A stretch of DNA of 62,375 nucleotides, filler included, from Caldilineae bacterium (GTDB lineage: Bacteria; Chloroflexota; Anaerolineae; DTLA01): NCBI GenBank assembly GCA_037446815.1. It is 15 parts of 15 records of this genome, joined end to end, with 100 filler letters (N's around TTAATTAATTAA, not from the genome) between each part and the next. Parts side by side here need not be neighbours in the genome. Positions count along the whole stretch, not along the records: positions 38,884 to 42,769 come from JBBIHX010000217.1; 14 more parts are not named here. One strand, written 5' to 3'. How positions within the stretch are numbered: position 1 is the first letter of the stretch; each line of letters opens with the position of its first letter. Shown piece after piece: positions 1-62,375 of the stretch. The notes under the pieces are model-generated. The model searched no databases and was not told the DNA's origin. It saw only the letters and a program-made list of their open reading frames with translations. The translations under genes were made by a program, and so were the position numbers.

Positions 1-12
1 TGCGCGCCCGTT

Positions 13-41
13 TTGACAGGCGCGCGTTCTTCCGGTATACT
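13..41 (+). promoter_or_regulatory. sigma70-type promoter of the MarR gene
   Basis: TTGACA (13-18), 17 bp spacer, TATACT (36-41). Confidence 0.75.
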
Positions 42-118
42 TAGCGTTGCAAAATAAATCGCGGGGCACGTTGCCGAGGCGGAGCGTGCTCGCAACGGCC
101 TTTTCGGGAGCGAATGGC

Positions 119-580
119 GTGGACGATTTGGATGTGGCGCGGTTTGAGGAAATGATCGCCCTTCTCGTGTGGCGGCAGCGCAGGCGGTTCGCACAGACGC
201 TGAGCGCGCTGGGCCTCACCATGCCGCAGTTCCTCACGCTCATGGTCATCCAGGCCCACGGCGGAAGCCTTCCCATCGGCTCCTTGGCCGAGGCGACAGA
301 GCAGTGCTCCGCAACCATGACCGGCATCGTGGACCGACTCGCCAGCACGGGCCTGGTGCGGCGGCAGCGCGACCCCAACGACCGCCGCTCGGTGCGGGTA
401 ACCCTGACCGCCGAAGGCGAGGCCCTCCTGGAGCGCGCAAGAGCCGAGCGGGTGGAGCGCACCCGCCAGTTGCTTGCGCACTTCACGCCCGAGGAGCGGG
501 CCGACATCATGCGCTATCTGGAGCGCTACCTGAACGTGCTGGCGGAAGAATCCGAAGAGCCTACCTCTGCCGCGATTTAG
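119..580 (+). CDS. MarR family transcriptional regulator
   Basis: GLTMPQFLTL...TMTGIVDRL..GLVRRQRDPNDRRSVRVTLTAEG winged-helix motif; GTG start at 119 after GGGAG preferred to ORF-track start 47. Confidence 0.9.
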   Translation: MDDLDVARFEEMIALLVWRQRRRFAQTLSALGLTMPQFLTLMVIQAHGGSLPIGSLAEATEQCSATMTGIVDRLASTGLVRRQRDPNDRRSVRVTLTAEGEALLERARAERVERTRQLLAHFTPEERADIMRYLERYLNVLAEESEEPTSAAI

Positions 581-1187
581 CGCGCCCCCCGTCGCCGAGC
601 AGGGCTTGCAGCAGCGGAAGCGCAGCGTGCGCGGCCCGCGCCCTGTGGGAAATGCGATTCTTGACCTCCGGCTCCAGTTCCGCCATGGTCTGCCCGCGTT
701 CCAGGACGTAGACGATCGGGTCGTAGCCGAATCCGTGGCGTCCCCGAGGATGCGTTGTGATGAGGCCCTCGCATGTGCCTTCCGTGGTGAGCAGCACCCC
801 ATCCGGCGCGGCGATGGCGATGGCGCAGCGGAATCGCGCCGTGCGGCCCTCCGGCGGAATCTCGCCGAGCCGCCACAGCAGGAGTTCGTAGCGCTCACGG
901 TCGGAGCGGCCCGGGCCCGAGTACCGCGCGGATCGGATGCCCGGGTCTCCGCCCAGCGCGTCCACCTCTAGGCCGGAATCATCGGCGAGGGTGAGTTCGC
1001 CAGTCAACCGCGCGAAGAACAGCGCCTTGAGGCGGGCGTTCTCGGCGAAGCCCACGTGTTCCTCTTCGGGCTCGGCCCGCACGCCCAGGTCGGCCAGGCT
1101 GACGAGCGCGATGGGCAACCCCGCGAGGAGTTCCTCGTACTCCCGCAGTTTGCCGCGGTTGTGCGTTGCGACCACGAGTGTGCGCAT
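561..1187 (-). CDS. rdgB: RdgB/HAM1 non-canonical purine NTP pyrophosphatase
   Basis: VATHNRGKLRE, LADDSGLEVDALGGDPGIRSARY, GFGYDP, KNRISHRARA. Confidence 0.95.
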   Translation of the reverse strand: MRTLVVATHNRGKLREYEELLAGLPIALVSLADLGVRAEPEEEHVGFAENARLKALFFARLTGELTLADDSGLEVDALGGDPGIRSARYSGPGRSDRERYELLLWRLGEIPPEGRTARFRCAIAIAAPDGVLLTTEGTCEGLITTHPRGRHGFGYDPIVYVLERGQTMAELEPEVKNRISHRARAAHAALPLLQALLGDGGRAKSRQR

Positions 1188-1214
1188 CGTCTGCTCCCTC
1201 GCCGTGGCAGGGGG

Positions 1215-1490
1215 CTACCTCACCCGCCGAATCTCAAAGACCACGGGGTTCTCGGCGTCGGGGCACGCGTGGGTTGCCACGTCTTTGTCCTCAAGCCAGG
1301 GGAAGGTCGCGCCGTACATCATCGCGAAGACCTTCGGCATGAGCGAATAGAGCGCGTGGAAGCAGATGTCGCCGTGGACGCCCGACTTGTCCATGACGAT
1401 CTCATCGCCCACCTTGTGGCCCATGGCGCAGTGTCCTTCCTGGCGGATCACCGTGCAGATGATGCGGTAGGCCCTGGACTCATCCTCCAT
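1215..1490 (-). CDS. TIGR04076-like small Cys-containing protein
   Basis: GHCAMGHKVGD...ICFHALYSL...ACPDAENPVVFEI; ATG 1490 after AGGAGG. Confidence 0.75.
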   Translation of the reverse strand: MEDESRAYRIICTVIRQEGHCAMGHKVGDEIVMDKSGVHGDICFHALYSLMPKVFAMMYGATFPWLEDKDVATHACPDAENPVVFEIRRVR

Positions 1491-1523
1491 CTCGTTCCCT
1501 CCTGACAACTCACGTGCTGCAAC

Positions 1524-2357
1524 CTATGCATGGGGCAGGCGCATGAAGAACATGAACCGCCCCGCGTTGGCCGCCCGCACGGGCCGCCCCGCGAGTTCGG
1601 TCTCCTGGAACAGCGATTCGTCCAGGGCCAGGGCCGCCGCGGCCAGCTCTTCTGCCGCCGACAGCACGAGCGGGGACGCCCCGTGTCCCGGCAGAAGCAG
1701 ATCCACATCGGGCGACATCTCGGCCAGCAGGCGCAGCGTGGCCTGATACTCGGCCAGGCTTACGCCCTCGCCGATGCCCTGAAGCGGGCGGTCGGTGATG
1801 GTGTCCCCGACGAATAGAAGGCGGTTCCCCTCATCCAGTAGGCAAATGCTGCCGGCAGTGTGGCCGGGCGTGGGCAGAATCTCCAGCGTCCGCCCGCCCA
1901 GGTCTATCGTCTCGCCGCCGGCCAGGCGGTGTGTCGGCTCAGGCACCTGCGGGGCGTAGCACCTCAGGTCAAACCCGTCCGGCCAGGGAACGGGGAAATC
2001 CTCCGGCGTGGCCAGTTCGCGGAATCGGCGGGCCGTGTCCGCGACCTCTGCCAGCGACTCACGCTGGTGCACGAATGCGGTGTCAAAATGCGCGTTGCCG
2101 CCGACATGATCCAGGTGCGCGTGGGTGTTGACGACCAGGATGGGCGAATCCGTCAGCCCCCGCACCACCTCGCCGATGTCGCCGATGCCGAAGCCGGAGT
2201 CCACCAACATGGCCCAGTTCTCGCCCTGAACAAGATAGGCGTGTACCCTGCCGCCTTCGGTGATGCGGTGCACGCCTGGCGCGACGGGTGCTGTCTCAAA
2301 CCACACGGGATTGCCTCCTCCATGCACAGGGTGAATCGTGAATTTGCGCGGCGGCAT
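1524..2357 (-). CDS. metallo-beta-lactamase fold hydrolase
   Basis: THAHLDHVGG (HxHxDH), PGHTAGS, LFVGD, LLPGHG. Confidence 0.9.
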   Translation of the reverse strand: MPPRKFTIHPVHGGGNPVWFETAPVAPGVHRITEGGRVHAYLVQGENWAMLVDSGFGIGDIGEVVRGLTDSPILVVNTHAHLDHVGGNAHFDTAFVHQRESLAEVADTARRFRELATPEDFPVPWPDGFDLRCYAPQVPEPTHRLAGGETIDLGGRTLEILPTPGHTAGSICLLDEGNRLLFVGDTITDRPLQGIGEGVSLAEYQATLRLLAEMSPDVDLLLPGHGASPLVLSAAEELAAAALALDESLFQETELAGRPVRAANAGRFMFFMRLPHA

Positions 2358-3874
2358 CAGTAGAGCACGCGGAGCACATAGGGCGCGTTGGGATGCGCGT
2401 CGCTGAAGGGATAGATCAAGATATAGTATTCGGTGGCGATGGGCGCGTTGAAGTAGATATACTCATCCACGCCGTTGCCATAGCGATCCGACTTGGCGAT
2501 GTACTGATTCCCGCCGCTGGCCCCTGCCAGGAATAGGTAGATATCGTAGTCCCCGCTGGGCGGCACGTCCAGGGTGATGTCTATCGGCCCCGGAGCCGCC
2601 TTGACCAGGTAGAACCAATCGTAGTCCGTCATGCTGGCCAAGAACCCGACGTACCTCTGGCCGGAGACTATCGGCCCGAAGGCCTGCACTTGGAAGTTGT
2701 TGGGCTCGTGCTCATCGGTGCGCGAGCAGGCGATGGCGGGCAACCGCAGGCGGCCTGCCGGCGCGGGGGTGCTGCTGGGGGTAGGCGTGGGCGACGGGCC
2801 AGGCGTGGGCGTATCGGTGGGCGTGGGCGACGGCCCGGGCGTGAACGTGGGCGTGGCCGTCGGCGTGTCGGTCGCCGTCGGGGTCGGCGTGGCCGTCGGC
2901 GTCGCGGACGGCGTGGGGCTTGGTGTGGGCGACGGCCCGGGCGTGAACGTGGACGTCGGGGTCGTGGTGCGCGTCGCCGTGGCGGTGGTCGTGTTCGTGC
3001 GCGTCGGGGTCGGCGTGGCGGTCGGCGTGGCGGTGGGCGTGGGCGTGGGCGTAGGCGTAGGAGTTTGCGTCGGGCAGCACTTAAATATAATAGTAGGGGT
3101 GGCTGTGGCGGTCGCCGTGCGCGAAGCGGTAGGCGTGTTCGTTCGCGTTGCTGTCGCCGTGGGGCTGGCCGTGGACGTGCGGGTGGGCGTCTGCGTGCCG
3201 GTGGCTGTGGCGGTTGGCGTGCGCGACGCCGTTGGGGTCGCGGTGCGGGTGGCCGTCGCGGTGGCCGTGTTCGTGGGCGTGCGCGTCGGCGTGGGTGTTG
3301 GCGTGCGTGTCCGGGTGGATGTGGGCGTGAAGGTCGCGGACGCTCCCGAGACGATGATCTCGCCGTCGCGAATCTGCGCGGGGATGTATTCACCGAAGTT
3401 GTTGAGCAGTTGTACCCTGCTGAGAATCACGTCCGACCGGCCGGGCGAAGTGGCGGAAAAGGTGATGAGTACCATGTCATCGCTGCCGGAGAACGGCGAG
3501 CCGAGCAGGGTCGCCTCAAAGGTGATGACGCCCGTCGCATTGTCCGCGGCGTTCACGACAATCCACGACGCTGCCCCCCAAAGCGCCCCGGGCTCCACTT
3601 GCACGCCCGGCTTGCCGGAGTCGGCATCCACGACCTGGATTCTCGCGGGGTCAAACTGCACCGTGATTGCCGCGCCCTGCAGGTTGCTGACATCCTCAAC
3701 CCACACCCGAGCCACGGCGGTTTGCCCAGGGGCGATGGTCTGCGTGTCGGGCAGGATCATGACCATCGGCTGTTGGGCATCGGGTTCCCGCGCCGCGACG
3801 ATCCCCACGGCCACGCCCAGCGCGAGGATGCAAAACAGCGTTGCTGCCCCAGCGATAACCCAGCGTTTGGCCAC
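2357..3874 (-). CDS. secreted surface protein: cohesin-like domain, long Pro/Thr linker, C-terminal PPC-like domain
   Basis: N-terminal signal/TM; cohesin-like ([15 protein letters not shown]); ~190 aa TP repeats; DEHEPNN...DYDWFY...DYDIYLF. Confidence 0.8.
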
Positions 3875-3930
3875 TTCTCCGCCTCCTTGCCCAATCTAAC
3901 GCGCGGGCGCCGCGCGGGGTACGAGGGATC

Positions 3931-4275
3931 CTAGGCAACGGGCGGAGCGAAGATCGCCAGAATCTCCACCGTCTCCGCGCCCGTGTTCTCCAGGCGGTGC
4001 TCAAGCCCCGGGGGCGCGTAGAAGCATGCCCCGGGGCCGAACGCGACGGGCGTATCGCCCAGGTAGCAGGTGCCCGTGCCCCGCAGGATGTAGAACGTCT
4101 CGGACGAGTTCGCGTGAACATGGGGCGGGATTTGCTTGCCCACGTCCACGCGGACGCGGCTCACGTTGAGCGCGGGGTTGACCGCGCCCGGCACCAGCAC
4201 CTTCATGACCAGCCCCTCGTACCGAGGGTGGGGCCCCCAGGGGATGTCGTTCTCGTTCACGGCGTTGCCCGTCAT
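3931..4275 (-). CDS. cupin domain protein
   Basis: PPHVHANSSETFYILRG and PPGLEHRLENTG cupin motifs. Confidence 0.9.
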   Translation of the reverse strand: MTGNAVNENDIPWGPHPRYEGLVMKVLVPGAVNPALNVSRVRVDVGKQIPPHVHANSSETFYILRGTGTCYLGDTPVAFGPGACFYAPPGLEHRLENTGAETVEILAIFAPPVA

Positions 4276-4304
4276 AGGATGTCCTCCGCCAGACCGTTTG
4301 GCGC

Positions 4305-4333
4305 ATTATAGAACGCGGCTGTACGCCTGTCAA
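4305..4333 (-). promoter_or_regulatory. consensus sigma70 promoter upstream of the cupin gene
   Basis: minus strand TTGACA-17 bp-TATAAT. Confidence 0.8.
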
Positions 4334-4403
4334 TCGGCGCCGCTCCCTCGCCCGGCGGGCTTAGCGTTACCCATAAGTCGCCTGCCGGGTGAAAGTGAGT
4401 AGA

Positions 4404-4505
4404 AACTCGAGTTTAGACAAAATTGGGGGCGGTTCTGCACTTGAGCAAAACCGCCCTTTGGTAGAAACTTGGGGTTGTGAACACTCAAGCGTCTACCAAA
4501 AAGAA
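4404..4505. mobile_element. possible insertion-sequence end truncated by the contig break
   Basis: AT-richer segment with two hairpins (4427-4456, 4457-4500) running into the contig end; no transposase visible. Confidence 0.35.
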
Positions 4506-4605
4506 NNNNNNNNNNNNNNNNNNNNNNNNNNNNNNNNNNNNNNNNNNNNTTAATTAATTAANNNNNNNNNNNNNNNNNNNNNNNNNNNNNNNNNNNNNNN
4601 NNNNN
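4506..4605. other. artificial contig linker; the same linker is at 9083-9182, 13556-13655, 17994-18093, 22309-22408, 26606-26705, 30737-30836, 34766-34865, 38784-38883, 42770-42869, 46734-46833, 50665-50764, 54582-54681, 58491-58590
   Basis: identical 100-nt N-TTAATTAATTAA-N blocks with stops in all six frames; fragment lengths fall monotonically. Confidence 0.98.
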
Positions 4606-4746
4606 CCGAGGCGCGAAGCGCCGAGGAATCTCGCCTTCCCCCTGTCCGCCCAATCCGCGCTGTCCGCGGATACCGCTGCGATTCGCCCTTATCAACGCCG
4701 CACGCGGGTAGTATACGTGGCGCGATAGCCCTACAGGAGGTGTGCC

Positions 4747-5910
4747 ATGCGCCTGCCCTTCCGCATCGTCCGCGTGCGCGAGGCCGAAGCCGACGAGGAA
4801 GATGCGCCGCTGTTCCGCGCCATCGGCCCGTGGCCGTCGGACAAGGACCTTTCGCCCGCCACGTACCAGGAACTCCACGCCGCGGCCTACGAGGCGTACA
4901 CGGGGAATCCCCTCGCTTTCCGCATCATAGAGATTCTCACCGCGTACCTGTGGGGGCGCGGGCCGACGATTACCGCCCCCGACCCCGCCGTCCAGGCGGC
5001 GCTGGATCGGTTCTGGGCTGCCAACGACATGAACCGCAAGGGCCGCGCCATCGTCCGCGAACTCCACCTGTACGGCGAGCAGTTCATCCGCTGGCTGCCC
5101 GACGGCACCATCTGGCAGATGGACCCGTCCACCATAGACGAACTCCAGACGGACCCCGCCAACGCGCAGGTGGTGGTGCGGGTCCACCGGATGGCCCCCG
5201 AAGGCGCGGCAGGCGCATGGTACGCCGTCCCCGACGAGGTGCAGCACTTCGCCATCCACAAGGTGTCCAACGCGCTACGGGGGCGCTCCACGTTGTGGGT
5301 GCTCCTGCCGTGGCTGCGGCGGTATCGCCAGTGGTTGGCCGACAGGGTCATGTTGAACCGCGGGCGGTCCTCGTGGTTGTGGACGGTGGCGGTGCGCAGC
5401 GCCACGCCCCAGAAGTTGCGCGCGAAGGCCAACCAGTACGCTCAGGCGCCGGAGCCTGGCTCGGTGCTATTCCACGCCGATGACGAAGAATGGCGGGCCG
5501 CCGCGCCCAATCTCCAGGCGGACGATGCCCGCTGGGACGGCCACGCCATCAAACTCATGATCGCGGCGGGCGCAGGCATCCCCATCCACTGGCTGAGCGA
5601 GGTGGAGAGCGGCACGCGGGCCGTGGCCGCGGAGATGGGCGGGCCGTCGCTGCGCACCTTTGAGGCCATGCGCGAAGAGGTGGCCGCGCTCCTGCGGGAC
5701 GTGCTGGACCAGGCGCTGCGACGGCGGCTCGGACGGACGGCGCCGTACACCATCACATTCCCCGACCTCACACCCTCGGACAATCGCGAACAAGCCGCGG
5801 CCCTCGCGGCGCTGGTGCCTGCGCTGGCTGCCTCGGTGGATCGCGGGTGGCTGGACGACGCGACAGCTCGTCGGTGGCTGTTCAAGTTCGCAGGCGAAAA
5901 GGATGAGTAG
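4747..5910 (+). CDS. phage portal-like protein
   Basis: 387 aa; AYTGNPLAFRIIE, RELHLYGEQFI, LRGRSTL, IAAGAGIPIHWL, YTITFPDL, GWLDDATARR resemble portal motifs; RBS AGGAGGT. Confidence 0.75.
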   Translation: MRLPFRIVRVREAEADEEDAPLFRAIGPWPSDKDLSPATYQELHAAAYEAYTGNPLAFRIIEILTAYLWGRGPTITAPDPAVQAALDRFWAANDMNRKGRAIVRELHLYGEQFIRWLPDGTIWQMDPSTIDELQTDPANAQVVVRVHRMAPEGAAGAWYAVPDEVQHFAIHKVSNALRGRSTLWVLLPWLRRYRQWLADRVMLNRGRSSWLWTVAVRSATPQKLRAKANQYAQAPEPGSVLFHADDEEWRAAAPNLQADDARWDGHAIKLMIAAGAGIPIHWLSEVESGTRAVAAEMGGPSLRTFEAMREEVAALLRDVLDQALRRRLGRTAPYTITFPDLTPSDNREQAAALAALVPALAASVDRGWLDDATARRWLFKFAGEKDE

Positions 5911-5965
5911 CGCGGAGGGCGGTTCGGCGGCGCCGACGGGCCGTGGGGCCCCTGGTGTGGCGCGG

Positions 5966-7657
5966 CTAGCCGCCCAGGATGCCGTAGTGGAGCAGAAGCC
6001 ATAGGGTGCACAAGCCCAGCGTGATGGCGGTTACGGGCAGCCCCCTCTTCAGCCAGTCCCCGTACCGAACGGGATAGCCGGCGCGCTCGGAGATGCCTGC
6101 CATCACCAGGTTGGGCGAGGCCCCGATGAGCGTTACGTTGCCCCCAAAGTCCGACCCCACGGCCAGGGCGAAGAAGAGCATCTTCTTGCTGGCCCCCGGC
6201 ACCCGCCCCGTGAGAAAGTCCACCACAGGCAGCATCGCGGCGGTGAAGGGGATGTTGTCAATCACGCCCGAAAGCACGGCGCTGAGCCAGATGAGCGTTA
6301 GCATCGTGAGGAGCAGACTGTGCCCCACCAGTTTCCCGATCTGGTCTGCAATCATGCTCACAAGGCCGACCTCTTGGATGCCCCCAACTACGATGAACAG
6401 CGTGATGAAGAAGATGAGCGTCGTCCAATCCACCGACTCAATCATCTCCTCCACGTTTGGGCGCGTCCAGACGACGAGAATGGTGGCCCCCACGAGCGCG
6501 GTTACCGCAGGCACCAGGTACAGCCGCTCGCCCAGGAGGAACAGGGTCAGCATAAACAGTCCAACCCATCCCGCCTTCTTGAGGTCGTCGGGTTCGGTAA
6601 TCTTCGCGTTGTCCTCTAGCCGTCGCACTAGGGCGGGCGAAACCCTTGCCGCCGTGCGGGTCAACTCCCTCGCGTACAGGATCTCAAAGAACACGACGAG
6701 CCCAACCAACGCCAGGAGCACGCCGGGCGTCAGGTTCACCAGAAAGGCGCGGAACGAGATGTCGGCGAAAGACCCCACCAGGATGTTGGTGGGCGTCCCG
6801 ATGAGGGTGCTGGTTCCTGCCACGTTTGCTGCCATCACCTCGGGCACCAGCAGGGCCAGCGGGTTGATGCCCAGCGCCAGCGCGATTTGAACGGTGAACG
6901 GTGCCATCAGCAGCACCGTCGTAACGTTGTCCAAGAACGCCGAGAACACGCTGGTGATGACCAGCAGAATGGGCATCAGCAGCCAGCCTCTCCCTCCGGA
7001 GATGCGGTAGGCGAAGAAGGCGAGCCACTGGAAGATGCCCGTCCGTTCCACAACGGCGATGTGAATCATCATACCCATGATGAGAAAAACCACGTCCCAA
7101 TCCACGTAGCGGAGCGCGGTCTCAAAGTCAAAGATGAACAGGGCAGGGCTGATGAGTCGGCCGAGGTAACTGACGCCCAGCAGGATCGCCGTGCCCGCAA
7201 GCGCGGCCAGCGTGTTGTGCAATTGCTCGGTCGCGATGATGACGATGGTCAGCGCGAAGGTGGCCGTCGCCAGCCAGAAGCCGATGCCGATGCGCCGCTC
7301 CAATTGGATAGATGGTAGAGAAAGGGTCTCGCCCCGCTCCAGGGAGGCAACCTGCTCGTCGGACAGCGGGATGTCCTGCGGGGCGAAGTGGGCGCGCTGC
7401 ACGTGTACGGTCAAGTGCGTCCCCAGCGACGACGGCACCAGGAGCGAATACAAGCCGTCGGGTTCTGTCGTGGTCTCTGCGACGGCCGTGGTGCTCGCGC
7501 CCTCCACGAGGGAGACGGTGGCGCCCTCTACCGGCTCGCCGTGGCTGTCCAGCACTTAGCCGGTGATGACGGTGGGGCACGCGGTCGTCTGGGCGTGCGT
7601 GGCGCGCAGGGGCAGCGCCTTGCCTACAAGCCACGCGGCGGCAAGCGCCACCAGCAC
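5966..7657 (-). pseudogene. SLC13/ArsB-NhaD family permease with N-terminal carboxypeptidase-regulatory-like domain, interrupted by an in-frame TAA at 7556-7558
   Basis: SAFLDNVTT, AGTSTLIGTPTNI, SGVIDNIPF, GGNVTLIGASPN; ORFs 7556-7744 and 5966-7555 are in the same frame across a single stop (ITG*VLDSHGEPVEGATV). Confidence 0.7.
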
Positions 7658-7715
7658 GATCGCTCCCTCCGCACTGGTGCTCCCGAAGACCGTCGCCGGT
7701 CGGACGGGGCAGGCT

Positions 7716-7744
7716 ATTGTACCGCACGGCCGGATGGGGGTCAA
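7716..7744 (-). promoter_or_regulatory. sigma70-type promoter of the permease
   Basis: minus strand TTGACC-17 bp-TACAAT. Confidence 0.65.
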
Positions 7745-7949
7745 GGCGGCGTGGTTCCGTTGCCGAAGTCGCCGTTGCAGGCAAAGCCGCTCCTAGGCTG
7801 CGCGGAGAGTGCGGCGGCGCCGATCGCGGGTAACACGGCGCAACACAATCCAGGGGCGGGGCGCGGAGACATGCCCACAGAGGGCAACGCCACCCCGCCC
7901 CCGCGGTTTAGGTCGGTGCCTCGCGCCGACCGGCGGTTCTACAACCCGC

Positions 7950-8402
7950 CTAGTCGGGCAGTTTCAGTTCCTGTCCTGGGTGAATCAGGTTGGGGTTGTC
8001 GCCGATGAGGGCCTTGTTGAGTTCGTAAATCTCGGGCCAGCGTTTGGCGTCGCCCAGCAGTTCCTTGGCGATTTTGGACAGGGAATCGCCGGGCTTCACG
8101 ACGTAGGTTTTCGGTTTGGCCTGCTCAACGGCCTGACGCATGGCGGCGGCCATGGCCTCGCCGCGCTGGCGAATCTTCTCGGCCTCGGCTGCGGCTTCGG
8201 CTTCCAGCGCGGCTTTACGCTTGGCGGCCTCTTCCTCGGCGCGTTTCTGGGCCTCCTCAATCATGCGCTGCTTCTCGGCCAGTTCTTCGCGCCGTTTGCG
8301 GGCAGCCTCCTCGGCGGCAGCCTTTCGCGCGGCTTCTTCCGCTTGCTTTGCCTTCTCCTCTTCTTCCCTCTTTCTTCCGAGAATCTTGTCTACCAGACCC
8401 AT
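7950..8402 (-). CDS. LysM domain protein with charged coiled-coil N-terminus
   Basis: YVVKPGDSLSKIAK...RWPEIYELNK..IGDNPNLIHPGQELKLP; RBS GGAGG. Confidence 0.9.
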   Translation of the reverse strand: MGLVDKILGRKREEEEKAKQAEEAARKAAAEEAARKRREELAEKQRMIEEAQKRAEEEAAKRKAALEAEAAAEAEKIRQRGEAMAAAMRQAVEQAKPKTYVVKPGDSLSKIAKELLGDAKRWPEIYELNKALIGDNPNLIHPGQELKLPD

Positions 8403-8502
8403 GGCACACCTCCAGTTTTTTGTGTATGCTCAAGGGCGCGCGGGGAGATACCCGGGCACCCCCGCACGGCTTCGCGGCGGGGGTATCCCGTGCGCCCCGA
8501 AC

Positions 8503-8685
8503 TTATAGCCCTTTGAGCGCGGTGGATAGAACGAGCAGAACCAACCCGATAACCACAACCCAGAATCCGACGATGGACAGCACGTTCATCGCCATCGCAA
8601 GCGACAGGATCTCCAGCACGATGCCCACGGCGCCCAGTGCCACGGAAAGCCACCAGATGCTCTTCTTTGGCGGGGTCAATCTCAT
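8503..8685 (-). CDS. small two-TM membrane protein
   Basis: 60 aa, two hydrophobic segments, RBS GAGGAGG. Confidence 0.75.
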   Translation of the reverse strand: MRLTPPKKSIWWLSVALGAVGIVLEILSLAMAMNVLSIVGFWVVVIGLVLLVLSTALKGL

Positions 8686-8774
8686 CTTCGTACCTCCTCG
8701 CTGTTATCAAGTTTTCGGACCGACGACGTAGTCATCCGCCAGGGCCTGCACGCGAGTAACGGCGTTCTCAGGGA

Positions 8775-9082
8775 CTATTCCTCGGGCGGTTGCCGCTTCT
8801 TCGGCGGCGCTTTCTTCGCCGTCTTCGCCGTGGTCTTCGCAGGCGCGGGTTTGGGGCGCGCCGCCGGCTTGGATGGCGCGGGCTCGGGCTGCGGCTGGGC
8901 GGCCGCCGTCGTGCCCAATGTGCTCCCCAGGGTCAGGAAGACCTCGCGCAGGCTGTTCAGCGCCGTATCCTCGTCCAGCCCCACCTGCTGGGCGAGCTCC
9001 GCATGGAGGCCGGTGGACTGCAGGTATTGGGCGCTGAGGCGGCGCGGGTTGCCACTAAGCATCCGACCCAGGAGATCGCCCA
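8775..9082 (-). CDS. hypothetical protein, 3' fragment with Lys/Ala/Pro-rich tail
   Basis: frame open from the contig edge; AKTTAKTAKKAPPKK tail. Confidence 0.55.
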
Positions 9083-9264
9083 NNNNNNNNNNNNNNNNNN
9101 NNNNNNNNNNNNNNNNNNNNNNNNNNTTAATTAATTAANNNNNNNNNNNNNNNNNNNNNNNNNNNNNNNNNNNNNNNNNNNNACGTAAGACGGAACCGAG
9201 GCCGAGCGTAACTCTCGGCGCGTCTGGGCGTTTTGGAATCGGGCAGGGGAAGAAGAGGTATCCT

Positions 9265-10158
9265 GTGTCGGATCTGTTGTGGACGCTGTCGCAACTGGAT
9301 ATTCGGGCGGCAGTGGATATTCTGCTGGTCGCCTTGGTCTTCTGGGGGCTGCTCCAGTTGATCCAGCGCACCCAGGCGGTGCAACTGCTGCGGGGTGTGG
9401 TGCTGGTGGTGCTGGCTGCTGCGGTGCTCACCAGCATCTTCCGCCTTACGGCCTTCTCGTGGCTCATGGGCAAGGCCGTGCCTGCGCTCCTCCTGGCCGT
9501 GCCGGTCATCTTCCAGCCCGAACTGCGCCGCGCCCTGGAGCGCCTGGGGCGGGCCGGGGCCTTCGCCAATCGCTCCGGCGCAGAGCCGCTGTTCCGCCAG
9601 GTGATTCGGCAGGTGGCCCGCGCCAGCGCCCTGCTTTCGGACCGACGCCATGGCGCCCTCATCGTCCTGGAGCGCGAGACCGGCTTGCAGGAGTACGTGG
9701 ATACCGGCGTGCGCGTGGACGCCGCGCTCACGACCGAAATCCTGCTCACCATCTTCTTCCCGAATACGGCGCTGCACGACGGCGCGGTCATCGTTCGCGG
9801 CGACCGCGTCGTGGCCGCCGGTTGTGTGCTGCCACTGGCGACCGGCACGGCGGTGGACTACCGCCTGGGCACGCGCCACCGCGCCGCCCTGGGCATCACC
9901 GAGCAGACGGATGCGGTCGTCGTGGTCGTGTCCGAGGAGACCGGCATCATCTCCGTGGTCCACAACGGGCGGATGATCCGCCGCCTGGACGAGAATCGCC
10001 TGGTCAAGGTGCTGGACGCCATCTACCTGCCGCGGACGGTGCCGGTAACGCGGGCCAAACAATGGGCGCGGTGGTTCAAGAATGCGGGTGCGGGCGTGCG
10101 GGCCTGGTTCGGGCGGGTCGCGCGCATCCTGCCCGGATTCAACAAACGGTCTTCGTAG
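9265..10158 (+). CDS. cdaA: diadenylate cyclase CdaA
   Basis: three N-terminal TMs, FQPELRRALE, LHDGA, GTRHRAA, VSEETG. Confidence 0.95.
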   Translation: MSDLLWTLSQLDIRAAVDILLVALVFWGLLQLIQRTQAVQLLRGVVLVVLAAAVLTSIFRLTAFSWLMGKAVPALLLAVPVIFQPELRRALERLGRAGAFANRSGAEPLFRQVIRQVARASALLSDRRHGALIVLERETGLQEYVDTGVRVDAALTTEILLTIFFPNTALHDGAVIVRGDRVVAAGCVLPLATGTAVDYRLGTRHRAALGITEQTDAVVVVVSEETGIISVVHNGRMIRRLDENRLVKVLDAIYLPRTVPVTRAKQWARWFKNAGAGVRAWFGRVARILPGFNKRSS

Positions 10159-10168
10159 GCTGGGTATC

Positions 10169-11446
10169 ATGCGCAGTTTTCTGGAGAATATCGCAAGCGC
10201 CATACTGGCGATCATCCTAGCGCTGTTGGTGTGGATGGCCGCCGTGAATGAGCAGAACCCCATGCAGTCGGGCGTGTTCGGCGAGCCAATCCCCGTGGAG
10301 ATCGTCAACAAGCCGCAGGGCCTGGATTTTGTCAACCCGAGCCAGATTACGGAGTACGTGCAAATCAGCATTCGGGCTCCCCGCTCGGCTTGGAGCACGC
10401 TGAAAGGGAGCGATTTCCGGGCCGTGGTGGACCTCACGGGGCTGCAGGCGGGGACGCACGCCGTTCCCATTACCGTCAAGTGCTCGGAGCCGTTGGTGCG
10501 CGTGGAGAGCATCCAGCCGGCGAGCATGAACATCCGCCTGGAGCAGGTGCTGGAGAAGGTGTTTGAGGTCCGCGTGCGCATCATGGACGACCCCGCGCTG
10601 GGGTACGAGGCCCGCACGCCGGTGGTGGAACCGCCCACGGTGAAGATTATCGGGCCGGCGTCGCGCGTGAATCAGGTGCAGTCGGTGGTGGCCGATATCT
10701 ACCTGCGCCGCACCAAGACCTCTGTGCAGCGGGACGTGGTCGTCTCGCCCCGCGATGCTCAGGACAATCCTGTGGCTCTGCTGACCACCATAGAGCCTGC
10801 GCAGGTGTCGGTAACGGTGCCGGTGGAGCAGAAACTGGGCTATCGCGATGTCTCGGTGAGCGTTATCCGCAAGGGGCAGGTGGCGCGCGGCTACCGCATC
10901 ACGGGCATCTCGGTGGACCCGTCCATCGTTACCATCGTGGGCAGCCCGCTGACGGTGTCGCAGATGCCTGGCTATGTGGAAACGCTGCCGCTGGACATCA
11001 CCGACGCGACATCGGATATCAAGGCCCGCATCGGCATCGTGCTGCCCGAAGGCGTGTCCATCCTGGGCGACCAGACGGTCAGCGTAACGGTCAGCGTCTC
11101 GCCCATCATTGACAGCATCACCATCCAGCGGCCCGTGAGCATCCAGGGGCTGCACCTGGGCTACACGGCCCAGCCGTCGCCCGGCACGGTGGACGTGATT
11201 CTGTCGGGGCCGCTGCCCAAATTGGAGGCGTTGACCCTGGAGGAGGTGCGCGTGGTGGTGGACCTGTTCGGCCTTGGGCCGGGTGTGCATAAGGTCATCG
11301 CCCAGGCCTTTGCGCCCGAAGGCCTGACCGTGGAGAGCATTCTCCCCGATACGATAGAAGTGGAAATCAAGGCTCCCATGGGCCTGGTAACCGCCACGCC
11401 GACCCCGACGCGCACGCCGACGCCCACGCCGACCCGGCGGCCGTAG
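10169..11446 (+). CDS. cdaR: CdaR/YbbR-like regulator of CdaA
   Basis: N-terminal TM, repeated YbbR-like beta domains, directly after cdaA; ATG 10169. Confidence 0.85.
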   Translation: MRSFLENIASAILAIILALLVWMAAVNEQNPMQSGVFGEPIPVEIVNKPQGLDFVNPSQITEYVQISIRAPRSAWSTLKGSDFRAVVDLTGLQAGTHAVPITVKCSEPLVRVESIQPASMNIRLEQVLEKVFEVRVRIMDDPALGYEARTPVVEPPTVKIIGPASRVNQVQSVVADIYLRRTKTSVQRDVVVSPRDAQDNPVALLTTIEPAQVSVTVPVEQKLGYRDVSVSVIRKGQVARGYRITGISVDPSIVTIVGSPLTVSQMPGYVETLPLDITDATSDIKARIGIVLPEGVSILGDQTVSVTVSVSPIIDSITIQRPVSIQGLHLGYTAQPSPGTVDVILSGPLPKLEALTLEEVRVVVDLFGLGPGVHKVIAQAFAPEGLTVESILPDTIEVEIKAPMGLVTATPTPTRTPTPTPTRRP

Positions 11447-11458
11447 CGAGGTGCCCGC

Positions 11459-12781
11459 ATGAAGCCCATTGTCGCCGTGGTTGGCCGCCCCAATGTGGGC
11501 AAATCCACCCTGTTCAATCGCCTCATCGGGCAGCCCCTGGCCATCGTGGAAGATTCGCCCGGGACGACCCGCGACCGCCTGTACGCCGACTCCGAGTGGA
11601 ATGGCCGCGCCTTCACCGTGGTGGACACAGGGGGGCTGGTCTTTGACGAGTCGGGCGAGGTGGAGTGGAAGGTGCGGGAACAGGCTCAAATCGCCATCGC
11701 CGAGGCCGATGTCATCGTCTTCATGGTGGACGCCTCCACAGGCCTGACCGCAGCCGACCGCGAGGCCGCCGATCTTCTGCGCCGCACCAAGAAGCCGCTC
11801 ATCCTCGCCGCCAACAAGGCCGACAACGAGCAGCGCCGCCAGGCTGCCGTGGAGTTCTACGAACTGGGCCTGGGCGAGCCGATTCCCATCTCGGCGCTCC
11901 ACGGGACGGGCACGGGCGACCTGCTGGACGCCATCACCGCGTCCTTCGCGCCGGAGGTGGTGGAAGAAGCCGACGAAGCCATGCGCGTGGCCATCGTGGG
12001 CCGGCCCAACGTGGGCAAGTCCTCGCTGCTGAACGCCCTGCTGGGCGAGGAGCGGGCCATCGTCAGCGAGATTCCGGGCACGACCCGCGACGCCATAGAT
12101 ACCCGCCTGGACTGGGGCGGCCAGCCCATCGTGCTGATTGACACCGCCGGCATCCGCCGCCGCGGGCGCGTGGAGCCGGGCGTAGAGAAGTACAGCGTCC
12201 TGCGGGCCATGCGCGCCATCCAGCGGGCCGATGTGGCGGTCCTGGTGCTGGACGGCGTGGATGGCCCCACGGCCCAGGATGCCCACATCGCCGGCTACAT
12301 CCTGGAGGAGATGAAGAGCGTCGTCGTGGCCGTGAACAAGTGGGACTTGGTGCCCAAGGATTCGCACACCATGCACCAGTACACCCAGGTGGTGCGGGCG
12401 GCCCTTCGGTTCATGGACTACGTGCCGGTGCTGTTCATCTCGGCGAAGACGGGCCAGCGGGTGGGCCAGGTGCTGGACACGGCGCTGCGCGTCCGCGATG
12501 AGCGCCTGGTGCGCCTGTCCACCGCCGAACTCAACGACATCCTCCGCACGGCGGTGGCTCGCCAGTCGCCGCCCACCAAGGCCGGCAAGGCGCTGAAGTT
12601 CTACTACGCCACCCAGCCCGCCGTGGACCCTCCCACGTTCGTGTTCTTCGTGAACGACAAGGAGTTGGTGCACTTCTCCTACGTGCGCTACCTGGAGAAT
12701 CAGATTCGCGAGCGGTACCCGTTTACGGGCACGCCGTTGCGGATGCTGTTCCGGGGGCGCGAGCCGCGGAGGAAGAAGTAG
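11459..12781 (+). CDS. der: ribosome biogenesis GTPase Der/EngA
   Basis: two G domains (GRPNVGKS x2, DTGG/DTAG, NKAD/NKWD) and C-terminal KH-like domain. Confidence 0.97.
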   Translation: MKPIVAVVGRPNVGKSTLFNRLIGQPLAIVEDSPGTTRDRLYADSEWNGRAFTVVDTGGLVFDESGEVEWKVREQAQIAIAEADVIVFMVDASTGLTAADREAADLLRRTKKPLILAANKADNEQRRQAAVEFYELGLGEPIPISALHGTGTGDLLDAITASFAPEVVEEADEAMRVAIVGRPNVGKSSLLNALLGEERAIVSEIPGTTRDAIDTRLDWGGQPIVLIDTAGIRRRGRVEPGVEKYSVLRAMRAIQRADVAVLVLDGVDGPTAQDAHIAGYILEEMKSVVVAVNKWDLVPKDSHTMHQYTQVVRAALRFMDYVPVLFISAKTGQRVGQVLDTALRVRDERLVRLSTAELNDILRTAVARQSPPTKAGKALKFYYATQPAVDPPTFVFFVNDKELVHFSYVRYLENQIRERYPFTGTPLRMLFRGREPRRKK

Positions 12782-12876
12782 GGGCGCAATTCGTCGGGGT
12801 GCAATGGAATTGCCCGCGCACGGTTACGTTACCGCGGGCCGGGGCCGGGCGCTTGTGGCAGCGCGGCCCACGCTTC

Positions 12877-13089
12877 CTATTGCGGGGGTCTACGCCGCTC
12901 CTCTATCTCTCGCGTGATTTCGTCCAGCGTCCTGTCGCCGAAGAGGGCGTCCCGCTCCTGCGTGTAGTCCCCAAGGCCGGTCATGAACTGCTTGAGGAAG
13001 CGAACGGTGTCAACGACACCCAGTTCCCGGTACAACAGGCGAAGGGCTTGCTGATTGATTTCCACCAGCGGTCTGGCTTCAATCGTCAT
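12877..13089 (-). CDS. small protein, putative antitoxin of the PIN gene
   Basis: 70 aa, ATGA overlap with the PIN gene; ELGVVDTVRFLKQF..GLGDYTQER. Confidence 0.65.
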   Translation of the reverse strand: MTIEARPLVEINQQALRLLYRELGVVDTVRFLKQFMTGLGDYTQERDALFGDRTLDEITREIEERRRPPQ

Positions 13090-13526
13090 GGCTCAATCTC
13101 CCGAATCAATTCCAGCGGTGAGACCACTTTGACCCGGACATCGGCCGTCTGTTGCGCTCGGCGGATCAACCGGTCGTCACACGTACAAAAGTAGTCTGCC
13201 TGGCCTGCTTCTGCGCATGCTAGGTGAAGGGCATCCAGCGCGCGAAACCCCGACTCAACCAGTTGCTTCGCACGCTCCTTGATGCCCGCTGACAGGTGAA
13301 TCACCTCACGTGCCTCCATCAAGATTGCCATAGCGTGTTCCCGACGGACAGGCACCGGATTCTGTTCGGTCTCGTAGATCAGCGCATCCGAGGACAGCAG
13401 CGTGATCCGCCCCGACTCCAAGAGCGCCAGGATGCCCAAGACGGCCTCCCCTTCCAGGACAATGCGAATCTGGTTAGCCGTGTCCAAGGGCCTTTGAATA
13501 GCGCAAACGTCAAGGTAAATCCTCAC
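13086..13526 (-). CDS. PIN domain protein (VapC-like)
   Basis: IYLDVC, ALDALHLACA, FCTCDDRL. Confidence 0.85.
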   Translation of the reverse strand: MRIYLDVCAIQRPLDTANQIRIVLEGEAVLGILALLESGRITLLSSDALIYETEQNPVPVRREHAMAILMEAREVIHLSAGIKERAKQLVESGFRALDALHLACAEAGQADYFCTCDDRLIRRAQQTADVRVKVVSPLELIREIEP

Positions 13527-13655
13527 GGTGCGACTCTCTCACCTTCAGTTGGCACNNNNNNNNNNNNNNNNNNNNNNNNNNNNNNNNNNNNNNNNNNNNT
13601 TAATTAATTAANNNNNNNNNNNNNNNNNNNNNNNNNNNNNNNNNNNNNNNNNNNN

Positions 13656-13774
13656 CTTCGCTCAGCATGACAATACGAGATGCTTCGCCTTCGCTCAGCA
13701 TGACAATACGAGATGCTTCGCCTTCGGCTCAGCATGACAATACGAGATGCTGCGCGTTCGGCCCAGCATGACAA
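13656..13774. repeat. tandem array (~3.6 x 33-34 bp) of a REP-like unit
   Basis: unit CTTCGCTCAGCATGACAATACGAGATGCTTCGC; inverse copy TGTCATGCTGAGCCGAAGGCGAAGCATCTC at 17964-17993 and 22258-22287. Confidence 0.9.
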
Positions 13775-13835
13775 AGGCAGCGCAGGGAGCGCGCCGCGGC
13801 GCGATTCCGTGTGTCGCCTGTGGGAGAGGTGAACC

Positions 13836-16800
13836 ATGAACCTTCGCGTTTTGATCCTGGAAGACCGGCCGGAAGACGCCGAACTGATGTTGCGGGAACT
13901 GCGGCGCGCCGGGTACAACCCCGAGTTCCGCCGCGTCGCCTCGGAGGCCGAGTTCGTCGCAAGCCTCTCCGACCGCTGGGACATCATCCTGTCCGACTAC
14001 TTCTTGCCCGCCTTCACCGGCCTCCAAGCCCTGCGCCTGGTGCAGGAGCGCGGCCTGGACATCCCCTTTGTCCTCGCAACGGGGTCCACCAACGAAGAGA
14101 TAGCCGCGGAGTGCATGCGCGCGGGCGCGGCCGACTACGTGCTCAAGGACCACCTCGCCCGCCTCGGGCCCGCCGTGCAGCGCGCGCTGGAGCGCAAGCG
14201 CGCCCGCGACGAGCGCAGGCAAGCCCTGGAGGCCCTGCGCGAAAGCGAGGCCAAACTCCGCACCGTCTTCCACAGTTCCGCCGACCTCATCACCATCGCC
14301 GACATGGAGACCGGCGTCTACGTAGAGGTCAACGACGGCTTCCTGCAGACGACCAACTACACCCGCGATGAGGTGCTCGGCAAGACCGGCGAGGACCTGC
14401 GCCTGTGGGTGGAGCCCGACCAGCGGGCCCGCATCGTGTCGCGCCTTGTGCAGGGGATGCCCGCGCGCAACGAGGAAACCTGGTTTCGCAAGAAGGACGG
14501 GACGCCCTTCGTCGGCCTGCTCACCGCCGAGATCATTACGGTGTCGGGCCGCCCGTCCCTGCTCTGCATCGTCCGCGACATCACCGAGCGCAAGCAGATG
14601 GAGCGCCAAGCGGAGGAGCGGCGCTTGTTCCTGGAGAGCGTGCTGGCCTGCGCGCCCGACGCGGTCGCAGTCCTGGATGCCCAAGCCCGAGTCGTGGAGT
14701 GGAGCCTCGGCGCCGAGGCGCTCTTCGGCTACACCCGCGACGAGGCGCTGGGCAGGGACATAGACGAACTGGTCGCCGCCCCCGACCCGGCGATTCGCAA
14801 GGAGGCCGTGGGCCTGACCGAACGACTCCTGCGCGGCGAGCCGGTGAAGACCACCGAGATGGTGCGCTACCGCAAGGACGGCTCGCCGGTTACAGTCATC
14901 GCTGCCGGCGCCCCCATCGTGATAGAGGGCAGGGTCGTCGGCATCGTCGCCGTCTACACCGACATCACCGAGCGCAAGCGCGCAGAAGAGGCGCTCCGCG
15001 ACAGCGAGCAGCGGTACCAAACCCTGGCCAAGATGTCGCCGGTGGGCATCTTCCGAACGGACGCCCAGGGCAAGACGACCTACGTCAACCCGCGCTGGAG
15101 CGAGATTTCCGGGCTGGACGCTCAAAACGCCCTGGCCAACGGCTGGCTTAAGGTCGTGCATCCCGAGGACCGGGACCACATCGCCGCCGGCTGGGCCGAC
15201 GCTACAAAGGCAAGCGCCCCGTCCACCGCCGAATACCGCTTCCTCCGGCCCGACGGGCAGGTCGCCTGGGTCATCGGGCAGGCCGTCCCCGAGACCGATG
15301 CCCAAGGCAACCTCGTGGGGTACGTGGGAACCATCACCGACATCACCGAGCGCAAACAGATGGAAGAGGCGCTGGCCCGCCGCAACCGCGAACTGCAAAC
15401 CCTGAACGAACTGAGCCGCGCCCTGGCCCAGACCCTGGACCTGCAGCGCATCTACGTAACCGCCCGCGATTACGTGGCCCAACTCGTGGACGCGCCGGTG
15501 TTCGGGATTTCCCTGTACGACGCGGCCTCGCGGACCTTGCGCGCCGAGTTCATGTCCAGCGACGGCGAGATTCTGGACACCTCCCAGTTCCCCCCGCTGG
15601 CCATGCCCTCGGATGCCCCGGAGCCCCTCCGCGGGCGCGCCAAGGCCATCCTCACCGCCGAGCCCGAGGTGATAGCATCGCTGCCCGACGTCCTCGCCCA
15701 GACCGGCGCGAAATCGCGGGTGATCGGCGCGGCGGGCGATGAGCGCGAGCCGCTCTCGGCCGCCTACGTCCCCATGGTCGTGGAAGGCCAAGTCATCGGC
15801 CTCATGGAGGTGCAGAGTTACCGCGCGAACGCCTACGACAAGGACGCAGCCGACATGCTCCGCTCCGTCGCGGGCCAGATCGGCCTCGCCATCCAGAACG
15901 CGCGCCTGTTCCAGCAGGTGCAAGCCCATGCCGCCGAACTGGAGCGCAGCCTGAAGGAACTGCAGCGAACCCAATACGCCCTCATCGCCAGCGAGGCCCG
16001 TTTCCGCAGCCTGGTAGAGTCCATGGACGACATCGTGTTCACCCTGGATCGTCGGGGCCGCCACACGGGCGTCTTTGGCCGCTGGCTGGAGAAGTACGGC
16101 ACCCCGCCGGAGATGTATCTGGGCAAGGCCGCCCGCGAACTCCTGGGGCCGGAGGCCGCCCGCATCCACGAGGAAGCCAACGCCCGCGCCCTGGCCGGCG
16201 AGAACGTCGTCTACGAGTGGTCGGCCGAGCGGCCTAATGGGACGACCTACGTGCAAACGTCGCTCTCGCCCCTGCTCGGCCCGAACGGGCAGGTGGTCGG
16301 CATCGTCGGCGTGGGCCGCGACATCACGGACCTCAAGCGNNNNNNNNNNNNNNNNNNNNNNNNNNNNNNNNNNNNNNNNNNNNNNNNNNNNNNNNNNNNN
16401 NNNNNNNNNNNNNNNNNNNNNNNNNNNNNNNNNNNNNNNCTGCGCGAAAGCGAGCAGCGGTACCGGTCCCTGGTGAACCTCTCGCCCGATGGCATCTGGG
16501 TCCATCGGTACGGAGAAGTCCTGTTCGCCAACCGCGCCGCCGCGGCAATGTTCGGCGCGCAGAGCCCCGATGACCTCATCGGCAAGCAAACGCTGGACTT
16601 CGTCGCGCCGGAATACCGCGAGATTGTGTGGGAACGGATGAGGCGCGGGCAGGAGGAAGGCGAGCCGGCGCCCCTGATTGAGGAAAAACTGCTCCGTCTG
16701 GACGGGAGCGAGTTTTGGGCAGACGTGTGCGCCGTGCCGATAGAGTGGGGCGGCCAGCCCGCCGTGCAGGTCATCATCCGCGACATCACCGAGCGCAAGC

Positions 16801-17954
16801 AGATGGAGGAGCGCCTCCTCCAGGCGCAGAAGATGGAAGTGGTGGGGCGGCTGGCGGGCGGCGTCGCCCACGACTTCAACAACATCCTGACGGCCATAAC
16901 CGGCTACGCCACCTTCGCGCTGGAGGCCCTGCCTCCGAGCGACCCCGTGTGTCAGGACATCCAGCAGGTCCTGGACTCGGCCCAGCGCGCGGCGAACCTT
17001 ACGCGGCAACTGCTGGCCTTCTCCCGCCGCCAGGTCATGGAGCAGCGCACCATTAGCCTCAACGACCTCATCATGAACCTGGACAAGATGCTGCGGCGGC
17101 TCATCGGGGAGGATGTGGAACTCATCACGCTGCCGGGCGAGAACCTGGCCGCGGTGCGGGCCGACGCCGGCCAGATAGAGCAGGTCATCGTCAATCTCGC
17201 CGTCAACGCCCGCGACGCCATGCCCAATGGCGGTAAACTCATCATTGAGACGGCCAACGTAACCCTGGGCGAGGAGTACGCCCGCCGGCATCCAGGCGCG
17301 GAGCCGGGCGACTACGTCCTGCTGGCGGTCTCCGACACTGGCGTGGGCATGACCGATGAGGTCAAGGCGCACCTGTTTGAGCCGTTCTTCACCACCAAGG
17401 GACCCGGCAAGGGCACCGGACTTGGCCTGGCCACCGTGTACGGAATCGTGAAGCAGCATGGCGGCAACATCTACGCCTACTCGGAGCCGGGCAAGGGGAC
17501 GACGTTCAAGATTTATCTGCCCGCGGTCAGGGCCGAGGCAGAGCGCCTGCCGCGCCGCGACGATGAGGGGATCATCCCCGGCGGCACCGAGACGGTGCTG
17601 GTGGTGGAAGATGAGCCGCTGGTGCGATCCATGATCATGCGCACGCTGCGCGAGCAGGGGTATCGGATACTGGAGGCGGCCAACGGGAACGAGGCGCTGC
17701 GTCTGGCCGAGGAGTACGAGGGCGAGATTCACCTGCTCCTGACCGACGTGGTGATGCCGCAGATGGGCGGTAAGGAATTGCAGGAGAGGCTTGCGGCCCT
17801 GCGGCCCGGCATTAGGGCGCTGTTCGTGTCGGGGTACACGGACAACGCCATCGCGCACAGGGGCATACTGGACCCCGGGGTTGCGTTCCTTCAGAAGCCG
17901 TTCACGTCGGCGGCCCTGGCCCGCAAAGTCCGCCAGGTGCTGGATAGGGGGTAG
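13836..17954 (+). CDS. hybrid sensor histidine kinase (REC-PAS-PAS-PAS-GAF-PAS-PAS-HisKA-HATPase-REC); internal 100-N gap at 16340-16439
   Basis: LILED..., repeated [47 protein letters not shown]. Confidence 0.93.
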
Positions 17955-18093
17955 GGGTGGGCCTGTCATGCTGAGCCGAAGGCGAAGCATCTCNNNNNNN
18001 NNNNNNNNNNNNNNNNNNNNNNNNNNNNNNNNNNNNNTTAATTAATTAANNNNNNNNNNNNNNNNNNNNNNNNNNNNNNNNNNNNNNNNNNNN

Positions 18094-18143
18094 ACATGAG
18101 GAGAGTGCGCCTGCGGTTCACCAACACAGGATGAAACCGACTC
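18094..18143. mobile_element. MITE terminus, partial
   Basis: CCAACACAGGATGAAACCGACTC at 18121-18143; ~50 bp nearly identical to 26726-26775 and to the reverse complement of 54719-54768. Confidence 0.7.
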
Positions 18144-18216
18144 CGGAGACGCGGAGACCGCAGGGGAATCTTGGCTTTCGCTCTGCGTCCTCTATGCCTG
18201 CGCGGTGTGTTCTGGC

Positions 18217-20751
18217 CTACGCGCCGGCGGGCCCGCGCAACTGCGCCCCCAGCACGGCCGCAAGGCGCTGCACAATCTTGTTGTGCACCTTGGCCGCCTC
18301 GGCGTCGGTCAGCGTCTTCTCGTCGGACTGGTAGGTCAGCGAGTAGGCTAGGCTGCGCTTGCCAGCGGGGATGGACGGCCCCTGGTACACGTCAAACAGC
18401 ACGACGCTGCGCAGGAGTTTGCCGCCCGTCTCGCGGATGACGCGCTCCACCTCGGCGGCGGGAATCGCCTCGTCCACGACGACGGCGATGTCCTGCACCA
18501 CCGCGGGATAGCGCGACACCGGCTGGAACCTCACCGCGGCGGCCACATGGCCCAGCACGGCGTCTAGGTCCATCTCCAGCAGGCACACGCGCTGCTCCGG
18601 CAGTTCCCAGGCAAGGCGCAGGGCCGGGTTCAGTTCGCCGAAGATGCCGACGCGCTTGCCCCCGACGAGCAGGTTGGCGCAGCGGCCCGGGTGGAACGTG
18701 GGATGCGCGGCCGCCTCCACCCGCCAGTCGCCGATGCCCAGGCCCCCCATGAGCGCCTCCACCACGCCCTTGAGGTCAAAGAAGTCCTGATGCTCCGCTT
18801 CGGGCGAGAGCCAGGAGCGTTCGGCGCGGGGGCCGGTCATCACGATGCCCAGATGCGTTACCTCGGCGGGCAGGCCCTTGTCGTCCATGGGCAGGTACAC
18901 GCGCGCCACCTCAAACAGGTTCACGCGCTCGGTGAAGCGCAGGTTCGCCGCCGTTACCGCCAGCAGGCTGGCGAGGAGCGTCGTGCGCATGGTCGTGCGT
19001 TCGGGCGTCATGGGATTGGCCAGGCGGATGCAGGCGTCGGCGGCGAGGATGCAGGGCAGCATCTCGCGCAGGTGCGGCCCAGGCTCCACGGCGCGCACGG
19101 ACGCATCGCCCCTGGACGCGGGCGGGAGAAGGCGGTCCTGATCCTCCGCGCCCACGAAGGAGTAGGTGAGGGCCTCGTACAGCCCGCACCCGACGAGGGC
19201 GCTCCGCACCCTGCGCGCCAGTTCCAGCGGCGGGTTGTTGCGCTGGGGCGGGAGTTCGTCGCGCAGGCGGGTTGTCGGAATGCGGTCGTAGCCCACCATG
19301 CGGGCGATTTCCTCCAGCAAATCCGCCTCTATCTCCACGTCTAAGCGGTGGAGTGGCACTTTCACGTCCAGCCCGTCCGGCGCGGGCGCGCACTCAAACT
19401 CCAGGCGCTCCAGCGTGGCCTTGACCTCGTCGGCGCTCATCTCCACGCCCAGGACGCGACCCACCTGCGCCGGGCGCAGGCGAATCGTTCGCTGCTTCTG
19501 CGGGACGGGGTAATTGTCGGCGAGGCCCTTCGCCACCACGCCGCCGGCCAGCGCCCGCATCAGTTCGGCGGCGCGAGTGGCCGCAGGCTCGGTCCGCGAC
19601 GCGGGGATGCCGCGGCTGAAGCGAATGGACGCCTCGCTGATGAGTTTCAGCGCCTGGGATGTGCGGCGGTTGTTGATGGCGTGGAAGTTGGCCGACTCAA
19701 TGAGGACGTTGCGCGTCTGCTCGGTAACTTCGCTCTCCAGGCCGCCCATGACGCCTGCGATGGCCACGGGGCCGCCACCGTCGGTGATGAGCAGCATTTC
19801 GGGCGTCAGGTCGCGATCCACGCCGTCCAGCGTGGTCATGCGCTCGCCGGGCTTGGCCCTGCGGACGATGATGGCGGGCGGGCCGCCGGCGCGCCTGGGC
19901 CGCAGCAGGTCGTAGTCAAAGGCGTGGAGCGGCTGCCCCCATTCCAACATGACGTAATTGGTAACATCCACGATGTTGTTGATGGGGCGCATCCCGGCCA
20001 GGGTGAGGCGGCGCTGCATCCACTTGGGCGACGGCCCAACCTTGACGTCGCGCACCAGCATGGCCGAGTAGCGATTGCACAGGTCGGGGTCCTCAATCAG
20101 GATCTCAATCTGGCCGTCAATGGGCGCGCCTTCGGCTAGAGCCGTCGGGGCAGGGACCCGCGCCCGCTGGCCGGTGAGCGCCGCCACTTCGCGCGCCACG
20201 CCGATGACCGACAGGCACCGCGCCAGGTTGGGCGTTAGGTCAATGTCCAGCACCACGTCGCCCAGGTAGTCGGCCAAGGGCACGCCCACGGGCGCGTCGT
20301 CCTCCAGCAGGATGATGCCCTCGTGATCGTCGGAGATGCCCAGTTCCTTCTCGGAGCAGACCATGCCTTCGCTGGGCACGCCGCGAATCTTGGACGGCTT
20401 CAGCGTCATGTACCGCTTTTCCTCGGAGTAGCCGTCTATCAGGCGCGCGCCGACGGTGGCGAAGGCCACCTTGTGCCCCTTCTCGCCCACGCGGATGTTG
20501 GGCGCGCCGGTTACCACGGTCATGGGCGCGCCGCGCCCGTAGTTCACCACGGCCAGCACCAGACGGTCGGCGTTGGGGTGGGGCTTGACCTCCAGGATTT
20601 CGCCCACGAAGATCTTGTCGCGGTCCCACTCGGCCCCGATGCGCTCAATGGCCGCGACTTCCAGCCCGGCCAGGGTCAGGCGCTCGGCCAGTTCTTCCAC
20701 CGGCAGTGTGATGTCCACATATTCTTTGAGCCAACTTAGCGGTACTCTCAT
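18217..20751 (-). CDS. pheT: phenylalanine--tRNA ligase beta subunit
   Basis: MRVPLSWLKEYV, HPNADRL, RPINNIVDVTNYVMLEWGQPLHAFD, FDX-ACB C-terminus. Confidence 0.97.
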   Translation of the reverse strand: MRVPLSWLKEYVDITLPVEELAERLTLAGLEVAAIERIGAEWDRDKIFVGEILEVKPHPNADRLVLAVVNYGRGAPMTVVTGAPNIRVGEKGHKVAFATVGARLIDGYSEEKRYMTLKPSKIRGVPSEGMVCSEKELGISDDHEGIILLEDDAPVGVPLADYLGDVVLDIDLTPNLARCLSVIGVAREVAALTGQRARVPAPTALAEGAPIDGQIEILIEDPDLCNRYSAMLVRDVKVGPSPKWMQRRLTLAGMRPINNIVDVTNYVMLEWGQPLHAFDYDLLRPRRAGGPPAIIVRRAKPGERMTTLDGVDRDLTPEMLLITDGGGPVAIAGVMGGLESEVTEQTRNVLIESANFHAINNRRTSQALKLISEASIRFSRGIPASRTEPAATRAAELMRALAGGVVAKGLADNYPVPQKQRTIRLRPAQVGRVLGVEMSADEVKATLERLEFECAPAPDGLDVKVPLHRLDVEIEADLLEEIARMVGYDRIPTTRLRDELPPQRNNPPLELARRVRSALVGCGLYEALTYSFVGAEDQDRLLPPASRGDASVRAVEPGPHLREMLPCILAADACIRLANPMTPERTTMRTTLLASLLAVTAANLRFTERVNLFEVARVYLPMDDKGLPAEVTHLGIVMTGPRAERSWLSPEAEHQDFFDLKGVVEALMGGLGIGDWRVEAAAHPTFHPGRCANLLVGGKRVGIFGELNPALRLAWELPEQRVCLLEMDLDAVLGHVAAAVRFQPVSRYPAVVQDIAVVVDEAIPAAEVERVIRETGGKLLRSVVLFDVYQGPSIPAGKRSLAYSLTYQSDEKTLTDAEAAKVHNKIVQRLAAVLGAQLRGPAGA

Positions 20752-20787
20752 GGTATCGTCTCCCTCTTATCAGCGTTCAGCCGCGGC

Positions 20788-21813
20788 CTAGAACTGCGCC
20801 AGGAAGCGCAAGTCGTCGCTGTAGAAGTAGCGGATGTCGTCAATGCCGTAGCGGAGCATGGTGATGCGGTCCGGCCCCATGCCGAAGGCGAAGCCAGTGA
20901 ACTCCTCGGGGTCGTAGCCGCCGTTGCGAAGCACCTGGGGGTGCACCATGCCCGCGCCGGCGATCTCCACCCAGCCGGTGTGTTTGCAGACGCGGCAACC
21001 CGCGCCGTCGCACAGCGCGCAACTCACATCCACCTCCATGCTTGGCTCGGTGAACGGGAAGTAACTGCACCGGAAACGCACCTGCCGATGCTCCCCGTAG
21101 AGCCGCCGCGCGAAATCGGTGAGGACGCCCTTCAGGTCGGCCATGGTGATGTTGCGGCCCACCGCCAGCCCCTCCACCTGGTGGAACATGGATTCGGAGC
21201 GCGCCGTAACGGCCTCGTAGCGGTACACGCGCCCGGGCAGGATGACGCGAATCGGCTCCGGGCAGAACTGGCGCATGGCGCGAATCTGGCCGGGCGACGT
21301 GTGGGTGCGCAGCAGGATGCCCTCGCGCGTGGTGTAGAACGTGCTCCACATGTCGCGGGCCGGATGGTCGGGCGGCAGGTTCAGCATTTGGAAGTTGAGT
21401 TCGTCGGTCTCCACCTCCGGCGCGTCGTACACCTGGAACCCCATCTCACCGAAGATGGCGTAGATTTCATAGAGGATCTGCGTGATGGGGTGCAGGCGGC
21501 CCACCGTGGCCGGGCGACCGGGCAGGGTAATGTCTACCCGCTCGGCGCGGGCGGCGCGCTCCTGCTCCAACGCCAAGACGCGCTGCCGCGCCTCTTCCAG
21601 CGCCGCCTCCAGCCCCAGGCGCAGTTCGTGGGCGGCCTTGCCCACCACGGGCCGGTCCTCGGGCGAGAGTTGGCCGATGCCCTTCAGCGTCGTGGTGATG
21701 AAACTCTTCTTGCCCAGGTACTCGGTGCGCCAGGCGTCCAGCGTGGCCAGGCTGTCCACGCCGGCCAATTCCGCCAGCGCACGCTCTCGGATGTCGTGCA
21801 GTTGTTGTAGCAT
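20788..21813 (-). CDS. pheS: phenylalanine--tRNA ligase alpha subunit
   Basis: HPARDM, LLRTHTSPGQ, FHQVEG, YFPFTEPS, GFAFGMG; ATG 21813 after GGAGGAG. Confidence 0.97.
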   Translation of the reverse strand: MLQQLHDIRERALAELAGVDSLATLDAWRTEYLGKKSFITTTLKGIGQLSPEDRPVVGKAAHELRLGLEAALEEARQRVLALEQERAARAERVDITLPGRPATVGRLHPITQILYEIYAIFGEMGFQVYDAPEVETDELNFQMLNLPPDHPARDMWSTFYTTREGILLRTHTSPGQIRAMRQFCPEPIRVILPGRVYRYEAVTARSESMFHQVEGLAVGRNITMADLKGVLTDFARRLYGEHRQVRFRCSYFPFTEPSMEVDVSCALCDGAGCRVCKHTGWVEIAGAGMVHPQVLRNGGYDPEEFTGFAFGMGPDRITMLRYGIDDIRYFYSDDLRFLAQF

Positions 21814-21849
21814 ATCCCTCTCCTCCACCATGTGATGGGCTCGGTGCTG

Positions 21850-22138
21850 CAAAAAGAAAAGCCGCCGTCCCTCAGGGACGAAGCGGCTACATCGCACTCC
21901 GCGGTACCACCCTGCTTGGCTTCATTTGACGTGAAGCCCTCTCACCACCAGCGGCCCATGGGGCTTACTGGCTGCCCGATAACGGCGGGCGTCCGGAGCG
22001 GACTACTGGCCGGTTGTCGGCGTTCACCCGTCGGCTCAGGAGCGAACTTCAACGGCGCTGACCCGAGGATGGCTTCCAGTCGTTGGCCATCCATCCCTGG
22101 CGGGCTACCTGCCGCCTACTCCTCTCCGTCATAGCCTT
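21850..22138 (-). promoter_or_regulatory. T-box riboswitch (Phe) with intrinsic terminator
   Basis: AGTA motif, specifier loop GAAG-TTC (22046-22044), T-box AAGCAGGGTGGTACCGCGG, terminator CGTCCCTGAGGGACG plus T-run. Confidence 0.92.
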
Positions 22139-22207
22139 TGTGGACGTATCGGATTGTTGGGCCTATTATCCACGGAATTGGGCCGTTGTCAAACCACGGC
22201 GCGGAGG

Positions 22208-22308
22208 GATTCGGTTTCATGTTGTGTTGGTCTGTGCGGCGCACCGCCTCCCCGCCCTGTCATGCTGAGCCGAAGGCGAAGCATCTCGGTCAGCGAGATT
22301 CTTCGCGG
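22208..22308. mobile_element. MITE terminus followed by REP-like hairpins, partial
   Basis: GATTCGGTTTCA-TGTTG-TGTTGG at 22208-22230. Confidence 0.65.
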
Positions 22309-22408
22309 NNNNNNNNNNNNNNNNNNNNNNNNNNNNNNNNNNNNNNNNNNNNTTAATTAATTAANNNNNNNNNNNNNNNNNNNNNNNNNNNNNNNNNNNN
22401 NNNNNNNN

Positions 22409-22515
22409 GCGACGCACCTCCGAGGTGCGTCGCACGTTGGCTCCAAAGAGGCCCACGGCGGCGGCCGCTCCACGCCCTCGCAATGACAGCCGCCAATAGG
22501 CCCTGGAACCGAATG
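22409..22515. mobile_element. palindromic repeat plus MITE terminus
   Basis: GCGACGCACCTCCGAGGTGCGTCGC; GCCCTCGCAATGACAGCCG-CCAATA-GGCCC-TGGAACCGAAT. Confidence 0.6.
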
Positions 22516-22577
22516 CGCCACAGCCGCCACTTGCGGGGCGCTTGGGTTTGTGGTACAGTGTGCGCGGAGGGCTGGTC

Positions 22578-23282
22578 ATGCAGGTTCCCGCTGTGGACTT
22601 CGTCGCATACACCCCGCAGCGAGCCGCGGAGGAGCAGCGGCAACTGGCAAGCAAAGTCGCGCTGTGCCCGTTCCCGCGCCCGCCGGCAACGGTCGGCGGG
22701 CTGGATGTGGGCATCCGCAACGGCATCGCATGCGCGGCCATTGTGGTGCTCTCGTATCCGGACCTGCGCGTGCGGGCGTGGAGCGTGGCCCGCGCGCCGG
22801 TGTCCTTCCCCTACATTCCCGGGCTGCTGGCGTACCGCGAGATTCCGGTGGCGCTGGACGCGCTGCGCAATCTGCATGTCGCCCCCGATGTCATCGTCTG
22901 CGACGGCCAGGGCATCGCCCACCCGCGCCGCATGGGAATCGCGGCCCACCTGGGCGTTCTGTTGGATCATCCCACCGTTGGCTGCGCCAAGTCGCGGCTG
23001 TGGGGGGTGCACGGCCCTGTCGGCGAGGCCCGCGGCGCATGGGAGCCACTGGAGGACGGCGGCGAGATCATCGGCGCGGTGGTGCGGACGCGCACGGGCG
23101 TGAAGCCTGTCTATGTTTCGCCCGGGCATCGCGCGGACCTGGACTGTGCCATCCGACTGGTCCTGGCATGCGCCCCGCGCTACCGCCTGCCCGAACCCAC
23201 GCGGCTTGCGCATCTGCTGGCCGCGGTGGGCGAAGAGGAGTTCGCCGCCTGGGTCAAGCGAAAGGAGAGGGAACACGGATGA
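22578..23282 (+). CDS. nfi: endonuclease V (deoxyinosine 3' endonuclease)
   Basis: GGLDV, FPYIPGLLAYRE, DGQGIAHPRRMGIAAHLG, GCAKSRL, VSPGH, YRLPEPTR. Confidence 0.95.
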   Translation: MQVPAVDFVAYTPQRAAEEQRQLASKVALCPFPRPPATVGGLDVGIRNGIACAAIVVLSYPDLRVRAWSVARAPVSFPYIPGLLAYREIPVALDALRNLHVAPDVIVCDGQGIAHPRRMGIAAHLGVLLDHPTVGCAKSRLWGVHGPVGEARGAWEPLEDGGEIIGAVVRTRTGVKPVYVSPGHRADLDCAIRLVLACAPRYRLPEPTRLAHLLAAVGEEEFAAWVKRKEREHG

Positions 23283-24037
23283 CGGATTCCGCCGAGTTCA
23301 TCCAGAAGGCTGCCGACATCCTGCGGGCCGCCAGGCACGCGATCGCGCTGACCGGCGCGGGCCACAGCACGCCGTCGGGCATCCCGGACTTCCGCAGCCC
23401 CGAGAGCGGCCTGTGGGAGAAGTACGACCCGATGGTGGTCGCGTCCATCCAATCGTTCCGCGCCAACCCGCGATTGTTCTACGACTGGATTCGCCCGCTG
23501 GCCCGCCAGACCGCCGAGGCCAAGCCGAACCCGGCCCACTACGCCCTGGCGCGGCTGGAGGCCCAGGGGATTCTGAAAGCGGTCATCACGCAGAACATAG
23601 ACGACCTGCACACGAAGGCCGGCTCGCGGCGGGTGCTAGAACTTCACGGCAACCTGCGGACGGCAACGTGCATCCGTTGCGGGAAGAAGGTGGCGTCGGA
23701 ACCCATCGTGCGCCGATTCCTGGAGGAAGATTGGCTGCCGACGTGCGACTGCGGCGGGGCCATCAAGCCGGATGTGGTGCTGTTCGGCGAGATGCTGCCG
23801 GTGGACGTCTTCATGGCGGCCGACGCGGAAGCCCGCGCCTGCGATGTGATGCTGGTGGCGGGCAGTTCGCTGGAGGTGTACCCTGCGGCGGACTTGCCGT
23901 TCGTGGCCCGGCAGCACGGCGCGCGGCTTATCATCGTGAACCTGCAACCCACGCCCGCGGACTCGCTGGCCGACGTGGTGATTCACGACAACGTGGCCGT
24001 GGCGCTGCCGCGAATCGCCGACTTGTGCGCGGCATGA
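23279..24037 (+). CDS. cobB: NAD-dependent protein deacylase (sirtuin)
   Basis: TGAGHSTPSGIPDFRS, ITQNIDDLH, ELHG, CxxC/CxC Zn site, KPDVVLFGE, GSSLEVYPAA. Confidence 0.92.
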   Translation: MTDSAEFIQKAADILRAARHAIALTGAGHSTPSGIPDFRSPESGLWEKYDPMVVASIQSFRANPRLFYDWIRPLARQTAEAKPNPAHYALARLEAQGILKAVITQNIDDLHTKAGSRRVLELHGNLRTATCIRCGKKVASEPIVRRFLEEDWLPTCDCGGAIKPDVVLFGEMLPVDVFMAADAEARACDVMLVAGSSLEVYPAADLPFVARQHGARLIIVNLQPTPADSLADVVIHDNVAVALPRIADLCAA

Positions 24038-24130
24038 ACGTGGAGTTCACCGCGGCGACGCAGAGGGCTGTTCGTTCTCGCTGCGCCCTCTGCCTGTCCG
24101 CGGTGCGATGCTGCTTATTGAGAGGATGAT

Positions 24131-25255
24131 ATGGAACTGCACGAATATCGGAGCCTGTTCCCATCGGTAGCGAATCACGTGTACCTCAACCACGCGGCGT
24201 GCTCGCCGTTGCCCACACCGAGCATCCAGGCCACGCAGGCGCTGCTGGAGGAGCAGCACCTGTACGGCTGCCGGTATTCTCACGGCTGGATGGGGCTGGT
24301 GGACAAGATTCGCCAGACGGCGGCGCGGTTCATCGGCGCGTCGCCCGACGAGGTTGCCCTAACGCGCAACACGAGCCACGGGCTGCTCCTGGTGGCCAAT
24401 GGCCTGCCGTGGCGCGCCGGCGACAACCTCATCGTGCCGCAGGGGGAGTTCACGGCCAACGTGTACCCCTGGCTCACCCTGCGGAGCCGAGGCGTGGAAG
24501 TGCGCTTCGCGCCAACGCGGAACAACCGCATCCTGCCGGAGGACATTGAGGCGCTCGTGGACGCGCACACCCGCCTGGTTGCCATCAGCGCGGTGCAGTT
24601 CGGGAGCGGGTTTCGCTGCGATCTGCACGCCATTGGGGCCCTATGCCGGGAGCGGGGCGTCCTGCTGTGCGTGGATGGAATCCAGGCGTTGGGGCAGATG
24701 CCGTTCAACGTGAACGACCCACAGGTGGATTTTCTGGCGGCTGGCGGGCCGAAGTGGCTCATGGCGCCGCTGGGGACGGGGATTTTCTACTGCCGCAAGG
24801 GGCTGATTGAGCAATTGGCGCCGGTGTTCATGGGATGGCGCAGCACGGTGGATTCGGAGAACTACTACGACTACAACATGCCGTGGCATCCGGCCGCGAG
24901 GCGGTTTGAGGAGGCGACGCTGAACATCCCTGGGCTGCTGGGGTTGCAGGCGAGTATGGAACTGCTGATGGAAGTGGGGCTGGAGCGGATTCGGGCGCAC
25001 CTACTGGGGTTGACGGAGCGGCTGGCCGAGGGGTTGCGGGCGCGGGGATACGTCATCACGACGCCGATGGAGTCTGCCGCCGAGCGGTCGGGCATCGTGT
25101 GCTTCAAGCATCCGGCGAAGCCGGCGGGGGCGATCCACGAGCGGCTGGCGACGGCGAACGTCATCGTGTCGCTGCGCGGGGATGTCATCCGCGTCTCGCC
25201 GCATTTCTACAACACGGCGGAAGAGGTTGCGGCGCTGGTGGAGGCGCTGGAGTAG
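24131..25255 (+). CDS. class V PLP aminotransferase / cysteine desulfurase-like
   Basis: YLNHAA, VDGIQALG, AGGPKWL, IRVSPHFYNT. Confidence 0.88.
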   Translation: MELHEYRSLFPSVANHVYLNHAACSPLPTPSIQATQALLEEQHLYGCRYSHGWMGLVDKIRQTAARFIGASPDEVALTRNTSHGLLLVANGLPWRAGDNLIVPQGEFTANVYPWLTLRSRGVEVRFAPTRNNRILPEDIEALVDAHTRLVAISAVQFGSGFRCDLHAIGALCRERGVLLCVDGIQALGQMPFNVNDPQVDFLAAGGPKWLMAPLGTGIFYCRKGLIEQLAPVFMGWRSTVDSENYYDYNMPWHPAARRFEEATLNIPGLLGLQASMELLMEVGLERIRAHLLGLTERLAEGLRARGYVITTPMESAAERSGIVCFKHPAKPAGAIHERLATANVIVSLRGDVIRVSPHFYNTAEEVAALVEALE

Positions 25256-25280
25256 GGTTTGCAAAACGGCGAGGCGAAAT

Positions 25281-25606
25281 TTGACGAGGCGTGTGGGCTG
25301 TGGTATTATCCGCGCCGTTGTCGCGAGAGCCGAGCCACCTCGCAGCGGAAATTCTAAAAAAGTGCCACGACCTCTTGACAAAGTGCGGTGAGTTGTGGTA
25401 AAATAGAATTGCCGAGCGAGAGGAGAGTTCGGCCGGCTGTTTTGACAATCGTATAGTGATGAGGAGGAACGCGGGAGGCGCAAACCAACACAACGTGAAA
25501 GCCGACGGAATCGGATAGGTGTGGTGCGTCTCCGCCGATGCAGAAGCGTCGGCGGCGTTTTTCTCCGAGAGGCCGATTTGACAGCCCCAAAGGACTATGT
25601 TATAAT
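25281..25606 (+). promoter_or_regulatory. three tandem rRNA operon promoters
   Basis: TTGACG-17-TATTAT (25281-25309), TTGACA-18-TAAAAT with TG extension (25375-25404), TTGACA-17-TATAAT (25578-25606); boxA-like GCACTTTAACAA near 25632. Confidence 0.8.
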
Positions 25607-25701
25607 GACCCTCGCCCTAAAAAAGCGGGCGGCACTTTAACAACTGAAGAGTGGTAGGAAAGCAGACGGGATTGGGTCCTGTCAGATTCCTGAAAAGAGA
25701 A

Positions 25702-26605
<904 letters not shown>

Positions 26606-26705
26606 NNNNNNNNNNNNNNNNNNNNNNNNNNNNNNNNNNNNNNNNNNNNTTAATTAATTAANNNNNNNNNNNNNNNNNNNNNNNNNNNNNNNNNNNNNNN
26701 NNNNN

Positions 26706-26775
26706 TTCGCTTCGCTCGCAATGACACACGAGGAGAGTGTACATGCGGTTCACCAACACAAGATGAAACCGACTC
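26706..26775. mobile_element. MITE terminus, partial
   Basis: CCAACACAAGATGAAACCGACTC at 26753-26775, preceded by CGCTTCGCTCGCAATGAC. Confidence 0.7.
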
Positions 26776-26790
26776 ACGGTGTAGTGTGCG

Positions 26791-26819
26791 TTGACAATCT
26801 GCCCACGCGCACGTATACT
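26791..26819 (+). promoter_or_regulatory. sigma70 promoter of smc
   Basis: TTGACA-17 bp-TATACT. Confidence 0.8.
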
Positions 26820-26941
26820 TGCCCTCGTTGGGTAGGTGCCTCCTCACGCTGCGCGATGGGCTTTGATACCACAACTCCGGCTTGTCCGTCGCCCTGGTGA
26901 GCGCACGCCAACGTACCCGCATGACCTTGGCGGAGGGCAGA

Positions 26942-29900
26942 TTGCGTCTCAAGCGGCTGGAACTCCAGGGATACAAGACGTTCGCGACCAAGACCGAGTT
27001 CGTGTTCAACGACGGCATCACGGCCATCGTGGGCCCCAACGGGAGCGGCAAGAGCAACATCGCCGACGCCGTGCGCTGGGTGCTGGGCGAGCAGTCCTAT
27101 CGCCTCCTGCGCGCCAAGCGCACCGAGGACATGATTTTCCACGGGAGTTCCCAGCGCGCCCGCGTGGGCATGGCGCAGGCCAGCATCACCCTGGACAACG
27201 CCGACGGCTGGCTGCCGCTGGACTTCAGCGAGGTTACCATCTCGCGCCGCGCCTATCGCTCGGGCGAGAACGAGTACACCATCAACGGGAGCCGCGTCCG
27301 CCTGAAGGATGTAACAGAACTCCTTGCCAAGAGCGGCCTAACCAAGCGCAACTCCATCGTCATCGGGCAGGGGCACATTGACGCGGCCCTGTCGCTGCGC
27401 CCCGAAGAGCGCCGCACCCTCTTTGAGGAAGCGGCCAACATCACCCTCTACCAGTCCAAGCGCGACGCCTCCCTGGCGAAACTGGAGGCGACCGAGCAGA
27501 ACCTGGTGCGCGTGCGCGACATCCTGGCCGAGATTGAGCCGCGCCTGAAGACGCTGCGCCGTCAGGCCCAGCAGGCCGAGGCGTACCACGCCCTGAACCG
27601 CGAACTGGAGGACTTGCTGCGCGTGTGGTACGGCTACCGCTGGCGGAGGGGTAGCCAAGCCCTGCAGCAGGCGCGCGAGACCCTCAACCGGGCGCGCCAG
27701 GTCTTGAGCCAGGCTCAGGCGCGGCTAGACCGCCTGGAGACGCAGGCCGCGACCGCCCGCGCCGAGCAGAACGCCCTTCGGCAGCAACTGGCTTTGTGGC
27801 ACCGGCAGAGCGCCGACATCCATACCCGCGCCGAGGCGGCCCAGCGAGATTTGGCCGTGCGGCAGGAGCGCCTGCGTCTGGTGGGTCGGCTCCTGGCCGA
27901 GGCGCAGGAGGAGATGTCGCCGTTGGAAGCCAGCCGCACGGCTCAGGCCGAACGACTCCAGGACGCCGAGGCGCGGCTACAGGCGCTCACGGCCGAGTGG
28001 GAGCAGGCCATCGCCGCCTTGCGCCGCGTGGAGGAGGAATACCAGTCGCAGCAGCGCGCGCGGCAGGAGTTGGTGTCCCAAATCACGGCTCTGCAGAACG
28101 AACTGTTTGACATCGCCACGCAGGCCGCCGACCGCCGCAACCGCCTGGCGCAAATCGCCGAGCGGCGCAAGGAACAACTGGCCGAGAAGCAGGGGCACGA
28201 GGCGGCCATCGCTGCCCAGCGCGGCGAAGCGGAGGCCGTCCAGTCGGAGCAGCGCGCGCTTCAGCAGGCGCTGTCCGAACTGGAAGGGGAGGCGGCCGGT
28301 CTCCGCGAGAGCCTGGCGCAGGCACAGCAGGCCATCCGAGAGGCGCAGGAACGCGCCAGGCAGGCGGAGCAGGAGATGGCCCGCACGCGGGAAGAGACGG
28401 CTACCGCGCAGGCGCGGCTGGACATGCTGCGGCGGATGCAGGAGGAGGGCACGGGCCTGTACGCGGGCATCAAGGCGGTCCTCTCGGCCGCGCGGGAAGG
28501 CGGGCTGCGCGGCGTGCTGGGCGTGGTGGCCGACCAGATCCAGACGCCGCCCAAACTGGAGCGCGCCATAGAGACGGCCCTGGGCGCTCACCTGCAGGAC
28601 GTCATCACCGAGACGTGGGCCGACGCCGAGCGGGCCATCCAGTACCTGCGGCGCGAGTCGGCGGGGCGCGCCACGTTCCTGCCGTTGGAAACCCTTCGCC
28701 CGCCCGCGCCGCTCCAACCGCCCAAAGCGCCCGGGCTTGTCGGCGTGGCGTCGCATCTGGTATCGGCACCCGAGCGCCTGGCCCCCGTGCTGGAGTTGCT
28801 GTTGGGGCACACGCTGGTTGTCCGCGACATGAAGGCCGCCCGCGAGTTGTACGACCGACTGCGCGGCTCCTTCCAGATTGTAACCGTGGATGGCGAACTC
28901 ATCCGCTCCACGGGGGCGATCACCGGCGGCGTGGAGACGCGCAAGTCGGCGGGGCTCCTGTCCCGACAGCGCGAGCGCGCCGAGTTGGAGGAGCGGCTCC
29001 GCGGGCTGGCCGAACAGCGGGGCCGCCTGCAAGAGGCGCTGCGGCTCTCTGCCGAGGCGGAGCAGGCCGCGCGCGCCCGATTGGCCGAGACCGAGCGCGC
29101 CCTGGCCGCCCTCGCCGAGAAGGAGTCGCACACGCGCGCGTCCATCGCTGCGCTCCAGCGCCAAGCCGACAAGAAGGCGCAGGAAATAGAGTGGCGGCAG
29201 GCGCTTGTCCACCAACTGGAGCAGAATCTGGAGGCCCTGGCGGAGAAGGAGGCGCAGGCGCACGCAGACCTGGAGCGCCTGGCCCAGCGGGAAGGGGACG
29301 CGCAGGCTCGCCTGGCGCAACTTCAGTCATCGCTGGAGGCGATGCCCGATTCGCTGGCGGTGCCGTTGGCCGAGGCGAAGGCGGCGGTGTCGCTGGCCGA
29401 GCAGAATGTGGAGAACCACAAGGCCATCCTGCGCGGGCATCGGCAATCGCTGGCCCAGTTGGACGCGCAGTTGGAGAACCGCCGCGGGAGGATGGCGGCG
29501 CTTGAGACGGAGCGCGCCGAACTGGAAGCCGCCGAGCGCGAGTTGCGAACCCGCTCCGAGGCACTGGCCGCCGAGTTGGAGGCGCTGGCGGCGCAAATTC
29601 GGCCTGCCGAGGCGCGCCTCGCCGAGATGGAATCCGCGCAGGCCGAACTGGAGACGCGCATCCAGCAGGAACGCGCGGCCCTGCGCGATGCCGAGCAGGC
29701 GCACAACCACGCGCTCTTGGAGATGGAACGCCGCCGCGACGACTTGGCTGCCCTCAAGCGCCAGATGGAGAGCGACCTGGGGCTTATTGATGTGGACGTT
29801 GCGGAGGGGTTGCCCACGCAACCGCCGCTGCCGCTCCGCCCCATCGTGAGTTCGCTGCCCCAGGTGGACGCCCTGCCCGAGGGGTTGGAGGAGCAGATTC

Positions 29901-30538
29901 AGCAGTTGCGCGGGCAGATCCGACGGCTGGGCGGCATCAACCCCACGGCCCCCACCGAGTACGCCGAAACCCTGGAGCGGTACAACTTCCTGACCTCCCA
30001 GTCCGAGGACCTGCAAGAGGCCGACAAATCGCTGCGGGCGGCCATCGCCGAACTGGACCGCATGATGAACGAGGAGTTCACCCGCACCTTTGAGGCCGTC
30101 GCGGAGCAGTTCACGGTGTATTTCACCCAACTGTTCGGCGGGGGGACGGCGCGGCTGGTGCTCACCGACCCCGACAACCCCATGGCGTCGGGCGTGGACA
30201 TCGTGGCGCGGCCCCCCGGCAAACGCACCCAGAGCCTGGCGCTCCTGTCCGGCGGAGAGCGCGCCCTGACCGCGGCGGCGCTTATCTTCGCCATCCTGAA
30301 GGTCAGCCCGGCCCCGTTCTGCATCCTGGACGAGGTGGACGCCATGCTGGACGAGTCCAACGTTCGGCGGTTCCGCGCGGTGCTGGAGGAACTGGCCCGC
30401 GACACCCAGTTCATCGTCATCACCCACAACCGCGGGACGATTGAGGTCGCCAGCACCATTTACGGCGTGTCCATGGGCGCCGACAGCGTCTCGCGCGTCC
30501 TGTCGCTGCGGCTGGATGAGGTAGAAGCGAAGGTGTAG
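26942..30538 (+). CDS. smc: chromosome segregation protein SMC
   Basis: GPNGSGKSN, hinge [31 protein letters not shown] start at 26942 after GGAGGG. Confidence 0.97.
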
Positions 30539-30668
30539 GCCGCGCCTGGCCCTCGGCCTTGCCCTCTCCACGGGCGGCGCACCTCACCCCGGGCTTTGGC
30601 CTCCTCGGTCGGCCTCCTCGGATTTAGGGGATTAGGCCTGTGGGGGCATGACCGCGCGGGGCCCGGCC

Positions 30669-30736
30669 TGTCACCCTGAGCGAAGCGAAGGGTCTCGGTT
30701 TGCGAGATTCTTCGCGGCTGCGCCGCTCAGAATGAC
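30669..30736. repeat. REP-like paired hairpin repeat
   Basis: TGTCACCCTGAGCGAAGCGAAGGGTCTC...GAGATTCTTCGCGGCTGCGCCGCTCAGAATGAC; related copies at 42926-42958, 50525-50557, 50635-50664, 58591-58651. Confidence 0.8.
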
Positions 30737-30836
30737 NNNNNNNNNNNNNNNNNNNNNNNNNNNNNNNNNNNNNNNNNNNNTTAATTAATTAANNNNNNNN
30801 NNNNNNNNNNNNNNNNNNNNNNNNNNNNNNNNNNNN

Positions 30837-30967
30837 CGCCACGCTGCCCTGAATTCCTCCCCCGGTTCCAGCGGAACCTGTTGTCGGACGAACCAGTCCA
30901 CGTCCACCGAGCTGCTAGCCCCTGCGGTCTGTATCGGTTGAACCGGTTGGCGCGTCAAGTCGTCCAC
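30837..30967 (-). CDS. hypothetical protein, 5' fragment
   Basis: TG-extended TATAAT and GGAGGG upstream of GTG; frame open to the contig end. Confidence 0.5.
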
Positions 30968-31014
30968 AGCGGCACCCTCCGCATGCTTGGACTATTATAC
31001 CACAATCCGCGCGC

Positions 31015-32865
31015 TCATAACAGGTCCTTGACGCGCTCGGCGATCTCCCGCGTCATCCCTGGGACGGCGGCCAGTTCCTCCACGCTGGCACGCCGTATGC
31101 CGTCCAGCGAGCCGAAGCGGGCCAGCAGCGCCTTCCTACGCCGCGGCCCAATCCCCGGAATGCGGTCCAGCGATGAGGCCAGCCCCGTCCGCTGGCGGAT
31201 GGTGCGATGGTAGGCCACGGCGAAACGGTGGGCCTCGTCGCGCAGCCGCTGGAGCAGGAACGACGCCTGCGAGTTCGGCGGGAGGGGCACAGGGTCGGGG
31301 CGGTCCGGGACGAAGACCTCCTCGCGCTCTTTCGCCAGGGAGGCCAGGGCGATGTCGGTGATGCCCAGGTCCTCTAGCACCTTGCGCGCCGCGTTGAGTT
31401 GCCCCTTGCCGCCGTCTATCAGAATCAGGTCGGGCTTCAGCGCGAAGGCGTCGGGCTTTGCCCCAGGGAGGCGCGGCTCCTGGTCCGCGGCCGCTTTCAG
31501 CCGCAGCAGGCGACGGCGGAGCACCTCGGCCATCATGGCGAAATCGTCCGCGCCCTCCACCGTCTTGATGCGGAACCGCCGATAGTCGCTCTTGCGCGGC
31601 GTGCCCTTGACGAACACCACCATGCTGCCGGTGGCCGAGGCGCCCTGGATGTTGGAGATGTCGTAGCACTCCATGCGCGTGGGCGGGTCGGGCAGGCCCA
31701 GCGCCCCCTGCAACTCGGCCAGCGCCGCTGCCCACTTGGCTTCATCCTGCTGCCACTGGGCGCGCAGGTGGGCCAGGGTCTCGGTGGCGTTCTTGGACGC
31801 CAAGGCCACCAGGTCCTTCTGCTCGCCCCGTCGCGGGACTCGTACCACGACCTTGTTTCCCCGCTTGCTCCGAAGCCAAGATTCCACCACCAGCCGCTCG
31901 TCCAGGCCCTCGCTGAGCACAATCTGCGGCGGAATGTAGGCGGCCTCGTCGTAGAACTGCTTGACGAACGACCCCAGGATGTGCGCGGGCTGGTCATCCT
32001 CCACGCCGTCCAGCAGGAACGTTTCGCGGCCGATGAGTTTGCCGCCGCGGATGAAGAAGACCTGAACGCAGGTGTCGCCGTCCTCGCGGGCGAAGGCGAT
32101 GACATCCTCGTCGGCGCGGGCGCGGGTAACCACGCGCTGCCGTTCCACCACCCGCTGCACCGCGCTGATCTGGTCGCGGATAAAAGCGGCCCGCTCAAAG
32201 TCCAGCGCCTCAGCGGCGGCCTTCATCTGCGCCTGCAACTGCGACTGAATCCGCTCCGTCTTGCCCTCCAGAAACAGGCAGATTTGCTGGATGGTGGCGC
32301 GATAATCCTCCTCGGAGATGGCGCCGATGCACGGCCCCGAACACCGCTTGATGTGGTAGTAGAGGCAGGCGCGGCGATCCTTGCCCGTAATCTCGCGCGT
32401 GCAGGTCAGGTAGGGGAAGATGCGCCGCAGGAGGTCCAGCGTCTGGTGCACCGCGCCCACGTCGGCGAAGGGGCCGTAGTAGCGCGCGCCGTCCTGCCGC
32501 ATTTCGCGGGTTACCTCCACCCGCGGGAAGGGGTCTTGCCAGTGAATCTTGATGTACGGGTACCGCTTGTCATCCTTGAGCCGCACGTTGAAGCGCGGGC
32601 GGTGCTCCTTGATGAGGTTGCATTCCAGCACCAGGGCTTCCAATTCGGTCGCCGTAACGATGAACTCCAGGTCGGCAACCTCGGCCACCAGCCGCCGTAT
32701 CTTGGACGATGTCTGGGCCGAGTCCTGGAAGTACGAACGGACGCGGCTTCGCAGGTTCACCGCCTTGCCGACGTAGATGACCCGCCGCTCGGCATCCCGC
32801 ATGATGTAGACGCCCGGCTCGGTGGGCAGGGCATCCAGTTTGGCGCGAAAATGCTCCGCGATCAT
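31015..32865 (-). CDS. uvrC: excinuclease ABC subunit C
   Basis: LPTEPGVYIM..IYVGKAVNLRSRVRSYF, MECYDISN, LIDGGKGQL, RDEAHRFA, HhH IPGIGP; ATG 32865. Confidence 0.97.
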   Translation of the reverse strand: MIAEHFRAKLDALPTEPGVYIMRDAERRVIYVGKAVNLRSRVRSYFQDSAQTSSKIRRLVAEVADLEFIVTATELEALVLECNLIKEHRPRFNVRLKDDKRYPYIKIHWQDPFPRVEVTREMRQDGARYYGPFADVGAVHQTLDLLRRIFPYLTCTREITGKDRRACLYYHIKRCSGPCIGAISEEDYRATIQQICLFLEGKTERIQSQLQAQMKAAAEALDFERAAFIRDQISAVQRVVERQRVVTRARADEDVIAFAREDGDTCVQVFFIRGGKLIGRETFLLDGVEDDQPAHILGSFVKQFYDEAAYIPPQIVLSEGLDERLVVESWLRSKRGNKVVVRVPRRGEQKDLVALASKNATETLAHLRAQWQQDEAKWAAALAELQGALGLPDPPTRMECYDISNIQGASATGSMVVFVKGTPRKSDYRRFRIKTVEGADDFAMMAEVLRRRLLRLKAAADQEPRLPGAKPDAFALKPDLILIDGGKGQLNAARKVLEDLGITDIALASLAKEREEVFVPDRPDPVPLPPNSQASFLLQRLRDEAHRFAVAYHRTIRQRTGLASSLDRIPGIGPRRRKALLARFGSLDGIRRASVEELAAVPGMTREIAERVKDLL

Positions 32866-33449
32866 GCGCTCCCAGACGACTCCATCCGATTGGCCCGGCG
32901 CTGCTTCCGTCGGCGCACCCACAGGTAGAAGCCGAGAATCAGCAGCAGGAACAGGACGAAGGTAATAACCGGCACGAGGATGGCCATGACCGAGGTCCCG
33001 GCTGATACAACGTCTTCGGTAAAACTCACGGCGGGGTTCAGCACGCCCCCGCCCAACGTGGTGATGACGGGGCGCGAGGTCGCCTTGACTGCGTGCACGC
33101 CGCCCGCCACGATGAGGCCGCACACGATGGCCACCACGGGGTGAATGTCGGTGATGACGCGCGTGCTGGCGGCGAACAGGATCGCCCCGGCGGCGGGCCG
33201 AACCACCGTCTGAATGACATCGTTCACCGTGTCCACCGCCGGAATCTTGTCCACGAAAATCTCCACGGTCAAGAGCACCAGCAGCACGCCGATGGCCCAC
33301 CAACTGGTGAGGGCGTCAAACGGCGGGCTGAGGTGAATCCAGTCGGTGAACCGCCCCGCCAGCGCCACAATCAGCAGCGGCAGGTAGGCGTTCAACCCAG
33401 CCGCCCCCGCCAACCCAAAGCCCGTCAGAAGTCCCGTCGCCCAGTCCAT
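32862..33449 (-). CDS. DUF4126-like membrane protein
   Basis: GLAGAAGLNAYLPLL, EIFVDKIPAVD, RPAAGA, SFTED. Confidence 0.85.
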   Translation of the reverse strand: MDWATGLLTGFGLAGAAGLNAYLPLLIVALAGRFTDWIHLSPPFDALTSWWAIGVLLVLLTVEIFVDKIPAVDTVNDVIQTVVRPAAGAILFAASTRVITDIHPVVAIVCGLIVAGGVHAVKATSRPVITTLGGGVLNPAVSFTEDVVSAGTSVMAILVPVITFVLFLLLILGFYLWVRRRKQRRANRMESSGSA

Positions 33450-33471
33450 CCCTTACCTCCCAATTCTTGCA

Positions 33472-34257
33472 TCAGGGTACACCCAACCCCTTGTGCTCCA
33501 GCGCTGCCCGCGCGATGCGGATGAGGAGCAACTCGCCCGACGCCAGAAGGAACCCCGCCGCGAGCGCCGGCAGCACGTCCCGAAACGCGGAGGCCCGCTC
33601 CTCCCTGCGCGCCAAGACCACCCACAGCGCCGCGTTGACGCCGGTGAACATCAGCGCCATGCCGGCCAGGCTCAGCAGCGAGACCACCGGCAGCAGCCAC
33701 GCCACGCGACTCATCACCGGCAAGGCCGCCCACGCGACCAACGCCAGGCCGATGACCTCGCGGGGGCGGCGCAAGATGGATGCATTGGCCCAGTCGCGCC
33801 ACAGGACGGCGTTGAGCAGCGGGTATCCGAACCCCACCATCGCCATCCCGCTGAAGACGCCCGTCGCGTAGCGCAGCGTGTTGTCGGGCGCGTACAGCCG
33901 CACACCTCCGCCGGTGAGCGCATCCGCGAACGAGTTGCCGCCGTCCAGCGCCATCAGCGCCAGCCCCGCCGCCAGCATCAGCGCCACCGCCCTGGGCGGA
34001 AACGCGCCGGACTTGGCGCGGCCCGTGGCCCAGGCGAAGCCCAGCACGGCCAGCGCCCCGAAGTACGTCCCCGTGCACCGCGCGCACAGCGGGAACGCCG
34101 CGCCGCCAACGGCCAGCGAGTGCTCGGGCCACTGGTGGCAGACGGAATAGCCCACCGCTCTGGCTGCCGCGAGCATGGCGTGGGGAAACGCGAACGCTGC
34201 TGCGATGAGCACTGCCGCGGCCCCGAGGCCGACTCGCCTTGCCATATGCGCCCCCAT
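33472..34257 (-). CDS. DUF2085-like membrane protein
   Basis: VCHQWPEHS and PLCARCTGTYFG, multiple TMs. Confidence 0.8.
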   Translation of the reverse strand: MGAHMARRVGLGAAAVLIAAAFAFPHAMLAAARAVGYSVCHQWPEHSLAVGGAAFPLCARCTGTYFGALAVLGFAWATGRAKSGAFPPRAVALMLAAGLALMALDGGNSFADALTGGGVRLYAPDNTLRYATGVFSGMAMVGFGYPLLNAVLWRDWANASILRRPREVIGLALVAWAALPVMSRVAWLLPVVSLLSLAGMALMFTGVNAALWVVLARREERASAFRDVLPALAAGFLLASGELLLIRIARAALEHKGLGVP

Positions 34258-34317
34258 CCGGATTCAACGCGGACTATTATACTCCAGTCTGCCCCTCGGC
34301 GCGAGTTGGGTAGGGGG

Positions 34318-34647
34318 AATTCGGGTCCGAGGTGCGTCGGCAGCCGCCATTGCGAGGGCGCGGGCGACGCCCTCACCCCAGCCCTCTCCCAGCGGGAGAG
34401 GGAGCCACGCCCTCACCCAACCCTATTCGCGTGGCTTCGCGTTATTGGCGGTTGCACTTCTCCGAAGTTGCTTTATGTCGTGCCGCATTGCGCGCGGCGC
34501 CAAGCCGCGTGGACTGCACCAACACGGTTTGGAACCGAATAAGGGAGACTCGGGTCCGAGGTGCGTCGGCAGCCGCCATTGCGAGGGCGCGGGCGACGCC
34601 CTCACCCCAGCCCTCTCCCAGCGGGAGAGGGAGCCACGCCCTCACCC
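34318..34647. repeat. tandem MITE-like elements containing a 98-bp direct repeat
   Basis: 34321-34418 repeated at 34550-34647; degenerate termini at 34318 and 34547, opposite terminus CCAACACGGTTTGGAACCGAAT at 34519-34540; contains CCCTCACCCCAGCCCTCTCCC..GGGAGAGGG hairpin. Confidence 0.75.
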
Positions 34648-34884
34648 CCGGCCTTCGGCCTGAGAACGAGGGGGAGGTTAGGTGCGAGCCCCTTGAGGTC
34701 TACTCCCATCCGTGCAATCCGCGTTATCCGTGGATGTGGCCGAGCCCTATTCGCGCGGATTCGTGNNNNNNNNNNNNNNNNNNNNNNNNNNNNNNNNNNN
34801 NNNNNNNNNTTAATTAATTAANNNNNNNNNNNNNNNNNNNNNNNNNNNNNNNNNNNNNNNNNNNNCGCAACAACCGAAACCGAA

Positions 34885-35131
34885 CGACGCCGAACAGGAG
34901 GAGTAGGCGCGCGGATGCTGGTAGAGAAGAGGGGTCGTCGGCTGAAAGCCCCTCGCAGCGGAAACCGCCGAAGGTCGCCTGGGAGTCGGGTCGCCGAACC
35001 GCTGTCGGAGTAAGCGGCCCCGGGTTCGCCCGTTACAGCGCCCGAGCGCCAGCGGCCCGTTGCTGCTGGAAGCAAGGTGGTACCACGGAAGATTGCCCCT
35101 TTCGTCCTTGTGGCGAAGGGGGTTCTTGTTT
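34885..35131 (+). promoter_or_regulatory. T-box riboswitch (Val) with intrinsic terminator
   Basis: GGAGTAGG, GCTGAAAG, specifier GAAG-GTC (34974-34976), T-box AAGCAAGGTGGTACCACGG (35070-35088), terminator hairpin plus T-rich tail. Confidence 0.92.
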
Positions 35132-35137
35132 ATCTGG

Positions 35138-35210
35138 AGCAATCAGCCATCAGCAATCAGCGATCAGCCAGCAGTCCGGATTCGCTGACCGCTGACCGCT
35201 GATAGCCGAA
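35138..35210. repeat. heptamer tandem repeats (ATCAGCR / GCTGAYR) in inverted arrangement
   Basis: ATCAGCC ATCAGCA ATCAGCG ATCAGCC then GCTGACC GCTGACC GCTGATA; similar tract at 37968-38022. Confidence 0.65.
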
Positions 35211-35226
35211 TGCCGGAGGTGTCGCG

Positions 35227-37971
35227 ATGAGCCCCAAAGAAATGCCCAAGACCTACGATCCAAGCGCGACGGAGCAGCGCATCTACGAATGGTGGGAGTC
35301 GCGGGGATATTTCCGCCCGCGGATTGACCCGGCCAAGCAGCCGTGGACCATCACCATGCCGCCGCCGAATGTTACCGGCGCGCTGCACTTGGGCCATGCC
35401 ATCACCGCCGCCATTGAGGACCTCATGACCCGGTGGCACCGCATGCGCGGGGAGCCGACGCTGTTCCTCCCCGGCTCGGACCACGCCGGCATCGCCACGC
35501 AGGCCGTGGTGGAGCGCGAACTGGCGAAGCAGGGCATCTCCCGCCACGACCTGGGCCGCGACAAGTTCATTGAGAAGTGCTGGGAGTGGAAGCACATCTA
35601 CCACCGCCGCATCACGGATCAGCACCGCAAACTCGGCGTCTCGTGCGATTGGGAGCGCGAGCGGTTCACCCTGGACGAGGGGCTGTCGCGCGCCGTCCGC
35701 ACCGCCTTTGTGCGCCTGTACGAGCAGGGCCTCATTTATAGGGGCACCTACCTGGTCAACTGGTGTCCGCGATGCACATCGGCCATCTCGGATTTGGAAG
35801 TGGAGCACGAGGAACAGGCGACGAGCCTGTGGTACGTGCGCTACCCGCTGCTCAACGGCGATTGGAGCGGGCCGCACCACGCGTGGGGCAGCGGGCGCTG
35901 GGCCGAGGGCGCGACGGAGTTCATCCAGGTGGCGACGACCCGCCCCGAAACCATCCTGGGCGATACCGCCGTCGCCGTGAACCCCAACGACGAGCGCCAC
36001 GCCGGCCTTATCGGGCGCCAGGCCGTGCTGCCCGCCATCGGGCGCGTGATTCCCATCATCGGCAGCCTCACGGTGGACACGGCTTTCGGCACCGGCGCGG
36101 TGAAGGTAACCCCCGCCCACGACCCGACCGACTACGAGATCGGCCTGCAGCATGGGCTGGATGCGCCCATCGTCATGGACGAGGTAAGCCGCATGAACGA
36201 ACTGGCCGGGCCGTACCAGGGGCAGGATCGTTTTGAGTGCCGCCGCAACTTGGTGGCGGATTTGGAAAAAGAGGGCCTGCTGGTCAAGATTGAGCCGTAC
36301 ACCCACGCCGTGGGCACGTGCCAGCGGTGCCACACGGTCATAGAGCCGCGCATCTCCACGCAGTGGTTCGTGCGCATCAAGCCCCTGGCCGAGCCGGCGC
36401 TTCAGGCTGTCCAGGACGGGCGCATTCGCATTGTTCCGGACCGCTTCGTTAAGATTTACGCCAACTGGATGGAGAACATCCGCGACTGGTGCATTTCGCG
36501 CCAACTGTGGTGGGGCCACCGCATCCCGGTGTGGTACTGCGACGACTGCGGCGCGCAGACGACGGGCCTCACCGACCCGACGGCGTGCGGCACGTGCGGC
36601 AGCAAGAACATCCGCCAGGATCCGGACGTGCTGGACACGTGGTTCTCGTCCGGCCTGTGGCCCTTCTCCACGCTGGGCTGGCCTGACGATACCGAGGACA
36701 TGCGCTACTTCTACCCGACGACGGTGCGCGAGACCGGCTACGACATCCTGTTCTTCTGGGTGGCGCGGGAGATTATGCTGGGCCTGGCGATGACCGGTGA
36801 GGTGCCCTATCGCGTCGTGTATCTGCACGGCCTGGTGCGCAACGCCCAGGGCAAGAAGATTTCCAAATCCATGCCCGACGCCGACAAATACGACCCGCTC
36901 AACGTGATTGACGAGTACGGCGCCGACGCGCTGCGCTTCACGCTGGTTACCGGCAGCACGCCCGGGCAGGATATGAAACTCTCGCCGGAGCGCATCGCGT
37001 CCAACCGCAACTTTGCCAACAAGATTTGGAACGCGGCGCGGTTCGTCCTGTCCAATCTGGACGATGCGCCGCTGCCCTCTGACCCCTGGACGCAGGCGCT
37101 GGAGCCGGTGGATCGGTGGATACTCAGCCGCCACAATCGTCTCATCGCCGAGGTGAACCGTCTGATGGAGGATTACCAGTTCGGCGAGGCGGGCCGCCAA
37201 ATCTATGACTTCCTTTGGGGCGAGTACTGCGACTGGTACATTGAGGCCACCAAGTCGCGCCTTTACGCCGACGGGGAGGGATCAACCGGCGCGAACGCGA
37301 CGGGCCAGGATTCGCGAGCGGCGTCTAGGCGGGCCGCCCTGTCGGTGCTGGTGCACGTGCTGGAACGCTCCCTGCGCCTGCTGCATCCGTTCATGCCATT
37401 CGTAACCGAGGAAATCTGGCAGAACCTGCCCCACGAGGGCGAGGCGCTCATCATCGCGCCGTGGCCCGAACCCGGCCCCCGCGATGAGGACGCCGAGCGC
37501 GAGATGGGCGCGCTGATGGACGCGGTCCGCGCCATCCGCAACGCCCGCGCCGAGTACAACGTGGAGGCGGGCAAGCCGATTGAGGCGCACATCGCGGCCG
37601 GGGCATTCTACGAGACCTTCGCGGCGCAGCGGGATATCCTCATGCGCCTGGCGCGGCTGGACCCGGAGCGGCTGGAACTGGCCCCCGCCCTGGCCCGCCG
37701 ACCCGACAAGGCGCTGGCGCTGGTATTCCCCGGCGTGGAGGTGTACCTGCCGCTGGCGGGGATGGTGGACGTGGACAAGGAGCGCGCCCGCCTGGCGAAG
37801 GAGTTGGAGCGGGTTGGGGCCGACATCGCCCGCTCGGAGAAACTGCTGGCCAACGAGGGGTTCATCCGCAAGGCGCCCGAGGACGTGGTGGAAGAGGAAC
37901 GGGAGAAACTGGCCGCGCTGCAGGACCGCAAGGCGCGCCTGGAAGAGCAGGTGCGGGTGCTGGGGGGATAG
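35227..37971 (+). CDS. valS: valine--tRNA ligase
   Basis: PPPNVTGALHLGH, ATTRPET, DWCISRQLWWGHRIP, DVLDTWFSS, KISKS, C-terminal coiled coil. Confidence 0.97.
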   Translation: MSPKEMPKTYDPSATEQRIYEWWESRGYFRPRIDPAKQPWTITMPPPNVTGALHLGHAITAAIEDLMTRWHRMRGEPTLFLPGSDHAGIATQAVVERELAKQGISRHDLGRDKFIEKCWEWKHIYHRRITDQHRKLGVSCDWERERFTLDEGLSRAVRTAFVRLYEQGLIYRGTYLVNWCPRCTSAISDLEVEHEEQATSLWYVRYPLLNGDWSGPHHAWGSGRWAEGATEFIQVATTRPETILGDTAVAVNPNDERHAGLIGRQAVLPAIGRVIPIIGSLTVDTAFGTGAVKVTPAHDPTDYEIGLQHGLDAPIVMDEVSRMNELAGPYQGQDRFECRRNLVADLEKEGLLVKIEPYTHAVGTCQRCHTVIEPRISTQWFVRIKPLAEPALQAVQDGRIRIVPDRFVKIYANWMENIRDWCISRQLWWGHRIPVWYCDDCGAQTTGLTDPTACGTCGSKNIRQDPDVLDTWFSSGLWPFSTLGWPDDTEDMRYFYPTTVRETGYDILFFWVAREIMLGLAMTGEVPYRVVYLHGLVRNAQGKKISKSMPDADKYDPLNVIDEYGADALRFTLVTGSTPGQDMKLSPERIASNRNFANKIWNAARFVLSNLDDAPLPSDPWTQALEPVDRWILSRHNRLIAEVNRLMEDYQFGEAGRQIYDFLWGEYCDWYIEATKSRLYADGEGSTGANATGQDSRAASRRAALSVLVHVLERSLRLLHPFMPFVTEEIWQNLPHEGEALIIAPWPEPGPRDEDAEREMGALMDAVRAIRNARAEYNVEAGKPIEAHIAAGAFYETFAAQRDILMRLARLDPERLELAPALARRPDKALALVFPGVEVYLPLAGMVDVDKERARLAKELERVGADIARSEKLLANEGFIRKAPEDVVEEEREKLAALQDRKARLEEQVRVLGG

Positions 37972-38035
37972 CCGTCGGCTGACAGGGAACAGCGGTCGGC
38001 GATCAGCGATCGGTAATCAGCGGGCGGATGTGCAA

Positions 38036-38608
38036 TTACGGCGCGGGTTGCGTAGGCGAGTCGTCTTCGGCGGCTTCGTCTGCCGCGGCGGGGCGGGCAG
38101 GTTGCTTGGGCCTGTCCAACCCGCGCCACGCCATGATGAGCAGAATCGGCGTCAGCACGTACACGATGAGGTTGACGTACTGATCGCATAGGTTGGCCGT
38201 CCACGGGAAGCCGCGCACGCGGAAGAAGTCGGTGGCGTGGCCGCGCAGGAGAATCTCCACAGGGTTGCTGAGCGCGCCGACGAGAAGCGTCGTCATGAGG
38301 AGCACCACCTTGCGCGCCGGCGCGGTCGGGTCCATCTGGGCGGCCCAGCGCAGCAGATACACGACCATCCCGGCCGCGAGCAGCAGGGATGCCCCCGCAA
38401 TCCATCGGTACGGCCCCAGCGCCCCGAAGATGTAATGATACCCCTCGTTGTAACTCAAGTACCAGGAAATGAACGGGATGGGCGAAGGAATCGGCTCGGC
38501 TCCGAAGACGAGCGATCGCTCGGCCACGGCCTTGGCCGCCCAGTCCAGGGCGAATAGGGCGATGCCGATGCCGATGACTGCGATGCGTTCCAGTGTTCGT
38601 TTGCTCAT
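38036..38608 (-). CDS. divergent signal peptidase II (LspA-like)
   Basis: ALDWAAK, YNEG, GALSN, ATDFF, ANLCD; four TMs; ATG 38608. Confidence 0.7.
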   Translation of the reverse strand: MSKRTLERIAVIGIGIALFALDWAAKAVAERSLVFGAEPIPSPIPFISWYLSYNEGYHYIFGALGPYRWIAGASLLLAAGMVVYLLRWAAQMDPTAPARKVVLLMTTLLVGALSNPVEILLRGHATDFFRVRGFPWTANLCDQYVNLIVYVLTPILLIMAWRGLDRPKQPARPAAADEAAEDDSPTQPAP

Positions 38609-38995
38609 GTCTGCCTCTCGCGATGATTGCGCCCTACAATACCCGAAAACGCGCCGCATGACAAAACGGCGCGTGGCGCAATGACGGCACCGCAGAGACA
38701 GAGCAGGCACAGAGTTTCCTCTGTGTTTCCCGCGACGAGTGTTAGCCCTGCGCGGCCGTGCTCCCTCTCCCGGCGGGCGAGGGNNNNNNNNNNNNNNNNN
38801 NNNNNNNNNNNNNNNNNNNNNNNNNNNTTAATTAATTAANNNNNNNNNNNNNNNNNNNNNNNNNNNNNNNNNNNNNNNNNNNNGCTACACCGCCGGCAAC
38901 TTCGGGGCATACATCCGAAATGGCGACGCAGTCTGGGACAGCCTGGAGGCGCGAGCGCTGCCGTAGCAAACGTTCGACGCACCTCCAGACGTGAT

Positions 38996-39949
38996 TCACA
39001 CGCCCGCGCAGCAGGCCACGCTGACCCGATGCGCGGGCGACTGCCCCGCCAGGACGCGCAACACCTCGCGCGCAACCTCCATGCCGACCCGCGCCCTAGC
39101 CTCGGCTGTGGAGCCGCCGATGTGCGGCGTCAGGATCACCCGCCGATCCGCCAGGAGCCGCCGATTGGTGGGAGGCTCCCGCGCAAACACATCCAGCGCC
39201 GCGCCCGCCACCTTCCCCTCCGCCAGCGCGTCGGCCAGCGCCTCCTCATCCAGCACCTCCCCGCGGGCGCAGTTGACGATTCGGCAGCCCGGCTTGACCA
39301 AAGCCAGCGCCTCCCTACCCACCAGGCGATGCGTTGAGGGAGTGGCCGGCACGTGGATGGAGATGAAGTCCGCCCTTGCCAGCAGCGCCTCCAGCGGCAG
39401 CAGCGGAACCCCCAGCGCCGAGGCCCGTTGCGGCGCGACAAACGGGTCTGTCGCGATCACGGTCATCCCCAGGGCCAGCGCCCGCCGCGCCACCTCCATC
39501 CCAACACAGCCCAGCCCGATGATGCCTAGAACCTTGCCGTACAACTCCACGCCCTCAAACTCGCCGCGCCGCCATTCGCCCGCTCGCACACTGGCATCGG
39601 CCTGGGGAATGTGCCGGGCCAGGGCGAGCATCAGCCCCAGGGTGTGCTCCGCGACAGCGATGGCATTGGCGCCGGGCGTGTTGACGACCAGGATGCCCCG
39701 GCGCTCCGCTTCCGCCACGTCTATGTTGTCCACGCCGCTGCCGGCCCGCGCGATGAGCCGCAGGCGTTCCGCGCGCCGCAGTACCTCGCGGCAGACCCGC
39801 GTCTGGCTGCGCACGATGAGCGCATCGTAGTCGCCGATGATGGCGCGCAACTGCTCGCCGCGGCAACCGTCGCGGACGTCCACCTGATGGCAGGCGCGCA
39901 ACAGGGCCACCGCCTCGGGCGATAGGGTCTCGGTAATCAGGATTCGCAT
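38996..39949 (-). CDS. serA: D-3-phosphoglycerate dehydrogenase-like, short form lacking ASB/ACT domains
   Basis: YDALIVRSQT, RAGSGVDNID, NTPGANAIAVAEH, GIIGLG, NCARG, LDVFAREP, TPHIGGST; ATG 39949. Confidence 0.8.
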   Translation of the reverse strand: MRILITETLSPEAVALLRACHQVDVRDGCRGEQLRAIIGDYDALIVRSQTRVCREVLRRAERLRLIARAGSGVDNIDVAEAERRGILVVNTPGANAIAVAEHTLGLMLALARHIPQADASVRAGEWRRGEFEGVELYGKVLGIIGLGCVGMEVARRALALGMTVIATDPFVAPQRASALGVPLLPLEALLARADFISIHVPATPSTHRLVGREALALVKPGCRIVNCARGEVLDEEALADALAEGKVAGAALDVFAREPPTNRRLLADRRVILTPHIGGSTAEARARVGMEVAREVLRVLAGQSPAHRVSVACCAGV

Positions 39950-39954
39950 CGCGC

Positions 39955-41034
39955 TCACCCCCTCGCATCGGCCAAAGCGGACTCCACGGCTGCCAGCGCC
40001 TCGCGGATGTCCGCCACGTGCACCCAGCCCATGTGGGCCAGGCGAATGGTGCGGTCTGGCTCGTGCCCCGCCGCCAGCACCACGTTGTACCGCTCGGCCA
40101 GCACGCGAATCAGAAGGTGGGCCGAGACCCCATCGGGAACCCACGCCGCGGTTACGCTGGGGGACGCGCACGCATCCGCCGCCACTGGCCGGAAACCTAG
40201 GCAAGCCAGCCCCTGGCGAGTTATGCGCGCCAGTTCGCGATGGCGGGCGAATGCCGCATCCAGCCCCTCGGCCATCAGCGCGCGCAGGCCCGCGTGCAGC
40301 CCGCGGATGACGCTGATGGCGGGCGTGAACGGGGTCTCGTTCCGTTCAGCCCAGCGGCGCGCCTCCCGCAAATCCCAGTAGAAGCGGGGCATCCGCGCCT
40401 CTGCCACAGCGGCCCATCCGCGCGGACTCACCGAGAGGAGCGCCAGCCCAGGCGGCCCCATCAGCGCCTTCTGCGACGCCGCTACCACCACGTCGCAGCC
40501 CCATGCATCCACCTGCATGGGCATCGCTCCGACCGAACTCACGCCGTCCACCAACACCAGGACATCGGGCGACACATCGCGGGCAGCGCGGACAAGGGTC
40601 GGAACATCGTTCACGACGCCGGTGGACGTCTCGTTGTGGGTCAGGAGCAGGGCTTTCGCGTCAGGCGCGGCCCGCAGCGCAGCCGCAACAGCCCGAGCGT
40701 CGGCCGCCTGCCCTGGGGGAAATTCTACCAGCGTAACTTGCGCGCCGAAGGCTCTCGCGATGGCCGCAAACCGCCGGCCGAATACCCCCACGCTCACGGC
40801 CACCACCCTGTCGCCCGGCGATAGCGTGTTGACCAGCGCCGCCTCCAGGCCCCCGGTGCCCGAAGCCGTGAGGAGAATCACGTCGCCGCTCGTGCCAAAC
40901 GCCGCCCTCAGCGGCGGCTGAATCTCCTCCATGAGGCGATGGAACTCGCCGCCGCGGTGGTTGATCATAGGCTCCGCCATGGCCTCGCGGACGGCCGGCG
41001 GCAAAGGCGTGGGGCCGGGTACTCGCAGGTTCAT
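39955..41034 (-). CDS. class V aminotransferase (serine-pyruvate / SerC-type)
   Basis: LRVPGPTP, INHRG, SGTGGLEA, HNETSTGV, VDGVSS, ASQKALMGPPG, TPFTPA; ATG 41034. Confidence 0.9.
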   Translation of the reverse strand: MNLRVPGPTPLPPAVREAMAEPMINHRGGEFHRLMEEIQPPLRAAFGTSGDVILLTASGTGGLEAALVNTLSPGDRVVAVSVGVFGRRFAAIARAFGAQVTLVEFPPGQAADARAVAAALRAAPDAKALLLTHNETSTGVVNDVPTLVRAARDVSPDVLVLVDGVSSVGAMPMQVDAWGCDVVVAASQKALMGPPGLALLSVSPRGWAAVAEARMPRFYWDLREARRWAERNETPFTPAISVIRGLHAGLRALMAEGLDAAFARHRELARITRQGLACLGFRPVAADACASPSVTAAWVPDGVSAHLLIRVLAERYNVVLAAGHEPDRTIRLAHMGWVHVADIREALAAVESALADARG

Positions 41035-41042
41035 ACGCCACC

Positions 41043-42410
41043 TCACGACTCGCGCGGCACTTGGGGAAGCACTTGGAGCGCCTCGCGCACCTTCTCCTCG
41101 GGATAGGCGTAGTCCTGGAGGCGGCCCGCCAGGTACTCGTCATAGGCGGCCATGTCAAAGTGCCCGTGCCCGCTCAGGTTGAACAAGATGGTGCGACGGA
41201 CCCCTTCCTCCCTGCACCGGATGGCCTCGTCCACCGCGGCGCGAATGGCGTGGGCCGACTCGGGCGCCGGCACGATGCCCTCGGTGCGGGCGAACTGAAC
41301 GGCCGCTTCAAAGACCGCCGTCTGCGGATAGGCCACCGGCTGGACGACCCCCGCCTGCACCAGCACCGACAACGCCGGCGCCACGCCGTGATACCGCAGT
41401 CCCCCCGCGTGGATGCCCACCGGCACAAACGTGTGGCCCAGGGTGAACATCTTGATCAGCGGCGTCAGGCCCACGCTGTCGCCGAAGTCGTAGGCGCACA
41501 CGCCCTTTGTCATGGACGGGCACGCCGTCGGCTCCACGGCCACGAATCGGGTGTTCAACCCTCGGGTCAGGCCCTCCCGGATGAAGGGGAACGCCAGGCC
41601 GGCGAAGTTGGACCCGCCGCCGACACACCCGATGACGATATCGGGATAATCGTCCGCGAGCGCCATCTGCGCCAGGGCCTCCTCGCCGATAATCGTCTGG
41701 TGCAGCAAGACGTGGTTGAGCACGCTCCCGAGGGCGTACTTCGTGTCGGGATGCTGCGCGGCCACCTCCACCGCCTCGCTGATGGCAATCCCCAGACTGC
41801 CGGGCGAATCGGGGTTCTGGGCCAGCACCTGCCGCCCCGCGTTGGTTTCGCTGCTGGGGCTGGGCGTAACTTCCGCGCCCCAGGTCTGCATGAGCGACCG
41901 ACGGTAGGGCTTCTGCTGGTAACTGACCTTGACCATGTAGACCTTGCATTCCAGCCCGAACAGGCGACAGGCAAGGGCCAGGGCGCTGCCCCACTGCCCT
42001 GCGCCGGTTTCCGTGGTGAGCCTGCGCACGCCTTCCGCTTTGTTGTAGTAGGCCTGGGCAACCGCAGTGTTGGGCTTATGACTTCCTGCCGGACTCACAG
42101 ACTCGTTCTTGAAGTAGATTCGGGCAGGCGTCTGCAGCGCACGCTCCAGGTTCCGCGCCCGCACCAGCGGCGTGGGCCGCCACAGTCGGTACACGCGGCG
42201 CACCTCGTCCGGTATCTCCACGTACCGGTCGGCGCTCACCTCCTGCGCGATGAGCGCCATGGGGAACAGCGGGGCCAGGTCGTCGGGGCCGATGGGCTTG
42301 CCGGTGGCCGGATGAAGCACGGGCGGCAGCGGCTGCGGAAGGTCGGGGAGGATGTTGTACCACGTGTTGGGCATGTCGCGCTCGCCGAGCATGATTTTGA
42401 CCTCTTCCAT
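41043..42410 (-). CDS. trpB2: TrpB2-type tryptophan synthase beta
   Basis: [67 protein letters not shown] 42410 after AGGAGG. Confidence 0.95.
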
Positions 42411-42459
42411 TGTGCACCTCCTGTGAAGTTTGGGATTGGGCCGGAGTTCCAACTGTCCG

Positions 42460-42769
42460 AGAAAAAGCAAAAGGCCCTCGCCGAGGGGCGAGAGCCTTTT
42501 CAACCCGTGGTGCCACCCTCGTTAGGCCGGAAAATGAAAAATCCGCCGTGATGGCGGATGATTCAAAAGCCAGCCTCACTCATGCGCAGGTACGGGAGAC
42601 GAACGTCGTCTCCGATACCCTCCGCTCAGGTAACGGTAGCGGTCTCCGTCCGCGTCTACTCGTCCGCGCCATGGGCGGACTTTCGGGCGGCGGCTCCCAG
42701 GTCCATTCGGTGTCTGCCAGGACATCGGCTTCGCACCACCCGCCGACTCTCTGCGTCCCGCTTGGACAC
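42460..42769 (-). promoter_or_regulatory. T-box riboswitch (Trp), 5' end cut by the contig break
   Basis: specifier GAA-TGG (42705-42703), AGTA and CCGTTA motifs, T-box AACGAGGGTGGCACCACGG (42523-42505), terminator plus T-run. Confidence 0.9.
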
Positions 42770-42869
42770 NNNNNNNNNNNNNNNNNNNNNNNNNNNNNNN
42801 NNNNNNNNNNNNNTTAATTAATTAANNNNNNNNNNNNNNNNNNNNNNNNNNNNNNNNNNNNNNNNNNNN

Positions 42870-42989
42870 TGCTGAGCCGAAGGCGGTACGCCCTCGCCCT
42901 TCGGGAGAGGGCTGGGGTGAGGGGTGAGATTCTTCGCGGCTTCGCCGCTCAGAATGACGGTAGATGCCAACAGACTTTGGAACCGACTC
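42870..42989. mobile_element. MITE terminus with REP-like cargo, partial
   Basis: CCAACAGACTTTGGAACCGACTC at 42967-42989. Confidence 0.7.
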
Positions 42990-43047
42990 CTGGATTGCTG
43001 AAGTCCTACTATCTTTGCGGATTGTACTTTCACGTGGGCAAGAACAC

Positions 43048-43126
43048 ACCGCAGAGAACACACCGCCGAAACCCAGAGGGCGCAGAGTTTAGACTGTTCT
43101 CTGCGTTCTCTGGGTCTCCACGGTGA
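43048..43126. repeat. CACCGCAGAG...CTCTGCG..CGGTG imperfect hairpin repeat
   Basis: related intergenic hairpins at ~18144-18207, 24048-24105, 38688-38735. Confidence 0.55.
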
Positions 43127-43297
43127 GTTTGGGCCATTGTCTTGCCGTCCACGCGCCAGGGGGAGACGCCCCCAAAGCAGGGGGCAGAAAAAAGTCTGCG
43201 GTCGGGGCGCGAACCCGACCGCAGACGTGTCTCTGGGCATCACGGTCTAGCGCTAGAGTAGAGAGGGAAGGGTCTGATAGGCTCCAGGGTAGTGCCT

Positions 43298-44017
43298 TTA
43301 GGCCGCGCCTTTGCCCGAGAGGACGGCAGGTATCGTCTGGAGCAGGATGCGCAGGTCCATCCCCAAGGAGCGGTCCTCCGCATACTCGATGTCCCACCTC
43401 ACCATCTCATCGAAGGTTACACTGCTCCGACCCTTGACCTGCCATAACCCCGTGATGCCCGGGGTGACCAACAACCTCCTCTTGTGCCACTCTTTATATT
43501 GTTCAACTTCATAGGGGATGGCGGGCCTGGGACCGACCAGGCTCATGTCCCCTTTGATCACATTGATCAACTGCGGCAGTTCGTCCAGGCTGGTCTTGCG
43601 GATGAACCGGCCCACTCGCGTTACCCGGCGGTCCGAAGCCAGTTTGTACACGGCCCTGCCGTTCGCGTCCTTGTGCAGCGTGCCGTTGCCGTTGATGAAG
43701 TCGGCCATGAATTTCTGGTGCACGCTGCTGTCCGCTTGGTGGTACATGGAGCGGAACTTGTAAAATGTGAACAGGATGGGCTTGCCATCGGGGCCGAGGC
43801 CCTTCACGCGCTGCTGCTTGAAAAGCACAGGCCCGGGCGAATCCAATTTGATGGCCAATCCCACCACCAGCATCAGCGGCGCTGCCAGGATCAGGGCGAT
43901 GCTGGCGATGACAACGTCCAGTATGCGCTTCGTTACCAGATACAGACGGTGGCTCAGGCTCTCCTGTACCCGCAGCAAATACACAGATTGGCTACTACGA
44001 GTGAACTCCATTGCCAT
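43298..44017 (-). CDS. priming sugar transferase (Bac_transf, WcaJ/PglC-like)
   Basis: KRILDV, DSPGPVLFKQQR, YKFRSM, RKTSLDELPQL, MSLVGPRP, PGITGLWQV. Confidence 0.93.
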   Translation of the reverse strand: MAMEFTRSSQSVYLLRVQESLSHRLYLVTKRILDVVIASIALILAAPLMLVVGLAIKLDSPGPVLFKQQRVKGLGPDGKPILFTFYKFRSMYHQADSSVHQKFMADFINGNGTLHKDANGRAVYKLASDRRVTRVGRFIRKTSLDELPQLINVIKGDMSLVGPRPAIPYEVEQYKEWHKRRLLVTPGITGLWQVKGRSSVTFDEMVRWDIEYAEDRSLGMDLRILLQTIPAVLSGKGAA

Positions 44018-44165
44018 GTGCTGCCCGCTCCTCACCTTCTTCCACGCAAAGTATAGCATCCAAAGATGAAATCTTGATGACAATCGGTCTGTCTCCAGAT
44101 GACAATTCGTTCATCTGGGCGTCTGGGGTAAGGGCGGATGCAAGTGGGGTGCCAACCGGGGCGAA

Positions 44166-45404
44166 TCAGAATCCGTAGGCCCGCTCCAGCAAGGGCACGA
44201 TGCGGCTCCAGTCGTAGCGCGACACGGCGAACTCGCGGGCGAGGGCGCCGAGTTGCTCGCGACGGGCCGGGTCGCGCAGGAGCGCCACGGTCTCATCGGC
44301 GAACCGCGCCGCGTCGTCGGCCACGACGATTTCGCGGCCGGGCGTCAGGCCGTACCCCTCGCATCCCAGCGAGGTGGACACGACGGCCTTGCCCATGGTC
44401 ATGGCCTCCAGCACCTTGAGCCGCGTGCCGCCGCCCATGCGCATGGGCACTACGTACACGTCGGCGGCGGCGATGTAGGGGCGCACGTCGGGGACGAATC
44501 CCGTAACGGTGATGCCGGGCCTGCTTCCCAGGGCCTGCACCGCCGGCGCGGGGCGCTGCCCCACGATGTACAGGTGCGCATCGGGCACGTGCGCCCGAAC
44601 GCGGGGGAGAATGGCGTCGACGAACCAGCAGACGGCGTCCACGTTGGGGCGGAAGTCCATCTTGCCCGTGAACACCAGTTTCGGGCCTGGGGTATCAGCG
44701 GTGGGGCCTTGTCCTTCCGCCGCGTAGTTCACGTAGGAACTCGCGTCTATGCCGTTGGGCACCACGCAGACGTTGGCGCCGGGCGCAAGGCGCGCCAGGG
44801 CGTCGCGATCCCACTCGGAGACGGCCACGACGCAGTCGGCCAGGCGACACACCTGCCGCTCGTACCGCGCCAGCCGCCGCCACTGGACGAACGAGTACGC
44901 CGCCGCCACCCATCGGCGGGGATGGCCAAGGTCCGTCTCAAACGCCCGCCTCTGCAGCAGGTACTCGGCGTTCAGGTCGTCAAAGAGGATGCGGGGCCGA
45001 CGCGGCAGGTTCGCCCGCAAGGCGGCCAAGGCATAGGGAGCCATCTCTATGCTTTCCACGTGCAGGACGCTGTACTCGCCCTGCGCGAGGGCGCGGAGCA
45101 CCGCCCCGGCGAAGGCGGGCGAGTAGGCGCGGAGCGCCATATCGGGCAGGCGCGTGGTGAGGAGCGCGCGCAGCCGCTGGGCGCGGGTGCGGGTCGGCGC
45201 GGGCAGGACGACCACGGTTTCGCAGACCTGGCGCAGAGCCGTCGCGTGTTGGGCCGCATCGGGGCTGGATGACAGCGAGTACAAATCCACCCGACACCGG
45301 TCGCGCAGGCCCGCCAGGAGATTGTAGGCGCGGATGGCCATGCCCTGGTGCGGCGGGTAGGGCAGTTCCGATGTGAGAAACAGGACGCGGGGGCGTTCGC
45401 TCAC
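44166..45404 (-). CDS. GT4 family glycosyltransferase
   Basis: LPYPPHQG, VPNGID, FTGKMDFRPN, GGGTRLKVLEAM; GTG 45404 overlapping the upstream stop. Confidence 0.9.
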   Translation of the reverse strand: MSERPRVLFLTSELPYPPHQGMAIRAYNLLAGLRDRCRVDLYSLSSSPDAAQHATALRQVCETVVVLPAPTRTRAQRLRALLTTRLPDMALRAYSPAFAGAVLRALAQGEYSVLHVESIEMAPYALAALRANLPRRPRILFDDLNAEYLLQRRAFETDLGHPRRWVAAAYSFVQWRRLARYERQVCRLADCVVAVSEWDRDALARLAPGANVCVVPNGIDASSYVNYAAEGQGPTADTPGPKLVFTGKMDFRPNVDAVCWFVDAILPRVRAHVPDAHLYIVGQRPAPAVQALGSRPGITVTGFVPDVRPYIAAADVYVVPMRMGGGTRLKVLEAMTMGKAVVSTSLGCEGYGLTPGREIVVADDAARFADETVALLRDPARREQLGALAREFAVSRYDWSRIVPLLERAYGF

Positions 45405-46513
45405 GTCTGGCTCATCACCTCGTGATAGACTTCCAGCGTCTCGCGCGCCGCCTTTTCCCACGAGAAGCAGGCCGCGCGCGCCAGGCCCTTGGCCCGCATC
45501 TCTTCGCGCAGACGAGCGTCGCTGAGCACCCGCCACATGGCCACGGCAATGGCTTCGGCATCGCGCGGCGGCACCAGGATGCCCGCATCACCCACCACCT
45601 CGGGCAGGGACGACACGTTGGACACGATGACCGGCGTCCCGCAGGCCATGGCCTCCAGTGCCGGCAGGCCGAATCCCTCGTAGAACGACGGCATGACCAG
45701 CATGCGCGCAGCGTTGTAGAGATACAGGAGGTCTTCCGGCGGGACCTGCTGCAGGAACACGACGTCCTTCTCCAAGCGCAGGCGCTCCACCGCCTTCAGC
45801 GAGTCATCCACCAGCCAACCCAACTTGCCCACGACCACCAACTTGGCCGTGCTCGCGTAGCGGTCCAGGAGCAACCGAAACGCCTCAAACAGGGTCGGCA
45901 GGTTCTTGCGAGGCTCTATGGTGCTGACAAAGAGGATGAATTCCTCCGAGATGCCATAGCGCTGGCGGACCGCTTCCATGGCCTGCTGGTCGTCAACGGG
46001 ACGGAACAGCGGGTTGGCGGCCTCGTAGATGACCGAGATTTTGGACTCGGACACGCCCAGCAATCGCTGCAAGTCCTCGGATGTGCTCTGCGACACGGCG
46101 ATAATGTGATCGGTGTTGCGCACGGCCACGTCAATCTGGCCGTAGTAGTTGGCGCTTTCACGGGTCATGAACTGGGGAAACAGGAGAAACGCCAGGTCGT
46201 GCACGGTGATGACCGACAGGCAGTTGCGGCGAAACGGCGGGATGAAATCCGGGCTGTGGAGAAGGTCCAGCCGCAACCCGCGTATCTCCAGCGGAAGCGT
46301 CAACTGCTCCAGGCGGTGGTGGCTCGGCGTCCAGGTGGGGTGGCGGCGGAAGTTCGGGCGCCGAACGAACGATGCCTTGTTCCGGCGATCCTGAAGGATG
46401 ACATATTCGTTGTTGGTGTCCAGGTTGGCGAGTTGCGAGACCAGATGGATGATGTATTGCGCGATGCCCGCTTGGGTGTAGTGCACCAGGCGCGCGTCAA
46501 TCCCAATTCGCAT
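45401..46513 (-). CDS. GT4 family glycosyltransferase
   Basis: MRIGIDAR, TVHDL, IEPRKN, PSFYEGFGLPALEAMACG. Confidence 0.93.
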   Translation of the reverse strand: MRIGIDARLVHYTQAGIAQYIIHLVSQLANLDTNNEYVILQDRRNKASFVRRPNFRRHPTWTPSHHRLEQLTLPLEIRGLRLDLLHSPDFIPPFRRNCLSVITVHDLAFLLFPQFMTRESANYYGQIDVAVRNTDHIIAVSQSTSEDLQRLLGVSESKISVIYEAANPLFRPVDDQQAMEAVRQRYGISEEFILFVSTIEPRKNLPTLFEAFRLLLDRYASTAKLVVVGKLGWLVDDSLKAVERLRLEKDVVFLQQVPPEDLLYLYNAARMLVMPSFYEGFGLPALEAMACGTPVIVSNVSSLPEVVGDAGILVPPRDAEAIAVAMWRVLSDARLREEMRAKGLARAACFSWEKAARETLEVYHEVMSQT

Positions 46514-46636
46514 GAGCGATTCTCTCCCTGACGGTGGATGTTTCGGCGACTCACCCTTCCGCTCAGGACGGAAGGCCAGGGATCAAATCGGGCAACGTCG
46601 GCCGTCTGACCCTCTCGTGGCGTCTTCGCGCAGGGT

Positions 46637-46665
46637 ATGATACCAGCATGGGGTGTTTCCGTCAA
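46637..46665 (-). promoter_or_regulatory. sigma70-type promoter of the glycosyltransferase operon
   Basis: minus strand TTGACG-17 bp-TATCAT. Confidence 0.6.
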
Positions 46666-46833
46666 ACGCGGCGGGGGCACGTGGAGGCCGCGCCGAGAAC
46701 GTGCGTCGCACGGTGTCCCCTCCTGTCATGCTGNNNNNNNNNNNNNNNNNNNNNNNNNNNNNNNNNNNNNNNNNNNNTTAATTAATTAANNNNNNNNNNN
46801 NNNNNNNNNNNNNNNNNNNNNNNNNNNNNNNNN

Positions 46834-47357
46834 ATTGGCTGCACGTCGTGGGCGAGGTGTTCAACAACACGACCGACGACCTCTGGCTGGTGGATGTCCC
46901 TATCGCATTCTACGACGGCAGCGGGCGGCTCATCACCACAGACATGGGATGGGTGTTGCTGGATGACTTGCCTGCGGGGGAGACGGCCTGCTTCCACGTC
47001 CTTCTTCCAAACCCGGCGGGGTGGGTGTACTACGAGTTCGGTCAGCCCAGCGGCCTGCCAGACGGGGAGAAGTGGCCGAACCTGGCGTTTCTGTCACACA
47101 CCGGATCTGTGGACGCCTCTGGCTGGTACCACATCAGGGGGCAGGTGCGCAACGACCACGGCTCCACCGTAGAGTGGGTGCAGGTGGCGGGGACGCTGTA
47201 CGACGCTCAGGGGATCGTGGTGGGGTGCGAGTCGGCCTTCACAGACCCGCAGGACCTCAACCCATCGCAGGTCGGCGCTTTTGACGTCCCGTTTTTTGGG
47301 CGCGACTACTCGGACGTCGCGTCGTACAAACTCCAGGCGGATGGCGAGCCCCAGTAG
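46834..47357 (+). CDS. FxLYD-domain protein, 3' fragment with two repeats
   Basis: VVGEVFNNT...AFYDGSG and IRGQVRND...GTLYDAQG. Confidence 0.75.
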
Positions 47358-47462
47358 GCGCGCCCGCCATTCGCCACAAGTTCGGCATGCGCTCCGAGCC
47401 ACGTCCGGCCCTCCGGGCGTGGCTTTTTCGCGGGAAGTGCGTTATTCTGTGGTGTCTGGCGT

Positions 47463-47491
47463 TTGACAGACTGCTGTCTGTAGGCTAAACT
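47463..47491 (+). promoter_or_regulatory. sigma70-type promoter with overlapping inverted repeat
   Basis: TTGACA-17 bp-TAAACT; ACAGAC-TGCT-GTCTGT at 47466-47481. Confidence 0.65.
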
Positions 47492-47503
47492 GACCGCGGG
47501 AGG

Positions 47504-49816
47504 ATGCGGATTCCCATGAACAACTTGGCCCCTATCCATCGGCGCCGATGGGTGAAGGTCGGCGCTTTTGTTTGCACCTGGCTTGCACTGGCCATCGTTG
47601 CCGCAGCCACTGTCTTCGCCGCCGTGGAGAGACTTCCCATCTCCCGCGTTGCCGAGCAGGGCGAGACGGGCATTGTGGGCACGGTCGTGCGCCTTGCGCC
47701 CCACTGGAACGCCGAGCACACCCTCATCGTAACGACGGTTACGGTGCGCGTGGAGCACGTTCTGAAGGGCGACGCAGGGCAAATTGGCAATTTGCCCTAC
47801 GAGTACTCGTTTGACATCCCGGGCGGCGAGGTGGACGGCCTGGCGCTGGGCGTCTCCGACGTGGCCTCGTTTGCCGAGGGCGATCGCGTCATCCTGTTCC
47901 TCGCCGACACCGACCTGCGCACCGTGGGCGGGTTCCAGGGGCGCTTCTGGCTGGACGGCGGGCGCGTGTGTCGCGAGGACCTCGCGCCCATGCCCCTGCG
48001 CGACTTCCTGGCCGAGATCGCCAACGCGCCGGGCGTCCGCATCCCCGACGCGTTGTGGGCCGAGGCCGAGGCCGCGCCTGCTGCCATCGGCCCGGCGGCC
48101 GCCGCGCCGCTCATCACGAGCCTGTCGCCCTCGTCCGGCCCGGCGCACCAGGATTATCTGCGCTCCTCGGGCAGCGGCTGCGCGGTAACGTCCACCCTCG
48201 TTACCATCAGCGGCTCCAACTTCGGCGCCACGCAGGGGACGGGCCGGGTGGAGTTCCTGCAGGCGGGGACGAACCGCGTGCAGGGGTGCGTCCTGTCCTG
48301 GTCCGACTCGCAGATTCGGGTGCGGGTACCGGGCGGCGCGTCGTCGGGGCCGGTTCGGGTGGTAACCTCGGGCGGCGTGAGCAACAGCGTCAACTTCACC
48401 GTAACCTACTCCTACGCGGGCGGCAAGTGGGAGAAGGGTTCCTACCCCCAGCCCATGCCGTCGTCCTACTACATCAACCCGAACACGGCGGACACAGCGG
48501 ACGAGATGAGCGCGGTCCTGGCGGCCATGAGCACATGGAACAACGTGGCCGAGGCGGATTTCTTCTTCCGCAACGGGGGGACGACCACGAAGGCAGACAG
48601 GGCAAGTGATGGCGAGAATGTCATCTCGTGGGTGAATCGGGATACGGGCTCCATCGCAACGAACTACTACTGGTGGTACACCTCGGACCCCAGCCATATC
48701 ATAGAGTCCGACATCGTGTTCAACGATGTGAACTACGACTGGAGCACAGACGGCAGCGCGGGGACCATGGACGTGCAGAACATCGCCACCCACGAGTTGG
48801 GCCACTCGCTGGTGCTGCTGGACCTATACGGCTCTGCCGATACGCACAAGACCCTGTACGGATACGCCAGCCTCGGCGAGACCAAGAAGCGCTCGCTGGA
48901 AGCCGAGGACCGGGCGGCCATCGCCTACGTGTACCCCGCGGCCGTTACGCCAACGCCGACCCTGACACCCACCCCAACGCCCACGCGCACCCCGACGGCC
49001 ACTCGGACGCCGACCCGCACGGCCACTCGGACGCCGACGCGCACGCCCACGCGGACGGTTACCCGAACTCCGACGCCGACGGCGACCCAGACCTACACGC
49101 CGCGACCTACCAACACGCCCGGCCCGTCGCCCACGTGGGTGCCTGGGGCGCAGGCGCGGCTGTGGTTGCCGGTCATCTTCCAGCAGTGGGCCGCGCCCGA
49201 GCCGCCCACGCCGACCCCAACGGCTAGCGCGACGCGGACGCCAACCCGCACGCCCACGCAGACGGCCACGCCCACCGCTACCCAGACCCCGACGCCGTCG
49301 CTGGTGGAATTGTCGCGGGATAACGGCGCGGCGCACTACTACAATGCGGGCTACAAGGCCGGGGACGCGGTGGGCATCGTGCTGGAAGCGCCGGCAGGGT
49401 TGTACCCGATTCGCCCCGCGTCCATGCGGGTGCTGTTGTTGCCCGTCGGCGGCAGCAGCAGCGTGGTGGTGCGGCCGCAAATCTACGCCATGAGCGGCGG
49501 GGCGCCAGGGGTGCTCCTCGCCGAGGGCGCCCCGCAGACGGTGAGCACGTTCTACCCGAACTGGGCCGAGGTAGACCTGTCGGGGATGGGCCTTGTGCTG
49601 CTCACGCCGCAGCCGGTGCTGGTGGTCGTCCGGTACGAAAGCGGCACGGTCGGAACGACGGCCTCTGTGCTCACGGACTACTCGTCGCTTATCCCCATGG
49701 GGGCGAACTTCTACGATCGGGGATTGGGCTGGGAGGAGCATTATTCGTTCTGGGAAGACGCCTGGGATGTGGGGTACAACATGATTCGCCTGGTGGTGCA
49801 GACGAACCTGTGGTAG
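47504..49816 (+). CDS. secreted zinc metallopeptidase-like protein (pro-region, IPT/TIG, matrixin-like, TP linkers, C-terminal beta domain)
   Basis: signal/TM; VTISGSNFG...SWSDSQIRVRVP; ESDIVFN...DVQNIATHELGHSL. Confidence 0.8.
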   Translation: MRIPMNNLAPIHRRRWVKVGAFVCTWLALAIVAAATVFAAVERLPISRVAEQGETGIVGTVVRLAPHWNAEHTLIVTTVTVRVEHVLKGDAGQIGNLPYEYSFDIPGGEVDGLALGVSDVASFAEGDRVILFLADTDLRTVGGFQGRFWLDGGRVCREDLAPMPLRDFLAEIANAPGVRIPDALWAEAEAAPAAIGPAAAAPLITSLSPSSGPAHQDYLRSSGSGCAVTSTLVTISGSNFGATQGTGRVEFLQAGTNRVQGCVLSWSDSQIRVRVPGGASSGPVRVVTSGGVSNSVNFTVTYSYAGGKWEKGSYPQPMPSSYYINPNTADTADEMSAVLAAMSTWNNVAEADFFFRNGGTTTKADRASDGENVISWVNRDTGSIATNYYWWYTSDPSHIIESDIVFNDVNYDWSTDGSAGTMDVQNIATHELGHSLVLLDLYGSADTHKTLYGYASLGETKKRSLEAEDRAAIAYVYPAAVTPTPTLTPTPTPTRTPTATRTPTRTATRTPTRTPTRTVTRTPTPTATQTYTPRPTNTPGPSPTWVPGAQARLWLPVIFQQWAAPEPPTPTPTASATRTPTRTPTQTATPTATQTPTPSLVELSRDNGAAHYYNAGYKAGDAVGIVLEAPAGLYPIRPASMRVLLLPVGGSSSVVVRPQIYAMSGGAPGVLLAEGAPQTVSTFYPNWAEVDLSGMGLVLLTPQPVLVVVRYESGTVGTTASVLTDYSSLIPMGANFYDRGLGWEEHYSFWEDAWDVGYNMIRLVVQTNLW

Positions 49817-49899
49817 AGGCAAGATGCGACGCACCTCGCGGGCGCGTCGCATCTTGTGGGGCGGGGCTTCCCTCCCGCCGGGCGAGCGGGCGCCTTAAT

Positions 49900-50442
49900 C
49901 TACCGCGGCGTGGCCATGGGGCGAAACGCCGATGTGTACGTTACGCCGAGGTAGGGCCGATTGGGATCGTCGGGGTGCTGACCCAGCGTAACCCGCACCG
50001 TGTTCTCCTTCCCGTCGCGGCGGTAGGTGATGCGAACCTCGTCGCCGGGCTTGTAGGTGCGGATGATGTCGGCCAGGTCTGTCGCCAGGGTGATGCGCTC
50101 ATCATCCACGGCGACGATGACATCGCCGACGCGCAGGCCGGCTTTGTCGGCGGGGCTGTCGGGCGTTATCGCCGTCAGGAGCGCGCCGAAGCCTGGGATC
50201 TCCACCCTAGGCGGAATGAAGGGCGTGGCTTCCGGCGTCGGCAAGGGCGACGGCTGGAGCGTCTGCGGCTGCGACCACTCGCGCCAGGCGCTCAACTCGT
50301 CCTTCGCCACGCTGCGCGCCTGCTCGCGCCCGATGAAGTATCCGGCCACGCCACCCGCCACGGCGCCAAGGATTACGCTGAGCAGAAGCCCCGCGACTAC
50401 AATGATCCCAACGATCACGTAGATACGGGTTCTGTCGCTCAT
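49900..50442 (-). CDS. membrane-anchored PDZ domain protein
   Basis: N-terminal TM; DSPADKAGLRVGDVIVAVD...YKPGDEV; ATG 50442. Confidence 0.85.
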   Translation of the reverse strand: MSDRTRIYVIVGIIVVAGLLLSVILGAVAGGVAGYFIGREQARSVAKDELSAWREWSQPQTLQPSPLPTPEATPFIPPRVEIPGFGALLTAITPDSPADKAGLRVGDVIVAVDDERITLATDLADIIRTYKPGDEVRITYRRDGKENTVRVTLGQHPDDPNRPYLGVTYTSAFRPMATPR

Positions 50443-50914
50443 GGTTCCCTCCGTAACCTCATGGTATTCATTGTGAATTCGGCTGTAGTATAGCACAAGA
50501 AGGTTAAAAAGGCGTTAGAGTGGCGAGATTCTTCGCGGCTGCGCCGCTCAGAATGACGGGTGGGTGGCATGGCCGCGCGGGGCTAAAGCCGCCGCGCTGA
50601 GGGGTGGGGCGCACTGGGGGACGCAGTCCGGTTCTGTCACCCTGAGCGGAGCGAAGGGTCTCGGNNNNNNNNNNNNNNNNNNNNNNNNNNNNNNNNNNNN
50701 NNNNNNNNTTAATTAATTAANNNNNNNNNNNNNNNNNNNNNNNNNNNNNNNNNNNNNNNNNNNNTGTATTCACGGATGACACGGATGGCGCGGGATTGCG
50801 CATGTAGGGGCGACCGATCCCCTCTCCCGGCGGGCGAGGGAACTGCGGATGCGCCCACGGACCCCGCCCTCAATCTACGCGGCTAACATAACGAAACATA
50901 CCCCGTATGCGCGC

Positions 50915-50943
50915 TTGACGTTTATACAGGCGGAGAGTATACT
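50915..50943 (+). promoter_or_regulatory. sigma70 promoter of the sugar aminotransferase operon
   Basis: TTGACG-17 bp-TATACT. Confidence 0.7.
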
Positions 50944-50979
50944 ACACACGTTTGACACACTCGCCTGAAGGAGATAGCG

Positions 50980-52155
50980 ATGTCCACACCTGCGGTGCTT
51001 GGAGGTGCCCCTCTATTTGAGTCGCCGGTGCCCTTCATGCGGCCCACTCTGCCCGAATTCTCCGAAGTGGCAGGCGAAATCGGCGAAATCTTCCGGACCG
51101 GCATGGTAACCAAGGGCAAGTACCTGGCTGCCTTTGAGCAGGCCGTGGCCCAGTACGTGGGCGCCAAGCACGCCGTCGGCGTCTCCAGTTGCACCACCGG
51201 CCTGACCCTCGCCTACAAAGCCGCCGACCTCACGGGCGAGGTCGTCGTCCCCAGTTTCACCTTCATGGCGACGGTGCACCCGCTGGTGTGGTGCGGCCTC
51301 ACGCCCGTCTTCGCCGACGCGGACCCGGACACGTGGAACCTGGACCCTGACGCGGCGGTGGCCGCCATCACCCCCGCCACCTCCGCCATCGTCGCCACGC
51401 ACGTGTTCGGCAATCCCGCCGATGTGGAACGCCTGGAAGCGGTGGCGCGGCGGGCCGGCGTGAAACTCCTGTTTGACGCCGCCCACGGGTTCGGCGCGCT
51501 GTACCGCGGCAAGCCGGTGGGCAGCCATGGCGTCGCCGAAGTGTTCAGTTCCAGCCCCACCAAACTGCTGGTAACCGGCGAAGGCGGCGTCGTCGCGACC
51601 AACGACGCCGAAATCGCGCGCCGCGTGGAGGTGGGCAGGGAGTACGGCAACCCGGGCAACTACGACACGGAGTTCCCCGGCCTCAACGCCCGCATGCAGG
51701 AGTTCAGCGCCATCCTGGGTCTGCATTCCCTTCAAATGCTGGATGTCAACGCCCAGCGCCGCAACCATCTCGTGCAAGTTTATCGGCAGGAGTTGCAGGA
51801 TGTCGCCGGTATCTATTTCCAGAAGGTGGATCCGAGAGACCGCTGCTCGTACAAGGACTTCACCATACGGGTGGTGGAGTCGGAGTTTGGCCTTTCGCGC
51901 GATACCCTGGTGAAGGCGTTGCGCGCCGAGGGCGTGGACACGCGCAACTACTACGACCCGCCCGTGCACCTGCACACGGCGTATCGGCATGTGGGGGAGC
52001 GGTATCGGGGGCGGCTGCCGGTAACGGAGCGCCTCGCAAAGCAGTGCGTCAGCCTCCCCATCTACTCGCACATGCAGCCCGACGTGGTGCGGCGCATCTG
52101 TGAGGCCATCCGCCGTATCCAGCGGCACAGTGTTGCCATACGCAAAGCATTGTAG
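50980..52155 (+). CDS. DegT/DnrJ/EryC1/StrS family sugar aminotransferase
   Basis: VSSCTTGL, PSFTFMAT, FDAAHGFG, PTKLLVTGEGG, SLPIY. Confidence 0.92.
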   Translation: MSTPAVLGGAPLFESPVPFMRPTLPEFSEVAGEIGEIFRTGMVTKGKYLAAFEQAVAQYVGAKHAVGVSSCTTGLTLAYKAADLTGEVVVPSFTFMATVHPLVWCGLTPVFADADPDTWNLDPDAAVAAITPATSAIVATHVFGNPADVERLEAVARRAGVKLLFDAAHGFGALYRGKPVGSHGVAEVFSSSPTKLLVTGEGGVVATNDAEIARRVEVGREYGNPGNYDTEFPGLNARMQEFSAILGLHSLQMLDVNAQRRNHLVQVYRQELQDVAGIYFQKVDPRDRCSYKDFTIRVVESEFGLSRDTLVKALRAEGVDTRNYYDPPVHLHTAYRHVGERYRGRLPVTERLAKQCVSLPIYSHMQPDVVRRICEAIRRIQRHSVAIRKAL

Positions 52156-52170
52156 GACGCTTGTAGAGAG

Positions 52171-54045
52171 ATGTGGTTCAGGAATCGGTATCTGATCATC
52201 GCTGACCTGGTACTGCTCTTCTTGGCGCTCGTCCTGAGTTATTTCCTGCGTTTTGACACGTTCACCGCGTGGAGTTACTTCCAACGCTGGTGGCCCGTGG
52301 TGCCTGCGCTCCTCATCGTGTACCCGCTGGTGTTCTACCTGTTCGGGCTGTATCGGCGCATGTGGCAGTACGCGGGCAGCCACGAGGCGCTGGCCATCAT
52401 CGCCGCCGCGGGCGTCGCGTCGGCGGTGCTGGCAATCCTCATCTACGGCGTCATGCGCCCCATGAAGATCATCTCCGGCTTCTCCCGCCCCATGCTCGTC
52501 ATTGACTGGCTGCTGAATGTCCTCCTCCTCGGGGGCGTCCGATTCTCGTCCAAGATCGCGTGGGACATCGCGACCGGCCGCAAGGGCAAGATCGGCCAGG
52601 GACGTGCGCCGCGCCGAATCCTGGTCATCGGCGCGGGCGACGCGGGCGCCATGATCGTCCGCGAGATGCACAATAATCCCGACATCAACATGCTGCCCGT
52701 GGGGTTCGTGGACGACGACGAGCGGAAAATCGGCAACTACATCCACGGCGTCAAGGTGTACGGGTCGCGCAAGGACATCCCCGACCTGGCGCGTCGCCTC
52801 CACGTGGACGAGGCGCTGATTGCCATGCCCACCGCGCCCGGCAAGTCCATCCGCGAGATCGTCAGCATCTGCGAGGGCGCAGGGCTCCGATTCCGCACCC
52901 TGCCCGGACTGTTTGAACTCCTCAACGGCAAGGTGTGGCTAAGCCAAATCCGCGACGTGCAGTTGGAAGACCTGCTCCGCCGCGAACCTGCCAGCGTCAA
53001 CCTGGCGGAGATCGCCGGGTTCATCTCCGGGGCCACGATTCTGGTTACCGGCGCGGGCGGCTCCATCGGCTCCGAACTATGCCGCCAGATCGCGCGCTTC
53101 GGGCCGCGGCGACTGATCCTCCTGGGGCATGGGGAGAATAGCATCTACACGATTGAGCAGGAACTCGCGCGCAAGTTCCCCTCGCTCGCCCGCGATGTGA
53201 TCATCGCCGACATCCGCGATGGCAACAAGATTCACGCGATCTTGCAACGCTATCGCCCGCAAATCGTGTTCCACTCGGCGGCGCACAAGCATGTGCCCCT
53301 GATGGAGCAAAACGTGGACGAGGCCATCACCAACAACGTGCTGGGCACCCGCAACGTGGTGCAAGCCGCCCTGGCCGCCGACGTGCAGCGGTTCGTGCTC
53401 ATCTCCACGGACAAGGCCGTGCGGCCCACCAGCATCATGGGCGCCACCAAGCGCATCGCCGAGATGATCGTGCAAGAGGCCGCAATGCGCAGCGGCCGCG
53501 CCTTCGTGGCCGTGCGCTTCGGCAACGTCCTGGGCAGCCGCGGCAGCGTCGTTCCCCTGTTCAAGGAGCAGATCGCGGCGGGCGGCCCTATTACCATCAC
53601 CCACCCGGAGATGACCCGCTTCTTCATGACCATCCCCGAGGCCGTGCAACTTGTCATACAGGCGGCGTCGCTGGCCACCCCCAGCCAAATCTACGCGCTG
53701 GACATGGGCGAACCGGTGCGCATCGTGGACTTGGCCAAGGACTTGGTGGAACTGTCGGGGCTGAAAGTGGGCCGCGATATTGAAATCGTGTACACGGGAC
53801 TGCGTCCGGGCGAAAAACTCCACGAGGAACTTTTCACCCGCGAGGAGCAGCGCACGGCGACGATGTACGAGAAGATTTTCATCGCGCAATCCACGCCCGT
53901 GGACGGCGAGCGCCTGTACAAGATGATTGACCTCCTCGCGCAACACGCCGCGCAGATGGACGAAGCGGCCATTCGCAGGACATTGCAGGAATTGGTGCCC
54001 GACTTCCAAGAGGCCGAGGTGCCCCTCCTGGAAGGCGGGGCGTAG
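52171..54045 (+). CDS. membrane-bound NDP-sugar 4,6-dehydratase (PglF/CapD/WbpM type)
   Basis: four TMs, IGAGDAG, TGAGGSIGSEL, HSAAHKHVP, ISTDKAV, RFGNVLGSRGSV, GLRPGEKL. Confidence 0.93.
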   Translation: MWFRNRYLIIADLVLLFLALVLSYFLRFDTFTAWSYFQRWWPVVPALLIVYPLVFYLFGLYRRMWQYAGSHEALAIIAAAGVASAVLAILIYGVMRPMKIISGFSRPMLVIDWLLNVLLLGGVRFSSKIAWDIATGRKGKIGQGRAPRRILVIGAGDAGAMIVREMHNNPDINMLPVGFVDDDERKIGNYIHGVKVYGSRKDIPDLARRLHVDEALIAMPTAPGKSIREIVSICEGAGLRFRTLPGLFELLNGKVWLSQIRDVQLEDLLRREPASVNLAEIAGFISGATILVTGAGGSIGSELCRQIARFGPRRLILLGHGENSIYTIEQELARKFPSLARDVIIADIRDGNKIHAILQRYRPQIVFHSAAHKHVPLMEQNVDEAITNNVLGTRNVVQAALAADVQRFVLISTDKAVRPTSIMGATKRIAEMIVQEAAMRSGRAFVAVRFGNVLGSRGSVVPLFKEQIAAGGPITITHPEMTRFFMTIPEAVQLVIQAASLATPSQIYALDMGEPVRIVDLAKDLVELSGLKVGRDIEIVYTGLRPGEKLHEELFTREEQRTATMYEKIFIAQSTPVDGERLYKMIDLLAQHAAQMDEAAIRRTLQELVPDFQEAEVPLLEGGA

Positions 54046-54056
54046 CATCCCCGACC

Positions 54057-54581
54057 GTGGACGTGATTCGCAACTCGCGCGGCGCGCTCCTCGTTCTGGC
54101 CCTCGGCCTGGCGCTGTCCGCCTTCTGCTTCGCCTTCACCCCGCCCTGGCAGATACCCGACGAGCCGCAGCATTACCAGTTGGCGCGCCTGGTGGCCGAA
54201 CTGGGGCGCTGGCCCGCGCTGTCGGACGTGTGGGGCGCGCGGCAACTGGAGCGGGACGTGTACGCCTCGCTGGTGCGGCACCGCTTCTGGGAGATTCGCG
54301 CGCACAAATCCCCGCCGCCCTCGCTGTGGGAAGATACCGCGCCCGATGTGCTCCTCCCGCCCATCGCGGCAGCCCCTGGGTATTACCTGGTGGCCGCGGG
54401 CGTCCTGCGGCTCGTCGGCGGGGCGGCGGTTGACGCCCATCTTGTGGCGCTCCGCGGCCTGTCGCTGGCCTTCGGGCTTGCCGAACTGCTGTGCCTCCTC
54501 GGGCTGACCCGCGCCGCGTTCCCGCGCTCGCCGCACCTGCAGCGGGCTTCCCTTGCCTTCGTCGCGCTCCTGCCCATGCGC
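54057..54581 (+). CDS. DUF2142/GT-C-like membrane protein, 5' fragment
   Basis: TM then PPWQIPDEPQHY, PGYY; truncated by the contig end. Confidence 0.65.
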
Positions 54582-54718
54582 NNNNNNNNNNNNNNNNNNN
54601 NNNNNNNNNNNNNNNNNNNNNNNNNTTAATTAATTAANNNNNNNNNNNNNNNNNNNNNNNNNNNNNNNNNNNNNNNNNNNNTCGGCTCGGCATGGCAGAT
54701 GGGGGGACAACATGCGAC

Positions 54719-54868
54719 GAGTCGGTTCCATCTTGTGTTGGTGAACCGTGCGCGCACTCTCTTCGTGTGTCATTGCGAGCGAAGCGAAGCAATCCCACGC
54801 CCCGGAGATTGCTTCGGGCACTGCGTGCCCTCGCAATGACGGCTACCAACAGACTTTGGAACCGAATC
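54719..54868. mobile_element. complete 150-bp MITE with 23-bp imperfect TIRs and 8-bp target site duplication
   Basis: GAGTCGGTTCCA-N5-TGTTGG ... CCAACA-N5-TGGAACCGAATC, flanked by CATGCGAC at 54711-54718 and 54869-54876. Confidence 0.85.
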
Positions 54869-54903
54869 CATGCGACGCACCTCCGAGGTGCGTCGCACGT
54901 AAC

Positions 54904-56628
54904 CTACTCGCGGCGCTCGGCCTCAACGCGCGCCAGCATCTCCAGCGCGCTCTCGCGGGTTGTGTCGGTAACGCTGCCCAGCATCTGGGCGATCTCGTCC
55001 ACACGCCGCGAATCGCGGATTTCTTCCACGCGGGTTACTGTGCGGCCGGCCACGACCTCCTTGCGGATGGCCAGGTGCCGGTGGGCGTAGGCGGCAATCT
55101 GCGGCAGGTGGGTTACGCACAGCACCTGGTGGCGGGCGGCCAAGGCGCGGAGTTTGCGGCCCACGGCCACGCCGACCCGTCCGCCGATGCCGGTGTCTAT
55201 CTCGTCAAAGATGAGCGTCGGGGTCTGGTCGGCCTCTGAGAGAACCGTCTTCAGCGCCAGGAGCAGCCTTGACGTCTCGCCGCCCGACGCGATGCGCACC
55301 ATGGGCTTCAGCGGCTCGCCCACGTTGGGCGCCACCAGGAACTCCACGCGGTCAACGCCCGTGGCGTCAAAGGCCAGCCGCGCGCCGTTGATCGGCACGC
55401 CGTCGGCGTCTTCGTCCTGGGCCACGTCCACCACAAACCGCGCTTTCTCCATGGCTAGGTCGGCCAGTTCGCGCTCCACCTGAGCCGAGAGGCGTTGCGC
55501 GGCCTCCTGGCGGGCCGCGGAGAGGCGCGCCGCCTTCTCGCCGATGCGCTGTAACAGGCGCTGCTCCTCCTCCAAGAGTTCCGCGATGCGCTCCTCGCTG
55601 TGGGTGATGGTCTCCAACTCGTGGGCTGCGCGCTTGCCGAATTCCAGGACTTCTTCCACGGTGTCGCCGTACTTGCGTTTCAGGTTGAAGTAGAGGTTGA
55701 GACGCTCTTCCACCCGCGCCAGTTTGGTCGGGTTGTACTCTATGCTGTCGCCGTAATCGCGGAGTTCGCGCGCCAGGTCGTCCAACTGGTACTGCACATC
55801 CCGCACGGCCTGGAGCCACGTCTCCCAGCGGGTGTCGTAGCGGCACAGCCCCGTCAGGTCTTGCTCCACCTGGCCCAGGAGGTCGGTGGCCGAGAGTTGC
55901 TCGTCGCCGCCCTCGTACAGGCGGTGATACGCCTCCTCGGCGAGGGATTGCAACTGCTCGGCGTTGGCAAGGCGCGTGCGCTCTTGGAGGAGTTCCTCCT
56001 CCTCGCCCACGCGCAGCGCCGCCGCGTTGATTTCGCTCACCTGGTACTGCAGGAGTTCCACGCGCCGCGCCAGTTCGCGCTCATCCTGTTGGAGCGATTG
56101 GCGTTCGCGGCGCACCCTGCGGAGTTCGTGCACCAGGTCGGCCACTTCGCGCCGCGCGTCCATGAGGCCCGCATAGCGATCCAGGAAGTTGATGTGCTCC
56201 TGAACGCGCAGGAGGCTCAAGTGGTCGCCCTGCCCGTGGATGTCAATCAGGCGCTCGCCCACGGTCTGGAACTGGCGCAGGGTTACGGCGCGGCCGTTGA
56301 CGCGGCAGATGTTGCGCCCCTCGCGCCGCACCTCGCGCGATAGGATGAGGGTCTCGCCCTCGCCCTCCAGGCCGCCCTCGGCGAGGATGGGCGCGATCTC
56401 GGCCTGTGCGGCGGGGCTAAGTGCGAACGTTCCCTCCACCAGCGCGAAATCGGCCTCGGCGCGGACGACCTCGGTATCGGCGCGGCCGCCGAGGAGAAGC
56501 GCCACGGCGTCCACGATGATGGACTTGCCCGCGCCCGTCTCGCCCGTCAGCACGTGCAACCCTTCGCCCAGATGAAGGGTGAGTTCGTCTATGATGGCGA
56601 AATTGCGGATGTGGAGTTCAGCGAGCAC
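54904..56628 (-). CDS. recN: DNA repair protein RecN
   Basis: IRNFAII, LTGETGAGKS, IHGQ, ASGGE, IFDEIDTGIGG, VTHLPQIAA. Confidence 0.97.
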   Translation of the reverse strand: MLAELHIRNFAIIDELTLHLGEGLHVLTGETGAGKSIIVDAVALLLGGRADTEVVRAEADFALVEGTFALSPAAQAEIAPILAEGGLEGEGETLILSREVRREGRNICRVNGRAVTLRQFQTVGERLIDIHGQGDHLSLLRVQEHINFLDRYAGLMDARREVADLVHELRRVRRERQSLQQDERELARRVELLQYQVSEINAAALRVGEEEELLQERTRLANAEQLQSLAEEAYHRLYEGGDEQLSATDLLGQVEQDLTGLCRYDTRWETWLQAVRDVQYQLDDLARELRDYGDSIEYNPTKLARVEERLNLYFNLKRKYGDTVEEVLEFGKRAAHELETITHSEERIAELLEEEQRLLQRIGEKAARLSAARQEAAQRLSAQVERELADLAMEKARFVVDVAQDEDADGVPINGARLAFDATGVDRVEFLVAPNVGEPLKPMVRIASGGETSRLLLALKTVLSEADQTPTLIFDEIDTGIGGRVGVAVGRKLRALAARHQVLCVTHLPQIAAYAHRHLAIRKEVVAGRTVTRVEEIRDSRRVDEIAQMLGSVTDTTRESALEMLARVEAERRE

Positions 56629-56659
56629 TCAGAACCTCCCCGCTCAATACGAGTGCGCG

Positions 56660-57499
56660 TCATCGCAATCGGGCGACCGCCGCGCCGATGCCCAGCACCA
56701 GGTACAGCCCCACCGAGAGCAGCAGGTAGGGCGACAGGAGCACGGACAGGTTTCCCGCCAGCAACGCGCTCACGAGATACGGGAGCACCGCGCCGACGAA
56801 CATGGCCGCGCCCGCGACCGCCCACAGCCGGCGGCCCCTTCGGCGACGCACCGCGCGGAAGATGATTTCGCCCAGAAGCCCGCCCGCGGCAGGCGCGATG
56901 AAGATCATGAAAAACCAGCCGGCGATGGGGGCCAGCAGCGCGACGCCTGCCGAGAATACCAGCGCGATGATGACCGCGACGACGTAGTCAAGCCAAACGG
57001 CGTTGTAGAATACGGCGATCTGCGCGCGGACACAATCGGGACAGCGAAACCCCACCGGCGTCCGCACCGCGCAGCGGGGGCAGATGGGCGTGCCGCAGCG
57101 GTTGCACCGCAGGGTCGTTTCCACGTCGGGGTGCCGCGCGCAGTGCAAGACCTCCTCCGGCTCGTCGGCGACCTGTTCCGCCGCAGGGGCCTTCTCGGGC
57201 GCGGGCGCATACGCATCGGGGATTTGCCCTTCCGCCAACATCTCCGCTTCGTGCCGCCGCACCCACGCCAGCGCCGCCTTCACTTCCTCGTTGGCGGGGT
57301 CTAGCGAGGCGGCGCGCTCCAGATAGCGGCGCTTCTCGCTTGCATTGGGGGCCACGCCGCTCAACTCCAGCCAGACATCCACTCGGTCGGGCGCGATTTC
57401 GGACGCGCGACGGAACAGGGACGCGGCCACCGCATCCTCCCCCGCGCGGTGCGCTGCCCGTCCCTGGCGCAACAGTTCCTCAACCTCGGGTGCGCTCAT
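56660..57499 (-). CDS. TPR-like + B-box-type zinc finger + multi-TM protein
   Basis: helical N-terminus; CARHPDVETTLRCNRCGTPICPRC...GFRCPDC; C-terminal TMs. Confidence 0.75.
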   Translation of the reverse strand: MSAPEVEELLRQGRAAHRAGEDAVAASLFRRASEIAPDRVDVWLELSGVAPNASEKRRYLERAASLDPANEEVKAALAWVRRHEAEMLAEGQIPDAYAPAPEKAPAAEQVADEPEEVLHCARHPDVETTLRCNRCGTPICPRCAVRTPVGFRCPDCVRAQIAVFYNAVWLDYVVAVIIALVFSAGVALLAPIAGWFFMIFIAPAAGGLLGEIIFRAVRRRRGRRLWAVAGAAMFVGAVLPYLVSALLAGNLSVLLSPYLLLSVGLYLVLGIGAAVARLR

Positions 57500-58365
57500 T
57501 CTTCCATCTCTTCGGTGTGGTTGATAGAGAGCCGTCTCATCAGGCTACGATAGAAGTAGGTGCGCTCGCGGGTGCGAACGAAACGGGCCACGTTGGGGCT
57601 TGCCGTTACGCGGACGTTGTCGCCATCCATGACGGCCACCTCAAACTGTCCGTCCACGGTGAGCATGGCGCGATGGTCGGTGGAAACCTCAATGCGTACC
57701 GAGGCGCCCTGCGAGAGGATGATGGCGCGGTCCAGGCTCAGATGCGGGGCGATGGGGATGACCAGGATGTTCTTGAGTTCCGGCGGCAGGATGGGCCCGC
57801 CCACCGCCAGGGCGTAGGCCGTGGAGCCGGTGGGCGTCGCCACGATGATGCCATCGGCGGCGTAGGTGGTCATGTACCCGCCGTCTATGTACGTTGCCAG
57901 CCGCACGATGCGGGCCAGGGCCCCTCGGCTCACGACGACCTCGTTGAGCGCTTCGTAGGCGTTCAGGCGGTTCTGGCCGCGAACCACCTCGGCGTGGAGC
58001 ATCATGCGCTCTTCTATCCAGAAGTTGCCCTCCAAGATGGCGGGAAGCCGCTCGCGCCACACCGACGGCTCAAATTCGGACAGGAAGCCCAGGCGGCCCA
58101 CCTTCATGGCGAGGATGGGCACGCCCGCGCGGGTGGCCATGCGCGCCGCGCGCAGCACCGTGCCGTCGCCCCCTAGCGTGATGAGCAGGTCCAGGGCGCA
58201 CACGCGGCCTTTGACCTCGTCCTCGTCCCATGCCGAGCACAGCCACGGCTCAAGCCCCCGCTCGCGCAGGAAGGCGGCGATCTCCTCGCCCAGCGGGAGC
58301 GACGCGGGCAGTTTGGGGTGGAATAGAATCCCTATGCGGTTGAGCGCAGGCTTGTTTTCGGCCAC
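57496..58365 (-). CDS. nadK: NAD kinase
   Basis: LGGDGT, GRLGFL, ALNE, DGIIVATPTGSTAYALAVGGP, DGQ. Confidence 0.96.
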   Translation of the reverse strand: MAENKPALNRIGILFHPKLPASLPLGEEIAAFLRERGLEPWLCSAWDEDEVKGRVCALDLLITLGGDGTVLRAARMATRAGVPILAMKVGRLGFLSEFEPSVWRERLPAILEGNFWIEERMMLHAEVVRGQNRLNAYEALNEVVVSRGALARIVRLATYIDGGYMTTYAADGIIVATPTGSTAYALAVGGPILPPELKNILVIPIAPHLSLDRAIILSQGASVRIEVSTDHRAMLTVDGQFEVAVMDGDNVRVTASPNVARFVRTRERTYFYRSLMRRLSINHTEEMEE

Positions 58366-58742
58366 GGGCGCAGCCCCTCGGAATGCTCGGACTCTCGGGA
58401 GTCATTATAGCCAAAGGCAGCAGACGCGCAAGGCGGGCGACGGCGACGCACCAACGCCCGTCGGGAGAGGGCTGGGGTGAGGGGCGACGCNNNNNNNNNN
58501 NNNNNNNNNNNNNNNNNNNNNNNNNNNNNNNNNNTTAATTAATTAANNNNNNNNNNNNNNNNNNNNNNNNNNNNNNNNNNNNNNNNNNNNCTGCGCGGCG
58601 GAGGGCGAAGAATCTCGCAACCCGAGACCCTTCGCCACGCTCAGGGCGACAGGATCGGGTTCTCCCATACGCCAGCCCTCAGCGCCCCTTCCATGACGGC
58701 TACCCACAGACGTTGAAAAACCGAAATAAAATTACGCCCAAC

Positions 58743-58770
58743 TTGACAAAAACAAAAGTTGTGTTATAAT
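58743..58770 (+). promoter_or_regulatory. promoter of the DUF2089 operon
   Basis: TTGACA-16 bp-TATAAT with TG extension, AT-rich upstream region. Confidence 0.75.
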
Positions 58771-58810
58771 AATCTTGAAATATCGCGTAATCTCACGGAG
58801 CGAGGAAGTC

Positions 58811-59176
58811 ATGCAACCCGTATTGGGCAAATGCCCTGTCTGCGGCGAAGACCTCGTTGCGACACGCTTGCACTGCCCCAACTGCGACACCAGCATTGAG
58901 GGGCGGTTCGCCCTGGAACGCCTCCACCGCCTCACCCCTGACCAGTTGGCCTTCGTGGAACTGTTCATCCGCTGCGAGGGCAAACTCAACCGCGTGCAGG
59001 ACGAACTGGGCCTGTCCTACCCCACCGTCCGCAACCGCCTCAACGAGGTCATTCGCGCGCTGGGCTATCAGGTGGACGAGCAGGCCATGAGCGTAGAGGA
59101 ACGCCGCTCCATCTTGAACGACCTGGCCCAGGGCAAGATCACGGCAGAAGAAGCCGTGCAACTCCTGAAAGGGTGA
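58811..59176 (+). CDS. DUF2089 family protein (Zn ribbon + HTH + SHOCT-like)
   Basis: CPVCG..CPNC, LSYPTVRNRL, ILNDLAQGKITAEEAVQLL. Confidence 0.9.
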   Translation: MQPVLGKCPVCGEDLVATRLHCPNCDTSIEGRFALERLHRLTPDQLAFVELFIRCEGKLNRVQDELGLSYPTVRNRLNEVIRALGYQVDEQAMSVEERRSILNDLAQGKITAEEAVQLLKG

Positions 59177-59182
59177 GTCGCC

Positions 59183-60211
59183 GTGCTGGCAACGAGCGCC
59201 TCACGCAGAGTCCCGTTCCGCGGCGTCCGCAGGCTGAACCTGGCGCGGGACCTGCGCGATGTGGCAGACCTCATTGAGCAGGCCTTCGGGCAGGAGCCGG
59301 ACCGCGCCGGGCAGTCCGTCGCGTCGGAGTTCCGCGTCCTGGCCTGGTGGGGACCGCTCCTGTGGGCGCTGGACCACATGAGCATGGGCGGCGAGGGGCT
59401 AACCGGCTTTGTGTGGGAAGAAGATGGCCGCGTGGTGGGCAACCTCACGCTGAGCCGTGAGTGGGCGTCGCCCCGCTGCTGGCTCATCAGCAATGTGGTC
59501 GTCGCTCCCGCGTACCGGCGCCAGGGCATCGCACGCCAGTTGATGGAGGCGGCGCTGGATTTTGTCGCTGCGCGGAGGGCGGCCTGGGCGTTCCTCATGG
59601 TGCGCCGCGAGAATCAGGCGGCCATCCGCCTGTACGAAACGATGGGCTTTGCGGAGGTAGGCGGGCGGGTAACGCTTCGGCGGGAGTTTCCGCCCCGCCC
59701 CGTCGCGGAAGCGCCCATGCCCCCTGGCCGCACGGTGCGCGAGGTAACGTTCCGGGACGGGAGGGCGCTTGCCGACCTGGCGCGCGCGGCCACGCCCGAA
59801 ACCTTGCAACGCATCCAGCCCGTGCAGCCCGACGCGTGGTTCTCCGAAGCCGAGGGCGGGGCCGGAGGCTGGCTTCTCAATCTTCTGGGGAGGCGCTCGC
59901 ACCGGCGGGTGCTGGAGGAAGCCGGTCGCCTGCTGGCCTACGCGCGCCTGGACATCGGGCGGCGCAAGCACCACCGGCTGCGGTTCATGGCGCTGCCCCA
60001 CGCGCGGGGACAGGTGGAAGAGCCGCTCCTGTCGCGCATGTTGAACGCGCTTGCGGGCGCTCGTGCGCTGCCGGTGCTGGCCGATGTAGGCGCTGAGGAG
60101 AGGCCCGCCATAGAGATTCTGCGCGCTCGCGGTTTCGCCGAGAGCCGCTGGCTCCTCGTCATGGCACGCCAAGTGGAGCCGCCGGCCGTTCGGCATCTTG
60201 AGGAGGTATGA
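59183..60211 (+). CDS. tandem GNAT N-acetyltransferase
   Basis: VAPAYRRQGIARQL, NQAAIRLYETMGF; second degenerate GNAT ending RARGF. Confidence 0.85.
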   Translation: MLATSASRRVPFRGVRRLNLARDLRDVADLIEQAFGQEPDRAGQSVASEFRVLAWWGPLLWALDHMSMGGEGLTGFVWEEDGRVVGNLTLSREWASPRCWLISNVVVAPAYRRQGIARQLMEAALDFVAARRAAWAFLMVRRENQAAIRLYETMGFAEVGGRVTLRREFPPRPVAEAPMPPGRTVREVTFRDGRALADLARAATPETLQRIQPVQPDAWFSEAEGGAGGWLLNLLGRRSHRRVLEEAGRLLAYARLDIGRRKHHRLRFMALPHARGQVEEPLLSRMLNALAGARALPVLADVGAEERPAIEILRARGFAESRWLLVMARQVEPPAVRHLEEV

Positions 60212-60801
60212 TGGAACCCGAACACAAGGAGATTCTACGCCTGGTGCAGGAGGGCAAGGTTACGGCGGAGGAAGCGGCCCGACTGCTGGACGCGATGGGG
60301 GGCGAGCAGCCCGCCGCCGAGGTGCTGCCGGCCGATGACGCTGTCACGCCGGAATCCGCGCCGCCAGCCGCCGACCGGCCCAGGAAGGTCGGCTCGCCCT
60401 ACTGGATATTCCTGTTCCTGTTCGGCCTGGGGTGGACGCTGGCGGGCGCGGCCCTGACGCTGTGGGCGCTGGGCACGGGCTGGATGCTGCTGACTGTGCC
60501 CTTCCTTCTCGTGGGGCTGGTCATCCTGTCGCTGGGCGCGGCGTCGCGCGACGCCTCGTGGCTCAGCATTCGCATCACCGACGCCGCGGGCCGCCGCAAG
60601 GTCGCCCTGAACTTCCCCCTTCCGCTGCCGGTGCTGGCGTGGGGCGTGCAGATCGCGCGGCCCTTCGTCCCCCAGCTGCGCGACACGGCGGTGGACGAAC
60701 TCATCCTGTCGCTGCAAGAGAGCGGCGTCCCCGGCGAACTTCTCCTGGTGGACGTGATTGACGACGAGAGCGGCGAGCGCGTCCAGGTACGGGTGGCGTA
60801 G
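60208..60801 (+). CDS. SHOCT-like + two-TM protein
   Basis: EILRLVQEGKVTAEEAARLL, two TMs, C-terminal domain resembling the next gene. Confidence 0.75.
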   Translation: MMEPEHKEILRLVQEGKVTAEEAARLLDAMGGEQPAAEVLPADDAVTPESAPPAADRPRKVGSPYWIFLFLFGLGWTLAGAALTLWALGTGWMLLTVPFLLVGLVILSLGAASRDASWLSIRITDAAGRRKVALNFPLPLPVLAWGVQIARPFVPQLRDTAVDELILSLQESGVPGELLLVDVIDDESGERVQVRVA

Positions 60802-60825
60802 TCATATGGTAGTGGAGGCAGGCGC

Positions 60826-61200
60826 ATGTCGCTAACAGAAGAACGGATGCAAATCCTGAAACTCTTGGAGCAGGGCCAAATCAACGCCGACGAAGCGGCG
60901 AAACTGCTGGCCGCGCTGGAATCCGGCCGCAAGGAGGCCCAGCGCCTAGGCGCAACGTCGGGGCCGCGCTGGTTCCGCGTGCGCATCACCGACCTGCGGA
61001 CCGGCAAGGCCAAGGTGAACGTCAACATCCCCATGAGCCTGGTGAACGTGGGCCTCAAGATGGGGGCCAAGTTCGCGCCGGACATGGAGGGTGTGGACCT
61101 GGAGGAAATCAAGCAGGCCATCCAGGCAGGCACCCAGGGGAAGATCATTGACGTGGAAGATGAAGAGGAACAGGAACACGTAGAGATTTTTATAGAATAA
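60826..61200 (+). CDS. SHOCT-like (YvlB/LiaX N-terminal-like) protein
   Basis: EERMQILKLLEQGQINADEAAKLL; RWFRVRITD..KVNVNIP..GKIIDVED. Confidence 0.8.
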   Translation: MSLTEERMQILKLLEQGQINADEAAKLLAALESGRKEAQRLGATSGPRWFRVRITDLRTGKAKVNVNIPMSLVNVGLKMGAKFAPDMEGVDLEEIKQAIQAGTQGKIIDVEDEEEQEHVEIFIE

Positions 61201-61210
61201 GGAGACTGCT

Positions 61211-61594
61211 GTGTCAAAGGCACTGTGGCGCTGGCTCATCAACGCGGTGGCGCTGTACGTCGCCGCGCGCGTGGTTACCGGCATTGACTTCACCGGCGAT
61301 TGGGTTTCGCTGGCGGTCATCGCCCTCATCTTCGGCGTGGTGAACGCCCTATTGGGGCCGATCCTCAAGTTGCTGTCGTGTCCGCTGATTCTGCTCACGC
61401 TGGGGGTGTTCACCATCGTGATCAACGCGGGGCTGCTGCTGCTCACGTCGTACCTGAGCAAGCCGCTGAACCTGGGCTTCCAGGTCGACGGCTTCGGGGC
61501 CGCGTTTTGGGGCGCGCTGCTCATCAGCGTGGTGAGTTTCGTCCTCAACATCTTCGTGAGGGACTCGGACCACCGAGAGCGACGCAAGCGCTAA
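61211..61594 (+). CDS. YvlD/DUF360 four-TM protein (phage holin family 4)
   Basis: NALLGPILKLLSCPLILLTLGVFTIVINA, GFGAAFWGALLIS. Confidence 0.88.
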   Translation: MSKALWRWLINAVALYVAARVVTGIDFTGDWVSLAVIALIFGVVNALLGPILKLLSCPLILLTLGVFTIVINAGLLLLTSYLSKPLNLGFQVDGFGAAFWGALLISVVSFVLNIFVRDSDHRERRKR

Positions 61595-61602
61595 CCCGCG
61601 CC

Positions 61603-62304
61603 CTACTCTCCACACCAATCTCCGTCCCACCAGGTGGCCGCGCGTTTCTTGCCGATGGGGCAACTGCTGATGCACAGGTTGCACTGCAGGCGGGTGAAGG
61701 GCGTGATCTGCTTGACCTCGCGCTGCTGCTTGGCGCGCATCTCGGGCGACGGGGCGAACTCCGCGATGCATCGGCTGCGGTCAAATCCCCATGCGGCGAG
61801 CGCGCCCGTGGGGCAACGGCTGATGCAGATGGAACAGGACGCGCAGTAGTAGTCGGGCACGGGCGTGTCGGGCGGGAGTTGCGGCTCCACGAACACCGCC
61901 CCAAACCGCACCCGCGGCCCGAACTCCCGCGTAACGACCAGCCCATTTAGCCCGCGAACGCCCAGCCCCGCGCGCACCGCCGCCTCGCGCAAGTCCACCA
62001 GGCTCGCCGAGTCCACAAACGTCAGCGGCTCGGCCCGAATGCCCCGCGCGATGAGGTCCAGCGCCAAGAGTGCCGCGCGCGCCACCAGCGCCTCGTAGGC
62101 CACCTTGTGCCATCGGTGCGTGCCGCCGAACGCCACGTAGGTGTTGAAGTCGTAGGCATCGTCGGGGGTGTACAGCCCCAGCACCACCACGCTCCCGACC
62201 CAGCGCGGCAGCCCGCTGCCCTCGGGCGCGCAGATACCCGCCAGGTCAAAGTCTCGCTCGCGCGCGAGCTGTTTGATGGTCGCAACCAGGCGAGAGTCGG
62301 ACAT
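61603..62304 (-). CDS. epoxyqueuosine-reductase-like 4Fe-4S protein
   Basis: AAVRAGLGVRGLNGLVVTREFGPRVRF, CASCSICISRCP, CNLCISSCP. Confidence 0.75.
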   Translation of the reverse strand: MSDSRLVATIKQLARERDFDLAGICAPEGSGLPRWVGSVVVLGLYTPDDAYDFNTYVAFGGTHRWHKVAYEALVARAALLALDLIARGIRAEPLTFVDSASLVDLREAAVRAGLGVRGLNGLVVTREFGPRVRFGAVFVEPQLPPDTPVPDYYCASCSICISRCPTGALAAWGFDRSRCIAEFAPSPEMRAKQQREVKQITPFTRLQCNLCISSCPIGKKRAATWWDGDWCGE

Positions 62305-62333
62305 GGGCAAGGCCTCCCAGTGTATCTGCTTTC

Positions 62334-62362
62334 AGGATACCAGGCGCAGGCGGGGGTGTCAA
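62334..62362 (-). promoter_or_regulatory. sigma70-type promoter
   Basis: minus strand TTGACA-17 bp-TATCCT. Confidence 0.6.
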
Positions 62363-62375
62363 CCGCTGCGCGGTG

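Follow-up and report, generated by a model that had tools for sequence, protein, structure and literature searches.

In the gene transfer agents (GTAs) known to us, the head and packaging genes are kept together in one phage-like cluster. The genes for the terminase large subunit (TerL), the portal and the capsid are among the 17 cluster genes of RcGTA, the agent of Rhodobacter capsulatus. The published account (PMC5721377) describes 17 genes, which include most of those for head and tail morphogenesis, as lying in a single siphovirus-like cluster. RcGTA and the system analysed here are alike in that a host keeps phage-derived head, packaging, tail and lysis genes; they differ as follows: (i) TerL, portal and capsid are here separate units in host loci; (ii) the tail appears short and not siphovirus-like; (iii) the phylum is different; and (iv) the capsid protein is a protease fusion of Pfam Phage_capsid_4. 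The RcGTA portal (6tba) stands at rank 47 among the Foldseek matches listed, with 15% identity and many phage portals ahead of it; our portal is no nearer to it than to any phage portal, and no specific sequence kinship to the RcGTA genes is seen. CcGTA, from Caulobacter crescentus, is also a domesticated phage-like particle with dedicated transcriptional control, but it is described as a cluster, whereas here a shared promoter motif links scattered units. Scattered, co-expressed viral structural genes are also found in the polydnavirus-type domestication of parasitoid wasps, in which the particles cannot carry their own genes; that system, however, is eukaryotic and comes from a different virus lineage, and the comparison is an analogy only. 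Among the papers that our literature searches listed, none describes a GTA or dispersed phage-gene system for Chloroflexota, Anaerolineae or Ktedonobacteria.

The protein families of our system also occur in clustered elements of other Chloroflexota, namely the IMG/VR locus L081 and loci in the genomes G015, G036 and G037, but there the genes are contiguous and the promoter motif CCCTTATCAAC is absent (36.7 kb tested, with one TTGTCAAC, lying within a gene). In the classical adjacent order, 37-59% homologues follow one another as TerL-portal in G015 and as TerL-portal-capsid in G036 and G037. L081, whose portal is 55% identical, branches next to the dispersed clade as its sister, with an SH-aLRT of 100, and carries in one run a 97-aa gene, TerL, the portal, the capsid fusion, an adaptor-like protein and a hub-like protein. 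With these relatives and the sister locus in adjacent order, the dispersed arrangement would be the derived state. The same gene families are more loosely spread in Ktedonobacteria: in two genomes TerL and the portal are about 14 kb apart, and in two others TerL is on a contig of another number or perhaps about 380 kb off. This spread hints that related domesticated elements may be widespread in the phylum.

The portal gene and its contig

The window, by which we mean the whole 62,375-nucleotide stretch that was analysed, is built of 15 pieces with 14 N...TTAATTAATTAA...N linkers between them, and the portal piece occupies positions 4606-9082. Its features are the following:

4606-4635, no strand assigned: short dispersed repeat (30 nt) that contains a GGCGC-GAA-GCGCC hairpin and forms the contig's left edge; repeated many times in G002, a relative
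4686-4696, plus strand: putative promoter motif CCCTTATCAAC, with a -35-like TTATCA at 4689-4694, from the alignment of upstream regions
4712-4717, plus strand: -10-like hexamer TATACG, separated from TTATCA by 17 nt and starting with an invariant TA
4735-4740, plus strand: ribosome-binding site AGGAGG in the context CAGGAGGTGTGCCATG, from the upstream alignment
4747-5910, plus strand: intact portal protein gene P0001 (387 aa), from the ORF, profile matches, structural model and dN/dS
5966-7555, minus strand: convergent host transporter of the CitMHS family (Pfam CitMHS, E 3.9e-76), the right-hand boundary and outside the system

The original prediction described an uninterrupted 387-aa ORF with a strong ribosome-binding site and host-like GC, followed by a convergent transporter, and all of this is confirmed: the ORF is open throughout, AGGAGG stands 6 nt ahead of the ATG, third-position GC is 0.88 compared with 0.73-0.86 in the other genes of the contig, and the transporter runs towards the portal from the opposite strand. 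One contig (record 7) of X1, a public run independent of this assembly, spans the 3' end of the portal gene and the transporter; in G001 the transporter orthologue (83% nucleotide identity) is on contig C89, and the portal is on C231 instead. On the left, the predicted host context is an artificial joint between pieces of the window, 141 nt upstream of the portal ATG. As the portal contig begins there, the solitary status of the gene, seen in relatives with host flanks, is not visible in the window itself. The 140 bp upstream, described as a non-coding repeat, are a dispersed repeat only at 4606-4635, and 4686-4742 hold a conserved promoter-like motif and the ribosome-binding site. Matches of 28-30 nt to the repeat at 93-97% make up 18 of the 30 matches listed for G002; in the window the repeat occurs once, with up to 3 mismatches allowed. 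Contigs of four DNA runs (X1-X4) match 4606-4635 only and then diverge, branching at the repeat, and the proposed leftward extension gave nothing past 4606. The assembly break at this position was probably caused by the repeat, which lies outside the portal gene.

The ORF is a true tailed-phage portal gene. It is matched by phrog_10963 ('portal protein') at E 1.2e-25 and more weakly by phrog_146 (E 1.8e-6) and phrog_64 (E 1.4e-3), and a precomputed Pfam portal family is assigned to 28 of 78 homologues. The Pfam SPP1_portal profile (PF05133) stays below its gathering cut-off (15.4 bits vs 25.5, E 0.0094), and the orthologues at loci L001 and L003 have no Pfam match at 0.001. The fold, assigned as a whole, is that of a portal, as had been proposed: with the AlphaFold2 model (pLDDT 77.6) as query, the Foldseek matches listed from the PDB (ranks 1-49) are all portals or portal-bearing assemblies of phages, archaeal viruses, a satellite (SaPI1) or a GTA, at E 3e-12 to 1e-8; probability is 1.00, with TM values of 0.49-0.64 against those of phiCD508, lambda, T4, HFTV1, G20c, P23-45 and RcGTA.

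Orthologues of this portal (82-96% amino-acid identity) are present in four Anaerolineae MAGs and five metagenome contigs. The four genomes with the close orthologue are called G001-G004 here, with loci L001, L002 and L003 in G001, G002 and G003, respectively; in a set of 40 genomes, relatives of G002, four carry the portal at 91% identity or more, always as a single copy. The gene is restricted to one clade, which eight portals form in the tree. Wherever contigs extend far enough, host genes flank the orthologues: within 10 kb on each side of the L001 and L002 portals are genes for a PMT_2 glycosyltransferase, a DUF6798 protein, an MFS transporter, a GAF kinase, DegV, a multihaem cytochrome, asparaginase and the like, with no phage family among the 36 proteins scanned. 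L245, on a 60.7-kb contig, likewise has its portal among host genes, and L003 offers 3.3 kb on one side of the portal and small phage-derived genes on the other. In L249 the capsid gene is 5.4 kb from the portal, whose 3' end is disrupted, with C-terminal fragments repeated. The portal does not lie between terminase and head genes in the window, L001 or L002; the terminase-portal-head order is found only in the more distant relatives L081, G015, G036 and G037.

Partner genes at other loci

In its own sequence the window shows the portal, the promoter motif and the ribosome-binding site, and the partner genes are documented in G001-G004; we infer that they are present in the window's own genome as well. 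The search for dispersed partners that the original prediction called for, run in these relatives, was successful: TerL, a protease-capsid fusion, an adaptor/hub pair and a holin-like gene lie at other loci, three to five separate ones among housekeeping genes such as dnaG-rpoD and uvrB. In the nearest relatives the phage-derived set amounts to at least seven genes in five transcription units:

Putative holin-like membrane protein of 94-97 aa with a 140-aa Zn-ribbon protein: 4 of 4 genomes
Terminase large subunit (TerL; E below 1e-184, no stops): 4 of 4 genomes
Portal: 4 of 4 genomes
Prohead-protease/major-capsid fusion (Pfam Phage_capsid_4): 3 of 4 genomes
Putative adaptor-like protein of 204 aa with a putative tail-hub-like protein of 640 aa: 3 of 4 genomes

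TerL has as neighbours a hybrid kinase, dnaG-rpoD, uvrB or a papain-like protease. It scores above the Pfam Terminase_6C cut-off (29-35 bits vs 22.6), and all 57 columns invariant in 20 TerLs from phage loci are kept by the TerL of the clade, including RQAGKN and LLECDEA. The capsid fusion, flanked by host genes, is well above the Phage_capsid_4 cut-off (about 137 bits vs 27); searches yielded no copy of it in G001 and none of the hub-like protein in G002, both being MAGs that may be incomplete. The 640-aa protein has sialidase-type BNR repeats in its N-terminal half and a C-terminal half like the baseplate hub gp44 of phage Mu, a likeness consisting of a match of the family profile to 1wru over positions 413-611 (E 1.8e-5). 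The likeness of the 204-aa protein to the SU10 adaptor comes through a viral homologue that exceeds the Pfam SU10_adaptor cut-off (36.7 bits vs 27), the clade's own proteins having no direct match. In related viral contigs the 140-aa Zn-ribbon protein adjoins TerL or the portal. The 97-, 140-, 204-, 239- and 640-aa proteins themselves have no PHROG or Pfam match, and sequence searches of the PDB came back empty for both the adaptor-like family and the capsid fusion; the 140-aa family matched designed helical proteins only. The labels holin-like, adaptor-like and hub-like are tentative, the matches behind them being weak or indirect.

Neither an endolysin nor a tail tube nor a recognised small terminase was found in the set, and conservation in the four genomes does not extend to the 535-aa protein of L081, to which there is one partial match, in G003. 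No capsid homologue occurs in the other 14 pieces of the window (tblastn, best E 0.87). A TerL match to phrog_38, confined to contig C56 of G003 (9.3 kb, 60% GC, all genes on one strand, GC3 0.63-0.71), was set aside as an unrelated phage or binning guest. By Pfam scan no integrase or further phage family stands beside the element genes of G001-G004; the small phage-derived genes beside the G003 and G004 portals, and the adaptor/hub pair that follows TerL in G001, were detected by BLAST only. Structural, packaging and lysis genes of phage origin are present in these genomes in the company of neither replication nor integration modules, and a contiguous block of phage modules with an integrase or attachment sites and atypical composition was found neither there nor on the window's contig from 4606 rightwards.

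A shared upstream motif and selection

The pattern CCCTTATCAAC-N15/16-TA precedes every transcription unit of the set, the window's portal included. Of the 17 upstream regions aligned, which belong to five different genes, 16 have CCCTTATCAAC unchanged (the exception, TerL of G004, has CACTTGTCAAC), and the TA of the -10-like element is invariant in all 17 (alignment A4, columns T46 and A47); the motif also stands upstream of the portal in L245, L246, L248 and L249. Every exact copy of CCCTTATCAAC in G001-G004 (15 of 15) is upstream of a phage-derived gene. In these four genomes CCYTTATCAAC occurs 17 times vs 3 for the reversed control, and the composite pattern 19 times vs 0, with 16 of the 19 at element genes; 36 other relatives have 28 motif copies in total vs 33 for the control. 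There was no enrichment in 2.2 Mb of Ktedonobacteria and viral loci (17 matches vs roughly 33 expected). Within Ktedonobacteria loci no 10-mer is common to the upstream regions of at least three element genes, and the window has no second copy besides the one at the portal. The similarity extends to the ribosome-binding site, whose context CAGGAGGTGTGCCATG is nearly identical before the portal and before the adaptor-like gene of the relatives: the segment directly before that gene in G001 (contig C33, 22527-22596) matches window positions 4685-4750 at 77%.

These regularities lead us to infer that CCCTTATCAAC functions as a promoter. A strict scan of 4606-6100 for sigma-70 promoters and terminators returned 0 and 0 sites. 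CTTGTCAAC precedes pdxS and another conserved gene; since the motif resembles a variant of the housekeeping -35 context, it may be no more than an ordinary promoter for sigma-A, with no dedicated regulator acting there.

The genes are under purifying selection, as a check proposed for the portal made clear: the portal is strongly constrained, its dN/dS being 0.05-0.22 over 21 pairs, with dS up to 0.73. The other genes have the following values: TerL, 0.11-0.24; capsid fusion, 0.12-0.23; holin-like, 0.04-0.10; 140-aa, 0.06-0.16; adaptor-like, 0.23-0.35; hub-like, 0.15-0.20. The element genes (0.04-0.35) are thus at or below seven neighbouring host genes (0.12-0.36). Compared with G001, DNA identity is 89% for the portal and 77-83% for its neighbours in the window. 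All seven genes are free of stops wherever found, the one known break being at the 3' end of the L249 portal. In every gene with both within-group and between-group pairs, dS groups G001 with G002 and G003 with G004; three host genes have one pair only and are therefore outside this comparison. From the dS grouping, the single copy and the portal clade, the set appears to have passed down along with its hosts and to have been maintained by purifying selection. Our best reading of the portal gene is that the lineage has kept it for its own use.

What the dispersed genes may produce

Taken together, a domesticated, co-regulated and dispersed GTA-like particle system is the best explanation for these observations, and we give it a probability of about 0.6. 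The guess in the original prediction of a domesticated portal, possibly part of a dispersed GTA-like or capsid system, is strengthened by the dispersed, motif-sharing genes of the relatives. Phage-derived units would be scattered among housekeeping genes, each retaining the common promoter motif and a strong ribosome-binding site, which would allow them to be switched on together; their product would most likely be a small, short-tailed capsid, which TerL would fill with DNA through the portal and which lysis of the producer cell would release for transfer. As the genes are dispersed, on separate contigs of 32-62 kb among host genes, packaging of the system's own genome is implausible, and the particles would behave like a GTA.

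The same genes could have been domesticated for something else: interference with phages, as a decoy or assembly poison, a particle whose cargo is not host DNA, or a ring or channel made of the portal alone. Purifying selection and the shared promoter point to use by the host and not to which use, a recognisable tail tube and endolysin are missing from the set, and the capsid gene has neighbours of the defence type (an nSTAND-TPR protein and PIN/MazE in G002, HicA in G003 and G004). We consider this unlikely, however, as TerL retains every invariant ATPase and nuclease column and the adaptor-like and hub-like proteins are co-conserved under the same promoter; such a set fits a DNA-filled tailed particle and exceeds the needs of a decoy or channel. 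The ring or channel that the original prediction offered as its alternative gained no support, since virion-type partners are co-conserved. There is even less to be said for an inert remnant of an old prophage, its pieces separated by rearrangements and its decay not yet begun. In G003, G004, L245 and L249 portal and capsid are only 5-10 kb apart, in one neighbourhood, and this partial dispersal could be a prophage remnant invaded by host genes; the broken L249 portal and IS-type genes near the L246 portal point the same way. Decay, however, is not what the genes display: apart from that one 3' end all seven are stop-free, dN/dS is 0.04-0.35 at a dS of 0.4-0.7, the 11-nt motif is invariant while the surrounding spacers have diverged, and codon composition is host-like.

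We would be surprised if, in this genome, the contig end at 4606 hid the rest of an intact prophage of which the portal is the right-hand edge. The contig offers only 141 nt upstream and ends in a repeat, no run contig extends it, and TerL is directly upstream of the portal in the classical relatives; yet the 60 nt before the gene are the clade's own promoter and not the end of a TerL gene, no phage gene precedes the portal in L001, L002, L003, L196, L245, L246 or L248 (1.5-10 kb), and the downstream neighbour is a host transporter, not a capsid gene. A helper-dependent, satellite-like system, with its own capsid and with tails or other functions borrowed from an infecting phage, would agree with the minimal tail complement, and satellites are known that form capsids and have portal, capsid and terminase genes of their own. 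Satellites, however, need contiguous genes for packaging, whereas these are on separate contigs (up to 60 kb) among housekeeping genes, and Pfam scans place neither an integrase nor a replication gene next to any of them; we regard a satellite as very improbable.

The one-cluster arrangement of GTAs has left it undecided whether they are selected units or slowly decaying prophages. Here the cluster is broken up, and every piece is intact, more conserved than its neighbours and marked by the same promoter signature; such conservation is hard to explain without host selection for the assembled product. If particles are made, GTAs would extend to the Chloroflexota, an abundant phylum from sediments, hot springs and bioreactors that is mostly uncultured, and the dispersed GTA-like system would be a natural example of a virus-derived machine cut to about seven genes, with a defined regulatory motif from which its switch could be traced. 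A bolder possibility, to which we give somewhat less than even odds, is that this Anaerolineae clade runs a fully taken-apart GTA, with terminase, portal, capsid, tail and lysis genes as separate chromosomal units under one promoter signature; if true, Chloroflexota would have their first GTA-like system, and bacteria a counterpart to domestication of the polydnavirus type. As the case makes clear, phage structural genes that stand as single 'orphans' in a draft genome can belong to dispersed systems, which would escape both prophage finders and cluster-based searches for GTAs.

A portal gene and its host surroundings

We show here that the close orthologs of the phage portal ORF of the window belong to a set of identifiable, intact phage-derived genes that are under selection, stand at separate host loci in an Anaerolineae clade (the dispersed clade, comprising the window portal and these orthologs) and share an upstream motif, which the window portal also carries. 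The window is no single genome stretch: 14 N...TTAATTAATTAA...N linkers connect 15 short pieces of ~3.8–4.5 kb, and piece 4 has an N gap of its own (16340–16439), so features crossing a joint are artefacts. The piece carrying the portal (4606–9082) has the following features:

4606–4635: dispersed repeat of 30 nt, with a GGCGC-GAA-GCGCC hairpin
4686–4696: motif CCCTTATCAAC
4712–4717: TATACG
4735–4740, + strand: ribosome-binding site AGGAGG, 6 nt before the portal ATG
4747–5910, + strand: portal ORF, uninterrupted, 387 aa, ATG start
5966–7555, − strand: CitMHS-family transporter (Pfam E 3.9e-76), downstream of the portal
7950–8402, − strand: 150-aa protein with a C-terminal LysM domain (Pfam E 7e-9), after the transporter

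The open frame, ribosome-binding site, host-like composition and right-hand transporter described in the original prediction were all borne out: third-position GC is 0.88 in the portal and 0.73–0.86 in the other genes of the piece, and the portal 3' end and the transporter are joined on one contig of an independent public run. The LysM protein, 2 kb from the portal, has PHROG endolysin or tail LysM matches; because it is syntenic with host genes in the relative G001 (contig C162), it is probably a host wall-binding protein and not the lysin of the system. To the left, 141 nt separate the portal ATG from an artificial joint. Of the 140 bp of non-coding repeat predicted there, only the first 30 nt are repeat, and the ~60 nt before the portal are conserved across genomes. 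Matches of 28–30 nt to the repeat, at 93–97%, make up 18 of the 30 listed for the relative G002, where they lie on many contigs and are often paired 75–93 nt apart (e.g. C34, C86, C76); the element is apparently a clade repeat of the REP or MITE type. Public-run contigs branch at this repeat, which is probably why the assembly stops at 4606.

The ORF matches phrog_10963 ('portal protein', E 1.2e-25) and, more weakly, two other portal families in PHROGs; Pfam SPP1_portal is below its cut-off (15.4 vs 25.5 bits), and 28 of 78 database homologues carry a precomputed Pfam portal family. When an AlphaFold2 model built from 23 sequences (mean pLDDT 77.6) was compared with the PDB by Foldseek, every match listed (ranks 1–49) was a portal or portal-bearing assembly from a phage, an archaeal virus, a satellite (SaPI1) or a gene transfer agent (probability 1.00, E 3e-12 to 1e-8, TM 0.49–0.64), including phiCD508, lambda, T4, HFTV1 and G20c, with the RcGTA virion at rank 47. 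The portal fold that had been predicted is thus recovered and, judged by sequence profile and by this model, the product is a portal.

With each species represented by a single genome, a scan recovered three close orthologs (L001, L002 and L003, the portal loci of G001–G003; protein identity 96%, 96% and 91%), in records titled Anaerolineae or Chloroflexota MAGs, and next-best matches of at most 45% identity, mostly from Ktedonobacteria. Among 40 genomes listed as relatives of G002 without a kinship measure, four (G001–G004) carry one portal copy each at 91–96%, seven carry copies at 30–45% and 29 carry none; a metagenome scan added five further contigs at 82–94% portal identity, one of which, the 60.7-kb L245, matches G003 almost exactly. 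DNA similarity between the window piece and L001–L003 is limited to the portal gene and ~60 nt upstream. In G001 the portal lies on C231 (89% nt identity), and the neighbours of the window portal are found on other contigs (C89, C162; 77–83% nt identity). Pfam scans of the flanks (10 kb each side in L001 and L002; L003 has 3.3 kb on one side) found no phage family among 36 flanking proteins, and only host functions around the L001 and L002 portals; families near the portal include PMT_2 glycosyltransferase, DUF6798, MFS, GAF/PAS histidine kinase, DegV, multihaem cytochrome, asparaginase, peptidases, PLD and radical SAM. The portal really is solitary in these relatives. The predicted solitary host context therefore holds for them; it is not readable from the window, given the joint upstream.

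In the 82%-identical lineage of metagenome contig L249 (10001–14234), the portal ORF extends past about codon 377 to 598 aa, and two extra copies of its last 23 codons are present (12187–12255 and 14166–14234), an arrangement that suggests insertions into the portal 3' end. The 598-aa protein P0005 has the same extension.

Phage-derived partners at separate loci

Beyond the portal, the evidence comes from four MAGs of unstated completeness (G001–G004) and metagenome contigs. In more distant relatives the portal adjoins a ~670-aa prohead-protease/major-capsid fusion (phrog_4523, phrog_29592) and a ~500-aa family, cluster c12, which we identify from its sequence as the terminase large subunit (TerL), since its consensus contains RQAGKN and LLECDEAQ, its profile matches solved TerL nuclease domains (E 1.3e-4 to 5e-4) and the clade proteins pass Pfam Terminase_6C. 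The proposed search for dispersed phage genes was productive: TerL is present in 4/4 relatives, the capsid fusion in 3/4 and a hub-like protein in 3/4, and portal, TerL and capsid queries gave one match each per genome. TerL (E below 1e-184, no stops) is never on the portal's contig and, of the 57 columns that do not vary among 20 phage-locus TerLs, keeps all 57; near it lie a hybrid PAS kinase, dnaG-rpoD, uvrB, pgi, a papain-like protease and MarR. The capsid fusion (89% identity; not found in G001, a MAG of unstated completeness) passes Pfam Phage_capsid_4; over its N-terminal 165 residues it aligns to the region of a relative's fusion matched by a prohead-protease family, and nearby genes include those for a STAND-TPR protein, toxin-antitoxin pairs, ferredoxin-type proteins and threonine-pathway enzymes.

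Four smaller proteins bear tentative labels. In G001, genes for 204-aa and 640-aa proteins, both with homologues in viral contigs, come straight after TerL. A viral homologue of the 204-aa (adaptor-like) protein passes Pfam SU10_adaptor. The 640-aa (hub-like) protein is 80% identical among G001, G003 and G004 and was not found in G002, a MAG of unstated completeness; in its family profile the C-terminal half matches the Mu gp44 baseplate hub (1wru, E 1.8e-5) and the N-terminal half sialidase-type BNR repeats. The other two are present in 4/4 genomes: a 94–97-aa protein, which we call holin-like by inference from its charged tail and three hydrophobic segments, one strong and two weaker, and a 140-aa protein with an N-terminal C-x4-C...C-x2-H motif. 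The family of the latter, in 15 viral contigs, lies directly upstream of TerL in eight and of the portal in six, and from this position one might guess at a small terminase.

The resulting five units (holin-like plus 140-aa gene, TerL, portal, capsid fusion, adaptor/hub pair) are spaced differently among genomes: (i) in G002, the portal, TerL, capsid and holin-like units occupy four contigs (C3, C95, C96, C64), the first three of 40–62 kb, where host genes extend ~9–10 kb or more to either side of each gene; (ii) in G001, TerL with the adaptor/hub pair, the portal and the holin-like unit occupy three contigs; (iii) in G003, G004 and L245, capsid (+), a ferredoxin-type gene and a 1,650-aa GAF kinase are followed on the other strand by the 140-aa, 97-aa, 239-aa and portal genes, so that capsid and portal are convergent and ~9–10 kb apart, with TerL and the hub pair on other contigs in G003 and G004; (iv) in L249, capsid and portal are 5.4 kb apart. 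Because the IMG/VR sister L081 has the classical contiguous order and genes are adjacent in G015 (TerL-portal), G036 and G037 (TerL-portal-capsid), dispersal is derived; within the clade it is graded.

Several other arrangements were observed. Directly upstream, the solitary capsid gene has defence/addiction-type genes: in G002 a STAND NTPase-TPR protein and a PIN/MazE pair (L165 4593–8569), in G003 and G004 HicA with a small partner (L166 4833–5370; L197 4613–5063). TerL has a divergent neighbour in G001 and G002, a hybrid PAS-kinase-receiver-Hpt protein (L202 4889–8857, L203 4870–8871), and in G003 and G004 a GAF/PAS hybrid kinase separates the capsid unit from the portal unit (L003 6623–11533, L197 8901–13877); a role in control for these very large sensor kinases is speculation. 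The 9.3-kb contig C56 of G003 (L170 1–9348), with 60% GC, GC3 0.63–0.71, tightly packed genes almost all on one strand and a phrog_38 terminase (E 4e-87) followed by a 612-aa ORF, we take to be an unrelated phage or binning guest outside the dispersed set.

In the wider family, several 'viral' contigs (L102–L107, IMG/VR) have the unusual order 140-aa gene, portal, capsid, then TerL 5–7 kb on, and others the classical 140-aa gene, TerL, portal. Of five Ktedonobacteria (G041–G045; loci L075, L004, L036, L054, L029), four have a same-family TerL not adjoining the portal: ~14 kb away in G041 (where a stop splits the gene) and G044, on a contig numbered C2 in G042 (the portal record being 'sequence03' of the assembly), and ~380 kb away in G043 if C1 is the portal's record. 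Of the 80 genomic loci kept, 38 have the capsid fusion, and in just two does a same-family TerL lie within 10 kb of the portal. Across Chloroflexota the gene family as a whole may be loosely dispersed.

Selection, inheritance and a shared upstream signature

No internal stop was found in any of the genes in any genome where they occur, and dN/dS is low throughout.

dN/dS by the Nei-Gojobori method
Portal: 0.05–0.22 (21 pairs, dS 0.10–0.73)
TerL: 0.11–0.24
Capsid fusion: 0.12–0.23
Holin-like: 0.04–0.10
140-aa protein: 0.06–0.16
Adaptor-like: 0.23–0.35
Hub-like: 0.15–0.20
Seven neighbouring host genes: 0.12–0.36

The phage-derived genes are kept. In every gene with within-group and between-group pairs, dS groups (G001, G002) against (G003, G004), which fits inheritance with the genome, the vertical descent that was to be checked; the window portal is a third lineage, nearer (G001, G002). 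The eight dispersed-clade sequences in a 72-portal tree group together (SH-aLRT 83), on a long stem and with very short internal branches, and L081 is their sister (SH-aLRT 100).

The conserved 60 nt upstream of the portal carry a signature that also precedes the holin-like, TerL, capsid fusion and adaptor-like genes: CCCTTATCAAC, 15–16 nt, TA (opening a -10-like hexamer), followed by a strong GGAGG site, with C(C/A)CTTGTCAAC replacing CCCTTATCAAC at TerL of G003 and G004. In G001–G004, CCYTTATCAAC occurs 17 times (3 for the reversed control): all 15 exact copies of CCCTTATCAAC are upstream of the phage-derived genes, and both copies of CCTTTATCAAC are inside a GTPase gene. The composite CTTRTCAAC-N15/16-TA-N12-42-GGAG has 19 matches (control, 0), 16 at phage-derived genes and three at a pdxS orthologue, whose promoter is canonical (TTGTCA-N17-TATAGAAT); a long-leader version adds the capsid genes of G003 and G004, one more housekeeping promoter (4/4 genomes) and one probable chance match. 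The 11-mer is at background in 36 other relatives (28 copies vs 33 in the control), other loci of the family show no enrichment of the motif, and a strict consensus promoter scan does not call it in the window. We read the signature as a predicted promoter of the sigma-A type whose extended -35 element, specific to the clade, would allow joint control. Near-consensus promoters beginning CTTGTCAAC precede pdxS and one other conserved clade gene (L229, L234, L236; L257, L262–L264), suggesting that this extended -35 context is the clade's housekeeping form.

Known systems and a proposed mechanism

Polydnavirus domestication in wasps is, we presume, the nearest analogy in logic to the dispersed clade. 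A limited literature search returned no such system for Chloroflexota, which does not establish its absence from print. RcGTA is 'distributed among five loci', 17 genes, including most head and tail morphogenesis genes, forming one siphovirus-like locus (PMC5721377); in the dispersed clade, by contrast, the head and packaging module itself is split, and its portal has no specific relation to that of RcGTA (Foldseek rank 47).

We infer the functional steps as follows. In a fraction of cells, a signal would turn on the five units; the protease-capsid fusion would assemble around the portal ring and process itself; TerL, for which the 140-aa protein may act as a guide, would pump DNA through the portal; the adaptor-like and hub-like proteins would close the portal and make a short tail with a sugar-binding propeller; and the holin-like membrane protein would help to lyse the cell. 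Because its genes are scattered, such a particle would be unable to carry its own blueprint, and would thus act as a gene transfer agent.

Follow-up and report, generated by a model that had tools for sequence, protein, structure and literature searches.

Here we describe a three-gene operon of a Caldilineae bacterium (GenBank assembly GCA_037446815.1) in which a tryptophan-specific T-box leader is followed by trpB2, the gene for a class V aminotransferase of the AGXT type and the gene for a short SerA of 317 residues. We read it, with a probability of roughly 60%, as an operon for indole salvage that is induced by tryptophan starvation and in which SerA and the aminotransferase make phosphoserine for TrpB2. 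The operon occupies the minus strand of one contig of 3,886 bp (JBBIHX010000217.1), at positions 38884..42769 of the window, by which we mean the whole 62,375-nucleotide stretch of DNA analysed (Table 1). This is a complete small contig, and the window consists of unrelated contigs, ordered by size and joined by N-linkers, so that neighbours in the window are not neighbours in the genome. All elements named in the preliminary description of this DNA (T-box, trpB2, aminotransferase and short dehydrogenase) were found where it had placed them, on the minus strand, and the three-gene unit contains neither trpA nor serB, as it had claimed. The gaps measure 8 nt between trpB2 and the aminotransferase gene and 5 nt between the latter and the dehydrogenase gene, the contig shows neither a promoter-like site nor a strong internal terminator, and the three genes are probably co-transcribed. 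Past the dehydrogenase gene only 112 nt of contig are left. Every genome-wide statement on trp and ser gene content made below comes from relatives rather than from the window organism itself; the relatives are all MAGs, selected with a requested completeness of at least 80%, and the genome of the window organism is presumed to resemble theirs in content.

Table 1. Features of the operon contig, in window coordinates
Feature	Position	Strand	Basis or remark
T-box leader, class RF00230, 5'-truncated by contig edge	42411..42769	-	Rfam covariance model (CM), 44.5 bits, E 2.6e-8
Specifier codon UGG (Trp), within GAA-UGG-A (42708..42702)	42703..42705	-	CM alignment
T-box sequence, UGGC bulge at 42515..42512	42506..42518	-	CM alignment; predicted pairing with tRNA acceptor end
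Intrinsic terminator: 14-bp stem (42500..42469), 4-nt loop, U run	42459..42500	-	Hairpin analysis and CM alignment
trpB2, stand-alone TrpB2-type tryptophan synthase beta chain, 455 aa	41043..42410	-	TIGR01415 and NF009057 over cut-off
Class V (AGXT-type) aminotransferase, 359 aa	39955..41034	-	PF00266
Short D-3-phosphoglycerate dehydrogenase, 317 aa, consisting of the catalytic and NAD domains	38996..39949	-	TIGR01327
Possible 3' end of a convergent gene, 26 codons and stop	38886..38966	+	Fragment too short for identification

In Firmicutes and Chloroflexi, T-box leaders specific for Trp precede trp operons and trpS. Like them, the present leader has Stem I with a UGG specifier, an AG bulge, a UGGN bulge and a switch between terminator and antiterminator; here the 5' arm of the terminator shares sequence with the 3' arm of the antiterminator. 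It differs from the Trp T-boxes of trp operons and trpS in the genes that it heads, which are trpB2 and two genes predicted to belong to the phosphoserine pathway, with no other trp gene. Aligned with the leaders of three relatives (loci L114, L108 and L117), the contig end at 42769 removes ~33 nt, the 5' strand of Stem I; the upper Stem I with its AG bulge and distal loop, the 3' half of the specifier loop, the Stem III region, the antiterminator and the terminator are retained. An RF00230 scan of a 1.1-kb stretch, proposed earlier as a check, gave a divided outcome: a significant match was obtained (42481..42788, minus strand), but its 44.5 bits lie below the gathering score of 93 bits, and a search at gathering returned no match. 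The low score is due to the loss of the 5' third of Stem I at the contig end. Complete homologous leaders of relatives score 93.5–117.9 bits, among them that of the closest relative (L114; 94.8 bits) and those of seven further triads of trpB2, aminotransferase and serA (93.5–116.7 bits).

The claim that the leader is specific for tryptophan was upheld by structural alignment, in which UGG takes the specifier position, is followed by a purine and immediately precedes the lower Stem I helix; the UGGC bulge is also present. RNAalifold, applied to 52 leaders, yielded a Stem I of 22 pairs with compensatory changes in 20 and, immediately behind GAAUGGR, a 4-bp helix that covaries; one pair of this helix occurs as AU in 27 leaders, CG in 12, GC in 10 and UA in 2. 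The 51 leaders from relatives were chosen by the GAAUGGR motif, and the invariance of the motif among them is thus built in. Across the class sample, a T-box motif lies upstream of 55 of 129 trpB2 genes (the N of UGGN being C in 47 and U in 8), and 52 of these 55 leaders also contain GAAUGGR. No tRNA-Trp gene from which to read the discriminator base opposite UGGN was found in the loci examined.

The first gene was confirmed as trpB2. Its product (P0001) scores 667.3 bits against TIGR01415 (cut-off 518.85) and 748.7 bits against NF009057 (cut-off 366), and reaches only 160 bits against the TrpB1 model (cut-off 392). The closest solved structures, 6HUL, 4QYS and 6HTE (412–472 bits), are TrpB2s and share its GGLRYHG motif, which reads AGLDYPG in the TrpB1 structure 5EY5. 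The Arg of this GL(D/R)Y motif, which stands where TrpB1 has Asp, is presumably tied to phosphoserine preference. Passages of PMC11917138, citing Busch et al. 2014, state that TrpB2 prefers or uses O-phosphoserine; high indole affinity and O-phosphoserine use are described in parts of PMC11917138 and PMC11535334, and an excerpt of the latter reports that a Bacteroides TrpB2 rescued an E. coli trpA- strain with cross-fed indole. Model class and GGLRYHG motif are common to the present protein and known TrpB2s (Thermotoga maritima, Sulfolobus; 4QYS, 6HTE, 6HUL; Busch et al. 2014; Hettwer and Sterner 2002). Unlike those, the gene described here is co-operonic with a route that would supply its presumed co-substrate, and it encodes the sole TrpB homologue in most relatives' genomes. 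Phosphoserine, not serine, is probably the metabolite handed to TrpB2 in this organism.

The dehydrogenase had been described as SerA-like but devoid of the ASB and ACT domains, and both points hold. It matches only positions 1–311 of the 525-position PGDH model TIGR01327, with 406.4 bits (full-length equivalog cut-off, 454), and a domain search detected neither PF19304 (ASB) nor ACT. Its core is nearest to PGDHs: a glyoxylate reductase model gives 245 bits, and the top 12 PDB matches are all PGDHs, those of M. tuberculosis and human leading, with glyoxylate reductases as a second tier. Its syntenic orthologues are full length and contain PF19304, the PGDH-specific intervening domain. In a quick tree it is sister to the full-length trpB2-linked SerA of locus L002 (SH-aLRT 99), and at two or more points within trpB2-linked clades the regulatory domains have been lost. 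The protein resembles other short PGDHs (1WWK and 2EKL among its matches) in consisting, over ~300–330 residues, of substrate-binding and NAD domains only; by the same tree, however, it does not continue one old short PGDH lineage and derives from the full-length trpB2-linked SerAs of its own class. Short PGDHs lacking regulatory domains are what we take to be 'type III' PGDH. The idea that the short form is an adaptation peculiar to this operon found no support: PGDHs of this kind are also common elsewhere in the class, unlinked to trpB2, and in 46 of 151 genomes no other form occurs. The dehydrogenase is likely to be insensitive to serine feedback.

The second gene product belongs, as had been proposed, to the class V aminotransferases (PF00266, 114.5 bits; gathering score 21.5), with 2DR1 and 6PK1 as best PDB matches. 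Membership of the classical SerC family was ruled out, because the SerC models (TIGR01364, TIGR01366 and NF003764) give only ~25–45 bits, below their cut-offs (for example, 44.7 versus 401.65 and 24.8 versus 253). The protein also falls far short of the cut-offs of named class V subfamilies, BhcA among others (for example, 286 versus 650 bits), and its nearest characterised relatives act on serine, glyoxylate or pyruvate, not on phosphorylated substrates. None of five relatives' genomes contains a classical serC over cut-off, and in four of the five the operon aminotransferase is the best weak SerC match. Orthologues adjoin trpB2 and/or serA in 30 of 40 genomes (18 in triads, 6 beside serA only and 6 beside trpB2 only; the other 10 are unlinked). 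We consider the enzyme a candidate non-canonical phosphoserine transaminase that would act on phosphohydroxypyruvate. Precedents are given in passages of two sources: sll1559 is a phosphoserine transaminase outside the SerC family (PMC9997740), and the non-canonical transaminases SerC2 and SerC3 replace SerC (GapMind 2026, PMC13759103).

The predicted synteny of T-box, trpB2, aminotransferase and serA in Chloroflexota recurs. The full triad was present at 7 of 80 loci in a first set and in 18 of the 126 genomes with trpB2 among 151 sampled from the class of the relatives, and a T-box motif heads all 20 assessable triads (non-redundant and preceded by 200 nt or more of sequence). Two of these (L001 and L025) have trpS first, in the order trpS-trpB2-aminotransferase-serA; at L078 the same leader type heads trpB2-trpS-trpE. 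We found no paper describing this arrangement; Busch et al. 2014, which lay outside the literature covered, may discuss gene neighbourhoods.

The gene content of relatives added support to the reading as indole salvage. In 15 of 20 triad genomes, the nearest relatives included, trpE, trpC, trpA and trpB1 are all absent: none of the four was found in G001–G005, and neither trpC nor trpE in 10 further trpA-less triad genomes. Since the nearest relatives lack these genes of de novo tryptophan synthesis, their indole must come from outside the cell, and an external supply is likely for the window organism too. The operon is not tied to auxotrophy, because triads also occur in genomes bearing trpA and trpB1 (5 of the 18 in the class sample, 4 of these 5 also having trpE and trpC). 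Triads are modestly enriched where trpA is missing (13 of 58 versus 5 of 68 trpB2 genomes; Fisher p = 0.02).

In the mechanism that we propose, the leader would act as a transcription-attenuation switch that reads tRNA-Trp through its UGG specifier. Uncharged tRNA-Trp would allow the antiterminator to form and RNA polymerase to enter the three-gene operon. The short SerA would then oxidise 3-phosphoglycerate to 3-phosphohydroxypyruvate, the AGXT-type aminotransferase, taking the place of the absent classical SerC, would convert this to O-phospho-L-serine, and TrpB2 would condense O-phospho-L-serine with indole to give tryptophan.

The arrangement could also be a housekeeping serine operon that merely lies behind trpB2. 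SerA and the aminotransferase would then serve general serine synthesis, together with a non-canonical phosphatase, and be expressed by read-through or from an internal promoter; the T-box would chiefly tune trpB2, whose product would use the general phosphoserine or serine pool. In its favour, no PGDH match in any of the 20 triad genomes outscores the trpB2-linked dehydrogenase, which is the only PGDH over the family cut-off in 13 of them and the sole match at E<=1e-60 in five of seven short-form genomes (G134, G053, G096, G016 and G061); it is the only one at that level in the closest relatives. These counts, with the lack of classical serC noted above, also leave the earlier claim of a dedicated, extra phosphoserine supply unsupported: serA and the aminotransferase gene are not spare copies but the only recognisable phosphoserine-pathway genes in the relatives, so that what lies behind trpB2 in this lineage is the pathway itself. 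Aminotransferase-serA pairs without trpB2 (6 of 40 genomes) point the same way, as does an HAD (HAD-IB-like) protein in 8 of 20 triad genomes, which scores 88–107 bits against the SerB model (cut-off 144) and could dephosphorylate phosphoserine. We nevertheless hold the housekeeping reading to be unlikely. None of the 20 triad genomes has a SerB over cut-off or a DUF1015 (serine kinase type), and trpB2-aminotransferase pairs without serA occur in 6 of 40 genomes. The repeated loss of regulatory domains in trpB2-linked clades, the close spacing of the genes on a contig lacking a promoter-like site or strong internal terminator, and the T-box motif ahead of every assessable triad argue against it as well. 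The module resembles the serC-serA(-SerBK/DUF1015) operons described in part of GapMind 2026 (PMC13759103) in that transaminase and serA adjoin; it differs from them in being headed by trpB2 and a Trp T-box and in lacking DUF1015. No ParB/Srx partner was found either, and the predicted supply of phosphoserine runs de novo from 3-phosphoglycerate, not through a serine kinase.

Two further alternatives concern the chemistry. The dehydrogenase might be a hydroxypyruvate/glyoxylate reductase and the aminotransferase a serine:pyruvate or serine:glyoxylate transaminase, together supplying L-serine to TrpB2. The best matches of the aminotransferase are indeed BhcA-type, serine-glyoxylate or serine-pyruvate aminotransferases, and the second tier of dehydrogenase matches would fit. 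This route is nonetheless improbable given the dehydrogenase's margin of PGDH over glyoxylate reductase scores and its PGDH-only leading PDB matches, the PF19304 of syntenic orthologues that group with it in the tree, the distance of the aminotransferase from every named-family cut-off and the phosphoserine preference of TrpB2 enzymes reported in passages of PMC11917138. Still harder to credit, and in our view very improbable, is a flow in the other direction, from serine or phosphoserine to 3-phosphoglycerate, or a non-Trp role of TrpB2, the grouping then being one for serine disposal. Parts of PMC13759103 do propose a serC-serA(-SerBK) set for serine utilisation in Bacteroides. Induction by uncharged tRNA-Trp, however, fits tryptophan synthesis and not serine disposal, the DUF1015-type serine kinase is missing from the triad genomes, and trpS is part of the same operon in L001 and L025.

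A broader version of the salvage reading, which we advance tentatively and at somewhat less than even odds, is that a large share of this Chloroflexota class obtains tryptophan solely from salvaged indole through TrpB2, as obligate indole cross-feeders. In one sub-lineage the whole phosphoserine pathway would have come to lie behind trpB2 under a tRNA-Trp switch, and SerA would have lost its serine-sensing domains two or more times; the pathway would now be mainly a phosphoserine generator for tryptophan synthesis that is on under tryptophan starvation. The class-wide part draws on the 58 of 151 sampled genomes that have trpB2 without trpA, and on the lack of trpE, trpC and trpB1 in all 15 trpA-less triad genomes. 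The cellular role of stand-alone TrpB2 has been debated since its discovery, and to our knowledge its in-vitro preference for O-phosphoserine has had little physiological support so far. The operon couples TrpB2 to a tryptophan-starvation switch and to two enzymes predicted to make phosphoserine, and most of the genomes carrying it lack any other route to tryptophan; this lends genomic support to phosphoserine-dependent indole salvage. The aminotransferase is an added candidate on the short list of non-SerC phosphoserine transaminases. The pattern suggests that many uncultured Anaerolineae-type bacteria rely on indole from their neighbours, a dependence that would matter for culturing them and for modelling how amino acids are exchanged within communities of sediments, groundwater and digesters.

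The T-box, trpB2, the AGXT-type class V aminotransferase and the serA-like dehydrogenase (the three adjoining genes, in that order, are hereafter the triad) fill one whole piece of the window (3,886 bp), with all features on the minus strand and intergenic gaps of 8 and 5 nt. The window is built of 16 pieces ordered by falling size (4,505 down to 3,785 bp) and joined by 100-base gaps, with a 12-base all-frame stop linker mid-gap in all joints but one. Features across a gap are thus unrelated to the operon and are not its genomic neighbours. A bacterial 16S rRNA match (901 bits), which covers model positions 1–1533 in only 1,059 bases, spans the contig joint at 26606..26705 and therefore represents an incomplete 16S gene cut off where a contig ends, the aligner having bridged the joint. 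The contig runs on for only 112 nt past the dehydrogenase, where a convergent gene may end. The sequence at this point differs from that in L114, the locus of the closest relative, so the downstream border of the unit is not conserved; in L114 the short serA is followed, on the same strand, by an IclR-family regulator. Neither a promoter-like site nor a strong internal terminator was found on the operon contig.

A T-box with a UGG specifier and a UGGC bulge had been recognized in the preliminary description, and alignment to RF00230 places both elements (see table). No RF00230 match reached the Rfam gathering score in the window; a permissive scan of 42200..43300 gave 44.5 bits (E 2.6e-8), a score kept below gathering because the first ~33 nt of Stem I lie beyond the start of the contig. 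The window leader thus lacks the K-turn, the lower helix's 5′ strand and, in the specifier loop, the AGUA side. The near-identical leader of L114 is complete, scores 94.8 bits to RF00230 and is preceded by a promoter-like site (TTGACA-17-TATACT). Within the window leader, a terminator-type hairpin overlaps the 3′ arm of the antiterminator, and a second, terminator-like hairpin upstream of the antiterminator, kept in L114 and two further loci (L108 and L117), is probably Stem III. Both the identification of the T-box and the family assignments of the genes are near certain.

Coordinates of features in the window and in the trpB2 loci (L) and genomes (G) of relatives
Feature	Sequence	Position	Strand	Remarks
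Operon piece	window	38884..42769	-	T-box-trpB2-aminotransferase-serA
Specifier UGG	window	42705..42703	-	CM alignment, context GAA-UGG-A
UGGC bulge of T-box sequence	window	42515..42512	-	CM alignment
Terminator-type hairpin	window	42500..42469	-	14 bp + U run; overlaps antiterminator 3′ arm
Terminator-like hairpin	window	42541..42559	-	7 bp then U run; inside leader
16S rRNA match	window	25702..26760	+	
Gap starts	window	4506, 9083, 13556, 16340, 17994, 22309, 26606, 30737		
Gap starts, rest	window	34766, 38784, 42770, 46734, 50665, 54582, 58491		
IclR-family regulator	L114	4251..5318	+	
T-box leader	L004	6184..6499	-	112.2 bits
T-box leader	L004	6659..6897	+	98.3 bits
T-box, trpB2, mutase-family gene	L027	513..3483		T-box 117.9 bits
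Tryptophan 2,3-dioxygenase gene	L137 (G062)	3603..4523	-	PF03301
tRNA-Lys(CTT) directly upstream of Trp T-box	L081	473..548		
tRNA-Lys(CTT) directly upstream of Trp T-box	L085	4421..4494		
tRNA-Lys(CTT) directly upstream of Trp T-box	L086	4548..4621		
tRNA-Lys(CTT) directly upstream of Trp T-box	L090	6241..6316		
tRNA-Lys(CTT) directly upstream of Trp T-box	L020	6585..6658		
trpD-like gene	G001, G002, G003, G004	C38, C44, C242, C3, respectively		TIGR01245

Leaders were surveyed in 129 trpB2 loci fetched from a class sample of 151 genomes (class of G001, at least 80% completeness requested). The T-box sequence motif occurs within 700 nt upstream in 55 of these loci, the last base of its UGGN being C in 47 leaders and U in 8, and 52 of the 55 carry GAAUGG(A/G) upstream of the motif. 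When the Stem I regions of 51 relatives were aligned with the window's partial copy, RNAalifold recovered the canonical Stem I unaided from the 52 sequences, with compensatory changes in 20 of its 22 pairs; in a 4-bp helix directly 3′ of GAAUGGR, one pair is AU in 27, CG in 12, GC in 10 and UA in 2. The invariance of GAAUGGR is built in, because the 51 leaders were chosen by it; the surrounding covariation is not. In three loci (L006, L037 and L078), the gene after trpB2 encodes a class I W/Y tRNA synthetase with the size of TrpRS and is taken to be trpS; L078 also has trpE downstream. In two others (L001 and L025), trpS-trpB2-aminotransferase-serA is preceded by the T-box motif. These last two were found by motif match, not at the Rfam gathering score, and Rfam scans of their regions starting downstream of the motif site returned no T-box. 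Such partners and trpS-headed units fit Trp specificity. A pairing of a tRNA-Trp gene with the T-box was considered and dropped, as the tRNA gene directly upstream of the T-box in five loci (L081, L085, L086, L090 and L020), which belong to one sub-clade of triad loci, is tRNA-Lys(CTT). In the search for the tRNA-Trp discriminator base that would pair with UGGC, aragorn found no tRNA-Trp gene in the fetched loci or the window. Locus L004 has two T-box leaders back to back, one heading trpB2 and the other facing the divergent neighbour.

The window trpB2 product (455 aa) scores over cut-off with both TIGR01415 (667 bits) and NF009057 (749 bits), and 160 bits with the TrpB1 model. It shares the stretch GGLRYHG with three solved TrpB2 chains, where TrpB1 (5EY5) has AGLDYPG; the Asp-to-Arg change in this GL(D/R)Y motif is, we assume, what underlies phosphoserine preference. 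Busch et al. are said to have found in 2014 that TrpB2 enzymes use O-phospho-L-serine. An E. coli trpA mutant carrying a Bacteroides TrpB2 was able to grow when wild-type cells cross-fed it indole (PMC11535334). Some trpB2 loci have other neighbours. A gene with POR_N and TPP_enzyme_C domains follows trpB2 in nine loci, deltaproteobacterial and in part from Chloroflexota (L061, L064, L067, L068, L072, L021, L094, L187 and L198); it looks like the alpha subunit of indolepyruvate:ferredoxin oxidoreductase, a recurring indole-related neighbour. In one genome (G062) a tryptophan 2,3-dioxygenase gene lies immediately after trpB2. In L027, the last gene on the contig after the T-box and trpB2 belongs to the ApgM-type family of cofactor-independent phosphoglycerate mutases (PF10143 and PF01676). 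It could be a further link of trpB2 to phospho-metabolites by analogy with HomK, a group of relatives of the ApgM-type family described in GapMind 2026 as phosphotransferases that may use phosphoserine (PMC13759103).

The 2-hydroxyacid dehydrogenase (317 aa), read as a SerA whose tail has been lost, matches positions 1–311 of the 525-position D-3-phosphoglycerate dehydrogenase (PGDH) model with 406 bits, whereas the glyoxylate reductase model gives 245. Among solved structures it is closest to the PGDHs of M. tuberculosis (291 bits), human (PHGDH, 278) and P. horikoshii (244), and glyoxylate reductases score 220 bits or less. The stretches VRS, RAG-G-DN-D, ARG, D-F-EP and TPH-G-ST, which presumably hold phosphate-binding and catalytic residues, are common to it and the mycobacterial enzyme. 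Syntenic SerA is full length (523–549 aa, with the intervening domain PF19304) in L001, L002, L003, L019, L025, L042 and L080, and short (307–309 aa) in L016 and L020. In a quick IQ-TREE tree built from 68 catalytic cores by maximum likelihood (midpoint-rooted, with SH-aLRT as the only support measure), the window's dehydrogenase groups with G134 (the genome of its nearest relative), G053 and G096 in a short-form clade (SH-aLRT 98), whose sister is the full-length trpB2-linked SerA of L002 (99). A second short trpB2-linked clade (G103, L016, G016, G004 and G061; 100) is nested among full-length SerAs (96). The short state changes six times on this tree, at least four changes being forced by well-supported branches, so there was repeated loss of the regulatory domains, with two or more of the losses falling within trpB2 operons. 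In the class sample, the seven triads with a short SerA all come from genomes that lack trpA. A full-length SerA passes the cut-off in 86 of the 151 genomes, and a further 46 have only the short form; short PGDHs are thus common in the class, and the short form is no mark of the trpB2 operon. From the absent ACT domain, the short SerA would be predicted to be insensitive to serine.

Of the named families, the aminotransferase (359 aa, PF00266) fits BhcA best, but with 286 bits it stays below that family's cut-off of 650; SerC models give 25–45 bits. It belongs to the AGXT branch, and the PDB entries it matches best are 2DR1 from P. horikoshii, labelled “serine aminotransferase” (192 bits), and 6PK1, a serine-glyoxylate aminotransferase from Arabidopsis (183 bits). 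Classical serC over cut-off was found in none of five triad genomes; in four of them the strongest of the weak SerC matches is the operon aminotransferase, and its paralogues elsewhere in the five reach only 34–38% identity. Orthologues (E<=1e-70) occur in 40 of the 151 genomes: 18 in triads, 6 beside serA without trpB2, 6 beside trpB2 without serA and 10 unlinked, so that all three pairwise links among trpB2, aminotransferase and serA are seen. Genomic context suggests that the enzyme acts as a phosphoserine transaminase. Phosphoserine transaminases outside the SerC family have been described: Synechocystis sll1559 (PMC9997740), and SerC2 (Q2FXK2) and SerC3 (A5I0W7), complementation having confirmed SerC3 (PMC13759103). 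A literature search for MJ0959 as a phosphoserine aminotransferase found no paper.

Synteny of the unit extends beyond the window. The full triad is present in 7 of 80 loci first fetched around trpB2 relatives from species-representative genomes (L001, L002, L003, L016, L019, L020 and L025). In addition, trpB2 and the aminotransferase run up to the contig end in L004 and adjoin in L032, and trpB2 adjoins the dehydrogenase in L021, L042 and L080. Other genes after trpB2 varied, and no partner recurs as often as the triad genes. A ParB/Srx mini-serine-kinase Pfam match was found in none of 115 downstream ORFs at E<=1e-8 and none of 43 at E<=1e-4. In the class sample, 18 genomes have the triad. 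All 20 non-redundant triads whose upstream sequence spans 200 nt or more have the T-box motif at their head, next to trpB2 in 18 cases and ahead of trpS in the other 2; the Rfam gathering score was reached by 8 of 20 scanned loci (18 triads and two trpB2-serA loci, L101 and L119). ORFs were picked by a simple chain-walk on length and GC3, which in L002 ran the aminotransferase and the dehydrogenase together as a single 908-aa ORF, and triad counts were therefore made by tblastn.

The main rival to a coupling of TrpB2 with phosphoserine synthesis is a housekeeping serine operon merely sited behind trpB2. Gene content was compared in 20 triad genomes (G001–G005 and 15 more, all MAGs); genome-level statements concern relatives of the window and not its own genome. 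In every one of the 20, the dehydrogenase linked to trpB2 gives the best PGDH match. No other match passes the cut-off in the 13 genomes that have it in full-length form, and it is the sole match at E<=1e-60 in G134, G053, G096, G016 and G061; the G134 aminotransferase and dehydrogenase are 85% and 88% identical to those of the window. SerB over cut-off and DUF1015 (SerBK) were each found in none of the 20, and a HAD protein with 88–107 bits to the SerB model in 8. Of the 20 genomes, 15 have none of trpE, trpC, trpA and trpB1, and 4 have the complete set; the trp models were positive in 13 or 14 of 14 control genomes. Each single absence is weak because the genomes are MAGs; the same does not hold for the joint pattern when it is compared with the genomes that carry trpA, which act as internal positives. 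One genome with large contigs (G120; C1, C4) has trpA, trpB1 and the triad, yet no trpE or trpC was found. A trpD-like gene (355–397 bits, over cut-off) is kept in four of five genomes without trpE, trpC, trpA and trpB1. Across the class sample, trpB2 is found in 126 genomes, trpA in 82 and trpB1 in 80; 68 genomes have both trpB2 and trpA, 58 only trpB2, 14 only trpA and 11 neither. The triad shows a modest enrichment in trpA-less genomes (13 without trpA, 5 with; Fisher p = 0.02).

In the coupling reading, Trp starvation would induce an operon that joins an indole-consuming Trp synthase to a phosphoserine supply, with serA and the aminotransferase carrying out the two steps from 3-phosphoglycerate to phosphoserine; we give this full mechanism a probability of about 0.6. 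The core of the earlier proposal, a Trp T-box operon coupling TrpB2 to the phosphoserine route, stands. Its view of the unit as an extra, private phosphoserine supply does not: in relatives, the linked genes are the only recognisable phosphoserine pathway. With that pathway under a T-box, the arrangement is a stranger one, in which serine-pathway genes answer to tRNA-Trp. The triad operon occurs also in some Trp prototrophs, and a TrpB2/phosphoserine module that auxotrophs have kept is therefore a better description of it than one evolved for auxotrophy.
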